From the NCBI GenBank assembly GCA_039815375.1, contig JBCBZJ010000001.1, positions 256,001-320,000 of the forward strand: a DNA stretch of 64,000 bases. Reading direction: 5' to 3'. The notes under the pieces were generated by a model that had not been told where the DNA came from, made no database searches, and was given only the letters and a program-made list of their open reading frames with translations. Both the position numbers and the translations under genes were made by a program. This document shows, in pieces, positions 1-64,000 of the stretch (the stretch's first letter is position 1; the number at the start of each line of letters is the position of its first letter). The DNA comes from Verrucomicrobiota bacterium (GTDB lineage: Bacteria > Verrucomicrobiota > Verrucomicrobiia > Opitutales > Coraliomargaritaceae).

Positions 1-1
1 A

Positions 2-151
2 GGAAGAAAGTATCAAATCCAGCGCTCGATTGATCTTAAGGTATGGGACGATCTCGTTATGGTGTCCGGTGATAACCGTAGCGTAATGCGCCAAGAAATA
101 AATAGTAATGAATCAAGCTTCTATCGTATCCAATTCTTATTTGATCAATAG
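2..151 (+). CDS. 3' end of a probably secreted protein running in from the left edge (partial)
   Basis: Frame 2 is open from base 2 to TAG 149-151: GRKYQIQRSIDLKVWDDLVMVSGDNRSVMRQEINSNESSFYRIQFLFDQ*. This resembles the Y..S.DL..W...FYRI C-terminal tail common on verrucomicrobial secreted proteins. Not in the ORF track because it has no start in the window. Confidence 0.7.
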   Translation, partial: GRKYQIQRSIDLKVWDDLVMVSGDNRSVMRQEINSNESSFYRIQFLFDQ

Positions 152-534
152 ACTTTGGGCAAAATTGCTTTACTCGTTGACCGAAGAAAGCAAAAAAGGG
201 GAGGCCTTAGCAAGGGATTTAAACAAGCAAGGTTCCCGTTGAATCCAAGCCATTTAACGCTTTTTGTTGCTTACGGGAGTCAAAAAGAGGCATTCCGTAA
301 ATCCTTGCATTCGACATTGGCGGGCGCAAACCTGTCAGCTTTTTGTGTAAGTCGTTGTGCAACAGGGCGGCTCACGAGAATTATCGAACTGTGGACACAC
401 ATAGGGACACAAGGAATCGATTTTTGAGCGTTTTATGTCTTATTTTTCTAAACGAGGAATTCTCAATAAAACCCACAAGTCATTTTAAATAAATGAATTA
501 AGTTAATTTATAGGCTGTCTTAATTAGATCAAAA

Positions 535-553
535 TGGTCGGGCCAACAGGATT
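535..553 (-). repeat. Direct repeat of the tRNA-Pro 3' end (att-like / tRNA-linked repeat)
   Basis: TGGTCGGGCCAACAGGATT (535-553) matches TGGTCGGGCCGACAGGATT (683-701) at 18/19 positions. Confidence 0.85.
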
Positions 554-651
554 GCTACGCCATCTATACATTGACGAGACGCAATATTCGTAGCTGCAAT
601 GTTTCGTTAAACCTGCTTGTTCGCAGCTTCAAACCTCTGTCCGCCAGCGAC

Positions 652-680
652 AAAAAGCCCTCGCTACAGCGAAAGCTTTT
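652..680 (-). terminator. Intrinsic terminator downstream of tRNA-Pro
   Basis: Minus strand AAAGCTTTCGC-TGTA-GCGAGGGCTTT hairpin running into a T tract. Confidence 0.65.
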
Positions 681-682
681 AT

Positions 683-763
<81 letters not shown>

Positions 764-817
764 TAAAAATTTGGAAGCTGGCGTGATGTTGTTTCGGGTC
801 AAGCCTATATCTGAGTG

Positions 818-2041
818 CTAGGGTGTGCTGGTGCTTACCGAGATGCGGATAAATGCGGTTGTCGATGTCATGATTGGTGTTGAGCGGCGATAAATGAGCG
901 TCTCTGTTCCATCTCCGTTATTTACGGATGCTGGGTCTGAATCATAGATGCCCGCCGAGTCTGTTGGCCAAAATGTAACATTGTCGGTAGTCATTGGCGT
1001 GTAGGTCACCTCAGACAGACCAATTGGACGTGTAACTTTGAGTTCTAAATAGAGTGAATCGCCGTCCTGTGTCTGCTGGACAATGGGCAGAATTCCCGCA
1101 TCGCTCTGATGCGGATTTCCGCCGAACGCAAATTCAAGCAGCTGTGGAACGCCATCTCCATCTGTGTCGGCGGTGTCGAATGCATCCGTATTGTAGAGAC
1201 TATTTTCGATCTTCCAATCTGAGTAAATGGTGGGATCAGGGATCGCAGCCTCTATATCGTCTATGTAGCTGCTGACGCGGACGAAGTAATTCAAATCGTC
1301 TCCAATGAAAGCAAAGGTGCATGAGCCGCTGGTTGAAACTGCAGCAGAAATACCGGCCAATTTCCATGTGCCGTTGTGGTTCACGAACAGCCCGCTTCCA
1401 GAGTCGTAGATGGTGAGGCCTGCCTCGTCGTTACCTGCATTTGAGTCCAGATCTGTCTGCAGATAATTGTATTCATAGTCGGCAATCTCTCCAAAATTGC
1501 CAAAGTCGATTCGATTGGTTCCCCAGCGCTTGGACATTGTTCCAGAGTTACCCCATTCCCATGTATTTTTTGCACCGCTTGCAGGGTCGTCCACGCTTTC
1601 GTCGCGTCCGACGCCCCATCCAATTAGAGTGCCGGTTGCAGCTATGTCAGCGCGGTTGTTGTCCAATAGCTCGGTTTCTGGAAGGCCGGGGTCTTCCAAT
1701 AGTTTTATGAGCTTCATGTCGGACCCTGCGATTTGAATTGGTGCAAACTGGGTGTCCCGGGCGATGGAGGTAACTCCATCGAAAGTCACTGAGTTTGTGT
1801 TCACATTGACGTGGTCTGCGGTTAGCAGATACTTGCCTCTGATGTGGACAACGCTGCCCTGTGATGAATTAGCGATTCGGCCGACAGAATTAAATACGTT
1901 CTCTCTGGCAGCATCAGGTGCTGTTAGATTGATGTCATTACTGCCCGAGTACAAGATCACTCCGTTTACTGTCAGCTGAAAGCTGGCTAGCATTATGGCA
2001 AAGAAGCATACCTTAATGCGGTGGCTGTGGGGCAGTGTCAT
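818..2041 (-). CDS. Secreted trypsin-like serine protease with a Ca-binding DxDGDG motif and C-terminal sorting-like domain
   Basis: Signal peptide; triad motifs LTADHV, DMKLIKL, YDSGSG; then DTDGDGVPQLLEFAFGGNP and terminal AFIRISVS. Confidence 0.85.
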   Translation of the reverse strand: MTLPHSHRIKVCFFAIMLASFQLTVNGVILYSGSNDINLTAPDAARENVFNSVGRIANSSQGSVVHIRGKYLLTADHVNVNTNSVTFDGVTSIARDTQFAPIQIAGSDMKLIKLLEDPGLPETELLDNNRADIAATGTLIGWGVGRDESVDDPASGAKNTWEWGNSGTMSKRWGTNRIDFGNFGEIADYEYNYLQTDLDSNAGNDEAGLTIYDSGSGLFVNHNGTWKLAGISAAVSTSGSCTFAFIGDDLNYFVRVSSYIDDIEAAIPDPTIYSDWKIENSLYNTDAFDTADTDGDGVPQLLEFAFGGNPHQSDAGILPIVQQTQDGDSLYLELKVTRPIGLSEVTYTPMTTDNVTFWPTDSAGIYDSDPASVNNGDGTETLIYRRSTPIMTSTTAFIRISVSTSTP

Positions 2042-2102
2042 GTCGACGTAAACTTAGCCTACTAATCGACACATTCAATGTATTGGTTGCTAATGAATTG
2101 CG

Positions 2103-2135
2103 AAAAAAATGCCGCAGTCGAAATGACTGCGGCAT
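2103..2135 (-). terminator. Intrinsic terminator after the YugP-like gene
   Basis: Perfect 11-bp stem ATGCCGCAGTC/GACTGCGGCAT next to an A run (T run on the minus strand). Confidence 0.85.
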
Positions 2136-2163
2136 GAGGCAAAGTTTATTTCTTAAAATCGTT

Positions 2164-2832
2164 CTAGCGCCGCGAGGCCAGGAGGTAGAGCAACCATCCA
2201 AGGCTGCTGATGAATGCCGCGACATAGGTGTAAGCGGCTGCGTCGAGTGTCTTGTTGACCCCCTCGAGTTCGTCCTGGTCTACGATGCCGAGCCCAACCA
2301 GTTGCTTTTTGGCGCGAGAACTGGCGTCAAACTCGACTGGAAGGGTCACGAGTTGGAAGATTGTCAGCACCAAATAAGCGAAGATACCAATCGTGATGAA
2401 TAGGCCGGACTGTCCACCAAAGAGGAAAATCGTGCCCATGAAATAGATGGGCAACAGTTGAGAGGCAAAACTGGTAATTGGCACGAGAGCCATGCGTAGA
2501 TTGAGTGGCGCATAAGCCTGCTTATGCTGGATCGCATGGCCTGCTTCGTGGGCAGCAACACCTAAAGCGGCAAGGCTCGTGCCATGGAAGTTATCCTGAC
2601 TTAGGGCCAGACGTTTGTGGGTCGGGTCATAGTGGTCGGTCAGGGTGCCGTGGCACTGCACGATTTCTACATCATGAATACCGGCGCTCTGCATGACGGC
2701 TTCTGCTGCTTCGCGACCGGTGATTCGACCACGGGAGGGCACTTGCACGTATTTGCCGTAGGCGCTCTTTACTTTCATCTGGGCCCAAAGACCGACGATG
2801 AGCGGGACAATTATTAATACTAAAAAGGTCAT
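2164..2832 (-). CDS. YugP-family membrane zinc metallopeptidase
   Basis: LTDHYDP, AAHEAGHAIQH (HExxH), TLPVEFDASSRA, AAAYTYVAA. Confidence 0.92.
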   Translation of the reverse strand: MTFLVLIIVPLIVGLWAQMKVKSAYGKYVQVPSRGRITGREAAEAVMQSAGIHDVEIVQCHGTLTDHYDPTHKRLALSQDNFHGTSLAALGVAAHEAGHAIQHKQAYAPLNLRMALVPITSFASQLLPIYFMGTIFLFGGQSGLFITIGIFAYLVLTIFQLVTLPVEFDASSRAKKQLVGLGIVDQDELEGVNKTLDAAAYTYVAAFISSLGWLLYLLASRR

Positions 2833-2983
2833 AGTGTGCTAGAATGTCTCATTTTGTGTTTAAATCACTAATTTAGTTCCAATGGTTTGCAACTTTCGTG
2901 CCGTTGTTTTGTTTTTAGGACACGTCACATTGTAAAACAATTCTTCCTTGGAATAAAATCACCTTTACCGTGTCTAAATTACT

Positions 2984-3445
2984 ATGATTTATAAAACTCA
3001 CGCTTTCCTCAAGCTGGCTCTCGTTGCTAGTTTATTTGTCTTTGCCGGTCTTGCTCACGCAGGTTCCGGGGATTGGATGACTGAATTTGATGCAGCTGCA
3101 GCAAAGGCCAAGGCTGAAAAGAAGCCGATGCTTTTAGATTTCACGGGCTCTGACTGGTGTGGATGGTGCATAAAGTTGGATAAAGAAGTTTTTAGCCAGA
3201 GCGCTTTCAAGGATTATGCGGGCGATAATCTGGTGCTTGTCGAATTGGATTTCCCTTCACGCAAGAAACAAAGCGCGGAACTACAGGCGCAGAATAAAGC
3301 TCTAGCTGAGAAATACGGAATCCGTGGATATCCAACAATCGTTCTACTTACGCCTGAAGGTGATTTGATTGAGAAAACCGGTTATCGACGTGGTGGGCCT
3401 GAAAAATATGTCGACCACATCAGAGAGTTGATTGCCTCAAATTAA
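2984..3445 (+). CDS. Exported thioredoxin-family protein (disulfide isomerase-like)
   Basis: Signal peptide; FTGSDWCGWC CxxC motif; GYPT cis-Pro loop. Confidence 0.92.
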   Translation: MIYKTHAFLKLALVASLFVFAGLAHAGSGDWMTEFDAAAAKAKAEKKPMLLDFTGSDWCGWCIKLDKEVFSQSAFKDYAGDNLVLVELDFPSRKKQSAELQAQNKALAEKYGIRGYPTIVLLTPEGDLIEKTGYRRGGPEKYVDHIRELIASN

Positions 3446-3471
3446 TACGCGTCGCTTTTGCTACACAGAAC

Positions 3472-3502
3472 AGCCTCGGACCAACTGGCCCGAGGCTTTT
3501 TT
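3472..3502 (+). terminator. Intrinsic terminator after the thioredoxin gene
   Basis: AGCCTCGG...CCGAGGCT stem followed by a T run. Confidence 0.8.
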
Positions 3503-3680
3503 GTCCTAAATGATCTTGGGCACAAAGGTTCAGTCAGCCTGTCAGTGGGCTTCAATTTAAGATCCTTGCTCCCAGATACCAGCTGTCTAGCTGCCAGGCC
3601 TGTTAGATCGGCTGCGCCGAGAGCGGTTGATGCCCCTGACCAAGTGAGCGGATGAATTGGCGGGGCATACGTGGATTTAA

Positions 3681-5969
3681 CTACTTCAGCACGCGATGCA
3701 GTGCGTCGCTCATTTCTTTGATTCGATAAGGCTTCGGAACTGCTGCTTTAAAAGCAGAGTTTTCGTAATCTGACATTACGTTCGAAGTCGCGTAGCCGCT
3801 GGAAGCAATCGCGATAAGATCAGGGTCGTATTCAATAAGAATTTCGCTAGCTTTTTCGCCACCCATAGCGCCTGGTACCGTCAGATCGAAGACGACTGCT
3901 CTGAAAGGTTTACCGGATTCTTTGGCTTCCTTGTAAGCGGTAATGGCTTCTTCTCCATTGGTAGAAAACTCTACTTCGTAACCCAAAACATTTAAAATCT
4001 CACCGGCGACAAGCATCATGGCTTCCATATCATCCATCACAAGGATGCGCCCATGACCCTTGTGGATGGATTCGCTTTGGTCGGTCGACGGTTCACTCTC
4101 CGCTGGTCTTTTTGCTGCTGCTTTTTCGTTTTGTGTTTTTGGCAGGTAAACGCGGAAGGCGGTTCCTTTGCCGACCTCGGATTCAACGGTCATGGCTCCC
4201 TGATGACTCTTCACGATAGAGTAAGATGAGGCCAGTCCGAGGCCATTGCCCTCATCCTTAGTGGTAAAGTAAGGGTCGAAGATTCGCTTGATGTTTTCGG
4301 AGCTGATCCCAACGCCTTCGTCTTCCACTTTGATGCAGACATAGGCTCCTGCTTTCAGCGCTGGAATTTCAGAGTGGCGGACACGGCTATTTTCCAAGTG
4401 CAGTTGAATGTTGCCTCCAGTCGGCATGGCTTGGTCGGCATTAATGATTAAGTTGTTAACGACCTGACTGATCTGCCCTTTGTCAGCATCGACTGCCCAG
4501 ATGTCTTTGCCCTTGGTGACCTGGCATTTTACATTAGAACCCCGGAGGCTGAACTGTGCACTTTCTTCCACTAACTTGTCGATCGTTGTAACTTCAAGGA
4601 CGGGCGCGCCACCTTTGGAGAAAGTAAGTAACTGCTGTGTGAGTGATTTGGCTTGGAGGGCGGCTTTTTCGGCTGCCAGTAGCTTGCGGGAGTTTGGGTC
4701 CTCAGCATCAATGTCCATTCGGGCGACCGAGATATTACCCAGAATCGCGGTGAGCATATTGTTGAAATCGTGTGCGATACCTCCAGCCAGTAAGCTCACT
4801 GAATTAAGCTTTTCTGTTTTGAATAGTTCCTCTTCTGCCTTCTTTTGTTTCGTGATATCTCGAAGGACGGTGACGCAACCATGATAGCCCCCTTCTTCAT
4901 CCCGTATTGCCCTCATTTCAGCAGTCACGAGAAGTGGCGCCCTGCCTTGGCCTCGCTCTAGGGGCAGGCCTGCCTTGGAATAGCTTTCAGTGTATTCCGG
5001 GCTCAGAAGATCTTTGGTTGGGTCTTTGATGCTTGTGCCCGAGTCGGGGTTTTTAAGCTTGAGCACTTGGCCTAGTGGTTTGCCGAGCGCTTCCTGATTG
5101 CTGGATCCTGTTAGGCGGGAAGCCTCCTGGTTCATTCGCTCTACTGTGCCGTTTTTGTCTGTTGCGATGACCGCATCGACAATGGAATCGAGTGTTACCG
5201 TTAATCGTTCTTTTTCGCGTTTGAGCTCCAATTCGGCAGAGCGGCGCTGAGTAATGTCACGCAGGCTGACGAGTAGTGCGCTTTCGCCTTCCCAAACCAG
5301 ATCGACCGCGCTGATTTCTACGAGATGTGAGCTTCCTCCGGGCTCAGGGATTTCCAATTCGGATATCTGACTGGTGCTGACTTCAAAAGGAAAGGTCTCA
5401 CCAACCAGGCTGCTTTCTTCGATTTCGAGCAGAGCTGCGGCTGAGGAGTTGAAAAACTTGATTTCATATTCGGGAGTGAGGATGAGCATCGCGTCCGTAT
5501 TCGCGTCAAAGATCCTTCGCAGTAGAGCTTCGCGGTGCTCAAGTTCGCTGGTATACCTTTCAAGCTTTGTCGTTAAATTGCTTCGTTCAATTGCATAGCG
5601 AATAGACCGGCGGAGAACTTCACCACTGAGCCGGTCTTTGAAGAGGTAGTCCTGTGCACCCGCTTGCAGGGCTTGAAGGGAAAGCTGCTCATCGTCGGCG
5701 CCGGTCAGAATAATAACAACTTCGTCAGAAATTTTCTCCAAGAGTCTGTGGAAGGTTTCGATGCCTCTACTGTCGGGTAAAGAGAGATCGAGGAGAACGA
5801 CATGAAACTGTCCTGTGCCGATTTGGTCCAAGCCCTCCCGCAAGCGCTTTACAGTCGTGATCTTGTGGTCGAGGAGCGAAAGGTCGAGGTATTCGGCAAC
5901 GAGGTCGGCATCTGCAGCGTTGTCCTCAAAGAGCAGAATCTCAATTATCTCTGGCGGTTTCTTTGGCAT
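3681..5969 (-). CDS. Cytoplasmic hybrid histidine kinase (REC-PAS-PAS-HisKA-HATPase-REC)
   Basis: N-terminal receiver (LLFED, LLDLSLPD), PAS ends RDITQRR/RDITKQK, H-box AGGIAHDFNNML, N-box NLIINADQAM, FDPYFTTK, GNGLGL, C-terminal receiver. Start taken at ATG 5969 (ORF track extends to 5993). Confidence 0.93.
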   Translation of the reverse strand: MPKKPPEIIEILLFEDNAADADLVAEYLDLSLLDHKITTVKRLREGLDQIGTGQFHVVLLDLSLPDSRGIETFHRLLEKISDEVVIILTGADDEQLSLQALQAGAQDYLFKDRLSGEVLRRSIRYAIERSNLTTKLERYTSELEHREALLRRIFDANTDAMLILTPEYEIKFFNSSAAALLEIEESSLVGETFPFEVSTSQISELEIPEPGGSSHLVEISAVDLVWEGESALLVSLRDITQRRSAELELKREKERLTVTLDSIVDAVIATDKNGTVERMNQEASRLTGSSNQEALGKPLGQVLKLKNPDSGTSIKDPTKDLLSPEYTESYSKAGLPLERGQGRAPLLVTAEMRAIRDEEGGYHGCVTVLRDITKQKKAEEELFKTEKLNSVSLLAGGIAHDFNNMLTAILGNISVARMDIDAEDPNSRKLLAAEKAALQAKSLTQQLLTFSKGGAPVLEVTTIDKLVEESAQFSLRGSNVKCQVTKGKDIWAVDADKGQISQVVNNLIINADQAMPTGGNIQLHLENSRVRHSEIPALKAGAYVCIKVEDEGVGISSENIKRIFDPYFTTKDEGNGLGLASSYSIVKSHQGAMTVESEVGKGTAFRVYLPKTQNEKAAAKRPAESEPSTDQSESIHKGHGRILVMDDMEAMMLVAGEILNVLGYEVEFSTNGEEAITAYKEAKESGKPFRAVVFDLTVPGAMGGEKASEILIEYDPDLIAIASSGYATSNVMSDYENSAFKAAVPKPYRIKEMSDALHRVLK

Positions 5970-6019
5970 TTCGCGCGAGCAAGTAACCAGCAAGCTCTAA
6001 TCCTTTGGACAAATCAATC

Positions 6020-7144
6020 TCATATCTTGTTTGTAGCTGCCTCCTTATTCACCTTGGGAAGGCATATATAAAATGTGCTGCCGCCTGCCTTTTCGGATTC
6101 GAGTGAAATGCTGCCGCCATGCCGTTCCACGATCTTCTTGCATACAGCTAGACCAATCCCGGAGCCTTCAAACTCGTCGTGGGTGTTTAACCTCTGGAAC
6201 AGATTGAAGATCAACTCGTGATGGTCCGAATCGATGCCGATTCCTTCATCTTTCACGGAAGTAATCCAAGATTCGGGCACTCCTGCTTCCGCTCCATCTT
6301 TAAAACCGACTTGAACCTGCGGCTTGACGCCCTCGGCATGAAACTTGATTGCGTTACCGATGAGGTTTTGAAAAAGCCGTATCAAACTAATCGAATCGCC
6401 GAGCACGACGGGAGTGCAGTCTGTATCGATTGCTACCTCAGCTGCCAACTCACGAATTGTGGTCGAAAGGTTACTGGTGGCTTCACTGAGCACATTTGTC
6501 AGTGCAATTGGGACGGGGTCGATGTTCTCCTTTTCCATGCGCGCATAGCTCAAAAGGTCTTCGATCAAACGGCGCATTCTGTCAGCACCTTCGCAAGCGT
6601 AGTCGATGTATCGTTTGGCACAGTCATCAAGCGCCTCAGGCGAACGCTCCTGAAGCAGGCGCAGGTAGCCTGTGATCATTCGCAGCGGTTCGCGTAGATC
6701 ATGCGATGCGACCGAAGCGAAGTTGGCCAGTTCACTATGACCTTCCGAGGTGAGCTCTCTGGTATCGATTGTTTGGCATAGGCCGCTTACGACCGGTTTC
6801 GCGACTCCCGGGCTGAGGTAGGCGCGACCCGTCAATCGCACTGTTCGGTTGCCCTTCTCCGGATGCAAAACAAGATCGATTTCCTTGTTCTCGTCCTGAA
6901 CCTTTTGAAAGGCATCCATCGCTGCCTCCTGTGAGCCCTCTCGCAGCAGCATGAGAAAGTCATCAAGAGTTTTAGGAATTTTATCCATCTCTATCCCAAA
7001 GAGAGCCAGCATCGAACTGTCCCATTTCATCGGTTCGTCTGCAGTCCAGCTCCAGTAGCCAACTTCGGCTGTGTCGACTGCGTTTTGCAGGCTGAGCAAC
7101 TGGTCCTGGCATTGTCGGAGTCGCTGGAGTAGAGGATCATCCAT
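6020..7144 (-). CDS. Cytoplasmic PAS-like sensor histidine kinase (phytochrome-type kinase core)
   Basis: H-box ASHDLREPLRMI, LFQNLIGNAIKF, DEGIGI, GSGIGLAVCKKIVERHGG. Start at ATG 7144 avoids overlap with the divergent gene. Confidence 0.9.
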   Translation of the reverse strand: MDDPLLQRLRQCQDQLLSLQNAVDTAEVGYWSWTADEPMKWDSSMLALFGIEMDKIPKTLDDFLMLLREGSQEAAMDAFQKVQDENKEIDLVLHPEKGNRTVRLTGRAYLSPGVAKPVVSGLCQTIDTRELTSEGHSELANFASVASHDLREPLRMITGYLRLLQERSPEALDDCAKRYIDYACEGADRMRRLIEDLLSYARMEKENIDPVPIALTNVLSEATSNLSTTIRELAAEVAIDTDCTPVVLGDSISLIRLFQNLIGNAIKFHAEGVKPQVQVGFKDGAEAGVPESWITSVKDEGIGIDSDHHELIFNLFQRLNTHDEFEGSGIGLAVCKKIVERHGGSISLESEKAGGSTFYICLPKVNKEAATNKI

Positions 7145-7226
7145 CAGTTTTGCAAAAAATGATTCGCTATCATGAATAGATCGGCTTTTAATGAAGCACA
7201 ACTTCTTATCCGGCAGCATTTGCTAC

Positions 7227-8414
7227 ATGCCCGTTGCTATCAGTCACAGTGTCGTTCAATTCTTTAGCCTTCCGTTAAACGAGTCGCAGGTGGAGATTTG
7301 GGCTTCGGAGCAGAAATCCAGATTGGCTGGGCCTCCGACATTTGGACTCCTTTTTTGCTCTCCGGATTCTGTTGATGAAGCGAAGGAGGTGATGGAAATC
7401 GTGCGAATCTATGGGCACGTTCCGGTTATCATCGGATGCTCTGCCAGCGGCTTGATTGCCGAGTCACGCGAGATTGAGAATGAGGGTGGCTTTTGCATCG
7501 CTCTTTATCATTTCCCGGAGACGTGTGCCCATGTGCTGCATCTGCCCGAGTCACGCTTTGTAGAGTGCGATGAAGGTGGCCTCGGTGAAGCAACCAGGAC
7601 CCTGGCCGATCGGGTCAATGCATGGATGCTCTTTGCATCTTCTGAGAGTCTTGTGAATGACGGTTGGCTCTCGCATTGGGATATTGCTACGGGTGGTAAG
7701 CCTACAGTAGGCGGTTTTGCAGGAGGATCGGCAGAGGCATCGAGCGCGCTCTTCATGAATGGCCGGGTGGAGACGGAAGGCGCAGTTGCCCTTGCCCTGG
7801 AAGGTGAAGTCACGATTGATCCGGTGCTCTCTCAGGGTTGCCGTCCGGTGGGCTCGCCCTGGACGATTACTCAGGCAGAGCACAATGTCATCCATCAGGT
7901 CGGAAATCGACCGATTCTCGAAGTCTTGCGGGATACGCTCGAGGGAATGAGCCAACATGAGCAGCAACAGGCCCGCGGCAATATCTTCATCGGGCTGGTG
8001 ATGGATGAGTATAAGTCGAGTTTTGGCACTGGTGATTTTCTTGTGCGAAATCTCGCTGCGATCGATCCGAATACCGGATCGGTTGCGATCGCGACCCCTA
8101 CTCGCACGGGACAAAACCTTCAGTTTCAGATCCGAGATGCGAACGCCGCATCAATCGATTTCGAAGAGCTACTAAAGCAACGCCTCGAAGCACTTTCTGA
8201 TTCAGTGATCTATGGTGCCTGCCTTTGTGATTGTATTGGACGAGGTGCGTCCCTCTTCGGCATTCCGGATCATGACGCCAGTGTAGTGCAGGATCTTTTG
8301 CCAGGGCTGCCTCTTGGCGGTCTCTTCTGTAATGGAGAATTTGCACCGGTAAAAGGGCGCACCTTGTTGCACGGTTACGCAGCTAGTCTAGGGCTTTTTG
8401 TCGCTAAGGCGTAA
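7227..8414 (+). CDS. FIST (NosP-like) signal transduction protein
   Basis: IIGCSASGLI, VGGFAG, SQGCRPVG, CIGRG, GLFCNGEF, LHGY are typical FIST_N/FIST_C motifs. Confidence 0.9.
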   Translation: MPVAISHSVVQFFSLPLNESQVEIWASEQKSRLAGPPTFGLLFCSPDSVDEAKEVMEIVRIYGHVPVIIGCSASGLIAESREIENEGGFCIALYHFPETCAHVLHLPESRFVECDEGGLGEATRTLADRVNAWMLFASSESLVNDGWLSHWDIATGGKPTVGGFAGGSAEASSALFMNGRVETEGAVALALEGEVTIDPVLSQGCRPVGSPWTITQAEHNVIHQVGNRPILEVLRDTLEGMSQHEQQQARGNIFIGLVMDEYKSSFGTGDFLVRNLAAIDPNTGSVAIATPTRTGQNLQFQIRDANAASIDFEELLKQRLEALSDSVIYGACLCDCIGRGASLFGIPDHDASVVQDLLPGLPLGGLFCNGEFAPVKGRTLLHGYAASLGLFVAKA

Positions 8415-8711
8415 ACCTGTGCTCCATCCGGGAAGGGTGGTTAGTCACCCTGCTCAGGGCTATTAGTTATTTTGATTAGTATGCCTTAACTTAAAATATT
8501 ATTTGATTAGTTTATCTTCTTTTAAGAAGCTTTAAGCATATTTTGGTTAGTATAGAGGGTAGTAGTAAGGCTCGAACGTTTGGTAGGCGTTCGGGCCTTT
8601 TACTTTGGAAAATCAACCTATTCATTCTTGCTTGGCTTCGTTGGGGCTTCTTTTGTAATCGAAATTTTAGCCTACGCGGCCTCAGTGCACGTCGTATCTC
8701 TCCATTCATCA

Positions 8712-11700
8712 ATGCCTAGCAAAGCGGATTCAGCTCCCACGATTCTTGACTCAAGTGCTCGTCTGGCATTGTTGCGAGTGCTTTGGCGCAGTCGTCTGGG
8801 CGATCTACGAGAACAAAACCTGATTCGTCAGGGCAAAGGCTGGTTTCATATTTCCGGAATGGGGCATGAGGCACTGGCAGCGGTTGCGCTCAGCCTTGAG
8901 GCCGACGACTACGCTTTTCCCTACTATCGGGATCGTGGTTTCTGCGTGCAGCGCGGCATTTCCGATTACGATTTGGCGCTGGCTTTTTATGCGAAGCGTG
9001 ATTCAGCAAGCGGTGGTCGTCAGCTGACAGGCCACTTTAGTGATCGGTCGCTGAATGTATGGAGTCACCCGTCTCCGGTTGGGGCTCACCTCTTGCCGGC
9101 CTGCGGTGCAGCTTGGGGCATGCAGCTCGACGGCAAATCCAATGTTGTCTATGCCTCGCTCGGTGAAGCTTCTGCACGACAGGGTGATTTTTTCGAGTCA
9201 GTTTGTTTCGCAAAGGAGCGAAATTTGCCGATCGTTTTCGTCGTCGAGGACAATCGTATCGCGATCAGCACACGCACGGATCAGACCAATCCACTTGTTC
9301 TCGGCGTGCTGGATGCGGGGGATTGGCAGCGTGTTGATGGTAGTGATGTGGAGGCGGTTGCCGTTGCCAGCCGTGAAGCGATTGCCAAGGCCCGGAGTGG
9401 GGCAGGCCCTTCGTTTATCTGGTGTGATGTGGAGCGGTTTTCGAATCATTCCAGTGCGGACGACCAGCGCATGTATCGTGATGCTGAGGAACTTGAAACC
9501 ATGCATGACCGCGACCCGATTGCCGTTTTCCAAAAGCGAATGATCGAGGACGGCCTGCTGACGATGGACGACGCAGCTGCACTAGAAGAGGAGATTCGTG
9601 AGGAAATACGCGCAGTTTATCAAGAGGCTTCCCAGGCCGAGGATCCGCGTGCTGCTGAAATTGAAGTTCATCTGACGGGCCCGCAGCAGAAACTGGCCGA
9701 GCCTCTTCAGATCGAGCTCGGTGAATCCTGCCGTATGCTCGATGCGGTCAACAAGACTTTCCACCACGCGATGGATGAGATGTCTGACGTGGTATTCTTT
9801 GGCGAAGACATTGCCGACCCAAAAGGGGGCGTTTTCAACCTCACAAAGGGGTTGTCGACAAAAGACCCATTCCGCGCAGTGAACGCTCCTTTGGCAGAGT
9901 CAACGATCATGGGTGTATCAGTTGGACTTGCCTCCTACGGGAAGCGGCCCTGTTTTGAAATTCAGTTTGTCGATTTCATCTACCCTGGCTGGAACCAGCT
10001 CGTCTCGAATATGGCGACGCTACGCTGGCGCAGTTTTGGTAATTGGAAGTGTCCACTTGTGATTTATGCCCCGTGTGGTGGCTATTTACCAGGTGGTGCT
10101 CTCTGGCACAGCCAATCCGGCGAGGCCTCGTTTGCACGCATTCCCGGTATCCGAGTAGTGATGCCTTCCACCCCGACTGATGCGGCAGGACTATTCTGGA
10201 CCGCTATGCATGGCGAAGATCCGACGATCATTCTCTTACCAAAGCATCTCATGTGGGCTGAACTGCCGGCCTCCGATACGGTTGATCCGGTGCACTTTGG
10301 TAAGGCTCGCATGGTTCAGGAAGGCGAGTTGCTGACATTGGTCACATGGGGCAACTGTGTAGAGCTGGTAGAGGAGACACTAGCCACCATGCTTGAGGCC
10401 CTCGATGTGGATCTTATCGACCTACGTTCGATAGCACCTTGGGATAAAGAGGCGATCGCCGATTCCCTTAAAAAGACCGGACGTCTGCTTATCGTTCAAG
10501 AGGATAACATTTCGGCCAGTATAGGCCAAATGATTGTGGCAGAGATGTGTTCCAGACACGCGGTTCTCTCGGCACTCAAGAGTCCGCCTGTGATTGTTTC
10601 CAAGGCTGATGTTCACGTCGGGTTCAATCCGGTCTATGAATACGCCGCGCTGCCCGACAAGGAGCGAATTACTGCTGCGTTGGATCATTTGCTTGCAACG
10701 GCATTGGAATCTAACCTGCAACCCGAACAGGTGCTCCCTGCAATATCCGCTCAACCCGAACATCCCATTCCCATGAATCAGCCCAACTCTATTCCTGACG
10801 GAGCCACCAAGACAATAGCTGTGCCGATTCTCGGGGAGGGTATTCGTGTGGCACGTATCGTTTCCATCCTCAAGAAAGCGGGTGATGTCGTAAAGGCCGA
10901 CGATGCGCTTTGCGAAGTCGAGACCGACAAAGCTGTTTTCCCGATTGAATGTGATGCGAGTGGTGTGCTTGGTGAGTGGCAGGTCAGCGAGGACGATGAA
11001 GTCACCGTCGGGCAAGGTCTGGTCGACCTTACGCTATCCGGAGCTGCGGTTGCACAGGTTGCTGCGACACCCGTTGCATCGCAGGATTATGAAACACTCA
11101 AGCGCACCGGTGGGCTTTCCCAGGAAGCTGTGAAGCAACTTCAGGGTATTGTGCCGGCCACAATCGACGTGACCTGTCGTTGGGAGACGGTTCGCGATGC
11201 ACGTCTGCGTAGTAAAGAAACGCCTGGCGGCACTTTATCGACTGCAACTATGACGGCATGGGCAGTTCTTGAGGCGATGCGGAAGCATGAACGTTTCGCC
11301 TCCGTTGTGCGTGGAGACGAGCTTGTTTACGATCCGGATCGCTTCGATCTTGGTGTTGCAGTGGCACTCCCCGGCGACCAGCTGGAAACCGCAGTAGTCA
11401 AAAACATAAGTAACCTGGACTGGGAGTCTTTTATCCCCGAGTTCAGCGATGCCCTTCGCCGGACCCGTCACGGTGAAATAGAGTCCAAGAACCGTGTTCC
11501 TTTATCTATTTCCAGTATGGGTGCCTATAATGTGCGATCAGCGATACCCATTGTTGTGCCGCCTGCCATCGCGACACTTTTCATCGGAGCACCCTATCAA
11601 CTTCCCGATCCGAAATCGAAAGACGGTGCGACGATGGAAGTCGCTTCACTGGTTCTCACTTTTGATCACCGATGGATTAATGGCGTCGGTGCAGCAGCCT

Positions 11701-11747
11701 TCCTCTCCGATGTTCGGAAGGGAATTGAGCGCTTTGACCTGGTCTAG
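8712..11747 (+). CDS. Fused 2-oxoacid dehydrogenase E1alpha-E1beta-lipoyl-E2 (probably branched-chain type)
   Basis: SGMGHEA, YYRDR, TPP motif GEAS...VVEDN, HSSADD (alpha); FGEDI, PLAESTI, EIQFVDF, WHSQS (beta); EVETDKA (lipoyl); [10 protein letters not shown] (E2). Start taken at ATG 8712. Confidence 0.9.
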
Positions 11748-12199
11748 GTCCCGAATCGATCGATATTCGTTGTCTTGGCAAAGGTGCGAATGAATGTGGC
11801 CACGATTTTAGAGAGCCCTGCAAATTGCTCCTCACTGAAATTCTGATTTTCAACCATGTCAGTGAAGCCTGGTAGATTATCGTGAAAGTCTTTTGGTTGA
11901 GCACGCTTGAATCCCATTTTGTAGTTGGGAAAATCTCGCCGTTCTATAGCCCTGCTTGACAGTAAGGTGACGCCTCGGTGCCGCGAGTCCGCTTCGATCT
12001 TGTTGTATAGTTCGACTACAGTTTCCTTGGGTCCTTCTATCACTTGAATGATATTGCCATCTGAGTGAAGTAATAGCCCTGTTATGTTCTTTACTGCATT
12101 TCTATATTGTGTGCGGGCAAGAAGCTCGAGCAGTGCTTCTTCCGTCAGCACCGCGTTTGCTGTGCTGACATACATGATTTGATGCAATCCAATCTCCAT
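11744..12199 (-). CDS. Short BLUF-domain blue-light sensor protein
   Basis: [40 protein letters not shown]. Confidence 0.92.
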
Positions 12200-12327
12200 G
12201 CGACATTCTGTTCCAGTCTTTTGCGCAAAATCGCTACTATCAATCCAAGATGAGCCAAAAGATGTAAATTTTTCGAAAAACTAGTCTGCATTTCCGAGTG
12301 GGCGTTGTATTATTTTTTGATTTTCCA

Positions 12328-13173
12328 ATGAGAAAGACTTGTCGGCATTGTTATACCCGATTCTCCGCGTCCAAAGGACATGGAGAATTCTGCTGCGCAG
12401 GCTGTGAGCACGTCTATTCCCTTATTCAAAAAGGTGGTTTGGGCGACTATTACAAAATGCAGGACCGAGTAGGGCGGCCGATTTTTGATAGTCCATTTCA
12501 GGCAGAGAATATTGTATTGGTAAAACAACTACAAGATCAGGTTGAGTCAGAGGGTGGGTATTCTAAAGTTTCATTTGGTGTGCAAGGGCTTTCCTGTATG
12601 GGTTGTGTTTGGTTGATTGAGCAGTTAGCAAAGCACCATCGTGGTGTGCGCTCAGTCAAGGTAGCGTTGAGTTCGCACCGAATCAGCTTGGCTTGGAATG
12701 CCGGAGAATTTGACTTGGCGGACTTCGCTGCTGAACTGCAGAATTTTGGCTACCGCCTCTCGCCACATCAGTCGGTAGGTCCCAATCTATCTCCTTTGAG
12801 TATTCGTTTGCTGCTGAGCCTCATTTTTTGCGCCAATGGATTGTTCCTGACCCTCATTAGTGCGCTCGGCCTTTCGGGTGAGGACTTGAGCCAGCTTTTC
12901 AGCCTGCTTATTATGGCGTGCTTCTTCTTTGGGCTGATGATTGGTGCACCTCTGTACTTTGTGCCGGCTTGGCGTGGGCTTCGGTTGCGGCGTTTTCACT
13001 CTGATTTGCTGCCATCTCTTTCGTTGCTAGGGCTCTCGCTTTGGTTTGTTGCCACACTACTGCGCCTCGGTGATTGGTGGCTCAGCGCATCCCTCTTCTT
13101 TTTAGCTCTGCCAGTTTTCGTTTTTGCGCGCTGGCTTTCCGAAATTTGGATACTACGGTTAGGTAGAAACTGA
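12328..13173 (+). CDS. FixI/CcoI-like N-terminal metal-binding + HMA + TM protein lacking the P-type ATPase core
   Basis: CRHC..FCCAGCEHVY..GLGDYY, HMA GLSCMGCVWLIE, about 4 hydrophobic helices; no TGE, CPC or DKTGT motifs. Confidence 0.8.
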   Translation: MRKTCRHCYTRFSASKGHGEFCCAGCEHVYSLIQKGGLGDYYKMQDRVGRPIFDSPFQAENIVLVKQLQDQVESEGGYSKVSFGVQGLSCMGCVWLIEQLAKHHRGVRSVKVALSSHRISLAWNAGEFDLADFAAELQNFGYRLSPHQSVGPNLSPLSIRLLLSLIFCANGLFLTLISALGLSGEDLSQLFSLLIMACFFFGLMIGAPLYFVPAWRGLRLRRFHSDLLPSLSLLGLSLWFVATLLRLGDWWLSASLFFLALPVFVFARWLSEIWILRLGRN

Positions 13174-13177
13174 ACTT

Positions 13178-13831
13178 GTGCCCAAGATATCGGGCAGGTT
13201 TAGTTTTTGGAGAATGTTGGAAGGAATTACAGCTGGTTTTATTCTGTCGCTAACCTTGTTCCCGGGGACGGTCTGGCTGGTGAAGCTGGCTGTGGTTGGT
13301 CGACCGATTCAAGTCATAGCTGCAGGTCTCGGGTTTTGGCTTGCACAGCTGATTTGGCTTATCGTTGCCATACCCGGGTTGATGATGATGAGCCGCCACC
13401 TCGCTTTCATCGATGCAGCTATGCATGTCTTTGCCTCATTCGTGATGGCTTATATGGGGATCAAATTTATCCGCACGCGCCGCGCTACGAAGCTTGATGA
13501 AGTCGCAGACTTGCCTTCCGCCTATCACCTTTTCCGTAATGCGCTTAACCGTTCGCTGGCCATGCCGATGCGTTTGCCTGCTGCGATGGCCATCCTTCTT
13601 TCGACAGGAGTTTACCTGAACCACGATCCAAGCTGGCGAGTCGTGCCTTACATACTTCTTGGGGCTCTGATTGGAGTCAGCTGGTGGTGGGGCCAGTTTA
13701 CCTTTCTTTCGGTCCTTTTTGCGAAGCGCGTGCCCCAGCATATTACCTTGAAATCGCTTAACAAAATTCGACCATTTTGCGCGGTCCTGTGCCTGGCCCT
13801 TTCCGTGATGGTCCTATTTTTGGGTCTCTGA
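13178..13831 (+). CDS. LysE-like membrane translocator (start may be ATG 13214)
   Basis: About 6 TM helices, N-terminal GFILSLTLFPG, typical length and topology. Confidence 0.6.
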   Translation: MPKISGRFSFWRMLEGITAGFILSLTLFPGTVWLVKLAVVGRPIQVIAAGLGFWLAQLIWLIVAIPGLMMMSRHLAFIDAAMHVFASFVMAYMGIKFIRTRRATKLDEVADLPSAYHLFRNALNRSLAMPMRLPAAMAILLSTGVYLNHDPSWRVVPYILLGALIGVSWWWGQFTFLSVLFAKRVPQHITLKSLNKIRPFCAVLCLALSVMVLFLGL

Positions 13832-14644
13832 GGTAATCAAGTGAACATCGCGTTGTGGGAACGGGATGGTTATTTTGGCCTGCTTGAGTGCGTGATAGAC
13901 GGCTAGGTTGAGTGCGTAGCGGTTGCGGTGGTAGGTGCTGGTTGGGACCCAAACACGATAGCCAATGTTAATCGACGAGTCGGCAAAAGCATCAATGCCG
14001 ATATCCGGAACACGCTGGGTGGCGATTCCTTCGACGGCTTGCACGGCTTCGCGAATACAACGTATTGCTTCTTCCGGGTCGGCACCGTAATCAATTCCGA
14101 CAACCCCCTCGACGACTCTACATGCGTGAGAGTTGGTAAGAATCTCTCCAAGCACGTTTCGATTCGGAATCGTAATACGCTCTTCATCTTCGCTAATCAA
14201 CTCAGTGTTTCCTAGGTTGATGCTATCGACCAAGCCGCTCTCCCCACTTACGCTCAACGTATCGCCTACCTTGAAGGGTCGGGTGATGATCAGAACGATC
14301 CCGGATCCGAAGTTCGATATGGGGCCTTGAACGGCCAAACTTATACCGAATGCACTGGCACCCAATAGCGCAATGAACGGAGTAATCTCTACACTCATTT
14401 TGCTGAGCGCGATAATCGCGGCAAAGACGATGATGAGCAGCTTCGTTGCGCCTGCGAAGAATCGTGCCAGAGTGATGTCGATCTTCTGTTTGTCGCAGAT
14501 TTTCAGAATCAAACTGGAGATTCTGTTGCCTAGCCAGTAGCCGAGCAGGGCGACGAGTAGAGCAACGACGAGTTTCATTCCGTTCGTAGCCAGATAGACG
14601 ATCAGCTGTTCTTTCAGGTTATTCAGTTGTTCAAGTTCCTCCAT
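13814..14644 (-). CDS. mscS: Small-conductance mechanosensitive channel
   Basis: ALLGASAFGISLAVQGPISNFGSG, RPFKVGD, ITIPN, VGIDY, ITIPFPQRDVH. Confidence 0.92.
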   Translation of the reverse strand: MEELEQLNNLKEQLIVYLATNGMKLVVALLVALLGYWLGNRISSLILKICDKQKIDITLARFFAGATKLLIIVFAAIIALSKMSVEITPFIALLGASAFGISLAVQGPISNFGSGIVLIITRPFKVGDTLSVSGESGLVDSINLGNTELISEDEERITIPNRNVLGEILTNSHACRVVEGVVGIDYGADPEEAIRCIREAVQAVEGIATQRVPDIGIDAFADSSINIGYRVWVPTSTYHRNRYALNLAVYHALKQAKITIPFPQRDVHLITSETQK

Positions 14645-14648
14645 AAAT

Positions 14649-15515
14649 TCAATCCTCCAATCCGGACCACCAGTCTTCGGACTGACGTAATGCTTCGGGT
14701 GAGTATTTGGCTTCTCTGAGTTCGCGCAAGCTTAGTGAACGGTGGCGCTTGGCAAGCCTCTGGCCCTCTGTATCGACCATTAATGGGGTGTGATAAAACG
14801 CGGGAGTGCTAAGTCCAAGAGCTTCGTAAAGGAGCAACTGGCGTGCCGTTGAAATGAGTAGGTCCTCGCCGCGCACCACTTCGGTAATGCCCATCTCCGC
14901 ATCATCAACCACTACCGCCAGCTCGTATGTGGGCACACCATCCTTTCGCCAGACGAGGAAGTCTCCAAAATCACGGAGACATTCAAATTCACAGGGCCCA
15001 AGGCGCCCATCATCAAAAATGACTTCTCGATCATTCGGCACTCGAAAGCGCCAGTTCGTTTTGCCCGGCTCGCTCGCATCCTGTCCAGTGCCTGGTTTTG
15101 GCCGCCATCTCTCCGGGTAGATTGATTCAGCTTCTTCGTCTTCCGCATGCGGTGCTTGCGTGGCCTGAGCCACATCCTTTCGGGACCTATCGCAGGGGTA
15201 GATGTAGCCTGCATCCTTTAGCTTTTCCCACGCATCCAAAAACAATGCTTGCCGCTCACTTTGCCGATAGGGCGCAGAGCCACCTCCGCTGTCAGGACCT
15301 TCTTCCCAGCTACAACCAAACCATTTCAGGTCTTCGATTGCAGCCTTCGCAAACTCCTCTTTGCAGCGCTGCGGGTCGAGATCTTCTTCACGGTAGATCA
15401 GAGTGCCACCAGCTTCCTTTGCTCGCTCCATGGCTATCCAGAAAGTGCGGGCATGACCGAGGTGAAGAAACCCTGTCGGTGTTGGTGCAATGCGCCCTCG
15501 ATAGCTGGAACTCAT
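14649..15515 (-). CDS. gluQ: Glutamyl-Q tRNA(Asp) synthetase
   Basis: YRGRIAPTPTGFLHLGH, LAVVVDD, VVRGEDL, RLAKR; about 290 aa with no anticodon-binding domain. Confidence 0.9.
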   Translation of the reverse strand: MSSSYRGRIAPTPTGFLHLGHARTFWIAMERAKEAGGTLIYREEDLDPQRCKEEFAKAAIEDLKWFGCSWEEGPDSGGGSAPYRQSERQALFLDAWEKLKDAGYIYPCDRSRKDVAQATQAPHAEDEEAESIYPERWRPKPGTGQDASEPGKTNWRFRVPNDREVIFDDGRLGPCEFECLRDFGDFLVWRKDGVPTYELAVVVDDAEMGITEVVRGEDLLISTARQLLLYEALGLSTPAFYHTPLMVDTEGQRLAKRHRSLSLRELREAKYSPEALRQSEDWWSGLED

Positions 15516-15872
15516 TAGGAGAAAAATAGCCCTTGTAGTTCGGGTATGGCAAGACCGCTCATTCATCTTTGATGGAAGAACTCTCATCGAGATCTATTTC
15601 TGAGTTATCTTAGACAGTCTTTTGAGGAATTGGTTAGCTGGGGAGCAGTCTTCAGGCAGGCTGTTATTCTTATGCAGCTTGTGTAGACGTTGTGCTCTAT
15701 CTGGGAGAGCGAGCACAATTGTACATCCTTGATGTCCATCTGCTTCCTTTCTCCTTGATTCCGAGTGGAATACGTGCACCTTCACGCCTTTCTCGCGAAG
15801 GGCTGACCGCAGCACTTCGCTTTTTGGACCCGGATGCGAAAGTTGGCCGGGCATTCACCCACCACACTTCGC

Positions 15873-17087
15873 ATGACATTTCCAGAGCTCGGACTCGACG
15901 AGTCCATCCTTCGATCTATTGACGAATTCGGTTTCAAAGAACCGACGCCTATTCAAGCCGGTGCGATACCGCACATTATTGCAGGAAAAGACGTGATCGG
16001 CTCGGCGCAGACCGGCACCGGTAAAACCGCCGCCTATTCTTTGCCGATACTCCATCGTCTGGGCGGGCACAAAAAGGGAGCGCCCCCTCGCTGCCTCGTG
16101 CTGGGGCCAACGCGAGAGCTGGCAGCTCAGGTAGAGGACCAGATCAAGTCCTACGGTAAATATTGTGAGCCGAAGTGCTGCCTGGTTCATGGCGGAGTCG
16201 GTTATGGCAAACAGATTCAGGAGCTCAAAGCCGGCGCAGACATCGTTATCGCGACGCCGGGGCGCCTGCTCGACCACATCCAGCAAAAGAACTTTGATCT
16301 ACGTTCGATCGAGGTGCTCGTTCTCGACGAAGTAGACCGCATGCTCGACATGGGCTTCATCGAAGATGTGAAGCGTATTATCAAACTCTGCAACCGGAAT
16401 CGCCAGACCCTCCTCTTTTCCGCTACAGTTTCAGAAGATATCAAGCGCCTCATTGCCTTTGCACTTAAAGACCCTGTCGAAGTTACCATTGGTGTAAAAC
16501 TCTCACCTGCTGAAACGGTAAAGCACGAGGTCTACCCTGTCGGAGCGATGCAGAAATTCGACCTGCTTGTTGCGCTCATTGAGAAGATGGAAATCGATAG
16601 CATGATCATCTTCTGCCGCATGAAAGTCGGTGCCGACCGAATCGACCGCTGGCTGAGCGAGCATGGCCATAGCTGCGCCGCCATGCACTCCAATTTGCCG
16701 CAGAAGGCCCGGACCAAAGCTCTCGAGAAATTCAAGAATGGTGACATTAAGATTCTCGTTGCGACTGACATTGCCTCCCGTGGACTCGACATCGCCAATG
16801 TAACCCACGTCATCAACTACGATGTTCCTGAGCATGCTGAAGACTACGTCCACCGGATCGGGCGGACCGGTCGTGCCCAGCGGGAGGGTGACGCCGCAAC
16901 CATCGTTGCCCCTGACGAGCATTCCAAGCTCGACGCCATTGAGAAGTTCATCGATCAGCAGATTCCGCAGCGTCGTCTTGAAGGATTCAACTACATCCAC
17001 GAGCCGCATATCCGCGCTTCGGAAGAAGCCAAGCCCAAGCGTCGACGTCGAAACTCATCGACCAGCAAATTCGGCCGCCGCCGTTAG
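15873..17087 (+). CDS. DEAD-box RNA helicase (RhlE-like)
   Basis: Q-motif PTPIQ, AQTGTGKT, PTRELA, TPGRL, DEVD, SAT, HRIGRTGRA, basic tail. Confidence 0.95.
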   Translation: MTFPELGLDESILRSIDEFGFKEPTPIQAGAIPHIIAGKDVIGSAQTGTGKTAAYSLPILHRLGGHKKGAPPRCLVLGPTRELAAQVEDQIKSYGKYCEPKCCLVHGGVGYGKQIQELKAGADIVIATPGRLLDHIQQKNFDLRSIEVLVLDEVDRMLDMGFIEDVKRIIKLCNRNRQTLLFSATVSEDIKRLIAFALKDPVEVTIGVKLSPAETVKHEVYPVGAMQKFDLLVALIEKMEIDSMIIFCRMKVGADRIDRWLSEHGHSCAAMHSNLPQKARTKALEKFKNGDIKILVATDIASRGLDIANVTHVINYDVPEHAEDYVHRIGRTGRAQREGDAATIVAPDEHSKLDAIEKFIDQQIPQRRLEGFNYIHEPHIRASEEAKPKRRRRNSSTSKFGRRR

Positions 17088-17185
17088 ATCCAGTAGCGTG
17101 TTCGCTTGCCGGACACTTTTTTGGAGTAGCTTCACTGCAACTGCGCTCGACAAGCAAGCGCACTACGTTTTCATCTGATTAACAG

Positions 17186-17932
17186 ATGAATTTAATTCTG
17201 TTTAAGAAGCCCTTCGAGCAGGTTCGCCTTGAGCCCGGCGACCCGAAAGGCCTCCACATTCGAAAAGTCCTTCGGGCAAAGATCGGCACTAAGGTCTTTG
17301 TCGGATTCGTTAACTCCCTCCGTGCCAGAACTGAAGTCAATTTGTTGGACGATGATGGCAGTGTCGAACTGACAGTTGTCGACACCGAATCCGCCCCGAA
17401 TCCGCTGCCTATTCAACTTCTTATCGGCTTGCCCCGTCCGCATACGGCAAAGCGTATCCTCTTCGAAATGGCGAGTATGGGAGTTCAGGCGCTGCACTTT
17501 TTCGAGGCGGAACACAGCGAGCCCAGCTACGCACAGAGTAGCCTGTGGACGACTGATGAGTGGAAAGAGCGTCTATGGCTGGGAGCGGAGCAATCCTTCG
17601 GTACACATCTTCCCGAAGTCGCGATGCATGCTGATTTACAATCTGCACTGAGTCACCTCGGGACTTCTGGTGCACGAGTCGCTCTGGACAACTATGAAGC
17701 TAAAGGTCCGCTGAGCGATTTGATTCCCGCTGAAGAGGCATCTGCCATTCTGGCTCTCGGGCCTGAGCGCGGCTGGTCGCCGAACGAACGCGACGTTTTT
17801 CGCAAGAATGGTTGGTCGTTGGCCCACCTTGGTCCTTATGTTCTACGAGCTGAAACTGCCTGCACTGCGGCTGTAGCGGCTACTGCCTCGTGCATTGGTT
17901 CTTGGACTGAGCCAACAAGGACAGTGCTTTAG
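17186..17932 (+). CDS. rsmE: 16S rRNA (uracil-1498-N3)-methyltransferase
   Basis: HIRKVLR, AEQS, LGPERGWS, LGPYVLRAETA. Confidence 0.9.
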   Translation: MNLILFKKPFEQVRLEPGDPKGLHIRKVLRAKIGTKVFVGFVNSLRARTEVNLLDDDGSVELTVVDTESAPNPLPIQLLIGLPRPHTAKRILFEMASMGVQALHFFEAEHSEPSYAQSSLWTTDEWKERLWLGAEQSFGTHLPEVAMHADLQSALSHLGTSGARVALDNYEAKGPLSDLIPAEEASAILALGPERGWSPNERDVFRKNGWSLAHLGPYVLRAETACTAAVAATASCIGSWTEPTRTVL

Positions 17933-18009
17933 GCGAACAGGTAAGATAGGGCGTCGAACAAAACCTTATTTCGGTTACCTTTGTCGGCAGTATGGACCGA
18001 ATCGATTAT

Positions 18010-21000
18010 CTAGTCCGAGGTTTGCAAGCCCACGGTGATGCGGAAGAAATTCTGATCGAAATTCGACTCGGAAGTCTTTGCCGTCAAACCGTAGCGGTCC
18101 TCGCTAAGATAGCCCAGCCCGTTATCTGCAGGGCCAACAAAACTCGCACTTTCTAGAGTCTGCGACGAGACGAGGCCGAAGACAAATGCGTCAACATATT
18201 CGTCCGGGAAGGTGAACTGCACTTCAAATGTATTGATCGGTTCTCCGCTCCAGATGATTTCGATTTCAGTTGGGAACAAATTATAAATGGGTTCAGCAAG
18301 ATCTCCAGCGCGTGGATCGGCTCCTGAGATTTGATACTGCAGGTAGGAGTGCCCGGTATCCGGATGTTCGTCGTAGGCATCGACGGCTCCGATCTCACCG
18401 AAGAAGAATTGCTCCCATGCGTCGTCGAGAAGGTTGGCATTGGTGTCGTTGTCGGTGGCGACGGGCGTTACGATGGAGTCGATGGATATGATCTCCATTG
18501 TGTCGAATCCAGTTACTGGATCCACATCTGTGTAGCCACTCAAGGTATAGCTTGTGCCAATATTCAGGCCCAGGCCCTGTTCGAGGATAAAGCGTTCTCC
18601 GGATGCATCTGTAAGCCAAGCCAGATTGTTATTCAAGAGGCGGCGGTAGTCATAGCGATGCCCCGGAGTGGTCGGCTCTTCGATGAAGAGTGTCCATTGT
18701 TCTGTTGGGCGCTTTGTGTCGAGAGCGAGTGCCAGAATCGCGAGGAGTTCCGTTTGCGCATCGGCTAGATCCTGGGCGGGTATGGTGGAGAATGGGTCGG
18801 TGCGTGCCGGATCACCCGGTGCGGGGTCGACAATGGAGCCGGAGCGCAAGATCGAGCGCCAGGCATCGAGGGGCAGTGCCATGAGTGGATTGGCGTCGGA
18901 TGTAGCAACGTGTCGGTCGTAAATCGTGTTTGCGAGTGTTGGCAGATCTGCTGAGGCACGGACCTCGGTGTCGATGACTTGGAGCATGGATTGGAAGTCA
19001 CACCCATCGTCAAGGAGTGCCTCAAGCATGTCCTGGGATAAATTCGTTTTCGCTGCTTCTCCATCACGGGATCCAAATAGTGTCCAATCGTCGACTGTTG
19101 AAGGGACCTCGAGGCTGGACTTTATGTCGGTGCTCAGCGTGTCGAGTGCAGAGAAAAGCGCCTGCTCTCCTAGGGTCGCGATTATCGTATCCACAGGATC
19201 AATACGTGTGATTTGTGTGACGGGATCAAAGCTTGAATAGGCGGTTCGTGCTGCTGCGATCCAGGCGTCTGCGTCGCTCTGCAGATCTGTGCCGGTGGGA
19301 ACGGTGACGATACTTGGTGGATCAAAGGCTGGGTTCTGGAGGATGCGGAATGTTTCCCGACCGTCACGAGGTGCGGGGATACTGGAACCAAGACCAAAGT
19401 AGGTCGGCGTCGAAAGGATAAGCCATTCGTGGTCGGGGAGATTGCTGGTTACATCCATTCGAGCAGCATCGCTTCCGGCGAGTGTGCCACTTGTGATCTC
19501 TTTGACTTCGTTGCGGGTGAGTAATGTGGATCGCATGTCGTAGGCAAATAGGTTTGTGCCCTCGGTATCGTCGGCGCGATCTGTCGCCTGCTGAGCTAAG
19601 TCTCCGTCAGAAGGTGGTGTGTTGGCCGGGGGTGTCGTCGGTGTGCCGCCATCGTCGTATGGTGCGGCGGAACCCGTTGTGCTGTCGAAGGCCTGGGCAT
19701 AGAGGAAGAATCCTTCTCCAAGGAAAGGCGGGTTTCGATCTTCCGGTGCGACATTGCTGAGTGGATCGTTCGGATCCGTTTCCTGATACGTGTTGAGGGC
19801 GATTTCGTAGCCGAGTATCTCTTCGAGGTCAGGCTGGAAATCCAGATCAGTGTCGGCCCCACCAAATGGGTCGAGTTGTCTGGCCTCCTCGACATAGTCT
19901 GGCACGCCGTCGTTGTCGGAGTCGATGGAGTTGAGGTCGACGGAGAAGCTGAAGCTGCGGTTTTGTATCGGCCCCATTTTTCCGGTTGTGAGGTCTCGCG
20001 CATAAAAGATGAGTTCAGTCGGATATCCAATCGTGAGCGGCTCGGTGTATTGCGTCCAAAAGTTTTCCGATGTGCGCCTAAAGAAGGCTTCTGCAGTCTG
20101 GTCGTCGAAGAGAAGGGTAAAGGTTACGGCAGTGTTGTAGGTGCCGGATTCTGGAGAAGCGATAAGTGACGGGATGGAGAGGGAGAAGGTATCGGCTAGA
20201 GAGGCAACCGAAGCATTGGCATCGATCTGACTGGTCATGACATGCGTCGCGCCAGTCGGTGCAGCCGTTGCATAGGCGGAAGGGTTATCCAGACCGGAGC
20301 TTGAGCCGACAAAGGTCTCCCGCTCGAGGCTGGTCGGTAGGGTGCCGCCTCCGAGTGTCCAGTCTGGCACGATATCGAGCTGGAGGAGTTCGGCGGTCGG
20401 ATCGACGAGTGGAGTCGAGTTATACCAAAAGAGTGTCGCGAAGTCGGTGGAAGGGGCGCTCAGCCAAGGCGAAAGCTCGCCTGATGCGATTTGATTCCAG
20501 CCGCTACCGGTGTTTGTGAAAAAGTGCCAATTTGTGCTGACGAGATCGTTCCCACTCTGGAAGGCGACGATACCCTCGCCCGGGATCGGTAAAAGTCCGG
20601 TAATAAGATCATCGCCGGACGGGCTAAATGCCTGAACGATAGTGAATTCGAATTCGGTCGGCACTGGCCCGTTTGGAACGACCAGAGCATAGACTGCCTC
20701 AGTGCCATCGGCTGAGGTGATGAGAACCCCTTCGGACGCATTTGGGATACCTCCGTAGGGAATTGGAGCAATGGAGCCTATACCAAAACTCAGCGGGAGT
20801 GAGGGAGCCAAATTTTCAGTGAAGCCGCCGAAGGTGTGCGTGAAAATCTCTGCAACGGGCTGACCGGGAACATAGGCGATGGTGCAAATGCGACCGTCGT
20901 TACCAATGACTTCGGTCGTCAGCTGGCTACCCATCGCAACGTTGTCCCCTGTATTGGCTCCTTCGATGGCATCGCCGCTGCGAAAGATTGAGATCAGTGA

Positions 21001-21597
21001 GTCTGGAGTCGGTGAGTCGAAAATCCCCATACCCAGTTGATCGCCGGAAACGGGATCACGCAATGGGACGGACTTGCGGAGTGCGGCGTTAATTGGATCG
21101 ATTAGATCGAGCTGGGTCTTTGCCGAAAATGGGTCCTCTATCAGCTCGAGACTATTGGCACCTGGGCCATAGAGGCTGCTAAGAAAGACGGGCTCGTCGG
21201 TGTTTCCGGAAACGTTGAGTGGAAATGCAAGCTCTGGTCCCGGCACCGATGGGAAAAGGTAGCGGGGTTGCGTCTCGTTTTCGGCCAGAAAGGCGACGCG
21301 GTTCGAAAAGATGGACGACAAGATGACGTATTCGTTGCCCCCGGAGACAAAGCCCGAGCTCAGGCCCGTGATATCGGACAGATCGGAACGCAGTGGCCCA
21401 GTCTGAAGAAGCGTGCCATTGAACTCGGAGAAGAAGCGGACTTGCCCCGTTGATTTGTCGACAAAGGCAAAGCGGTCCGATTGCTCCATCGGCACGAACC
21501 ATTCGTTTGGCAACGAGGTGGCAGGAGCGGCATCGGTGACGCAGGAGAGTCCCGCGAGGCAGAGCGATATCGGAGCAAGCTTGATTAAGTGTTTCAC
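18010..21597 (-). CDS. Large secreted protein C (about 1195 aa): beta-rich N-terminus, Fn3-associated/CHB-like module, Ca-binding DxDxD repeats, C-terminal sorting-like tail
   Basis: GTG 21597 gives signal peptide [23 protein letters not shown] and removes the overlap with the upstream gene; [52 protein letters not shown]; ends [13 protein letters not shown]. Confidence 0.85.
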
Positions 21598-21617
21598 AGC
21601 GTCAGGACCTTCTTTTG

Positions 21618-24600
21618 TTACGGGTGTGAAATCGTGTTCGTTGGAATGATGCGACTGATCTCTCCGCGTTCGGTGAAGTGAACGATCAGGTATTGGTAGT
21701 TGGCGCCAGAGGAGGCTGGCACCACGTCGCGAATCCACATGGTCGAGTCGAATACCGAGTTTGCGGGATTCGCCGAGGCATCGATCTCTAGATATTCTGG
21801 GTTCGATGGGGAGCCTGAGATAGCGACTCCAGTCGTAAAGGTTGAGAGATCGCGGGAAAAGCTGCCCGATAGTGGGACTGGCATTGGAGTCGGGAAGGAC
21901 TGGTCGAATGTGCTGAAGATAAAGAATGGATCACGCGCGCGGAAGTAGTCGAAGGAGTTTCCATTTTGATCGCTGCCGGTCAGGGTCTGATAGGCAATGC
22001 GGTCGATCAACGGTGTGATTTGAACAAGATTCGGCTTGGCGTCCGGGAAGCGTGTTGAGGCTACTTGATAGCGGTAGATAACAAAGGGGACGACACTTTC
22101 AAGAGAGTCGGCTGGGAGTGTATCTATGTTCTGTTTGCGGTAGTTGAAGAGCCACTCAATCGGGTCGCGATCGTCAGGGAAGGAGGCTTCTGAGGTAGAC
22201 TCATTCCCTATGCCTGTTGCAGGAAACAGGCCGACGAGGATCGCTGCAGAAGCGCCCATATTGTTCATCGCGGTTGGTGGAATCGGGTAGGCGAAAAATG
22301 GGCCCTCTCCAGGAACGTAGCTATCCACGTCGATACCAATATCTGCGATTCCGGGAAGGGGGCGTGCTGGCCAGGGGATCACGTCCTGAGGCCCAGAGAC
22401 AGGTTGTATCCATAAGTCTGATACGATATTTGAAAAGTCGCCTCGGGTGTATTCGTAGGCATCGGTCGAAGGGTCGAGCACCTGTGAGCCGATGCCTCGC
22501 ACTACGTAGTAGAGTTTCTTGTCCGCCGGGACGGTAAGATTTAATGAGAACTCACCATTGCTGCCAAACCCGGATGCCAGAGAGTTTGTTCGATAGACGG
22601 AGAAGGTGAGGGTCTCGCCGTTCTCATCGGTTAGGTTTGGATTCGTGTCTGGCTCGATCGGCAGTGAGAGTTGAGTCGAGTCGATGCCTGGATCTGAGTC
22701 GCCTTCTGCTGCGACCCATACCTCGAAGCGATCAATGCCGACTGGATCGCAGAACCATGAAAGTTTGACGACGGGAAGATTGCCAGCTGGGTCAAGGTCT
22801 ACGGGGTCGAAGAGCATGGGGACACCCAGATCTTCGTTCTGGACCGTGACGCATCCGAGCCGGACCATGGCCGAGCCGTTCCCGTGCAGGTCGAAGACTT
22901 GAGCGTAGTAGCATGCGGTTGTTCCGTTAACGAGAGTCGGCGCGCGTTCCTTCCATTCGTAAATCGCATCGAAATCGCTCTCGCTGGATTCGCGGGAGAT
23001 CAGCTGGAACTCTGGAGATCCATCTACGCGTCGGTAGACACGGACTTCTCGCACGCCGTCGCTGAGGAAGACGGTGCCGCATACGCCGGTGATGGAATCG
23101 TCTGGACCTACAGGTGTGTGAGGATAGGGCACGATGCCGGGGATAACTTCGACCCATGGAGGGCAGTCTTCGATTCGGCCACTACTGCCGTCGGGGAGGA
23201 GCTCGAGGACGCGTTCATTGATGGACCCATTTTCATCACGAAGGAAGGATGAAGCAATGAGTGTCGGGCAGCAAATTTCGACATAGCCCCGAAAATCATA
23301 GCGCGTGATGAGGCCCTGCTCCTGGTTGAATCCGAGCGCACTGATCGTGACCCAAGAGCTGACGGATCCATCGCCGAGGCGTGCCCGCACTCGTATGTTT
23401 TTTCCATCTTTGTCAGCAATGGGCACGATTACGTCACCATACTGCTCGAATCCTTTGTAATAATAGGTTGTCGAAAATTGAGTTTCGAATGTTCCGTTGG
23501 AGGCGTTGTCGACACCGTATTCCACATCGAAAGATTTGACCTTCTTTATGACGGCGTCGCTTTCTGGATCGGTGCGGGAGACGCGAACAACAAATCCTGG
23601 ATCACTGTCATTGAGTCCATAATCGGAGCGTCGCGCAGTGGTGCCTTCATTGGTTAGAGTTAAGTATGGGATGCAGTAGCAAATGATAAGGGAGCCGGTT
23701 GGCTTATCTGGGCCAACTCGGTCGCGCGGCACGCCGTAGGTTGCTCCGGAGTGGCCCGAGTAATTTTGCGGGGTGCATGCCGTGGTGTCCACCGCACGCA
23801 CGGTATACCAGAAGGTCTGTCCCATTGCGGAGTCGTTTTCACTGTTTACTACGGGTGCTCCCGTGTCGGCTCCGACAGTCGCGTCATTCGGGTCCTGACC
23901 ACCCGGGCCATCTAGGTCGAGATCAGCGGCATTGTCGTCATCAAAGTAAGCGTAACGCTGGCCCGGCACATGAGGCACGCTACCAATGTAGTTGGCCTCA
24001 GGGTCTGCGCCGAGACGCATCCAATCTGTAGCGGCATGCCAGCGATAGATACGGTATTCGCTCGCGGTGCGGTCTTCCGGGGTATCCGGCAGCTGCTCGA
24101 TGACGACTTGGAGGTGTTGTGTGCCCGTGCCGGCAAGTGGGTCGGCGCTGGCCATGTCGAAGATGTTGTCGACCGAAACAATCGATGGTGCTGGGGGTGG
24201 TAGGCGGTCGCAGACCGTGATCAGAAGTGATGGCGGGGAGAGCGGCCCTGGGTGCCCTGCGATATCACGCGCGGCGACATAGTAGTAAAATTGTTCGCCG
24301 TCTTCAAACCCGGGGTCTGGTGCGTCGTTGTCGTCGCCGTAGAAGAAGTCGCCTTCTTGAAAGCTTGTGTCGGCTGCTTCCGCATCGGAGATGAGTGAGC
24401 TCGCCACTGCCGGGAGCCGATTAACGCGGATGCCACCCAGACCAAGCAGGTCGGCTTCGAAGAAGAGGCTGTTCGGTGAAATCGCAGCGTTATCGATGAT
24501 TTCTTTTGAAATACGGTAGAGGTTGAAGCCGTAGGTGTGGGGCATGAGCGCGCGGAGGTCATCTGGCGTTCCCCAGCGCGTGAGGATGGTGAGGTGGTCT

Positions 24601-25340
24601 TTCGGCGAGGCGTTGTTTTGCAGATTCGGGTCGTTCACGTGGAAGACCTGACGTGGCGCGTCGGGCGAGAGCAGCATTTGAGGGTTGTCTGCGTCGAGTG
24701 TGACGCGCCCGATGACGCGAATGTCATCATTGCTTCCATCGATCTCGCGGACCTCGTAGGTGCGCAGTGATGCCGAAGGAACTTGAATGCTAAAGCCGAG
24801 CCCAAGGCACATTTGCACGCCGGGGTGGGCACGGCCGAGGGAGACGAGCGACTGGAGCACTTCCGCATCAGTCAGAGCGACGGTCATGATCTGAGCAAGA
24901 TCCTGAGCGACGTCTAAATCGATCTCAGTGGGGTAGACGTAGTCTGCCGGTAGCGGAACGGCTTGAGCTTCCGCATTCAGCGCGACGATACGTTCCGGAA
25001 GCTGCGCACCATCAGCATCTACGAGCTCGCCCAGTTTGAGGAGGGCCTGAATCGTGCTCGGGGTGTATTGCAGCTCCTGGATACCGACGAGTTCGTAATC
25101 ATCGACTGAGTCGGCATTGCCATCTTTTGCGTAGATACCGAAGCGCTTGCCGAAAATCGTGGCAGCATCACCCGGCTGCCAAAGAAGGTAGTCGTGCAAG
25201 GTGCTGCCTTCGTTGGTTTCGAAGCTTTTGCCGACGGTGTAAACAAGTGGGTCGGCGTTTTGCGCTTGCAGGCTACCCAAGCCGCAGAGCGCGAGTAGGC
25301 CGAGTGTAGCTCCTTGTATTAGATTTAAGAGTGGCTTCAT
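21618..25340 (-). CDS. Large secreted protein B (1240 aa) with fibronectin-III-like repeats
   Basis: Signal peptide ending LQA-Q; recurring [48 protein letters not shown] strands and [16 protein letters not shown] linkers. Confidence 0.85.
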
Positions 25341-25392
25341 GGCTATGAAATCTTGAAAGGCTTCCGTAAGTCGATGTGTCGAGGTGTTCAGT

Positions 25393-28300
25393 TTACTTCA
25401 TGGACCAGTTGCCATCGTCGAAGAGGAGTTTTACGGCTCTGCTAAATTTGACGCAGATCGGGCACCAACCCACGCGTGCCGAGAATTTACCCGTTCCCGC
25501 ACCGCGTAGTGTGCCGCCCTGAGAGGCCAGGATGATTTTGATCTCACCCTTGATTGAGACGATGCAGAGCGCTTCACCGGATACGCCGAGGAAGACCTTA
25601 CCTCCGACGACGATGTCACTCGCGTCGATGTCATTGAGGTCACCCTGCACGAAGAAGAAGGCCCCAGCGCCGACTCCGGCATCGATCCTGAAGAGGCAGG
25701 ATGCGGGCACACCGAGGACGAGTTCGGACACAGGTAGCCAGACTTCACCATAGACGTAGGCCCCGGTGAAGCTGTCGCCACCCTCGAGGACATCGCCTAT
25801 ATCCGGATCGACAAATAGCAGTGGCTCCAAGGTGCACGTTCGGCCAAAGAAGATGCCTGCGGCTACTTCGTAGCTGGAGAAGATCGCGCGGGCCTTTGCG
25901 CCCAGATAGCATTCCTCAAGGCCAATGGCCATTGTCGCACCGAACTCGAGGATCTTGAAGGTCTCGAAATCAATCTCTCCGTCTGCAAGTTCAAAGCTTC
26001 CGCCAACGCCAATCGGTAGCGGTGGTAGGCCGCCATCGCCATCGCGATCTTTGAGTGAGAGTTTTACACCGAGGTTGATCTTGCACTCTGAGATCCACTC
26101 GACGGAGACATCCTGGGCACCGATCCGGACTTCGACGACTTTCTCGCCCGGCTTCACACAGCCGGACTCGACGAAGTTATCTTCCGAGGAGTAGGCAAGG
26201 ATCTCGAGGAAGACGTGGAGTGCCATATCCTCGGGCACTTTAAACTGCATCTGTGCGTCGAGCCTGAGCTTGCGCAGTGAGTCGCCGTTAAACTCAGCGA
26301 AGCCCGATATCTCACCCGAGCCCATGTAGTCGGAGACGTCGCCAAGCATGGAGTTGATCTGATCTTCAAGCGGTCCGATGGCCTTACTGATCGCTTCTTT
26401 GAGGACTACACTGAACTGCGCGAAGACCGATTGCAGCGATGAGGTCACCTTGTCGGAGATATCGTAAAGCGTTTGGCGCAAAATATACTGCGTCTGTGTG
26501 ACGATATCTGATCCGAGGATCGCATCTTTGATCTCATCCTTAACGAGCTGGACGAATGCATCTTCGCTGAATTCTGCCAAGAAGCTGTCGGCATACTCGC
26601 TGAAAAGTTCCGCCTGAGCTGATGCATCGGTAATGCCGAGAGACTGTTCGATCTGCAGGAAGAGTGACCAAGCACGTGTCGTCGCGGGGCGGATCATTTC
26701 GTTGAGATCACCGCCAGACTTTGCGGCGATGATCATATCCGTAAATTGGTCGACGATGTCGCCTACATTGGTCAACTCGGTATGAACGTCAGCGAGGAAG
26801 CCGCGGACGGTGACAAGTGCTTCGCTGATCTGCTCTAGCGTTGGATCAACGTCTACCAGGAGCGCGTTCAGCTCGTCGTTGAGCTCGGAGGTAAGATTCA
26901 GGATGAGCGGTTCGACCACGTCGCGGACTTGTGGCTCAACGAGCTCAACCAGTAGCGTTCGAATTACTGCCGGTACGATCTGGCGATCGCCATTGCCGTC
27001 TTTGGAAAGGATGCCGGGCAAGTCGATTGAAGCTAAGCTTGGTGTGGTGATGTTTGCGGTATAGTCCTGAGCCTCGTCGATACCCACGGTGATGGCGTCG
27101 ATGCCTTTGATGATCTCCTCAAGTGCCTCTTCGATCTGAGTGAGGAAGCTGCCAACGTCACCTCCAGTGTCGGCTATGAGGCAGAGCTGATCCTGAATAG
27201 CCTGGAGCTCTGGGATGCTTAGGAAGAGTGCGTCGCTCGGATCGTTGAGCGTATTTTTAACCTCCGTCTTGAAATCCAGATAAGAGTATCCGGGGTTGTT
27301 CGTATGGAAACCCTCAACAAGGCGGTAGAGCTCGCGGATCGGACCAGGTGAATCTGCTGTGCCTGCAGCCGCTTCGACGACTGGATCGATCATGTCGTTC
27401 AGACTGTCTTCGAGCATCTTCTCGAGTTCACTCAGACCGGCATCGATTGCATCCTTAGGCGCTTGGCCGATCTCGTTGGCGATGGCGTTGGCGGCACCAT
27501 CGATTTGATCGTTGAGGAAGTTCGTCAGCTTGATTTCGGGAAGCCCGTCATAAGTCGCGCCGAACGAAATGTTGGTGAACTTCGCGTCCATCCAGTCGAT
27601 CTTGTGCTCCATTTGAGCAACGAAGATATCTTGGGTGCGTGCTTTATTCGAAGCGAAGCGTCGCGTGTTGTCATCCCAAAGCAGCGGGTATTCGAGCGGG
27701 ATGAAGCCGAACATATCCTGACGCGCTTTGATCAGGTAGGTCTCAAGGGTGTCTATAGTAGGAGACTTGTATTCGTCGAAATCAATCGTCCCGAGTGGTG
27801 GGAAGGAACGGTGGTCCGAGTCGAAGCTAACGTCGGTAAAGAATGTTTCCCCTGAGTCGGTCCATCCCGGAGTGAGTGCGAACGTGGCCGAGTCGGAGGT
27901 CGGGTCGTCGTTCGTCGTTGAGGTAGTGATGGCCTGCACCTCGAGGTCGGTGAAGTATGGAATGTCGATGGTGCCGGCGAAGGTCACAATGCCGCCACCG
28001 TGAGAGGGTGCCCCGGTCTCGGTCGGATTGTTGAAGCGGAGCTTAGTCGTGGTGACCAGGTTGTAGTCCTTGTTCGGGCCGGACAGTCCGATCGACGCAG
28101 GAAGGCGTAACTGTGAGTCAACAGATCCTGAGCCGCCAAGCACGTCTGCGAGCGTGGTGAGGTTTCCGCTTGGATCAAACGCGAGCGAGCCAGTCAGCAC
28201 CTGTGGCACGTGAGACGCTCTCAGACTTGCGCCAACGGCGAGGTTTGCGCCGAAATCCTTCGGGCATGCGCCCGGGTTCTTCTCGAAGGTATCGAAGGCC

Positions 28301-31122
28301 ATGGCCTTCAGGTCGAAGTTCGAATTCCAATAGGTGAGTGCTTTATCCTCTGCGTCCGACAAGTCGGGCGTCATTTCACCCGGCTCGCCAAGGCAATCGA
28401 AACGGAGGCTGAAGAAGGCTTGCGTCCAGTCCGAGTAGTTGGCGGGAGCTGAGCCTCCGACAGCGATGGCTCCATCGACCCAGCTGGCGCAGCCCTCAGA
28501 TTCGTTGTTGCTATCTAGGAATGAGAGTTGGAAGCGCGCAACCTCAACTTCGAATCCGTGTAGAGTGAGGCTGTCGTTGAAAGTGCCGTCGGTCGCGACT
28601 TGGCGACCGTTGACGCCGCCTTCGCGAATATAGTATTTCGAACCGGAGTTCGCGTCGAGGTCACTATCTTGGTCGGCAAGCAGATCGTAGGGGTAGTCGG
28701 ACATGTTACCGGCGAGGCGTGAGGCACCGGCAAAGTTAGCTGCCTGCACTTCGAAGGTCAGTCCGGCGAAGTCACCGTTGCCTTTGGTGTATTCCAATTC
28801 AGAGAGGATGTGGAGGTCCGGCGAGCCGAGTGGATCCCGGTTGAAGGCGGCCAGTAGCAGCGCTGCGGGTGCTCCGTCGCCCGCTACGGATTGGTAGACG
28901 TTGCTCGTCAACAGCGCATTCGAAGTGGCATAGAGTTGATAGCCGGGCATGTAGAAATTGCCCTCTGTAAATTTCCCTGTTCGGTGGGCGTAGTTGATCG
29001 CATCACGCTTACCCCATTCAAGTTCGTGGCCGCTGCCACTGTTGATGCCGTTGACCTCGCCGAATCCGTGCAGGCCGCCACCGGGTGCAAAGTAAAGCGT
29101 CGCGTCGACTACTTCCGATGTGATGGTCTCGAACTCTTCGTAACAGTCGTCTTCGACGCAGTCCTTGTAGTAGGGGACCTTGACCTCGGCGACGTTATTC
29201 AGCGCTGCGCCGTCAACCGAGCTGATGGCTCCTTCGATCAGACTGACTGGGGAGGCATTGGCGTAAGTGATATTCGATTTCTTCGGAAAGTGCGTATCGA
29301 ATGTATCGGGGGAGAGTTCCAGGTCTGCGGTCGCACGGGAGGTGCCGTCGTTGGCTCGTGTGAAGACGACACTGGCACTCTTGGCCGATGCAGTGAGTAG
29401 GTAGCGATCGTTGGAGCAGCGGTCCGCCATTGAGGGGTCATCGAGTTGCCCGCCGCCCAGTAGAACTTTTAGTTCCTCATAAGCATCTTTATGGGCGTAT
29501 TTGGCACTCGCGATGGTGAACTCGAGAGTGCCGTCTGTATTGAGCTGGCCGTCCGAAGCGTTGAAGATGATCGGGTGGGATTCGTCGGCGACTGCCGAGT
29601 TCGCGGTAAAATGCATCGCGAGGCTGAGCGGGCTCGTCCAGCAGAGATGATCATCTAGAGTAACAATCTGCGTGTCGTTGAATCGCGTCACTCCCAGAAA
29701 TTGATTTGTGGTCGTATCCTTGAAGAAGGTCATTCCCTGTGGGAAATCGACAGAGAAGCCGTTAGCGGAGGCTCCGGTTGTGCTCAGGGTCACTGAGTTG
29801 AAGCTTACATCCGGATGATCGATACAGGCGGGAGCAACCGTCGCGGGAGAGCCATCAGGGTAGGCGGTTTCACTACCGCTAAAGAGCTCCATGTGCCCGT
29901 CGGCAAAGAGGCGCACATCCATTGAGCTGCTGGTGCCGAAGTTGACGTCGGATCGGGTGACGAGGGATCCGCCATCGGTCGGGACCTCAATAGTGGTGTT
30001 TACATAGGTCGCTGTGGTGCTGTTTGCGGCAGGTGTATTATCGAATGTGTTGACGATGGCCTCGAGAGGCCCAAATTCCAAATCGCCGTTGAAATGAAGG
30101 AGCTGCTGAGCGGCGAGCGCTGTGGTGAAGCTGCTTTGCTCGTTGTTGTTGGGGTCTTCGACATGGCGGATCGTCGCTTCGACATAGTAGGTTTCGTTGA
30201 CCGAGTCGAGCTGGTTCAGCGGCAAGATCTGCTCTTCAAAAATCGCTAGGCCGTCCTCCGGGATCGGGCGGGTTCCGTTGCTCACATGCGAATTTATGGC
30301 AATGACTTGCGAGAATTCGCCATCGTTCTCCAGCGGGATTTCGTTCCCTGTGCTTTGTTCAAAAAGGTCAAAGTCGACAGTGATCGTCGTATTCACACTA
30401 CTCGCACTTACCGCGAAATCATCGTATCGAAAGATAAAAACTGCCAGGCCGACTCCGAAGCCATCATCACTGCTGTCCGTTTGAAGCGCATAGGTCTTGG
30501 TCCAGTCAAGTCCTGTTTGGAAGGTCTTGATATTATACTCAAAGTCACCGCTGCTTGTGTTATTGAATTCGATCACAGGGCTGTTTGAGGATTCGACTAA
30601 CTGACCGACGACCGGGGCGTAGGGCGTGGACGGGATGGTTAGCGGTGCTGCTTCCAATTGGCCTTCGAGGAAATAGGTCTCCTCCGGGTCAAGTGCCGCG
30701 TCTGGAATGGCGACTGCGGTCAGAGTGAAGCTTTCTGAGTCCAGGCCGGCGGCAAGGCTTACCAGTTGCGCCGTCGAATAGACAATGGTGTCCCCTCCGC
30801 TTAGGGTAACGGGGGTAGGTGCACCCCCATTCTCCGCCATAAGGCGAGTGGCGACTCGGTAAAATCTTAAGGAGCCTGAGTCCCCGGGAGAGGTATTTTC
30901 AACCGTGACACTGAATTCTCCGTTGATCCCATCGAAGTTCGTGTTGGCGTCGGCGTCGGCACCGTCTGCGTCGAGAATATAATAGGAATTTGGGACGAAA
31001 ACGCTGTCGAGTGACTCATCGAGCGCAGCATGAAGCCCGATGGGCACACTTAAAAACAGAAGCGTAGAACCGAAGACGCCGCCGAGGAAGCGTTCGAAAA
31101 ATTTAGCACGAAGAGACTTCAT
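25393..31122 (-). CDS. Large secreted protein A (1909 aa), function unknown
   Basis: Uninterrupted 5.7-kb ORF; signal peptide ending LHA-A; beta-rich body, about 400-aa amphipathic helical segment, Gly/Cys-rich beta-strand C-terminus. Confidence 0.88.
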
Positions 31123-31352
31123 TGCTATGCTGAACTGGAACGTTTGCTAGGAGATGGGCATCCAGTGCGTGGCAGAGGTTGCCCGGTGTGTTGTTAGAAG
31201 CTGCTCTTAAATAGGAACTCGAGCTTACTATCAAGTTCTTAACTCTACAGAATTTTCAGCCAAGGGTTCTTACGGCCAACCGAAACATGCTCGTGCTGTT
31301 CTGAAGAGTTCTAGAGTCATACCTATTTGTAAAAGATATGGTCTGATCTATA

Positions 31353-31430
31353 ATGGTAGGGATGGCTGCCCTCAGCCGTCCGCGATTCTTGCATGACGAT
31401 TGGACGCTTGAGGGCAAGCGTCCCTACCAT
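31353..31430. repeat. GTAG-type REP doublet (REPIN-like)
   Basis: Terminal inverted repeat ATGGTAGGGA...TCCCTACCAT; each arm is itself a hairpin with the same loop (GGATGGCT-GCCCTC-AGCCGTCC; on the minus strand GGACGCTT-GCCCTC-AAGCGTCC). Confidence 0.8.
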
Positions 31431-31635
31431 CTATATCTCAATGTGCGAATCAGATTCTTCGTGATGGACCGTGTGGGTGTCTGGCATGCTCTTTTCGTGC
31501 GGGTATATTTAATTTGAAGAACAGGTGGAGCGGCACCGCCCTCGGAGCGCCTCTGCGTCGTCTATTAGTTGTTGAGCGTTTGTGGAGTGCGAGTGTGCGC
31601 CTGCGTTATCTTTTACACTATACGACTAAGCAGAC

Positions 31636-34600
31636 TCAATAACCCTTGTTCGGCGCCAGCCATTTCTCGGTTTTCTCAAGGTCGAAGCCTTTGCGTTGGC
31701 CGTAGTCTTCGAATTGGTCTTTGTCCATCGGGCCGACTTGGAAGTAGCGGGCTTCGGGGTGGCCGAAATAGAGGCCGCTCACGGCAGAGCCGGGATTCAT
31801 GGCGTAGCTGCTGGTGAGAGTGGCACCGGTGTTGGCTTCTGCGTCGAGCAGTTCCCAAAGGAGTTCCTTTTCGGTATGGTCGGGTTGGCTGGGATATCCG
31901 GCAGCGGGGCGGATGCCGCGATACTTTTCTTTGATGAGCTCCGTGTTTTCAAAGCTCTCGTCGGGCGCGTAGCCCCATAGCCCTTTGCGCACGCGCTCGT
32001 GGGTGTATTCAGCCAGCGCTTCGGCGAAGCGGTCGCCGAGTGCCTTGATCAAAATTGAAGTGTAGTCGTCGTGCTGGTCCTCGTAGGACTTGGCCAGTGT
32101 ATCCACTCCTTCGATACAGCAAACGAATCCTCCGCAGGCGTCGGTCTTGCCTGATTCTTTTGGGGCAACGAAGTCGGATAGGGCGTAGTAGGTGTCGCTG
32201 GCCTCTTTTTTCTTTTGTTGGCGCAGGGTGTGGAGCTTTCCGATCGTCGCACCATCGTTGCCGTAGATCTCGATATCGTCGCCATCGGAATTTGCAGGAA
32301 AGAGTCCGACGACGCTGCGTGCGCGAAAGAGCTTATTGTTGATGATGTCCTGAAGGAGTCTTAGCGCCTCGTCGTAGAGTTTGGTTGCTTCGTCACCATA
32401 TTTCTTATGCTCAAGAATTTTGGGGAAGACGCCTTTCAGCTCCCAGGTCCAGAAGAAGGGAGACCAATCGATATATTCGGAGAGCGCCTTGAGGTCGATG
32501 TGGTCTTCAACCGTAAGTCCGGATCGCTTCGGCGCGATCAGCTTGGCATTTGCCCAGTCGGGGGCGAAGCGTTTTTCGCGTGCTTCGGTGAGAGAGAGCA
32601 GGTCGGTGTCTTTTGCGTTGGCTGCGAAGCGTTGGCGTTGCTTTTCCTGATCGGTAGCAACTTCTGCAATGTAGGCTTTCCGGCGACTTTCATCTTCAGT
32701 GAGCAGGTTATTGCAGACTTCGGTCACCAGTGAGGCGTCACCCACGCGGATGACAGGCTGGTCGTAGTGCGGGGCGATCTTGATTGCGGTGTGTGCCTTG
32801 CTGGTAGTTGCGCCGCCGATGAGAAGTGGCTGCTTGAAGCCGCGCTTCGTCATTTCGGTGGCGTTGAAAATCATCTCGTCGAGCGAAGGCGTGATGAGGC
32901 CAGAGAGGCCGATGATATCGGCGCCCCATTCCTGGGCTTCCTTGAGGATGGTTTCGCAGTCGACCATCACACCGAGGTCTTTGACTTCGTAATTATTACA
33001 GGCAAGGACAACGGAGACGATGTTTTTACCGATGTCGTGGACGTCGCCCTTTACGGTTGCGATGAGGAATTTGCCGGCGGACGAGCTGGTCGCGGAGTCT
33101 TTTTCCTCCTCCATGTAGGGCAGGAGGTAGGCGACAGCCTTTTTCATCACTCGCGCGCTTTTCACGACTTGTGGGAGAAACATCTCCCCTTTGCCGAAGA
33201 GATCGCCGACAACTTTCATGCCGTCCATCAGCGGACCTTCGATGACTTCGAGTGGTCTGTTGTATTGCTGGCGCGCTTCCTCGGTGTCGCTGTCAACGTG
33301 TGTGACGATGCCTTTGACGAGCGCGTGGGACAGGCGTTCTTCAACGGTGCCACTGCGCCAGTCTTCCGCTACATCAGCTGTTTTTTTTTCAGCCGCTGCA
33401 GGGACTGCGTCGGTGCCTGAGGTCAGGAACTTTTCGAGGATTTCCGGATTCTTCTCGGCTGTGGCTCGTTCGAAGAGGGCACGGAGTGTTTCCATGCCTT
33501 TCACCATCGCCGCGCTGATGCGCTCTTCTGGAGTGCCTGCGCCGAGCGTGACCGTGCCATTCTTAATGGCTTCAGCGTATTCGATGAGCTTTTCGGTGGC
33601 GTCATCCTTTCGGTTAAGAATCACATCTTCGACCAACTCTTTGAGTGTCGGGTCCATCTCATTGTAGTCCATGAGCAGGCCCGGGTTGACGATGGCCATG
33701 TCGAGGCCCGCTTCGATTCCGTGATGGAGGAAAGCAGCGTGCATGGCTTCGCGGACGGGGTTGTTGCCCCGGAAGGAGAATGACACGTTGGAGAGGCCGC
33801 CGCTGGTGCGGGCACCAGGACACTTTTTCTTCACTTCGCGGACGGCTTCGATGAAGTCGACGGCGTAGTTGTTATGCTCCTCCATGCCGGTCGCAACGGT
33901 CAGGATATTGAGGTCGAAAATGATGTCCTGCGGATCGAGCCCGACTTCTTCGGTCAAGATTTTGAAGGAGCGCTCGGCGATGGCGACTTTGTCGGCTTGA
34001 TTGTCGGCCTGGCCGGTTTCGTCGAAGGCCATGACAATGACCGATGCGCCATAGCGCAGAATCTTTTTGGCATGTTCCTTGAACTCTTCTTCTCCTCCCT
34101 TGAGGCTGATCGAGTTGACGATACATTTCCCCTGCACGCATTTCAGGCCGGCTTCGATGACTGACCATTTTGAGCTGTCGATCATGATCGGCACCTTGCA
34201 GATGTCCGGCTCGGAAGCGACGAGGTTGAGGAAGCGGGTCATGCAGGCTTCGCCATCGAGCATGCCTTCATCGAAATTGATGTCGATGACTTGGGCACCT
34301 TTGTCGACCTGTGATTGGGCAATTGCGAGCGCCGCAGTGAAATCGTCGGCCTTGATCAGCTTCTTGAAGCGCGGCGAGCCGGTTACGTTCGTGCGTTCGC
34401 CGACGTTAATGAAGCCCGTTTCACCTTCGACGATGTTGAGTGCTTCGAGGCCGCTGAGGCGTTGGGCCGGTTTGGGCTGAGGGACGATGCGTGGAGGAAA
34501 CTTGCTGACCTCTTCTTTGACCTTGGCGATATGCTCGGGTGTGGTGCCGCAGCAGCCGCCGACGAGGTTGACGAGCCCGTCTCGAGCGAAACTTCCGACA

Positions 34601-35511
34601 GCATTGCCGGTGTGCACGGGTGTTTCATCGTAACCCGTTGCGGCAAGCGGGTTGGGAAGCCCGGCGTTTGGATAGACATGCACGTAGATGTCTGCAACGC
34701 GCGAGAGCTCCTTCAGGAAGGGCCTCATCAGATCGGCACCGAGTGCGCAGTTCAAGCCAACACAAAGTGGCTTGGCGTGGCGGATTGAGTTCCAGCAGGC
34801 TTCAACGGTTTGTCCGGAAAGGGTGCGGCCGGATTGGTCGGTAATGGTGACCGAGACAATAACCGGAATGCGTTCCTCAAGCTTGTCCTGAAAGTCCTCG
34901 ATGGCGTGGAGGCAGGCCTTAAGATTGAGCGTATCGAATACGGTTTCAGGAAGGAGCAAGTCGACACCACCTTCGACCAGTGCTTCGACCTGTTCATAGT
35001 AGGCCTTGTAGAGCTCATCGTAGCTGGTGGCGCGATACTCTGGTCGATTGACATCCGGAGAAAGTGAAGCAGTACGATTGGTCGGGCCGATCGCACCGGC
35101 GACAAAAGTCGGCCGATTTTCTTTTTCAGCGACTTCGTCAGCCACCTTGCGGGCGAGCTTGGCCGACTCGATATTGATGTCCCGCACACGGTGTTCGAGG
35201 CTGTAGTCGGCTTGGGCGATAGTTGTGCCGGAAAATGTGTTGGTTTCGATTATGTCTGAGCCCGCTTCGAGGAAAGCGCGGTGGATATCAGCAATTATTT
35301 CCGGGCGGGTGATGCTCAGAAGGTCGTTGTTGCCCTTCAGGTCACCCTCAACCTCAGCAAAACTTTCATCACGGAAATCGGCTTCCTCCAACTTGTGTTG
35401 CTGGATCATCGTTCCCATTGCACCATCAAGATAGACAATGCGTTGCCCAAACAATTCTGCAAGGAGTTGTCCTTTAGCGGTTAAGGGCTTTTGTTGGGAG
35501 ATTTTGACCAT
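31636..35511 (-). CDS. metH: Cobalamin-dependent methionine synthase
   Basis: [60 protein letters not shown]. Start taken at ATG 35511. Confidence 0.97.
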
Positions 35512-35610
35512 AAACGTATCAAAATATTCGGATATTTTGATATGATCAAGTATCGAATCATTCAAAATAGGTGTCGCGGTGGAGTATGAATCAGACGATA
35601 TCACTCTAAA

Positions 35611-36258
35611 ATGCAATCACTTGAAGAACGATTTCCATCTGTATCGGACGAGGCTTGGTCGCAGCTCGCGAAGTGGGCGGATCTGATCCGCGAGTGGAAC
35701 GACAAGATCAACCTGATCTCGCGGAAGGATATCGAATATCTGGAGGAGCGTCATTTGGCTCACTGTTTGGCGATTACGAATCACTTGAAGCTCATGAATG
35801 GTACCCGGGTGATGGACGTGGGCACAGGCGGAGGATTCCCCGGCTTGATCATGGCAATCTGCTACCCGCAGGCCCATTTCACGCTTATTGATTCAATCGG
35901 AAAGAAAATCGGCGTGGTTCAGGACATTGCCCAGAAGTTGAAATTGAAAAACGTCGATGCGCGCCAGTGCCGGGCCGAGTCGGTTAACAAACAGTTTGAT
36001 TTCATTACTGGCCGGGCCGTGAAGAATCTGCCCGAGTATTTCAGCTGGATTAAGGGCAACTTGCGGCGTGGGCAGCGGAACTCGATTCCGAACGGCGTGC
36101 TTTATTGGAAAGGCGGCGAGCTCGAGCCTGAATTCGATTCGATTGGTATTCGTCCAAGACTGACGATCAACCTGCAGGCCGAACTGGCCGACGATTATTT
36201 CGAACAGAAATACCTCCTGCATTTTGATGCAAGAGACGTGCCGAGGATACGTTACTAA
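35611..36258 (+). CDS. rsmG: 16S rRNA (guanine-527-N7)-methyltransferase
   Basis: [36 protein letters not shown]. Confidence 0.95.
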
Positions 36259-36277
36259 GACGAGTAGATAGAATGAC

Positions 36278-36859
36278 CTATTTCTGGCTCTTTAGAAAGT
36301 CCCGAGACTCTTGCTTCAATTTTTTGATCTTCGTCTCGTTCTTCTTCAGGTCCCGCTTATTCATGATATCGATGAAGAGCTCTCCGTTGAGGTGATCCAC
36401 TTCGTGTAGGATGCAGCGACCGAGCAGGCCATCGGCCTCAATAATGTGGGGATTGCCCCGAACATCCTGGAACTCGCAACGAACGCCCATAGGACGATCC
36501 ACTTTGCCATTCACTTCAGGAAACGAGAGGCAGCCTTCCTCATATACGTACTCGCGGTTGTCGATGATAATGATCTTTGGGTTACAGATCGTTATGGGCA
36601 TAAAGAGGTCGAGCGGCGGCTGTTTGCCATCGTAGCTGTAGTTGAAGGGCACTTCCGCACCTTCAGGCGGGCGCACATCAACGATACAGATTTGAAGAGC
36701 CTTGCCAACTTGCTGTGCTGCAATGCCGATGCCTTCCTCGGCATACATGGTCTCGACCATGTCTTCAGCGAGCTGGGCCAGCTCTTTGTTAAACTCGGTT
36801 ACGGGTGCGCCTTGTTCCCGAAGGATAGGCTCACCGTATTTGGTTACTCTTAAGCGCAT
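36278..36859 (-). CDS. def: Peptide deformylase
   Basis: GIGIAAQQVG, EGCLSFP, HEVDHLNG. Confidence 0.96.
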   Translation of the reverse strand: MRLRVTKYGEPILREQGAPVTEFNKELAQLAEDMVETMYAEEGIGIAAQQVGKALQICIVDVRPPEGAEVPFNYSYDGKQPPLDLFMPITICNPKIIIIDNREYVYEEGCLSFPEVNGKVDRPMGVRCEFQDVRGNPHIIEADGLLGRCILHEVDHLNGELFIDIMNKRDLKKNETKIKKLKQESRDFLKSQK

Positions 36860-36903
36860 TGTCGTCAGAATGGTTTGAATCTCTCATCTGTAAAGTATGC
36901 TTC

Positions 36904-36936
36904 AAAAAAGAAAAGCCCGCGGTGAGCGCGGGCTTT
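36904..36936 (-). terminator. Intrinsic terminator of the pdh operon
   Basis: AAAGCCCGCG-GTGAG-CGCGGGCTTT stem followed by a T-rich tract on the minus strand. Confidence 0.85.
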
Positions 36937-36970
36937 GATAAAAGAGGTGATTTCGATAGAGATTTTGATT

Positions 36971-38278
36971 TTAGACCAGCATTAGGGCAGGGGTCTCGAT
37001 GATTTCCTTGAGGGCCTGCAGGTATTGGGCGCCGACGGCACCATCGATCGTGCGGTGGTCGCCGGAAAGTCCGATCTTCATGGTCTGGCCGATCACGATC
37101 TCGTCCTTCTCGTTGACGACCGGTTTCTTGATAGTCGCGCCAATACTTAGAATCGCTGCATTGTTCGGATTGATGATGCCGTAAAAGTCGGAAATACCGA
37201 ACATGCCGAGGTTGGTCACGGTTAGGGTGGAGCCACTCATTTCATCAGGTGCGAGCTTTTTGTCGCGGGCCTTTTTGATTAGAACCTTGGCTTCTGCTCC
37301 GATTTCACGAAGGCCCTTGGTCTCTGCTGCGCGAATGACTGGTGTGACGAGGCCGTCGTCGATCGCGACGCCGAATGCGAGGTGCACATTGGCGTGTTGC
37401 TTGATCGTGTCGCCTTCCCAGGAGCGGTTGATGGCAGGGACGCGGCGAACGGCCTCGGCAGCGGCCTTTAGAGTCAGGTCATTGACGGTAAACTTGGTGC
37501 CGCCGTGTTCCTTGGGAAGCTCTGCGAGTTTGGTGTTCAGCTCCTTGCGAAGTGCAGCAAGTGGTGCACCGTCGACTTCAATCTGGAGATAAAAATGTGG
37601 TGCCTGAGTCTTGGAAGCGACAAGCGCCTTGGCGATGCTCTTACGCATATTGCTGACCGGCATCTCGAGCGCTTCGAGTGTGGCCGCAGGCGGTGCTGCA
37701 GGAGCAGGTGTTGTTGTGCTCGGTGTAGCTGAAGTTGTAGAAGCGGAAGCGGTTGGATTTGCGTTGAGCACATCTTCCTTGAGGATGCGCCCGCCGGGGC
37801 CGGAGCCTTGAAGAGTGGAAAGTTCGATGCCCTTTTCGGCGGCAATCTTGCGTGCGACCGGAGATGCCTTGATACGGTCGCCGGAGGTGGCAGCCGGTTC
37901 AGGGCTCGCAAGGGCGGCTGCCGGAGTTACGACTGTAGTAGGAGCAGGCTCTTCTTTCTTCTCTTCAGGTGCTGGCGCAGCACTTTCGGCTGGCTCGGAG
38001 CTGGTAGCTGGCGCGTTGCCGGCATCCGGGGCCTCTTCCCCGGCTTCACCGATGGCTGCGATTGCACCACCGACTTCTACTTCGGCCCCTTCAGCGCAGT
38101 ATTGCTTGAGAAGAATACCGTCGTCGAAACACTCGACTTCCATGGTCGCCTTGTCGGTTTCGACCTCGGCGATCATGTCGCCACTGGAAACGGGGTCGCT
38201 TTCGTTTTTTAGCCATTTTACCAGCGTGCCCACCGTCATGGTGTCACTGAGTTTGGGCATGTCGATGAGTGTAGCCAT
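36971..38278 (-). CDS. pdhC: Pyruvate dehydrogenase E2 dihydrolipoamide acetyltransferase
   Basis: Lipoyl EVETDKAT, E3-binding IKASPVARKIA..GSGPGGRI, catalytic DHRTIDGA. Confidence 0.95.
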   Translation of the reverse strand: MATLIDMPKLSDTMTVGTLVKWLKNESDPVSSGDMIAEVETDKATMEVECFDDGILLKQYCAEGAEVEVGGAIAAIGEAGEEAPDAGNAPATSSEPAESAAPAPEEKKEEPAPTTVVTPAAALASPEPAATSGDRIKASPVARKIAAEKGIELSTLQGSGPGGRILKEDVLNANPTASASTTSATPSTTTPAPAAPPAATLEALEMPVSNMRKSIAKALVASKTQAPHFYLQIEVDGAPLAALRKELNTKLAELPKEHGGTKFTVNDLTLKAAAEAVRRVPAINRSWEGDTIKQHANVHLAFGVAIDDGLVTPVIRAAETKGLREIGAEAKVLIKKARDKKLAPDEMSGSTLTVTNLGMFGISDFYGIINPNNAAILSIGATIKKPVVNEKDEIVIGQTMKIGLSGDHRTIDGAVGAQYLQALKEIIETPALMLV

Positions 38279-38313
38279 ATCGTTCGTTTGATGAAGTTGA
38301 GAATAAAATTAGA

Positions 38314-39291
38314 CTATCCGATACATTTGAGAACAGCCTCGATAATGCGTTCTTCGTTCGGGATTTGCCAGTTTTCAAGATCCTTTGCGTAGATTTGCGG
38401 TGCGTCGATCGCCGAGACGCGGTGGATAGGCGCGTCGAGGTAGTCGAATGCCTTGTATTGAATGAGGTGGGAGATTTGTGCGTCTACGCCGCAGTAGGGT
38501 TTATTCTCTTCAACCAGAACCGCGCGGTTGGTCTTCTTAACCGAGTTGAGAATAGTCTCTTCGTCGAGTGGACGAATCGAGCGGAGATCCACGACTTCCA
38601 CACTGATATCGTGTGATTCTTCGAGCATCTTTGCCGCGCTGAGTGAGATCATCGCACAGCGGCCGTGTGAAACGATGGTCAGGTCGGTGCCTTCCTTGAG
38701 GATGTTAGCGACGCCAAGTTCGATGGTGTATTCCTCTTCAGGAACTTCCCACTTCTCGCCGTAGAGGAGGGTGTTTTCCATGACAAAGACGGGGTCGTTG
38801 TCACGAATAGCGGTTTTCATCAGCCCTTTGGCATCGTAGGCATTGGATGGGCAGACGACTTTCAGTCCCGGGTGGTTAGCCACCATGTTTTCCGGTGTGT
38901 GGGAGTGGGTCGCACCGACGTTCGTGCCGCCGTTGGCCGGGCCGCGGACGACAATCGGAATGTTCATTAGGCCGCCGGACATGTAGCGGCAGAAGGAAGC
39001 GTTATTGAAAAGCTGGTCGATGGCCACGTAGCTGAAGGACATGAACATCATCTCGATGACGGGGCGGATGCCAAGAGCCGAAGCGCCGATAGCAAGACCG
39101 GAGAAGGCAGCTTCGGAAATCGGCGTGTCGATCAGGCGCTTGTCGCCGTGTTTTTCCCAAAGTCCTTCAGTGACTTTGTAAGCACCATTATACTGGGCAA
39201 CTTCTTCGCCCATGATGCAGACATTTTCATCGCGCTGAATTTCTTCGTCGAGCGCTTGCTTGATGGCTTCGCGGTAGGTGATGAGAGGCAT
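38314..39291 (-). CDS. pdhB: Pyruvate dehydrogenase E1 beta
   Basis: MGEEVAQYNGAYKVT, DTPISE, VGATHS, DLRSIRPLD. Confidence 0.95.
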   Translation of the reverse strand: MPLITYREAIKQALDEEIQRDENVCIMGEEVAQYNGAYKVTEGLWEKHGDKRLIDTPISEAAFSGLAIGASALGIRPVIEMMFMSFSYVAIDQLFNNASFCRYMSGGLMNIPIVVRGPANGGTNVGATHSHTPENMVANHPGLKVVCPSNAYDAKGLMKTAIRDNDPVFVMENTLLYGEKWEVPEEEYTIELGVANILKEGTDLTIVSHGRCAMISLSAAKMLEESHDISVEVVDLRSIRPLDEETILNSVKKTNRAVLVEENKPYCGVDAQISHLIQYKAFDYLDAPIHRVSAIDAPQIYAKDLENWQIPNEERIIEAVLKCIG

Positions 39292-39299
39292 GATCTTTT

Positions 39300-39348
39300 C
39301 AGAGGCCAGAGAGCAGAAGTCAGATGACAGAAGCTAGAGGCCGGAGTT
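39300..39348 (+). repeat. Tandem 7-nt repeat array (CAGANNN x7), left flank of the four-helix-bundle gene
   Basis: CAGAGGC CAGAGAG CAGAAGT CAGATGA CAGAAGC TAGAGGC CGGAGTT. Confidence 0.85.
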
Positions 39349-39366
39349 GATTGTTTAATGTCGTAG

Positions 39367-39741
39367 TTATTTTATTAAGAATGACTCAGGCCTTTGAATC
39401 ATCTTGCCGATCATCTTGCCGATTTCGGCATTAAGGAAAGACAGTTCGTTGTGTTCGTCTTCAGAAATGTAACTGCAGTCTTTTGCAAAATCCAAGGATG
39501 TGTCTGTTTCGTTTGATTCGCCATCGCAGTCGCTTAGCTTACTTATGAAATGTGCCTCGTAGCGTCGTTTGGCCCAAGCCTCTCGAAGGTTCATCGGCAC
39601 AGAACGAGAAGATCTTCGAATTTGGCCGGTCAGCGCAAAAATCTCTTCTTTGGGAAAGTTCTTGCTGATCTCAAAAATCTGCATCGCGAGGGCGTAGCTT
39701 TTTTGATATACTATTAATTCCTTTGCCGTTTTGATAATCAT
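39367..39741 (-). CDS. Four-helix-bundle protein (23S rRNA IVP / bAvd-like family)
   Basis: LIVYQKS, FPKEEIFALTGQIRRSSRSVPMNLREAW, FISKLSDCDGESNET, 124 aa. Confidence 0.92.
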   Translation of the reverse strand: MIIKTAKELIVYQKSYALAMQIFEISKNFPKEEIFALTGQIRRSSRSVPMNLREAWAKRRYEAHFISKLSDCDGESNETDTSLDFAKDCSYISEDEHNELSFLNAEIGKMIGKMIQRPESFLIK

Positions 39742-39762
39742 GCCTGTTTTGCGTTTTGATTA

Positions 39763-39797
39763 CTGGCTTCTGCCCTCTGAATTCTGTCTTCTGCAAC
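39763..39797 (-). repeat. Tandem 7-nt repeat array, right flank, inverted relative to the left array
   Basis: Plus strand CTGGCTT CTGCCCT CTGAATT CTGTCTT CTGCAAC; minus strand reads CAGAAGA CAGAATT CAGAGGG CAGAAGC CAG. Confidence 0.8.
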
Positions 39798-40898
39798 TTA
39801 GTCGTTAAAGAAGTAGGTGCCCTTGAGTTTACCCTCAGTGTCGTTGTCGACTTCCCAGTAAACGTCGGTCTGTATTTCGGAACGCGGTGCGACCGGACTT
39901 TCGTCGGCGAACTTGGCGGAGGCTTCGGCTTCGTTTTTCTTTTCCTGATCGATCTGCTTCACAAGATCCTCATTCAGGGTGCCGTCGGCGAGAAGCTGCT
40001 GCTTCAGCACATTGATCGGATCCTTGTTCTTCTTGTAGTCCTCGATCTCCTCCTTGGTCCGGTATTTCTCATGGTTCGCATCTGCGACGGAGTGACCCCG
40101 ATAACGGTAGGTGCGAATCTCCAGGAGGAAGGGTTTGTGCTCTTCACGGGCACGAGTCATGGCACGGTTGGCAACCTCACGCACCTCAAACACGTCATGG
40201 CCGTCGCAAACTTCCCAAGCCATGTCGAAACCGTCGGCACGGTGAGCGAGATTTTCCTCAGCAGAGGAACGAGCGAGGCTTGTGCCCATGGAGTAACCGT
40301 TGTTCTCGATCACAAAGACGACGGGAACGTCCCAAAGAGAAACAAGGTTGAGTGTCTCCATGAAAGCGCCCTGGTTCACGGCTCCGTCTCCGAGGAAGCA
40401 GACTGCGCAGCCTTTAAGGCCTTTATATTTGAGTGCGAAAGCGAGTCCTGCTCCAAGGGGTGTTTGACCAGCGACAATACCGTGGCCGCCCCAGTAATTC
40501 TTGTCCGGCGCAAAAAAATGCATCGAGCCGCCTTTGCCTTTCGAGCAACCTGTGTGCTTGCCAAACATTTCTGCCATACACTCGTTCATCGACATGCCGA
40601 CAGCGAGTGCGTGTCCGTGGTCGCGATATGCAGTAATGATGTGATCGTTCTCCTCCATCAGCGAAACGATGCCGGTCGCGACGGCCTCCTGGCCGATGTA
40701 GAGGTGCAGGAATCCTCCGATTTTTCCCTGATTGTAAGCTCTCAACGAGCGTTCTTCAAAGCGGCGTATGCCAACGATAGTGCGGTAGAGGTCTATTTTC
40801 TCCTCAGCGCTCAGCGTTGCGTTGATCGATGCCTCGGCGGCGTTCTTGGCTTTTTTCGCCGGCTTCTTAATAGCAGTCTTTTTCTTGGTAGTAGCCAT
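39798..40898 (-). CDS. pdhA: Pyruvate dehydrogenase E1 alpha
   Basis: GFLHLYIGQEA, YRDH, GKGGSMH, GDGAVNQG...ENN, TYRYRGHS. Start taken at ATG 40898. Confidence 0.96.
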   Translation of the reverse strand: MATTKKKTAIKKPAKKAKNAAEASINATLSAEEKIDLYRTIVGIRRFEERSLRAYNQGKIGGFLHLYIGQEAVATGIVSLMEENDHIITAYRDHGHALAVGMSMNECMAEMFGKHTGCSKGKGGSMHFFAPDKNYWGGHGIVAGQTPLGAGLAFALKYKGLKGCAVCFLGDGAVNQGAFMETLNLVSLWDVPVVFVIENNGYSMGTSLARSSAEENLAHRADGFDMAWEVCDGHDVFEVREVANRAMTRAREEHKPFLLEIRTYRYRGHSVADANHEKYRTKEEIEDYKKNKDPINVLKQQLLADGTLNEDLVKQIDQEKKNEAEASAKFADESPVAPRSEIQTDVYWEVDNDTEGKLKGTYFFND

Positions 40899-41018
40899 AG
40901 GCGTGTGATGGGTGAGCTGTAATAGAGTCACCGGCTGGAGGCCACTGCAAGCTAAAAGGCTACTTGTTTATGAAGTTAAATACGCGAAATAAAATTCGTG
41001 TATTTAAAATCGTTTGAT

Positions 41019-41567
41019 TTAACCCAGTCCGAGTAGATTCTTCCTTAAACTCTTTGAAATCGCTTGTTCTCCGAGCCATATCCTAAAATAGAGCTGAGCA
41101 AAATCCCTGCCCTCAATCGTCACGACAGGTTTATCATTGATCATAAGTGTTGTCCCGACACCCGGCTCATAGGTGAGCGAGGACCTGTCACCTTTGCGCA
41201 CTGTGGTGTAGGCTTCGTTGATCGTGTCTACTCGTGCTGCAATGGCGCTTTTCTCTTTAGGGCTAAGGTTCTTTTCCAACATGCGGTCGGCAGACTTCAG
41301 AATGATGGCCTTGTCGATTTTCCGGAGATAGCGAAACTGAAGGTGAAAGGCTGTTTCTGCGCGAAGAACTTCTTCTGCACTGGCCCCGGGCTCAGTGAAG
41401 AGCGCAGCTTCATAAAGTCTGAAGAACATCCTGTAGACATAGCGGTATTCGCCTAGTTTCTGGAAGTTTTGATCAAGTGCTTCGATTTGTTTCGGAAACA
41501 TGGCACCCGCAAGTGCAGAGCTGGTAGTAGTCACCAGAAGTAGAATTAGCGTGTAAAAAGCTCTCAT
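41019..41567 (-). CDS. Exported chalcone-isomerase-fold protein
   Basis: Signal peptide; FFRLYEAALF, VRKGD, FAQLYFRIWLGE, LRKNLLG. Confidence 0.85.
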   Translation of the reverse strand: MRAFYTLILLLVTTTSSALAGAMFPKQIEALDQNFQKLGEYRYVYRMFFRLYEAALFTEPGASAEEVLRAETAFHLQFRYLRKIDKAIILKSADRMLEKNLSPKEKSAIAARVDTINEAYTTVRKGDRSSLTYEPGVGTTLMINDKPVVTIEGRDFAQLYFRIWLGEQAISKSLRKNLLGLG

Positions 41568-41570
41568 GGT

Positions 41571-42320
41571 TTACGCTCTAGGTTTTGGAACAATGGTAGA
41601 GATGCCGCCGTCGGCAACAAAAGTCTGGCCTGTAACGAACTTTGCTTCGTCAGAGATGAGCCATTCTGCGAGACTGGCGATATCGTCGGCTTGACCGATC
41701 TCTCCGAGAGGATGCATGCGTTTAGAAATTTCCAGCGCAGGTGCGCTCCCGACAATGGGTCTTGCGAGTGGGGTATCGGTAAGACTGGGAGCGATGGCGT
41801 TGATACGTAGGCTCTTTGCACCATAGGTCGCCGCAGCCGAGCGCACCATGGCCTCAATGCCACCTTTGGCAGCGGCGATGGCCTCATGGTTGGAAATGCC
41901 GGTTTGAGCAGCAGCCGTGCTGAAGAAGAGACAATTGCCAGAGCCCTGCTTCTGCATGACTTGAGTGGCAGCCTTCAATGCGTAAAATGCAGAGGTGAGG
42001 TTTGTTTGAATGGTCGTATTCCAGTCTTCTGGTGAGGTGAGGTGTGCCGGTTTGAGATAGATTGAACCGATGGCGTGCACGTAGGCATCAATTCGACCGT
42101 GAGCTTCCTTGATTGTATTGAAGGCGCTCGAAATAGAATCCCACTCGTTGGCGTCTGCTGCAATGCAGTCGAGACCAAGTTCGGAGCTGAGCGCCTCGAG
42201 CTGTTCTTTGCCACGCGCAAATCCGCTCACGATTTGACCCGCACGAACTGCGCGTTTTGCTAGGGCAGACCCAATACCTCCAGTGATGCCTCCAATGACG
42301 ATAACTTTGTTTTCAGCCAT
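41571..42320 (-). CDS. Short-chain dehydrogenase/reductase
   Basis: GGITGGIG, TNLTS, INAIAP, VTGQTFVADGG; the catalytic Tyr position is atypical (HEAIAAAK). Confidence 0.9.
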   Translation of the reverse strand: MAENKVIVIGGITGGIGSALAKRAVRAGQIVSGFARGKEQLEALSSELGLDCIAADANEWDSISSAFNTIKEAHGRIDAYVHAIGSIYLKPAHLTSPEDWNTTIQTNLTSAFYALKAATQVMQKQGSGNCLFFSTAAAQTGISNHEAIAAAKGGIEAMVRSAAATYGAKSLRINAIAPSLTDTPLARPIVGSAPALEISKRMHPLGEIGQADDIASLAEWLISDEAKFVTGQTFVADGGISTIVPKPRA

Positions 42321-42417
42321 ACCATAATCATCGTTTTGTTCTCCAATGGATTACAGGCTTTCTGGCTTGAAAGCAGCTGCCGAGGGCGCAGTTTGGGCTG
42401 CTTTCCCATTTTTTGTC

Positions 42418-45159
<2,742 letters not shown>

Positions 45160-45326
45160 GGAGAAGTTACTTTGATACACGTCTTGCCGGAGAGGGCAGA
45201 GTTAAGGACTTTCAACTCGATGTTCCTTACAGTGAATAGATGGAAGAATTGGCCAGCGCTGTGTATGCGAACTCGGTAGTTGTCGATCTGTGTTTGGAGA
45301 GGTCTTGAGCGGCCTTGATTTTCTAG

Positions 45327-45341
45327 TGAAAGTCGTTTGCA
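45327..45341 (+). promoter_or_regulatory. Palindromic operator copy 1 (Fur/Zur-like)
   Basis: TGAAAGTCGTTTGCA, 7 nt before the ATG of a COG0523 gene and overlapping a TTGATT-N17-TGCAAT promoter-like spacing. Confidence 0.6.
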
Positions 45342-45348
45342 ATAGGTT

Positions 45349-46683
45349 ATGGCAAAAACGTTTTTATTCTGGCAACCAAATGCGCCGATTCCGGGTGATG
45401 ATCGAGTTCCGGTTATCTTGCTCAGCGGTTTTCTTGGATCTGGAAAGACGACCTTGCTGAATCACTTACTCTCCTCTGAAGAATCCGAGAATTTGGGTGT
45501 GCTCGTGAACGATCTTGGTGAAGTGAATATCGATGCCAAACTCATCAAGCGATCCATGCGTAAACTCAAGGGGCCGGTTGGTGATGTCGTCGAGTTAAGT
45601 TCAGGGTGTATTTGCTGCTCAATTCAAACTGAGCTGATGGATTCACTTCTTCACCTTTATCTCATGCTGAAGCCCAGCCATATTTTAATCGAGGCCAGTG
45701 GGGTGGCTGAGCCAAAGTCGATTCTTGAGAGCCTCTATGCTGCGAATATGGAAGGTGTTCGGGGTACGGATTTTCTCCGAGTGGCCAATCTCGTCTCAGT
45801 AGTGGATGCCGCAAATTTGGATGATTATTTGGGCGTGCGTGCAGAAGCAGGCAGGAACAAGCGCATAAAAGTCTTGGAATGTGATAAGCGACGCCCTCTT
45901 GAAGAACTGCTTATGGAACAGATCGAATGTGCTGATCTGATTTTGCTTAACAAAGCTGATCAGGTAAACGCTTCTGACGCTGATCGCCTCGAATCTTACC
46001 TACGCAGTTTAAATAACCGTGCAGAAGTTCAGCGCTGTGCGTTTGGGAAAATTAACGTATCGACGATTCTCGGAGTTGAGCGTTTCGATGAAGATGCGAC
46101 TTTGAACAGTGCACGCTGGCGTAATCTCATTATTTCGAACGACAGAGTGGCTAGCATGCCTCAAAAAGAGTCTGCTCAGACGACTATCGAATTCGGCAGC
46201 TTCACCCCTGTTGAGGGACATTCTTTTGAGAATAAGTCGGCCGGATTTAGTCTACAAGCTGAGGCAACAGCGCACACCCACCATCATAAAGACTATGGGC
46301 TGGATAGCTTTGTCTACAATAGCCGACGTCAGTTCGACGAAACGAAACTCTATTCACTATTTCGTTCTGAGCTGCCCGGGGTTGTTCGTGCCAAAGGGTT
46401 TTACTGGACAACGCGTCTTCCGAAGCGTGTCGGGGTGCTTTCTGTTGCAGGTAAAATCGTGCGCAATGATTACATCGGAGAATGGTGGGCCGATATGCTG
46501 GCCAGTGGCGAATCAGACGACGGAGAAATGCCCGAAATTATCCGGAAAAGTTGGGATCCGAAGCTGGGAGACCGCCGTCAGGAGCTGGTCTTCATTGGCA
46601 TTGATCTCGATCGTGAAGCAATCATCAAAGGATTGCATGCCTGCGAGGTAGAGAGCCCTGTGGGCGTTCCTGGTTCGAATTGA
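45349..46683 (+). CDS. COG0523 (CobW/YciC/ZigA-family) metallochaperone GTPase
   Basis: [54 protein letters not shown]. Confidence 0.93.
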   Translation: MAKTFLFWQPNAPIPGDDRVPVILLSGFLGSGKTTLLNHLLSSEESENLGVLVNDLGEVNIDAKLIKRSMRKLKGPVGDVVELSSGCICCSIQTELMDSLLHLYLMLKPSHILIEASGVAEPKSILESLYAANMEGVRGTDFLRVANLVSVVDAANLDDYLGVRAEAGRNKRIKVLECDKRRPLEELLMEQIECADLILLNKADQVNASDADRLESYLRSLNNRAEVQRCAFGKINVSTILGVERFDEDATLNSARWRNLIISNDRVASMPQKESAQTTIEFGSFTPVEGHSFENKSAGFSLQAEATAHTHHHKDYGLDSFVYNSRRQFDETKLYSLFRSELPGVVRAKGFYWTTRLPKRVGVLSVAGKIVRNDYIGEWWADMLASGESDDGEMPEIIRKSWDPKLGDRRQELVFIGIDLDREAIIKGLHACEVESPVGVPGSN

Positions 46684-46750
46684 TGCTCCCTACAGGGTAG
46701 GGCAGGACTGCGGTTTACCTGCTCCCTTTGCAGTAAGCCCAAGCTTTGCT

Positions 46751-47254
46751 CTAAAGCTGCGTTGGATTCGGTGTGTCGCCATAGACAGCCTTGGGATCGA
46801 AGGATTTTTCATCTTCGATGAAACGCAAGCTCACTGGTCCGTCGCTTTTGCCCACCGGCACTTCACGGTAGAAGCAAGAACGGTAGCCAACGTGGCAGGA
46901 AGCTTCCTTGCCACCGGAAGATGGCTGAGTAAGGTCGACTTCGAGGACGATACAATCTTGATCGTCATCGACCAGCATACGACGAATGTGCTGGAACATT
47001 CCGGAGGATTCGCCCTTTTTCCAAAGTTTCTGGCGCGAGCGTGACCAGTAGTGTGCTAGTCCCGTTTCAATTGTAAGGGTGAGGGCCTCCGGATTCATGA
47101 ATGCAAACATCAACACTTCTTTAGTTTCTGCGTGCATTGTGATGCAGGGGATCACTCCCACTTGGTCGAACTTGGGAGCGAGTTGATCACCCTCTTCGAC
47201 TTGTTCGATGCTCTCTCGTTTTGCAAAAATATTTGGTTTCATGTCCTCGTTCAT
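46751..47254 (-). CDS. hisI: Phosphoribosyl-AMP cyclohydrolase, variant with DDDQDC instead of DCDxD (start 47254 or 47242)
   Basis: VLMFAFMN, YWSRSRQKLWKKGESSG, SCHVGYRSCFYR. Confidence 0.9.
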   Translation of the reverse strand: MNEDMKPNIFAKRESIEQVEEGDQLAPKFDQVGVIPCITMHAETKEVLMFAFMNPEALTLTIETGLAHYWSRSRQKLWKKGESSGMFQHIRRMLVDDDQDCIVLEVDLTQPSSGGKEASCHVGYRSCFYREVPVGKSDGPVSLRFIEDEKSFDPKAVYGDTPNPTQL

Positions 47255-47295
47255 TCTTTTCAAATGGATTAGTGCGCCATCGAGATCAAGCTCAT

Positions 47296-47310
47296 TGAAA
47301 GTCACTTTCA
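47296..47310 (-). promoter_or_regulatory. Palindromic operator copy 2 (Fur/Zur-like)
   Basis: TGAAAG-TCA-CTTTCA upstream of hisI. Confidence 0.7.
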
Positions 47311-47369
47311 CTAATTAAGGACGGAGCTTCGATGGGGGATGTAATTGGCAAAATAAGGGCGCTTGAAGA

Positions 47370-48299
47370 CTATTTGTTATCGAGGTTGCGGCTGATCTCC
47401 TGATCACTCACAGGAGCTGAGTCTACGCCACTAACTGGAACCTCGACTTTGGAGACCCAGCAAAGCGCATTGAGGATGATCTTACGGAAATTCTCGTTCT
47501 GCCAATTTATATGGAAATGCCCGCCGGTGAAACCGAAGCCACGACCACCGTCTGGACGTTCTATTGCCCACATTACCGCTTCTTTGCGACCCTTTGCCTC
47601 TTGGATATGAGGGTAAGGACCTCTTGGATGAACGTAGGGACCATCACGGGTTTCATTGTCGGGTATAGTGACTAGGACTGGTGTAAAGAGGACGCCATCA
47701 ATTTCACTAGGCCCGCTTGCATCAAAGCCTTTGGCGAAGCGCATGTTAAAATACCATTCGTCTTTGATGGAGAAAGGTTTGATTCCTCGAGTAATCGGAT
47801 GCTCTGGAAATGCATCGAATCGAGCATCCCAAATTGGATTACAGGACCACTTGTGCTCGTAGCAGCCACCGATCCAATCACGAAATTGCTGACCAGCCGT
47901 TTGTTTGGGCACCTCGACAGCAAAGTGCATGCAGCCGAAACCGACACCTTGTCCAACGAGTCTCTCCATCGTTTTCAGCCGTCCTTTACCTGCGAGCACG
48001 GGATGCCGACGATTCCCGTCGGAGAAACAGACCACCGCATCGGCATCAGCAAAGGTGGCTTCGTCAGTGACCCAGCCCATCTCATGACGATCTACAACCA
48101 GACCTGGAACTGAGCGGAGACGCTCTTCGAGGAGGATCGTCCCGGCTCGAAACTCATGTATCATATGCGGATGACTGGGAGGCCCGGCAATGAGGACAAG
48201 TTTCTTTGAAGGAAAATCACCCTCTTTAGTCGCGGCTCTCGAGAGTGCAGGGGTCATGCTGGCTGCAAAGGCGAGGCGCAAGAATTCAGATCGAGTCAT
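47370..48299 (-). CDS. ThuA-like (class I glutamine amidotransferase fold) exported protein
   Basis: Tat-like leader MTRSEFLRL; LIAGPPSH..HEF, HPITRG, DEWYF, RGFGFTGGHFH. Confidence 0.85.
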   Translation of the reverse strand: MTRSEFLRLAFAASMTPALSRAATKEGDFPSKKLVLIAGPPSHPHMIHEFRAGTILLEERLRSVPGLVVDRHEMGWVTDEATFADADAVVCFSDGNRRHPVLAGKGRLKTMERLVGQGVGFGCMHFAVEVPKQTAGQQFRDWIGGCYEHKWSCNPIWDARFDAFPEHPITRGIKPFSIKDEWYFNMRFAKGFDASGPSEIDGVLFTPVLVTIPDNETRDGPYVHPRGPYPHIQEAKGRKEAVMWAIERPDGGRGFGFTGGHFHINWQNENFRKIILNALCWVSKVEVPVSGVDSAPVSDQEISRNLDNK

Positions 48300-48415
48300 G
48301 ATTATCCGAGTTTTGGATTACACTTCCTAACCTGTCTGGAGAGCGACCAGATTCAAGATAAATGAAAGCTGCTTGCATTAACAATGCTGCCAGTTTGTGA
48401 GTTATACAGTAATTC

Positions 48416-48883
48416 TCAGACTGAGAGCATTCGGCTATTGAACATGGGATTCAGAGCCTTGCAGGCGTCGCCCTCCACTCCATAAACCACTTCAATGCTC
48501 TCGTTGCGGAGCAATCCAAGCGCTCGTCCGGCATGTGCTGGATTTGGATCCAGGCAGCCGATTACGACTCGGGCAATACCGTGGCTATTAATGATGCGTT
48601 CGCAGCACGAACCGGTCCGGCCAGCGGTGGAGCATGGTTCCAGAGTGACAAACATCTCCGCTCCTTGCTTCGGTTGGCGTCCGAGTTTTTCGAGGGCAAC
48701 TCTTTCGGCATGTGGTCCACCGTCGTAGGGGTGGTAACCTTCGGCTACGATTTCACCCGATTCGACGATGACAGCTCCAACTCGTGGATTTGGATGGACT
48801 GCATCTTCCGAGACTGTTGAAGCGAGTTCGATCGCCCGCCGCATATAACGGCGATCATTTTCGGATACGATTGTCGAGCACAT
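48416..48883 (-). CDS. Stand-alone RibD-type deaminase domain
   Basis: [27 protein letters not shown]...C, DPNP; no reductase domain. Confidence 0.85.
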
Positions 48884-49142
48884 CAGACCAATTACTCACG
48901 GGTGGAACCGGATCGAAGCCTTGGCCGCCCCATGGATTGCAGCGAAGGATGCGTCGAAATGAAAACCAAAGCCCTCTAATTGTGCCGTGATCGCGGACGG
49001 CTTCTATCGCATATGTGGAGCAAGTTGGATAGAAACGGCAGCCGCTTCCCGGGCCTCCCAGCACATGCAGAAGTGGAGAGAGCAGCCACTGGTACAAGTA
49101 GATCAGGCCCAGTATTATTCTCTGTGTTATCCTTCGAATCAT
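48855..49142 (-). CDS. yidD: Membrane protein insertion efficiency factor
   Basis: [32 protein letters not shown]. Confidence 0.92.
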
Positions 49143-49201
49143 ATGCGTGCTAAAGTATCTCTCTCTTGGATATCATCATTAGGCCCCGGTTGTTCCAAGA
49201 C

Positions 49202-50440
49202 TTATTCGAGATCCCCCGAATCGGCTTGCTCCGGAATGAACCACTCTGGAAATGGGTCGCTGAACGTGCTCCAAAAGACTTCGCCTGCACCCATTTCGTC
49301 TTCGGTTAAGAGGCAGGCATCGAAGCAATCCCGAATGAATGTTTCGTCCATCTTTTCGGCACTGCCGATAAGCACAAGTTCTTGGCGGCGGTCTCCGTAG
49401 GGTTTTTCCCAATTCGAAAGCACTTTCATGATCTCACCCTCATCCTGTGGCCAGTATTCCTTCGGCACTGCAGCGAACCATTCGCCAGCTAATTGGACAT
49501 CCGATTGAGCCCCGGCTCTCGACCAGAGCCCGACGTAGGCCATGCGTGTTGCAAGCCAGAAGAACCCTTTTGAGCGTATCACACCGGGCCAATCCTGCTT
49601 CATCCATTTCCAGAGACGTTCCGGATGAAAGGGGCGTCTCGCGCGATAAACGAATTGGCTGATGCCATATTCTTCTGTTTCAGGAACCGGCTCGTTTTGA
49701 ATCAACTTGAGCCAGTCGGGTTCTTGCTCGGCAGATTGAATATCAAATCTCCCAGTGTTAAGTATGTCCTTTGGCTCAATCTTGCCGAAGCCACACTCGA
49801 TCACTTCCGCCTTTGGGTTAAGCGCTCGAATGCCCGAGATGATTCCTGCCTTAGTCTCAGCATCGACCTTGTCGATTTTGTTCAAGAGAATGACGTCTGC
49901 GAATTCGACCTGGTCCACTAATAGATCCACAATCGTGCGCTCGTCTTCATCGCCGACCTCCTGACCACGATCTTTCAGCTTTTCAGGCGTTCCGAAATCG
50001 CGCTCGAAATTGGCTGCATCCACAACAGTGACCATTGTGTCGAGGTTCGAAATGTCGGCGAGGCAGAATCCTGCTTCGTCGCGAAAATGGAAAGTCTCTG
50101 CAACTGGCATGGGTTCGGAAACACCGGTCGATTCGATGAGAAGATATTCGAAACGTCCTTCAGAAGCGAGGCGTCTTACTTCTTCGAGCAAGTCATCGCG
50201 CAAAGTGCAGCAGATACAGCCGTTACTCATCTCGATCAGCTTCTCTTCCTTGCGGCTCAATTCAGCACCACCCTCGGCCACGAGCTGAGCGTCAATGTTG
50301 ACCTCACTCATGTCGTTGACAATGACTGCGACCTTAAGCCCCTCGCGGTTATTCAGGATATGGTTGAGTATTGTTGTCTTTCCCGCTCCAAGAAATCCGG
50401 AGAGGACGGTGACAGGGAGTTTTCGTTCGTTCGTTTGCAT
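49202..50440 (-). CDS. COG0523 zinc metallochaperone GTPase (YciC/ZigA-like)
   Basis: [63 protein letters not shown]. Confidence 0.95.
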
Positions 50441-50476
50441 TTTTTCGTTCGTTCTATCGCATGTCAGGTCACTTTT

Positions 50477-51664
50477 TTAAGGTGAGAAGGAAATAAGGAG
50501 CGCGCCTAGCCAGGCGATGCATAGAGAGAAAAAGGCGGCGTAAGAAGCCTGTCTTCCGACCATCTTAAGTGCAAAGCTCGGGCGTATCTCTTTTGCGACG
50601 GTGATCACGGTGACAAGGCAGGGGAATAGGACACCGGCCAGGTAGACAGCCGTAAGCACTTGAACAGATGAGTCCAAAGGAACTTTGAGAGAGGACCAAT
50701 CGCTGTCCAGAAGCCCGATCGCGATACCATCCTTTCGCACTGAACCGAAAACGACGGCGACCGCAGCTTGGGGAGGCAGGTTGAATATAGCCATCACAGG
50801 TGCGAGTAGATCCGTTAATCCCTCTAGAGCGCCTGACCATTTCAGAAGTCCGGCAGCGAAACAAATGCCGATGAAGATAGGAAAGGCGAGCACCACAAAA
50901 TCTCTGAGGCCGTCAACGCATTCAGCCCAAACGTTTTTCCAATCAGGCGGGCGTAGTGCTTTCGATACCGAAAGTGGTAATGGATAATCCGTGCCCCGAA
51001 CCATCGGTGGTCGTGTAAGACGAAGATAGATGAGTGTTGTGGCGGCCAACAGCCCTAAATAAACTGGTCCCAACCATACGGCGTCCATCACAGCAAAGAC
51101 AGCGAGTGTCGCCGGAAGCTGGTAGGAACAGGCCGAGCCAAACGAGATTGCGGACACGCAGGTTCCTCGCGAGCAACTGGAGCAGGATCGAGTCGCGACG
51201 ATCGCGGGCACATTGCAGCCAAAGCCCATAATAACACGCATGAGTTCATGCCCTCCTAGACCGAAAGGGCGGAGCATTGGGTGTAGCGCATAAGAGAGAC
51301 GTTCGATTAAGCCGGTGCTCTTGTAGATGGCGATCAGAGCTGAAAAAACCAGAATGGTGGGCAAGGCATAGAGTAAGAGAAAGGGAAACATTGCCACGAC
51401 GCCATATTCGCCAGCCAGCACGTGTGCTAAAGGACCGGGAAGTGTGTTGAGCCAGCTGATTAACGGGCCCATAAGTTGATAGAGCGGAGCGTTCAAGAAA
51501 TCTGCGAAGGCGTTTGCTTGTATAACCGCGAAACATGCCGGTGCGAAAAGGACAATCAGGCTCAGTCCTGAATAAAGGCTAACTGTAAAAAAGCCTTTGT
51601 GATTGCCTGCTTCTACGTCTGAACGCGGAAGTTTGGGCAAAGTATTGGCCTCATCATTCTTCAT
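50477..51664 (-). CDS. FeoB-like gate (nucleoside recognition) membrane protein without GTPase domain
   Basis: MGFGCNVPAI, CSSCSRGTC, GSACSYQ, GSVRKDG, FPCLVT. Start at ATG 51664 overlaps the upstream stop. Confidence 0.8.
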   Translation of the reverse strand: MKNDEANTLPKLPRSDVEAGNHKGFFTVSLYSGLSLIVLFAPACFAVIQANAFADFLNAPLYQLMGPLISWLNTLPGPLAHVLAGEYGVVAMFPFLLLYALPTILVFSALIAIYKSTGLIERLSYALHPMLRPFGLGGHELMRVIMGFGCNVPAIVATRSCSSCSRGTCVSAISFGSACSYQLPATLAVFAVMDAVWLGPVYLGLLAATTLIYLRLTRPPMVRGTDYPLPLSVSKALRPPDWKNVWAECVDGLRDFVVLAFPIFIGICFAAGLLKWSGALEGLTDLLAPVMAIFNLPPQAAVAVVFGSVRKDGIAIGLLDSDWSSLKVPLDSSVQVLTAVYLAGVLFPCLVTVITVAKEIRPSFALKMVGRQASYAAFFSLCIAWLGALLISFSP

Positions 51665-52805
51665 GGTCCGTGCTGATAGATTCAGCTTCGGATTCGACTG
51701 CACATTCGCAGTTTGTGCAGCACTCCAGATCGTCGATGAGAAAACCTCGACGTCGATCATTCTCCAAGTCCGGTTCGGGATAGCCAAGTCGTTTGGCAGC
51801 CGCTCTGGCGATCACACCAAAACGAGCGCGGAATTTATAGATGAAGCAGAACTTGGACTTTCGTTGAACTAATGACGGACCGCTGTAATAGAGCCCAGGA
51901 TGAATCGTGGACTCATCCTCTTCAGTAAATTTGGGAGTTGAGCCGTCCCATTCGAAGAGCTCCTTGATTGGCGTGATCGCAGAATGAAAACCCGTAGCTG
52001 CGATGGGACGATGTGTTGAATCAAACACTTCGCCGTCAGCAGTTTCGATGATAAAGCGATCAGAAAGGCGATTTACGGAGACGACTTCGGAGTTTCCTCG
52101 AAGCACGAGACTTCCGGGGTGGTTTCTTAGGGTTTGAATGAGTCGCTCGCGGGTAAAGGGACTCAGAACCTCACTGGGATCGGGATGATCTTCTTTCCAA
52201 GGTTCGCCGGTCGCCAGGACCACGACGCGCCTCCCAAGCTCAACCAGGTGAAATGCTGCGTCGATTCCGCTTTCGTAACCTCCGATAATTACAGCTTCCT
52301 TTCCCTGATAATCTTCCCAACTACGGAATACGCTTGAGTGTGCGCAATGTTCCGATCCTGAAAATGTACCTGATTTCGGATGCGAGAACTCACCTCCTGC
52401 CCACAAGACGATTTTTGAGTGGTAGGTTTCCTTGTCGGTCTGGATCGAGTAGCCGTCCGACTCGGGTGTAAGCTGCACAACTTTCTCCTGCTGCTTTACA
52501 TTCAGATTGAAGTGCTGGACAACAGCGGAGAGGTAGTCTGCATAATCCTCTCCACTTAAATGCTCCTTCTGAAAAAAATCTGCAGGACTCGTATCCGGCG
52601 TGATAGCATTTAGATCAGTTTGAAAAAAAGGATTTCCGTGGAAGGAGGGGGTAATCAGGCGCATTTGTTCCGGCCAGCGGCGGAACGATGAACCAACTTG
52701 ATTTGCTTCGAGTAAGAGAACCTGTTCAACGCCAGCGCGTTGCAGTGCAAGGCCACAGCCAATTCCAGCTGGTCCAGCTCCAACGATGATCGCTTCAAAA
52801 TCCAT
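51654..52805 (-). CDS. NAD(P)/FAD-dependent oxidoreductase (flavin monooxygenase/TrxR-like) with Cys-rich tail
   Basis: IVGAGPAG, IIGGYESGID, ATGF, FCFIYKFR, DDLECCTNCEC. Confidence 0.9.
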   Translation of the reverse strand: MDFEAIIVGAGPAGIGCGLALQRAGVEQVLLLEANQVGSSFRRWPEQMRLITPSFHGNPFFQTDLNAITPDTSPADFFQKEHLSGEDYADYLSAVVQHFNLNVKQQEKVVQLTPESDGYSIQTDKETYHSKIVLWAGGEFSHPKSGTFSGSEHCAHSSVFRSWEDYQGKEAVIIGGYESGIDAAFHLVELGRRVVVLATGEPWKEDHPDPSEVLSPFTRERLIQTLRNHPGSLVLRGNSEVVSVNRLSDRFIIETADGEVFDSTHRPIAATGFHSAITPIKELFEWDGSTPKFTEEDESTIHPGLYYSGPSLVQRKSKFCFIYKFRARFGVIARAAAKRLGYPEPDLENDRRRGFLIDDLECCTNCECAVESEAESISTDHEE

Positions 52806-52815
52806 CCTTTACAGA

Positions 52816-52830
52816 TGAAAGTCGCTTTCA
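52816..52830 (-). promoter_or_regulatory. Palindromic operator copy 3 (Fur/Zur-like)
   Basis: (A)TGAAAG-TCG-CTTTCA(T), 10 nt upstream of the ATG and just downstream of a TTGACT -35-like hexamer on the minus strand. Confidence 0.72.
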
Positions 52831-52924
52831 TTTAGTCAAGGTCGGAAAGACCTTCCCCTACGATCTATTGATACGTGTAAGGAGCTATCTCGCAACTTTT
52901 CGGAAAAGAGACTCTTTTATCTTG

Positions 52925-55696
52925 TTAAGAAGCGTTGAGCTTATCCATTGGCGGTGCGAACTTGGTAAGCTCAATGCCTTCGACGGCATCCTTGTATTCG
53001 GCCATATTTGGGATGCGGCCAAGGATTGCGGAGAGGACTACGACCGGAGTGGACGCGAGCAGGGACTCGCCTTTCTTACGCTCAGAGTCCTCAACTACGC
53101 GGCCCTGGAAGAGGCGGGTTGAGGTGGCCATGACGGTGTCACCCTTCGCGGCCTTTTCTTGATTCCCCATGCAGAGGTTACAACCTGGTCGCTCAAGATA
53201 CATCATGTTGTCGTATTCGGTGCGCGCGGCACCCTTCGGAGCCGCGTCGTCAAATTCGAAACCGGAATATTTCTGCAGCATGTCCCAGTCGCCTTCTTCT
53301 TTAAGCTCATCGATGATGTTGTAGGTCGGAGCCGCGACGACGAGCGGAGCTTGAAACTCAACCTTGCCTTGTTGTTCTTCGAGATTCTTCAGCATTTTGG
53401 AGACGACCTTGAGGTCTCCTTTGTGAACCATGCAAGAACCGACGAAGCCCAGGTCGACCTTCTTCTCGCCAGCGTAGAAGGATACTTCACGAATGGTATC
53501 GTGTGTATAGCGCTTGGATACGTCTTCATTGCTTACGTCCGGGTCGGCGATCATCGGCTCATCGATAACATTCAGATCGACGACGAATTCGGCGAAATAC
53601 TTGGCGTTGGCATCTGGCATAAGCGCAGGTTTTTCACCGGAGCGGATTTCTGCGATTCGCTGGTTAGCCTTATCGATGAGGCCTTGAAGGACACTTGCTT
53701 TGTTGTCCATCCCTTTATCGATCATGATTTGGATACGGCCTTTCGCGATCTCAAGGGACTCGATCAAAGTCTTGTCCTGCGAAATACAGATTGCGGCTTT
53801 TGCCTTCATTTCTGCGGTCCAGTCGGTAAACGTGAAAGCTTGGTCGGCGGGTAGGGTTCCAATGTGGACCTCAATGATCCGGCCCTGGAACACGTTTTCC
53901 CCGAACTTTTGTAGCATCTGGGCCTGAGTTGCATGAACCACATCGCGGAAGTCCATGTATTCCTTCATCTCACCTTCGAAGGTCACTTTGACGGATTCAG
54001 GAATTGGCATGGCTGCCTCGCCTGTGGCCAGTGCCAGTGCCACCGTTCCTGAGTCTGCACCGAATGCGACGCCCTTTGACATGCGGGTGTGCGAGTCGCC
54101 GCCAATGATGATGGCCCACTCGTCGATAGTCAGGTCATTGAGGACCTTGTGGATCACGTCGGTCATCGCATGATATTTATCCTCCGGATCTCGGCCTGTG
54201 ATGAGACCGAAATTCTGCATAAAATTCATCAGGCGAGGAATGTTGGCCTGTGCTTTCTTATCCCAGACCGATGCGGTGTGGCAGCCGGATTGATAGGAGC
54301 CATCGACAGTTGGTGAAACCACGGTGGCAGCCATTGCCTCGAGCTCCTGCATGGTCATCAGGCCGGTTGTGTCTTGCGAACCGACTATGTTGACCTTTAC
54401 GCGGGCATCTGAGCCTGCAAGCAGAGTGACACCTTCGGGAACTCCCACTGCGTTCTTATTGAAGATTTTTTCGACTGCAGTAAGGCCCTGACCTTCACCG
54501 GAAACAATTTTGGCTGGAGCGAAGACCTGCTCTGCTTCAATACCGAGCGTCTGAGCAGCAAGCGTTTGGAGTTTTTTACCGAAGACAATCGCGTAGGAAC
54601 CACCGGCTCTAATAAACTCTAGTTTTTGAGGTGTGAAAGAAGAGGATATATCAGCAATTTCCTCGTTCTCTTTGTAGAGCTTCTTAGTCTTAGTATTGAT
54701 TGTAAGGACAGTGCCTGTCTCGACAGAGTAGACTTGTTCCAGAACTGGGTCGCCGCTATCGCCGAGCACTGGACTGCCATCAGCATCAAGCTTCTTGACC
54801 CAGTTTTTTAGATCCAGCCCAATGCCTCCTGTCACGTCAACGGTAGTCAGAAATATTGGAGAAATGCCATTTGTGCCTGCAACAATCGGGGCATAATTGA
54901 CGAAAGGCACGTAGGGGCTGGCTTGCTTGCCGGTCCAGAGTGCGACGTTGTTCACACCGGACATACGGGAAGAGCCCACTCCCATGGTTCCCTTCTCAGC
55001 AATCAGCATGACACTTTTGTCGGGGTGCTGGGCTTTTAGGCCTTCGATCTCGATTTGTGCCTCTGGTGAGATCATACATTTGCCGTGCAGCTCGCGGTCA
55101 GAACGCGAGTGCGCCTGATTCCCGGGAGAGAGTAGGTCAGTCGAGATGTCACCTTCTGCTGCTATATAGGTGACGACTTGAATTTCCTCTTTTACTTCGG
55201 GTAGCTTGGTGAAAAATTCTGCATTGGCGTAGCTTTGGAGAACTTCTTTTGCAATGGCGTTGCCTTCTTTGTAGGCAGTCTCAAGGCGAATCGTGTCTGC
55301 CTCATAAAGGAAGACCTGTGTCTTCAGAATATCAGCAGCTTGCTGAGCGATGGACGTGTCATCACCCAGCGCCAAATCGAGGAGAACTTCGACTGAAGGA
55401 CCACCCTTCATGTGAGAGAGAATTTCGAACGCGAATTCGAGCGAGATTTCATCGACTACAATTTCACCCTGGGCAATCTCCTTGAGGAACTTGGCTTTGA
55501 CGCGCGCTGCACTAGTGGTTCCCGGTAGCGTGTTGTAGATGAAAAACTTGAGAGAATCTTCGCGATGAGGATTTTCAATATCCTTGATCTGCTCAATAAG
55601 AGCAGATGCAAGCTCGGCGCTGTCAATTGGCTTGGGATGCAAGCCTTGAACTTTTCGCTCCTCAATCTCTTTCAAGTAGTCTAAATATACGTCCAT
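52925..55696 (-). CDS. acnB: Aconitate hydratase B
   Basis: STDLLSP, GVGSSR, GSQDTTG, GGDSHTR, FVGSCM, ERPGCNLCMGNQ, ATSTR. Confidence 0.96.
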   Translation of the reverse strand: MDVYLDYLKEIEERKVQGLHPKPIDSAELASALIEQIKDIENPHREDSLKFFIYNTLPGTTSAARVKAKFLKEIAQGEIVVDEISLEFAFEILSHMKGGPSVEVLLDLALGDDTSIAQQAADILKTQVFLYEADTIRLETAYKEGNAIAKEVLQSYANAEFFTKLPEVKEEIQVVTYIAAEGDISTDLLSPGNQAHSRSDRELHGKCMISPEAQIEIEGLKAQHPDKSVMLIAEKGTMGVGSSRMSGVNNVALWTGKQASPYVPFVNYAPIVAGTNGISPIFLTTVDVTGGIGLDLKNWVKKLDADGSPVLGDSGDPVLEQVYSVETGTVLTINTKTKKLYKENEEIADISSSFTPQKLEFIRAGGSYAIVFGKKLQTLAAQTLGIEAEQVFAPAKIVSGEGQGLTAVEKIFNKNAVGVPEGVTLLAGSDARVKVNIVGSQDTTGLMTMQELEAMAATVVSPTVDGSYQSGCHTASVWDKKAQANIPRLMNFMQNFGLITGRDPEDKYHAMTDVIHKVLNDLTIDEWAIIIGGDSHTRMSKGVAFGADSGTVALALATGEAAMPIPESVKVTFEGEMKEYMDFRDVVHATQAQMLQKFGENVFQGRIIEVHIGTLPADQAFTFTDWTAEMKAKAAICISQDKTLIESLEIAKGRIQIMIDKGMDNKASVLQGLIDKANQRIAEIRSGEKPALMPDANAKYFAEFVVDLNVIDEPMIADPDVSNEDVSKRYTHDTIREVSFYAGEKKVDLGFVGSCMVHKGDLKVVSKMLKNLEEQQGKVEFQAPLVVAAPTYNIIDELKEEGDWDMLQKYSGFEFDDAAPKGAARTEYDNMMYLERPGCNLCMGNQEKAAKGDTVMATSTRLFQGRVVEDSERKKGESLLASTPVVVLSAILGRIPNMAEYKDAVEGIELTKFAPPMDKLNAS

Positions 55697-55840
55697 CGTG
55701 GCGGAGCAATCTCGCCTGAAGCTCGATTATTTCAAGAAGAATCTGTCTTTCGGTTTAGGCAAGCAGCTACAGTTCCAGTTTTGTATCGGTTTACTTTTCG
55801 CTACTAAACAAGCGGAATATTGCCCGATTATTTGGAGAGT

Positions 55841-57292
55841 TTAGACGTGTTTTACCGCAATAAGTGTTAAATCGTCAATTTGGCCGGTACCTTCCGAAAA
55901 CCTTTCTACACTTCCGAGAGCTTGGTCCACGATCTCCTGAGCGCTGGATTTTCCGTTGGCTGATAAAACCTCAAGCAGCCGCTCGCTGGAAAATTCTTCG
56001 CCTTCCTGGTTTACCGCTTCGGTGATCCCGTCGGTGTAGAAAAGCAGGACATCCTCACTGCCAAAGTGTATGCTGGTGTCTTGAATTACCGAGTCAAAAA
56101 TCTTCGGCTCGACCATACCGATTGCCATCCCAGGAGACTGAACGGGCCTAACGTCCACTGTGCCGTCGGAGTGACTGTTGTAGAAAAAGGGTAGTTCATG
56201 GCCTGCCCGCGCTAGTTCGAGGCGCTCTGTTTCCAAGTCAAGTACGGCATAGATCATAGTGATAAACATATCGCGCTGCATCTTCCTCTCCATTGCCTCA
56301 TTAATCGCACTCAAAACTTTCGCAGGAGAGCGATACGCTTTCGCAAAGTGGTGAAGGTGTGTCTGGCAGATTGCCATCAGCAGAGCCGCCGATATTCCCT
56401 TTCCAGACACATCTGCTATGGCAAATGCGATCGTTTTGTCATCGATCGAAAAGACATCATAAAGATCTCCACCAATCTTCTGTGCTGCCGTATAGTGACT
56501 GGCAAATGCAATGTGGTCTGCTGGCGGATACTCCTTGGGCAACAAAAGGCTCTGCACTTTTCCGGCAAGGCGCATATCTATATCCATCCGGTTCTTGTCG
56601 ATTTGTACCTGCATTGCGTCGCTGTTGTGGACGGCAAGGCCGACTTGTTCGGCCAAAGATTCGACAAGCGAGAAATCGGTTTCAGTGAAGGCGAGTCCGT
56701 CGGAAGGATTCGCCACCGCCAGAACACCGAGCAGCTTGTCTTGAAACAGCACCGGAGCCACAATGATCGACCGCACCGTGAGCGCAGGATCATCATATTG
56801 AATGACGCGTGGGTCGTTTTGAGCATTGGATATTAGTTGTGCCTGACGTGATTTAGCCACCTGACCGATGAGCCCTTCACCTATTTGGTAACTCTCTGAC
56901 TTGAGAATCTTTTCTAGAAAGCGCGTGCGTGTCGCGAGCTGATCGCTTGTTGCCTCGGGTAGCTTGCGTTGTGGCGGGAACAGACCTTCTACTGCGATTC
57001 CTTTAAGCGTACTGTCCGCACATTTCTCGAAGATGCAGGCGCTCATTGCTCCTGTACTTAGAATTGCAGCATGTATAATTCGTTGAAACATGTTTTCTCG
57101 ATCGCTGCTTTCGGCAACGGCCTCGACCATGTTATGCATGAATTCGACGACGATCTGCTTCTCTTGTTGCAGGAGCTGCTTTTGCTCTTCGATGATTTTG
57201 AATTGGCGCGTCTTGCGATTGTTGAGCACCCAGATTGCCGATGCGCCGAGAACAATTCCAAATAGCAACGGCATCATAGCTAAAATTATCAA
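55841..57292 (-). CDS. Membrane-anchored GAF + SpoIIE/PP2C serine phosphatase (RsbU-like)
   Basis: IGEGLIGQVA (GAF), IGGDLYD, IADVSGKG, RAGH, FYTDGITEA, DDLTL. Confidence 0.92.
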   Translation of the reverse strand: MIILAMMPLLFGIVLGASAIWVLNNRKTRQFKIIEEQKQLLQQEKQIVVEFMHNMVEAVAESSDRENMFQRIIHAAILSTGAMSACIFEKCADSTLKGIAVEGLFPPQRKLPEATSDQLATRTRFLEKILKSESYQIGEGLIGQVAKSRQAQLISNAQNDPRVIQYDDPALTVRSIIVAPVLFQDKLLGVLAVANPSDGLAFTETDFSLVESLAEQVGLAVHNSDAMQVQIDKNRMDIDMRLAGKVQSLLLPKEYPPADHIAFASHYTAAQKIGGDLYDVFSIDDKTIAFAIADVSGKGISAALLMAICQTHLHHFAKAYRSPAKVLSAINEAMERKMQRDMFITMIYAVLDLETERLELARAGHELPFFYNSHSDGTVDVRPVQSPGMAIGMVEPKIFDSVIQDTSIHFGSEDVLLFYTDGITEAVNQEGEEFSSERLLEVLSANGKSSAQEIVDQALGSVERFSEGTGQIDDLTLIAVKHV

Positions 57293-57308
57293 ATATTAGT
57301 AAGCGATC

Positions 57309-57815
57309 TTAATTGCTTTCCTCCTTCTCGACTTGATTGCGGAGAAATGCGATTACGTCCTGAAATTTCTCGATATTGGCTTGGTCTGCCTCTGATAGAT
57401 TTACATGAGCTTCGAGCACCTCTTTCGCACTCGAGACTTCTTCATCCCGAAGGCTCTCAAAGCGGCCCCCTGTTTCAAAATCGCAAGCTTCGGCAATACT
57501 CAACAAGTTCTGTAATCCCAAGTTGCAGATCAATTCATAGTTTCGCTCACTTAAATTACAGAGTACCAGTTCGCCTGCAGGTGTTTGCTTTCGTAGTTCA
57601 ATAGCACTGCCTGCAAGAATGCCGAGAAAGGTACTGTCCATACCCCGGCATTGGGAAAAATCCAGTACGATCTGGTTTTTGCCATTACCGATGATTTGTT
57701 CGATAAAATCTCTGAATGCATTACAATTCAGGTAATTGGCTTTGCCGTTTATCTTGACTGCAACAGGGTCACTGTAAGCACTTACGAGAAAGGTCGGCTG
57801 TTGAGGGTCACTCAT
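57309..57815 (-). CDS. STAS-domain anti-sigma factor antagonist
   Basis: VLDFSQCRGMDSTFLGIL, LGL. Start taken at ATG 57815. Confidence 0.88.
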   Translation of the reverse strand: MSDPQQPTFLVSAYSDPVAVKINGKANYLNCNAFRDFIEQIIGNGKNQIVLDFSQCRGMDSTFLGILAGSAIELRKQTPAGELVLCNLSERNYELICNLGLQNLLSIAEACDFETGGRFESLRDEEVSSAKEVLEAHVNLSEADQANIEKFQDVIAFLRNQVEKEESN

Positions 57816-57988
57816 GCACGGTGGCGCGATGAACGTTGAAGATAATAAACAAAATGTTTGCGATGAGGGTTTCAATAAAGATGCCAGAATGGCATCCTGT
57901 AGCAACTTTAATTACCTCTTCGAGCTGCTTCAAAAGCTAGTAATTGGTGCTGATTCTCTAATTTGCAAATGTTTAGACTACAGACTAC

Positions 57989-58462
57989 TCAAGCTTCCAG
58001 TGTGCTCATAATGGCTTTGAAGTCCGGGAGTTGCTTAGGATCGTCTGAAGACTCAGAATAAATAATGATGCCTTCTTCGTCGATCACGAAGGCTGAGCGC
58101 TTTGATACACCTTTAAACCCAAGCAGATCCTCAAAAAGAACATCATAAGCTGTGGAAACCTCTTTGTTGAAATCGCTCAGCAGAGGAAACTGTAGATTAT
58201 CTATAAGTGACATCTTCTCGAGCGTGAATGGACTGTCGACCGAGATGCCATAGACTGCTGCATTCAGGTCTTTGTATTTCTGAATCCCGGAATTGACCGA
58301 GCACATTTCATCCATGCAAACGCTGGTGAAGGCTAAAGGAAAAAAGAGAAGAACAGTCTTTTGCTTTCCGAAGTTATCTGCGAGTGAGACGTCATCAAGA
58401 CCATCTGCGTGCTTATGCTTAAGAGTGAATTCTGGTGCTTTAATACCTGTTGTAAGTGCCAT
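57989..58462 (-). CDS. Peroxiredoxin (AhpE/BCP-like)
   Basis: FFPLAFTSVCMDEMC, GISVDS, LLSDFN, KRSAFVID. Confidence 0.92.
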   Translation of the reverse strand: MALTTGIKAPEFTLKHKHADGLDDVSLADNFGKQKTVLLFFPLAFTSVCMDEMCSVNSGIQKYKDLNAAVYGISVDSPFTLEKMSLIDNLQFPLLSDFNKEVSTAYDVLFEDLLGFKGVSKRSAFVIDEEGIIIYSESSDDPKQLPDFKAIMSTLEA

Positions 58463-58552
58463 GTTAATGAATGGTGTTTGTGTATATTACTAGAAACACT
58501 TCTAAGTAAGTGTCGTTATTGCCTTGATGTAAAGTGCTCGATGTAGATTCAC

Positions 58553-58582
58553 AAAAAACCCCGGGCTAAAGGCCCGGGGTTT
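58553..58582 (-). terminator. Intrinsic terminator after the FecR-domain gene
   Basis: AAACCCCGGGC-TAAAG-GCCCGGGGTTT stem with an A6 flank. Confidence 0.85.
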
Positions 58583-58620
58583 CCGTAAATTGCATGAATC
58601 GCTATAAGATCAGTACTATT

Positions 58621-59490
58621 CTACAGCTCTTGAGGACCTTCGTCGCTAATGATTATGACAATGTCATCGAATTCATTTTCTTCCTTATCTGTCGCCGTGT
58701 CACTAGTATCTTCCGTGTCTTTGGAATCTTCCGCATCTTCGATAGCTTGCTCTAGATCCTCACGAATCTGACTACCCTCCGGGAGACTTCCGAGGACTTG
58801 ATTGACGATTGTCTCGTAGTCTTGACTGTCAGTGTTTAGAATTACAGAGACTGTGACTTCTTGAGGAATGCCGCTAGTTTTGTTATCGCTGCCGCCATTG
58901 TATTCTTTTACCGTACTTCCACCGGAAATAGCACCGGAATACCTGCTGGTGAAAAGGACTGTGCCGTCTATATTTGTAACTTGAAGTGTTAACTGTCCCG
59001 AGCTTCTATCGAAACCAAGGGAAATTTTGAAGCGCGTACCGCGGATGGCAGCAGTCCCGAGTGGGGTCAAAATATCAAATTTGGATCCCTCGCCGAGCTT
59101 CTTAACGTGACCGCTGAGTCCACCGTAGTTAAGTTCCAAAAGTGTTTGGGAAACACTTGGATCCGCCTCTAGTTGCTCATAAGTGTCGTTGCCTGGGAAA
59201 GATTCTTGTTCGACCTTACTCAATTTGAGGCTGGAACTCTCTTCCACTGTGAGTTCGCTACCATTTGAGAAAACCAGATCAACCTGTCCAAGCTCTTCGA
59301 CTTGAATAGTGTCGCCTTGTTTAAGTATGTCACCGGTTTTGATGGGAGCACTTTGGCCGTATTTCGTAATCTTTGTCGCAGTGCCAGTGACTCCGAGGAC
59401 CTTTGCACTAGCCAGCTCGGCCGCTTGGGCAGACAGGAAGGCAATGGAAGTTAGTAGAAATGTGAGAAAGTAGAGTTTCTTTGAATTCAT
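58621..59490 (-). CDS. Exported FecR-domain protein
   Basis: Signal peptide; GDILKQGDTI, LVFSNGS, TPLGTAAIRGTRF; acidic tail. Confidence 0.85.
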   Translation of the reverse strand: MNSKKLYFLTFLLTSIAFLSAQAAELASAKVLGVTGTATKITKYGQSAPIKTGDILKQGDTIQVEELGQVDLVFSNGSELTVEESSSLKLSKVEQESFPGNDTYEQLEADPSVSQTLLELNYGGLSGHVKKLGEGSKFDILTPLGTAAIRGTRFKISLGFDRSSGQLTLQVTNIDGTVLFTSRYSGAISGGSTVKEYNGGSDNKTSGIPQEVTVSVILNTDSQDYETIVNQVLGSLPEGSQIREDLEQAIEDAEDSKDTEDTSDTATDKEENEFDDIVIIISDEGPQEL

Positions 59491-59644
59491 ATGGACTAGA
59501 GATTAATGATGAATCTGAGATTTTAAAATTATCTTATTAAAAAGATGTTTCAAGCTTTTTAAGCATGTTCCTTCTCACGTTACATTTACTAGACAAAGTA
59601 GATTCTTGCCCGCTGTATGCATATTAGTTTAATTGAAATTCCAA

Positions 59645-60421
59645 ATGACACAATTTCGGCCATGCATAGATCTGCATCAAGGGCGCGTGAAGCAAATTGT
59701 TGGTGAGTCGCTGAAGGGCGACGGCACAGCACCGAAGATTAATTTTCAGAGCGATCACCCTGCGGCATATTACTCTAACTTATATCGCAAGGATCAGCTT
59801 CGCGGTGGTCATGTCATTAAACTAGGACCGGGAAATGATGTGGCGGCAAGAGAGGCGCTTGCTACTTATCCTGATGGGCTTCAAATAGGTGGTGGTATTC
59901 GGTTCGATAATGCGGTTGATTGGCTCCAGGCGGGAGCTAGCCATGTAATCGTTACATCCTGGTTATTCGATACCCAAGGTCGATTTCTAGAACGCAATCT
60001 AGAACAGTTGGTAGCTGAGATTGGTAAAGATCGTCTCGTGATCGATCTAAGTTGCCGTGCAGTTGCTGATGGTTGGGTCGTCGCAATGGACCGCTGGCAG
60101 AAGAAAACAGAGCTGACCCTGACGCCCCTCGCGCTCACTGATCTGGGTCATTCGTGTGACGAATTGTTGGTACATGCTGCAGATGTTGAGGGTAAATGTG
60201 AAGGAATTGACGAAGCTCTCGTTGGTTTTTTGGCTGACTTCAGTCCAGTGCCTGTAACTTATGCAGGAGGGGCTCGGTCTGTAGAGGATCTCGACAAAGT
60301 CAGCCAATTGAGTAGGGGGAGGGTTGATTTGACCATAGGCAGTGCCTTGGATATTTTTGGTGGTTCAGGAGCCAGATATGTTGATTGTCTCGTGTGGAAC
60401 TCCCGAAAGTACGATACTTAG
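59645..60421 (+). CDS. hisA: ProFAR isomerase, eukaryote-like (His6) type
   Basis: FRPCIDLHQGRVKQIVG, GGHVIKLG, HVIVTS, HAADVEG, DLTIGSALDIFGG. Confidence 0.93.
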   Translation: MTQFRPCIDLHQGRVKQIVGESLKGDGTAPKINFQSDHPAAYYSNLYRKDQLRGGHVIKLGPGNDVAAREALATYPDGLQIGGGIRFDNAVDWLQAGASHVIVTSWLFDTQGRFLERNLEQLVAEIGKDRLVIDLSCRAVADGWVVAMDRWQKKTELTLTPLALTDLGHSCDELLVHAADVEGKCEGIDEALVGFLADFSPVPVTYAGGARSVEDLDKVSQLSRGRVDLTIGSALDIFGGSGARYVDCLVWNSRKYDT

Positions 60422-60535
60422 ATAGTATCTTTGTTTGTATCTTCATAGATACATGCGTTCGAGGTTTCGAAAATACGCGCATTTTAAGATTGGCATCGGA
60501 CTTCAGGCAGAGCATTGGAAAGTTTAATAAATTTC

Positions 60536-60808
60536 ATGGAACTTTTGAACATAGGCTTCGCGCTACTTGTTGTTAAGATCGCGGTTTCGGTTCTGCCTGC
60601 TGCACTTGGCATCTTTTTATTGACCAGTTCTGAGGAAAAGAAGCGTGAGATGCGCAATTCGCTGTGCAACAAACTGTTCGGAGTGAGCAATGCGATCCCT
60701 TATCCTAATTTTGCACGGTTTCTGATTTTTATGGGATTTTTGCTCATTGCTTTTAGTGCCACAGCCTCGTGGTTTCTAGTGCTTTCAAAGATGCTTTCGG
60801 CTCAATAG
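60536..60808 (+). CDS. Small two-helix membrane protein, unknown function
   Basis: 90-aa ORF filling the intergenic gap, with two hydrophobic segments. Confidence 0.65.
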   Translation: MELLNIGFALLVVKIAVSVLPAALGIFLLTSSEEKKREMRNSLCNKLFGVSNAIPYPNFARFLIFMGFLLIAFSATASWFLVLSKMLSAQ

Positions 60809-60885
60809 GACGCCAAGCGCCTGGGAGGCCTGCAGAATCAGGCCTGATCTGCTAGGTTTCGCAGCTTGACTCAATGGTCATTAAT

Positions 60886-60901
60886 TTCAAAACTATTTGA
60901 A
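60886..60901 (+). promoter_or_regulatory. Palindrome TTCAAA-ACTA-TTTGAA, candidate autoregulatory operator
   Basis: Lies 14 nt after TTGACT (60866-60871), over the expected -10 region of the regulator gene. Confidence 0.55.
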
Positions 60902-60946
60902 CTAAATGACTTTTCAGCAAATCTACATCTGTTCTCTAGCTGTCTG

Positions 60947-61495
60947 ATGCCCGAATACAAACCAGTCCAACCTCTTTTCCAGTGGGAACGAGCAACTATT
61001 GAAATTTTCGTCAGGGCAGCAAATATGGTCGGGCTTCCACGATCTATTGGAGAGATTTACGGTTTGTTGTTCTGCTCAGAACTTCCACTCACCTTTGATG
61101 AACTTGTCGACCGCTTGCAGATTAGCAAAGGCTCTGTCAGTCAAGGCTTAAAACTTCTAAGACAGTTGGGCGCGGTTCGCCTTCATTACGTCCCGGGTAG
61201 CCGCAAGGATCATTTTGAGCCTGAACTCTCGATGAAGCGCCTAGTTAAGGGCTTCGTTAAAGATCAGTTTAGTCCTCATTTGGAATCGGGTGAGCAGAGT
61301 CTGCAACAAATTGAAACGATGATTGAAAATGAAGCCGACTCCTCCGGGCGCGATCATGCGCAGGCAAGACTAAGCAAATTGAGATCGTGGCAGAAGCGCA
61401 CTCAGAAACTCGTCCCTATTATAATGGCTGTTCTGGGCGGTGCGCAATTTTTAGAATCTCCTGAGATGACTAAGGGCCGTAGAGAGGTCGTTTAG
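60947..61495 (+). CDS. GbsR/MarR-family transcriptional regulator
   Basis: GLPRSIGEIYGLLF, LQISKGSVSQGLKLL, GSRKDHF. Confidence 0.9.
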   Translation: MPEYKPVQPLFQWERATIEIFVRAANMVGLPRSIGEIYGLLFCSELPLTFDELVDRLQISKGSVSQGLKLLRQLGAVRLHYVPGSRKDHFEPELSMKRLVKGFVKDQFSPHLESGEQSLQQIETMIENEADSSGRDHAQARLSKLRSWQKRTQKLVPIIMAVLGGAQFLESPEMTKGRREVV

Positions 61496-61580
61496 TTCGA
61501 TTTTCGATTGCGGCAGTGCTGCATCAAAAAACAGTTCAAAATACTTCGAGACTGGTTTCGCACTTATGCGAGCGACCAAT

Positions 61581-61591
61581 GGCGGTAGCGT
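61581..61591 (+). promoter_or_regulatory. ops element (RfaH-type antitermination signal)
   Basis: GGCGGTAGCGT on the sense strand in the leader of a polysaccharide operon, preceded by a hairpin. Confidence 0.65.
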
Positions 61592-61715
61592 CTCATCGGC
61601 CTATGCTAATAAGACGAGTTCAAGCACTCATTTCAGAATCTGAACTAATTGCTAAAATGCCTTATCCGCACTTAAACTGCGACCTTTAACCTAGACTGTT
61701 AATCTAAATCCGTTC

Positions 61716-63218
61716 GTGCTCTTTTCTGCTCTATTTTTTCTTTTGCTTGGATGCTTCCTTTCATGGCTGGTGATCCATCTGTCCTTACATCTTGGGTTGG
61801 GCCAATCTCAAGGAGAGCAAATACAACACCACCATACACATACGGGATTTATACCGCGCATTGGTGGCTTAGGTATTGTTGTTGGTCTTACAGTCACTTA
61901 CCTGCTATGCTTTTTCTATTTAGATCAACGTGATAATCAGTCACTTATCCATTACAGTATCTTTGCGGGCGCAGTGATTGCTTTTTTATTGGGCTTTATC
62001 GATGACTTTCATCCTCTGGGGGCAAAGATAAAGATGCTCGTTCAGATCATTATTGCGCTCTTGGTGCATAGTGCGGGGCTAGCTGTAGAATTTGTGCGTG
62101 TTCCCTTCTGGGATGTGCAATTCGAGTTCGGTCCCTTTAGTGTGTTTATTACTGTTTTCTGGATCGTTGCCCTGATGAATCTAATCAATTTGATTGATGG
62201 TTTGGATGGTTTAGCGGGTGGTATTGGACTTATGCTGATGTGTCTTCTGGCTTTCCTGGCATATGAGTCCGGTATTGCCTATTCTCTTATTTTATCGCTC
62301 GGGATGATTGGGGCAATTCTTGGTTTTCTCTTTCATAATTTTCCGCCTGCTAAGGTCTATATGGGTGACTCCGGTGCTTACCTAATAGGTTTTGTGATCG
62401 CAGCGCTTTCACTTTTGAACTCAGAGAAAGGAACTGTACTAGCCGCTTTGATTGCCCCGGTGCTCGCTATGGCGCTTCCAATATGTGACGTTGCATTCGC
62501 GATTCTTCGTCGTGGCTTAAAGGGCTTGCCCTTGTTTCGGCCGGATCGTGGTCACATCCATCATCGCCTGATCGCTAGTGGCTTGTCTCGTCAAAAAGCC
62601 GTTTTACTTCTTTATTTTATATCCCTCATCGCTTTGGTCGGCGGCTTGTTGGCTTTTGCATCACAAGGGCGTTATCTTCCGATTTTTTTCGGGTTTGTCT
62701 TCGTATTGATACTCTTTGTCCTGCGGGGTCAAAAAGTAACACCTCAAGGTTTTACCCAAATTCTGAATGAGTCTTTTGAGGCACGGCAGGATACTAAAAA
62801 TGCCCTTTATCTGCGCGACTGGCTGATTGTTGAAGCAGAACGTGCTGATACAGGAGAACACCTTTGGTCTGACTTCCGCTTTGTTTTAAAGAAGATGGGC
62901 TTTTGCTTCGTCAGTCTTGAGATTGGAGATGATGTGAGAACTTATTATCAACCCAATACCAAGTTTGAAGTAGCCGAAGCGACCTGGTCTGAAGTCCACT
63001 CTTCTGAAGGCACTAGCCTGACCCTACGGGCTGAGAAAGATAACTTCTCAGAGCGCCAGTTTCTTGTTGTTGCAGACATTGCGACTGAAGCTTGGAGCAA
63101 AGCAGCAGCTCGCTGGCGCGAAATAAACGGCGCTGAATTCAGTTTTGATACCTCTGCAAAGCCTGCTGATAGCTATCGGCTTCAAAAGGCGAGAAATCTA
63201 TACCGGCCCACGTATTAA
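61716..63218 (+). CDS. wecA: Undecaprenyl-phosphate GlcNAc-1-phosphate transferase (WecA/TagO, glycosyltransferase family 4) with soluble C-terminal extension
   Basis: PRIGG, GFIDD, NLIDGLDGLA, NFPPAKVYMGDSG, DRGHIHHRL. Confidence 0.88.
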   Translation: MLFSALFFLLLGCFLSWLVIHLSLHLGLGQSQGEQIQHHHTHTGFIPRIGGLGIVVGLTVTYLLCFFYLDQRDNQSLIHYSIFAGAVIAFLLGFIDDFHPLGAKIKMLVQIIIALLVHSAGLAVEFVRVPFWDVQFEFGPFSVFITVFWIVALMNLINLIDGLDGLAGGIGLMLMCLLAFLAYESGIAYSLILSLGMIGAILGFLFHNFPPAKVYMGDSGAYLIGFVIAALSLLNSEKGTVLAALIAPVLAMALPICDVAFAILRRGLKGLPLFRPDRGHIHHRLIASGLSRQKAVLLLYFISLIALVGGLLAFASQGRYLPIFFGFVFVLILFVLRGQKVTPQGFTQILNESFEARQDTKNALYLRDWLIVEAERADTGEHLWSDFRFVLKKMGFCFVSLEIGDDVRTYYQPNTKFEVAEATWSEVHSSEGTSLTLRAEKDNFSERQFLVVADIATEAWSKAAARWREINGAEFSFDTSAKPADSYRLQKARNLYRPTY

Positions 63219-63343
63219 AGCGTGCCAATCGTACTATGTCTCAAGGCTCTCTTCTTTGCTTTACTTAGACTAGTTTTCCTACTTCAGCCTAAAAAGGCAT
63301 TGCACATACAACCAAACTTTTGCCCTCAAGCTGATTTGTTCTG

Positions 63344-64000
63344 ATGAAAATCCTTCTTACCGGCGGATGTGGATTTATTGGTTCCAATTTGGTAAGGCTT
63401 CTTCTTTCTAAGGGGCATGAGATTGCCAATCTAGACAAGCTAACCTACGCAGCTAACTCAGACTGGTTACAGGATCTCGCCGACAATCCGAATTACTCCT
63501 TTCAGCAGGCTGATCTATCAGATTCCAGCTTTCCGCTCTCAGAGTTTATGCTCAAGCATAGTCCTCACGCTGTTATACATCTAGCAGCGGAGAGCCATGT
63601 TGATCGCTCGATAGATAGCCCCAGCGATTTTGTTCAGACGAACGTGCTTGGGACATACCACCTGCTTCAATCGGCTCTGGATTATTGGAAAACTTTGCCT
63701 GAAGAAGAGCTAGACGAAGCTTTGTCTAAAAACATGACTGACTCTCAAAAGAACAGGTATGAATTCCCAATTCGTGATGTTCCCAGTCAGTCAAGTTTTC
63801 GAGTTGTACACGTTTCTACGGATGAAGTATTCGGTAGCCTTCAAAATGGTGATAAATCACTAAGTGAAACGGCTCGGTATGCACCTAGTTCGCCTTATGC
63901 CGCTACTAAAGCCGCAGCAGATCATTTAGCTAAAGCGTGGTATACTACTTATGGCCTCCCGGTTATCGTGACAAACAGTTCGAATAACTATGGCCCTTCG
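63344..64000 (+). CDS. rfbB: dTDP-glucose 4,6-dehydratase (partial, runs off the window)
   Basis: MKILLTGGCGFIGSN, DKLTYA, HLAAESHVDRSID, HVSTDEVFG, PSSPYAATKA, SNNYGP. Confidence 0.93.
   Translation, partial: MKILLTGGCGFIGSNLVRLLLSKGHEIANLDKLTYAANSDWLQDLADNPNYSFQQADLSDSSFPLSEFMLKHSPHAVIHLAAESHVDRSIDSPSDFVQTNVLGTYHLLQSALDYWKTLPEEELDEALSKNMTDSQKNRYEFPIRDVPSQSSFRVVHVSTDEVFGSLQNGDKSLSETARYAPSSPYAATKAAADHLAKAWYTTYGLPVIVTNSSNNYGPS

Follow-up and report, generated by a model that had tools for sequence, protein, structure and literature searches.

The new analysis indicates that three giant neighbouring genes in a Verrucomicrobiota genome, here called A, B and C, are a real inherited three-gene unit, whose predicted secreted products probably form one complex, judging from sequence. 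The largest product, A, probably engages lipid, as its modelled amphipathic sheet and helices suggest. As to its action, a complex that breaches membranes and a groove or belt that scavenges lipid are almost equally likely.

A three-gene cassette and its inheritance

Positions refer to the window, the whole 64,000-nucleotide stretch of DNA that was analysed, and the features are as follows.

25393..31122, minus strand: gene A, 1909 aa; subunit predicted to be secreted and to engage membrane or lipid
31027..31122, minus strand: A residues 1-32; probable Sec-type signal peptide (heuristic, 61/67 homologues)
28990..31026, minus strand: A residues 33-711; beta-rich N-terminal part, less conserved
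27547..28989, minus strand: A residues 712-1192; beta region whose end strands run on into the C-terminal sheet (AlphaFold model)
26332..27528, minus strand: A residues 1199-1597; predicted bundle of long amphipathic helices
25399..26325, minus strand: A residues 1600-1908; antiparallel sheet of 16 predicted strands, one face hydrophobic (AlphaFold model)
21618..25340, minus strand: gene B, 1240 aa; predicted FN3/Ig domain string
18010..21597, minus strand: gene C, 1195 aa, GTG start
18013..18252, minus strand: C tail, last ~80 residues; F-[FY]-R domain, common to other predicted secreted proteins of the same genome

An earlier note on this DNA had described three giant, co-oriented and tightly spaced reading frames between rsmE and metH, and this description holds: the frames are intact, separated by 52 nt (A-B) and 20 nt (B-C), and flanked by RsmE (PF04452), which comes after C, and MetH. 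The GTG start of C is favoured over the ORF finder's 1242-aa version, which overlaps B, because homologues measure about 1160 aa and the resulting N-terminus is hydrophobic. All three proteins are rich in Asp/Glu (14-15%), Thr (6-9.5%) and Gly (about 8%), as previously noted, and low in Lys. Of the cysteine richness claimed for A and B, the counts stand (17 and 13, with 4 in C), and eight cysteines are invariant across 48 A homologues, but at about 1% the content is not unusually high. Signal peptides had been read on all three proteins, and a hydropathy heuristic finds putative Sec-type N-termini on 61/67 A, 81/97 B and 7/12 C database proteins, against control-window averages of 6.0, 6.75 and 1.25. 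The proteins also remain uncharacterised as far as Pfam and NCBIfam scans go, with no match of A, B or C passing the cut-off. Neither paralogues in their own genome nor internal repeats were found for any of the three, and a promoter and terminator scan of the locus stayed at chance level.

Co-occurrence of the genes in this order, the check that the earlier note had proposed, is borne out. Full-length A, B and C occur together in the same 20 of 401 Verrucomicrobiota genomes (5%), and none of the remaining genomes carries a full-length copy of any of them. The A-B-C order is kept in 102/129 loci (42/49 GTDB and 60/80 metagenome), and a contig edge truncates 25 of the 27 loci that lack it. Two genomes, G274 and G330, hold two copies of each gene, with the second set of G274 spread over three contigs, and one locus (L050) has a lone A copy unlinked to B or C. 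The gene trees largely agree, the supported splits that they have in common amounting to 34/42 for A-B, 25/42 for A-C and 24/41 for B-C. The cassette itself looks horizontally moved: a tree constraint joining the window copy with one same-genus copy and one Coraliomargaritaceae copy was rejected (p-AU 4e-42). A search for A in plasmids gave no match. Covariation between chains (96-114 paired loci, effective 61-69) recurred at a few columns and is read as phylogenetic noise.

The A homologues number 68, and a profile of A residues 712-1909 retrieves 604 representatives at E<=1e-30, fragments counted. Named members belong to Verrucomicrobiota, Kiritimatiellae included. Carriers in culture include Coraliomargarita akajimensis (77, 78 and 67% identity), Roseibacillus and Luteolibacter marinus, which therefore makes the cassette testable.

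Predicted architecture of A, B and C

The N-terminal part of A carries adhesin-type modules that are swappable between homologues. Specifically, homologues hold extra MAM-like, HYR, beta-helix, propeller or FG-GAP modules in the region of residues 33-711, and 37/182 full-length A proteins have N-terminal additions of more than 100 residues. The long helices that follow the beta region have a mean hydrophobic moment of 1.1-1.6 and no predicted transmembrane helix (residues 1199-1597), and the modelled bundle appears apolipoprotein-like. Searching the PDB with family profiles returned only coiled-coil look-alikes of these helices of A (best E 6e-6, a chemoreceptor), and nothing significant for the sheet of A, for B, or for C and its N-terminal part.

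The C-terminal sheet is the best-conserved part of the whole A-B-C system, and its loops are likely disulfide-tied. AlphaFold renders it as an open sheet rather than a barrel (pTM 0.50). Its closest structural-alignment matches are outer-membrane barrels (Z 9-12), with an rmsd to porins mostly of 7-14 Å and at best 5.7 Å over 171 residues; these alignments span model residues 440-474 to 1198, and the strands ahead of the helices extend the sheet. As such, the modelled sheet resembles porins loosely. TamB, VPS13, SprA and pore-forming toxins were absent among the 50 structural matches listed for A, and no known pore-forming toxin was prominent in the fold searches. About 100 positions form the hydrophobic face (41% LIVM, 14% A, 15% G and 14% aromatic), and the opposite face is 30% charged. 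Hydrophobic stripes average 9 residues, and amphipathic stripes are denser in A (3.4 per 100 aa) than in BamA (1.7) or B (0.8). The earlier note's proposal that A is the effector or membrane-interacting subunit is supported by the predicted sheet and helices, in the broader form of a lipid- or membrane-engaging protein.

For B, modelling points to a fibronectin-III scaffold or arm, in line with the earlier proposal: its model (pLDDT 87.6) comprises an FN3/Ig string with a helical insert (residues 94-178), then a flexible linker and a C-terminal beta domain. C would combine FG-GAP-like N-terminal repeats, an Ig-like CHB_HEX_C domain, TSP3 calcium-type repeats and the C-terminal tail domain, a layout read from the matches of 34 C homologues at E<=0.01 (TSP3_bac in 17/34, FG-GAP_3 in 8/34, CHB_HEX_C_1 in 4/34); the window's own C has no Pfam match at this threshold. 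NCBIfam matches of C homologues to MtsD, Amuc_1099 and others are taken to stem from the calcium-type repeats. Within the trio the phylum-type F-[FY]-R tail, noticed before as an F-F-R-I type ending of C, is confined to C. The genome-derived tail profile was seeded from matches to the C-tail profile, and missed the window's C tail at E<0.01, so this C-only result is not fully independent. The tail is likely a sorting signal.

Possible modes of action

The reading put forward here, tentatively, is a secreted complex in which A inserts into a membrane, most likely a foreign one, to breach it, with C as supplier of the export tail, B as an FN3 arm and A as the sheet that would enter the membrane from outside. 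All three proteins would be exported by Sec; A and B, which have no tail, would therefore leave with C or be held by it. The exchangeable N-terminal modules of A may then choose the target surface, after which the amphipathic helical bundle could shield the sheet or lie against the surface of the lipid. The sheet itself, open in the model, would close on itself or with other copies of A into a barrel. Two features of the sheet speak to this. The first is a set of covarying positions on the polar face, comprising Gly-aromatic pairs (W1795-G1846, W1795-G1816, F1822-G1840) and a fold-back loop (G1741-V1771, D1772-K1842, C1655-C1763), which is barrel-lumen-like, given that barrel lumens are described as combining Gly kinks with aromatic rescue (10.1101/2020.10.22.346965). 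The second is found at the end of the sheet away from both termini, where 6/8 turns are of at most 5 residues, 4 of them of 2 residues. Barrels built by BAM have both termini in the periplasm. Their short turns are described as periplasmic too (10.1101/2020.10.22.346965), so that A, with its short turns opposite the termini, reverses this arrangement and would fit insertion from outside. Also in favour are the barrel matches and one-sided hydrophobicity of the sheet, the patchy and mobile occurrence of the cassette and the swappable N-terminal modules. Against membrane breaching stand the openness of the modelled sheet, the leading rank of lipid-transfer proteins in Foldseek, the lack of a linked immunity gene, cargo or variable effector, and the unlinked state of some second copies.

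Lipid-transfer proteins suggest the closest rival, almost as likely as the breaching complex, in which A would be secreted to carry lipid or to scaffold particles, its hydrophobic face being concave and forming a groove or belt that extracts or wraps lipid. Such a protein would act in the manner of ApoB, lipovitellin or TamB on algal membranes, oil droplets or vesicles, with B and C tethering it to the cell. ApoB100 (E 1.7e-4, probability 0.66), MTP, lipovitellin and vitellogenin head the Foldseek ranking. In A, an insert of amphipathic helices interrupts a continuous sheet to give a beta-alpha-beta order, a layout like that of ApoB, which is described as a belt with inserts (PMC11839476). One A homologue gives a sub-threshold Apolipoprotein Pfam match, and in a controlled comparison aromatics on the hydrophobic face place A (20%) nearer TamB (17%) than BamA (36%). 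The Foldseek matches, however, have query TM scores of 0.04-0.10 and an rmsd of 36-65 Å with a multi-domain model, and therefore reflect secondary-structure order only. The polar face with its pairs and fold-back loop is more lumen-like, and no conserved uptake or lipid-metabolism gene lies nearby. The sheet gave an aromatic-girdle signal (p=0.005 without controls), and with controls the end-to-inner aromatic ratio (BamA 1.12; TamB 2.25, from 5 sequences; A 1.24) does not separate BamA from TamB.

The neighbourhood was surveyed by clustering frames of at least 100 aa, a procedure that fast-evolving immunity genes could elude. No neighbour family was conserved in more than 5/49 loci, and no conserved fourth gene, immunity gene or cargo gene was found near the cassette. 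A C-terminal extension of more than 30 residues occurs in only 1/182 full-length A proteins, and extensions beyond 60 aa in 0/148 A, 0/126 B and 0/102 C frames. The toxin option of the earlier note, taken as a polymorphic toxin, is therefore disfavoured, there being neither a variable tail nor a linked immunity gene. The lack of a linked immunity gene, cargo or variable effector is compatible with an attack only if the target differs from the producer, and otherwise with there being no attack; a lipid carrier would need no immunity gene.

Anchoring of the sheet in the outer membrane of the producer itself, with B and C displayed in the manner of an oversized-autotransporter-like adhesin or scaffold, is unlikely. 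Such an anchor would account for the adhesin-type modules on A and C and for the 16 strands after the helices, which align best to 16-stranded porins; this is also the even number of membrane-length amphipathic strands (predicted, with stripes of about 9 residues) expected of a BAM-built barrel. The last residue is F/Y in 79/188 A proteins and L in 28, which speaks partly for an anchor but falls short of the conserved C-terminal aromatic of such barrels (29/30 BamA), and the window copy has K at its end. Only about 5 residues make up the last strand, the tight turns lie opposite the termini and the modelled sheet runs on N-terminally. Least probable is a non-membrane, S-layer-like sheath or filament with the hydrophobic face of A buried in protein-protein contacts, which would suit the acidic, Thr/Gly-rich, low-Lys composition, the FN3 string and the calcium-type repeats, but not the extent of that face in a single sheet alongside amphipathic helices, the presence in just 20/401 genomes or the lack of internal repeats.

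Relation to known systems and significance

The earlier note had likened the locus to FN3-plus-giant-protein clusters of Bacteroidota, and the likeness survives in layout only. TANFOR polymorphic toxin loci of Bacteroidota are described as encoding large Sec-exported proteins with FN3 nearby and a neighbour whose C-terminal sorting domain is absent from the others (PMC7073777), which matches large, Sec-type A, B and C with FN3 in the locus and a sorting-type tail on C only. Unlike those loci, A, B and C have no TANFOR domain, variable toxin tail, immunity gene or type IX tail, keep a fixed three-gene order and have their named members in Verrucomicrobiota. TANFOR (TIGR02542) gave no NCBIfam match in A, B, C or 34 C homologues; a genome search for it was blank with an equally silent positive control, as was one for SprA of type IX secretion, also with a silent control. 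Four secretins were found in the genome.

With 16-stranded porins and type V barrels (OmpT, OmpF, PorB, CymA), A shares a long antiparallel meander with an aliphatic and a polar face, the stripe length and a loop folded on the polar face; in contrast to porins, it is predicted open and superposes poorly, its terminal aromatic is not strict, its tight turns lie opposite the termini, and it has 1600 residues ahead of the sheet and two obligatory partners. To ApoB100, MTP, lipovitellin and AsmA/TamB it is linked by the continuous amphipathic sheet with a helical insert and by a similar face composition, yet its multi-domain model gave no Foldseek superposition on lipid transfer proteins (TM 0.10 or less) and it does not match them in sequence, and it differs from these and TamB in its adhesin modules and its FN3 and propeller partners. 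AsmA/TamB families had no Pfam match in A, B or C, and PF04357 was not found in genome G000, where controls were positive.

Tc (ABC) toxins are built of three large proteins, one of which has FG-GAP-type repeats and the largest of which inserts into membranes; they enclose cargo in an RHS/YD-repeat shell and have a helical channel. A, B and C resemble them in their three large parts, the FG-GAP-type repeats of C and a largest subunit predicted to insert into membranes, but have putative signal peptides and a predicted beta-sheet instead of a helical channel; no Pfam match to an RHS/YD shell, SpvB or a cargo domain was found in A, B, C, 34 C or 36 B homologues. Separately, a language model scored the C-terminal sheet of A as DUF6603-like (PF20248; 0.83, a lead only), and DUF6603 genes, too, lie in stretches where several very large uncharacterised genes follow one another. 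Kinship was not supported: the best hmmsearch E value for a DUF6603 protein was 0.28, hhalign gave a probability below 1% (10 sequences), no DUF6603 profile matched A, B or C, and neither B nor C has a counterpart among the DUF6603 neighbours.

Literature searches found no published description of an A-B-C locus, and the cassette matched none of the described systems compared, with remote kinship to the Bacteroidota giant-protein clusters possible. It could be a new, self-sufficient kind of extracellular machine with three subunits, centred on a retargetable giant sheet protein that inserts itself into foreign membranes in a topology inverse to that of outer-membrane barrels or wraps lipid as ApoB does, with export piggy-backing on an undescribed Verrucomicrobia C-terminal signal; taken as a whole, this composite picture is somewhat less likely than not.

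Verrucomicrobia are abundant and free-living, and their secreted machinery is little studied. The cassette also makes it possible to test cleanly whether untagged partners are exported by way of the F-[FY]-R tail. If the membrane-breaching reading is true, A would represent a new pore-former made of a single huge sheet; if the carrier reading is true, it would be a new bacterial extracellular apolipoprotein-like lipid carrier.

Gene order and co-inheritance of A, B and C

The operon, flanked by rsmE and metH, comprises three co-oriented genes:

25393-31122, minus strand: gene A, 1909 aa
21618-25340, minus strand: gene B, 1240 aa
18010-21597, minus strand: gene C, 1195 aa, GTG start

These lengths, the gaps of 52 and 20 nt and the flanking genes are those of the earlier note. 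Pfam and NCBIfam return no match above cut-off for any of the three proteins, none of which has a paralogue in its own genome or an internal repeat. The Sec-type N-termini proposed for all three are supported across homologues by a hydropathy heuristic, which detects a hydrophobic N-terminal core in most of them (A 61 of 67, B 81 of 97, C 7 of 12), well over the roughly 6, 7 and 1 positives among control windows, and no transmembrane helix downstream of it; a lipobox is rare (3, 3 and 0). The many cysteines ascribed to A and B amount to an ordinary content (about 1%), but eight in A are invariant. Elsewhere, most of window:56000-64000 has a GC content of 0.43-0.46, against about 0.52 in the remainder and 0.55 in the operon, and is possibly a foreign segment.

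Database searches returned 68 homologues of A, 97 of B and 12 of C, the named ones all from Verrucomicrobiota. With a profile of A 712-1909, 1891 representatives are matched at E<=0.001, 604 of them at E<=1e-30, with details drawn from the best 150, the strong end of the list. Among 401 Verrucomicrobiota genomes, each at least 90% complete, raw matches numbered 24 for A, 22 for B and 107 for C. Four short hits within A's helices (no better than E 4e-7) were set aside, as were two short FN3 matches for B and 87 genomes in which C was matched solely at repeat level, over short stretches and at no more than 64 bits; the identical 20 genomes then carry A, B and C (E<=4e-103), counting related genomes that are not independent and scoring at most two candidates per genome in most rows. 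The window's own genome is among them, and every one is 3.0 Mb or larger.

The order A-B-C is found in 42 of the 49 GTDB loci among the matches listed (B-C-A in one, five cut by contig ends, A alone in one), in 60 of the 80 metagenome loci kept from 119 (the other 20 being cut by contig ends) and in 18 of 20 regions from 19 screened genomes. Against strict linkage count the lone A at locus L050, with a second B elsewhere in the same genome, and genome G274, whose second A, B and C are spread over three contigs. In the single B-C-A locus (L051:1685-13809) the genes are nevertheless adjacent, indicating that the trio stays together after rearrangement. Across 62 dereplicated loci, pairwise identities of A, B and C correlate (rho 0.64-0.79), and pairs of trees have 34/42, 25/42 and 24/41 supported splits in common, with 3, 8 and 8 in conflict. 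A, B and C form one unit, as the earlier note had supposed. It includes no fourth conserved gene: the commonest neighbour family, DUF1573, occurs at 5 of 49 loci, where a small gene adjoins the cassette (L014:22347-23117, L015, L028, L036 and L049), in four of five directly after C. None of the three subunits has a variable C-terminal extension. One of the genes is split into two frames at L055:9740-15423, L018, L030 and G336:C1:4977143-4980630, through decay or assembly error.

The window's copy has a Roseibacillus copy as its sister and lies far from that of G002, a genome of the same genus; a quick tree of 30 rows rejects its grouping with the latter and a copy from Coraliomargaritaceae (p-AU 4e-42). 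This placement points to whole-cassette transfer, or to an old duplication followed by loss.

Subunits B and C

B residues 29-1228 are modelled confidently (pLDDT 87.6) as a string of beta-sandwiches, the first with a five-helix insert, then a linker of low confidence and, at the end, a beta domain. The model's matches in Foldseek and in a second aligner are FN3 arrays, with individual domains at Z 9.4-9.7 and rmsd 2.4-3.0 A, and include no catalytic fold. Of the FN3 scaffold envisaged earlier, the FN3 string is thus predicted, and the model suggests the scaffold role. In the B homologue P0141 (1393 aa), an autotransporter passenger-associated repeat (PF12951) lies close to the C-terminus.

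Among 34 C homologues, 17 have TSP3 repeats, 8 FG-GAP repeats and 4 a CHB_HEX_C Ig domain, and C probably contains a propeller. As noticed previously, only C bears the C-terminal F-[FY]-R tail common to other predicted secreted proteins of this genome: a profile seeded with the tails of those proteins, C excluded, the seeds themselves coming from a C-based search, matches 20 of 34 C, 0 of 49 A and 0 of 42 B tails. It misses the window's own C tail; among the genome's 2467 ORFs it matches 18 tails, against one control window. Family members lie at window:818-2041 (C11:256818-258041), C11:255129-256151 and C11:176529-178139 of the same genome. Read on the pattern of type IX tails, the tail domain is a likely phylum-specific sorting signal; the literature search found no description of it. 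The genome encodes four secretins, and a SprA search gave no match, its control being likewise silent.

The predicted sheet of subunit A

More than 100 extra front residues are present in 37 of 182 full-length A homologues, with MAM-like, HYR, beta-helix and propeller modules among them. The model of A 712-1909 (pLDDT 76, pTM 0.50) runs from a beta region through 400 residues of amphipathic helices to a 16-strand meander, the most conserved part of the whole system. Covariation in 208 sequences backs the pairing of adjacent strands and, on the polar face, Gly-aromatic pairs and a loop tied by a disulfide. Charged residues make up 30% of one face of the sheet; the other face is aliphatic. Outer-membrane barrels head the list of a structure aligner (Z up to 12; most rmsd values 7-14 A), and several alignments begin at strands ahead of the helices, from which the sheet is predicted to be open and continuous. 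A remote relative, P0068 (2281 aa; 24% identity over A 1555-1904), has N-terminal FG-GAP repeats and CARDB, which suggests a second subfamily in which the A core and a C-like propeller are fused.

Both termini of BAM-built barrels are periplasmic. The tight turns of A's sheet lie at the end opposite both termini, unlike those of such barrels as described in 10.1101/2020.10.22.346965. A terminal F or Y is present in only 79 of 188 A proteins, as against 29 of 30 BamA. Stripe ends of the sheet are richer in aromatics (0.27 vs 0.12, p=0.005); with five TamB sequences, a controlled measure does not separate BamA from TamB, A's aromatic share is nearer TamB, and its polar-face Gly (15%) falls between TamB (7%) and BamA (25%).

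The best explanation, held tentatively, builds on co-inheritance, the C-only tail, the lack of linked cargo or immunity and A's modular N-terminus, all demonstrated, and on the predicted FN3 string, helical bundle and amphipathic sheet. Specifically, the three proteins would co-assemble and be exported by way of C's tail, A's front part would bind a target, and its sheet would enter a membrane from outside. Alternatively, A may carry lipid in a groove or belt, a reading almost as probable, which differs from the first in which face of the sheet would be concave. Foldseek places ApoB100, MTP, lipovitellin and vitellogenin at the top, though with a query TM of only 0.10 or less; A's helical insert in a continuous sheet also parallels the ApoB belt and its inserts (PMC11839476). 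An adhesin anchored in the producer's own membrane is doubtful, and a sheath highly improbable.

Relation to known systems

A-B-C lacks a defining feature of each of the TANFOR toxins, BAM barrels, AsmA/TamB, DUF6603 proteins and Tc toxins. TANFOR loci were compared after PMC7073777; from PMC12057145 come general remarks on giant genes. The literature search found no description of the A-B-C locus and no paper on DUF6603 (PF20248). DUF6603 genes (L089:10415-13129, L090:8770-12198, L092:6813-10316, L093:6807-10196 and L098:6966-9932) lie, in Verrucomicrobiota, Streptomyces, Rhizobium and haloarchaea, within stretches of several consecutive very large genes of unknown function, and these stretches are a separate undescribed giant-protein system.

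In its working, A-B-C comes closest to complexes of several components that insert into membranes, or to large lipid-transfer proteins. Taken together, it is a genuine and so far undescribed module of strictly three, probably secreted, parts, in which A is predicted from its model to be an unusual lipid-engaging subunit.
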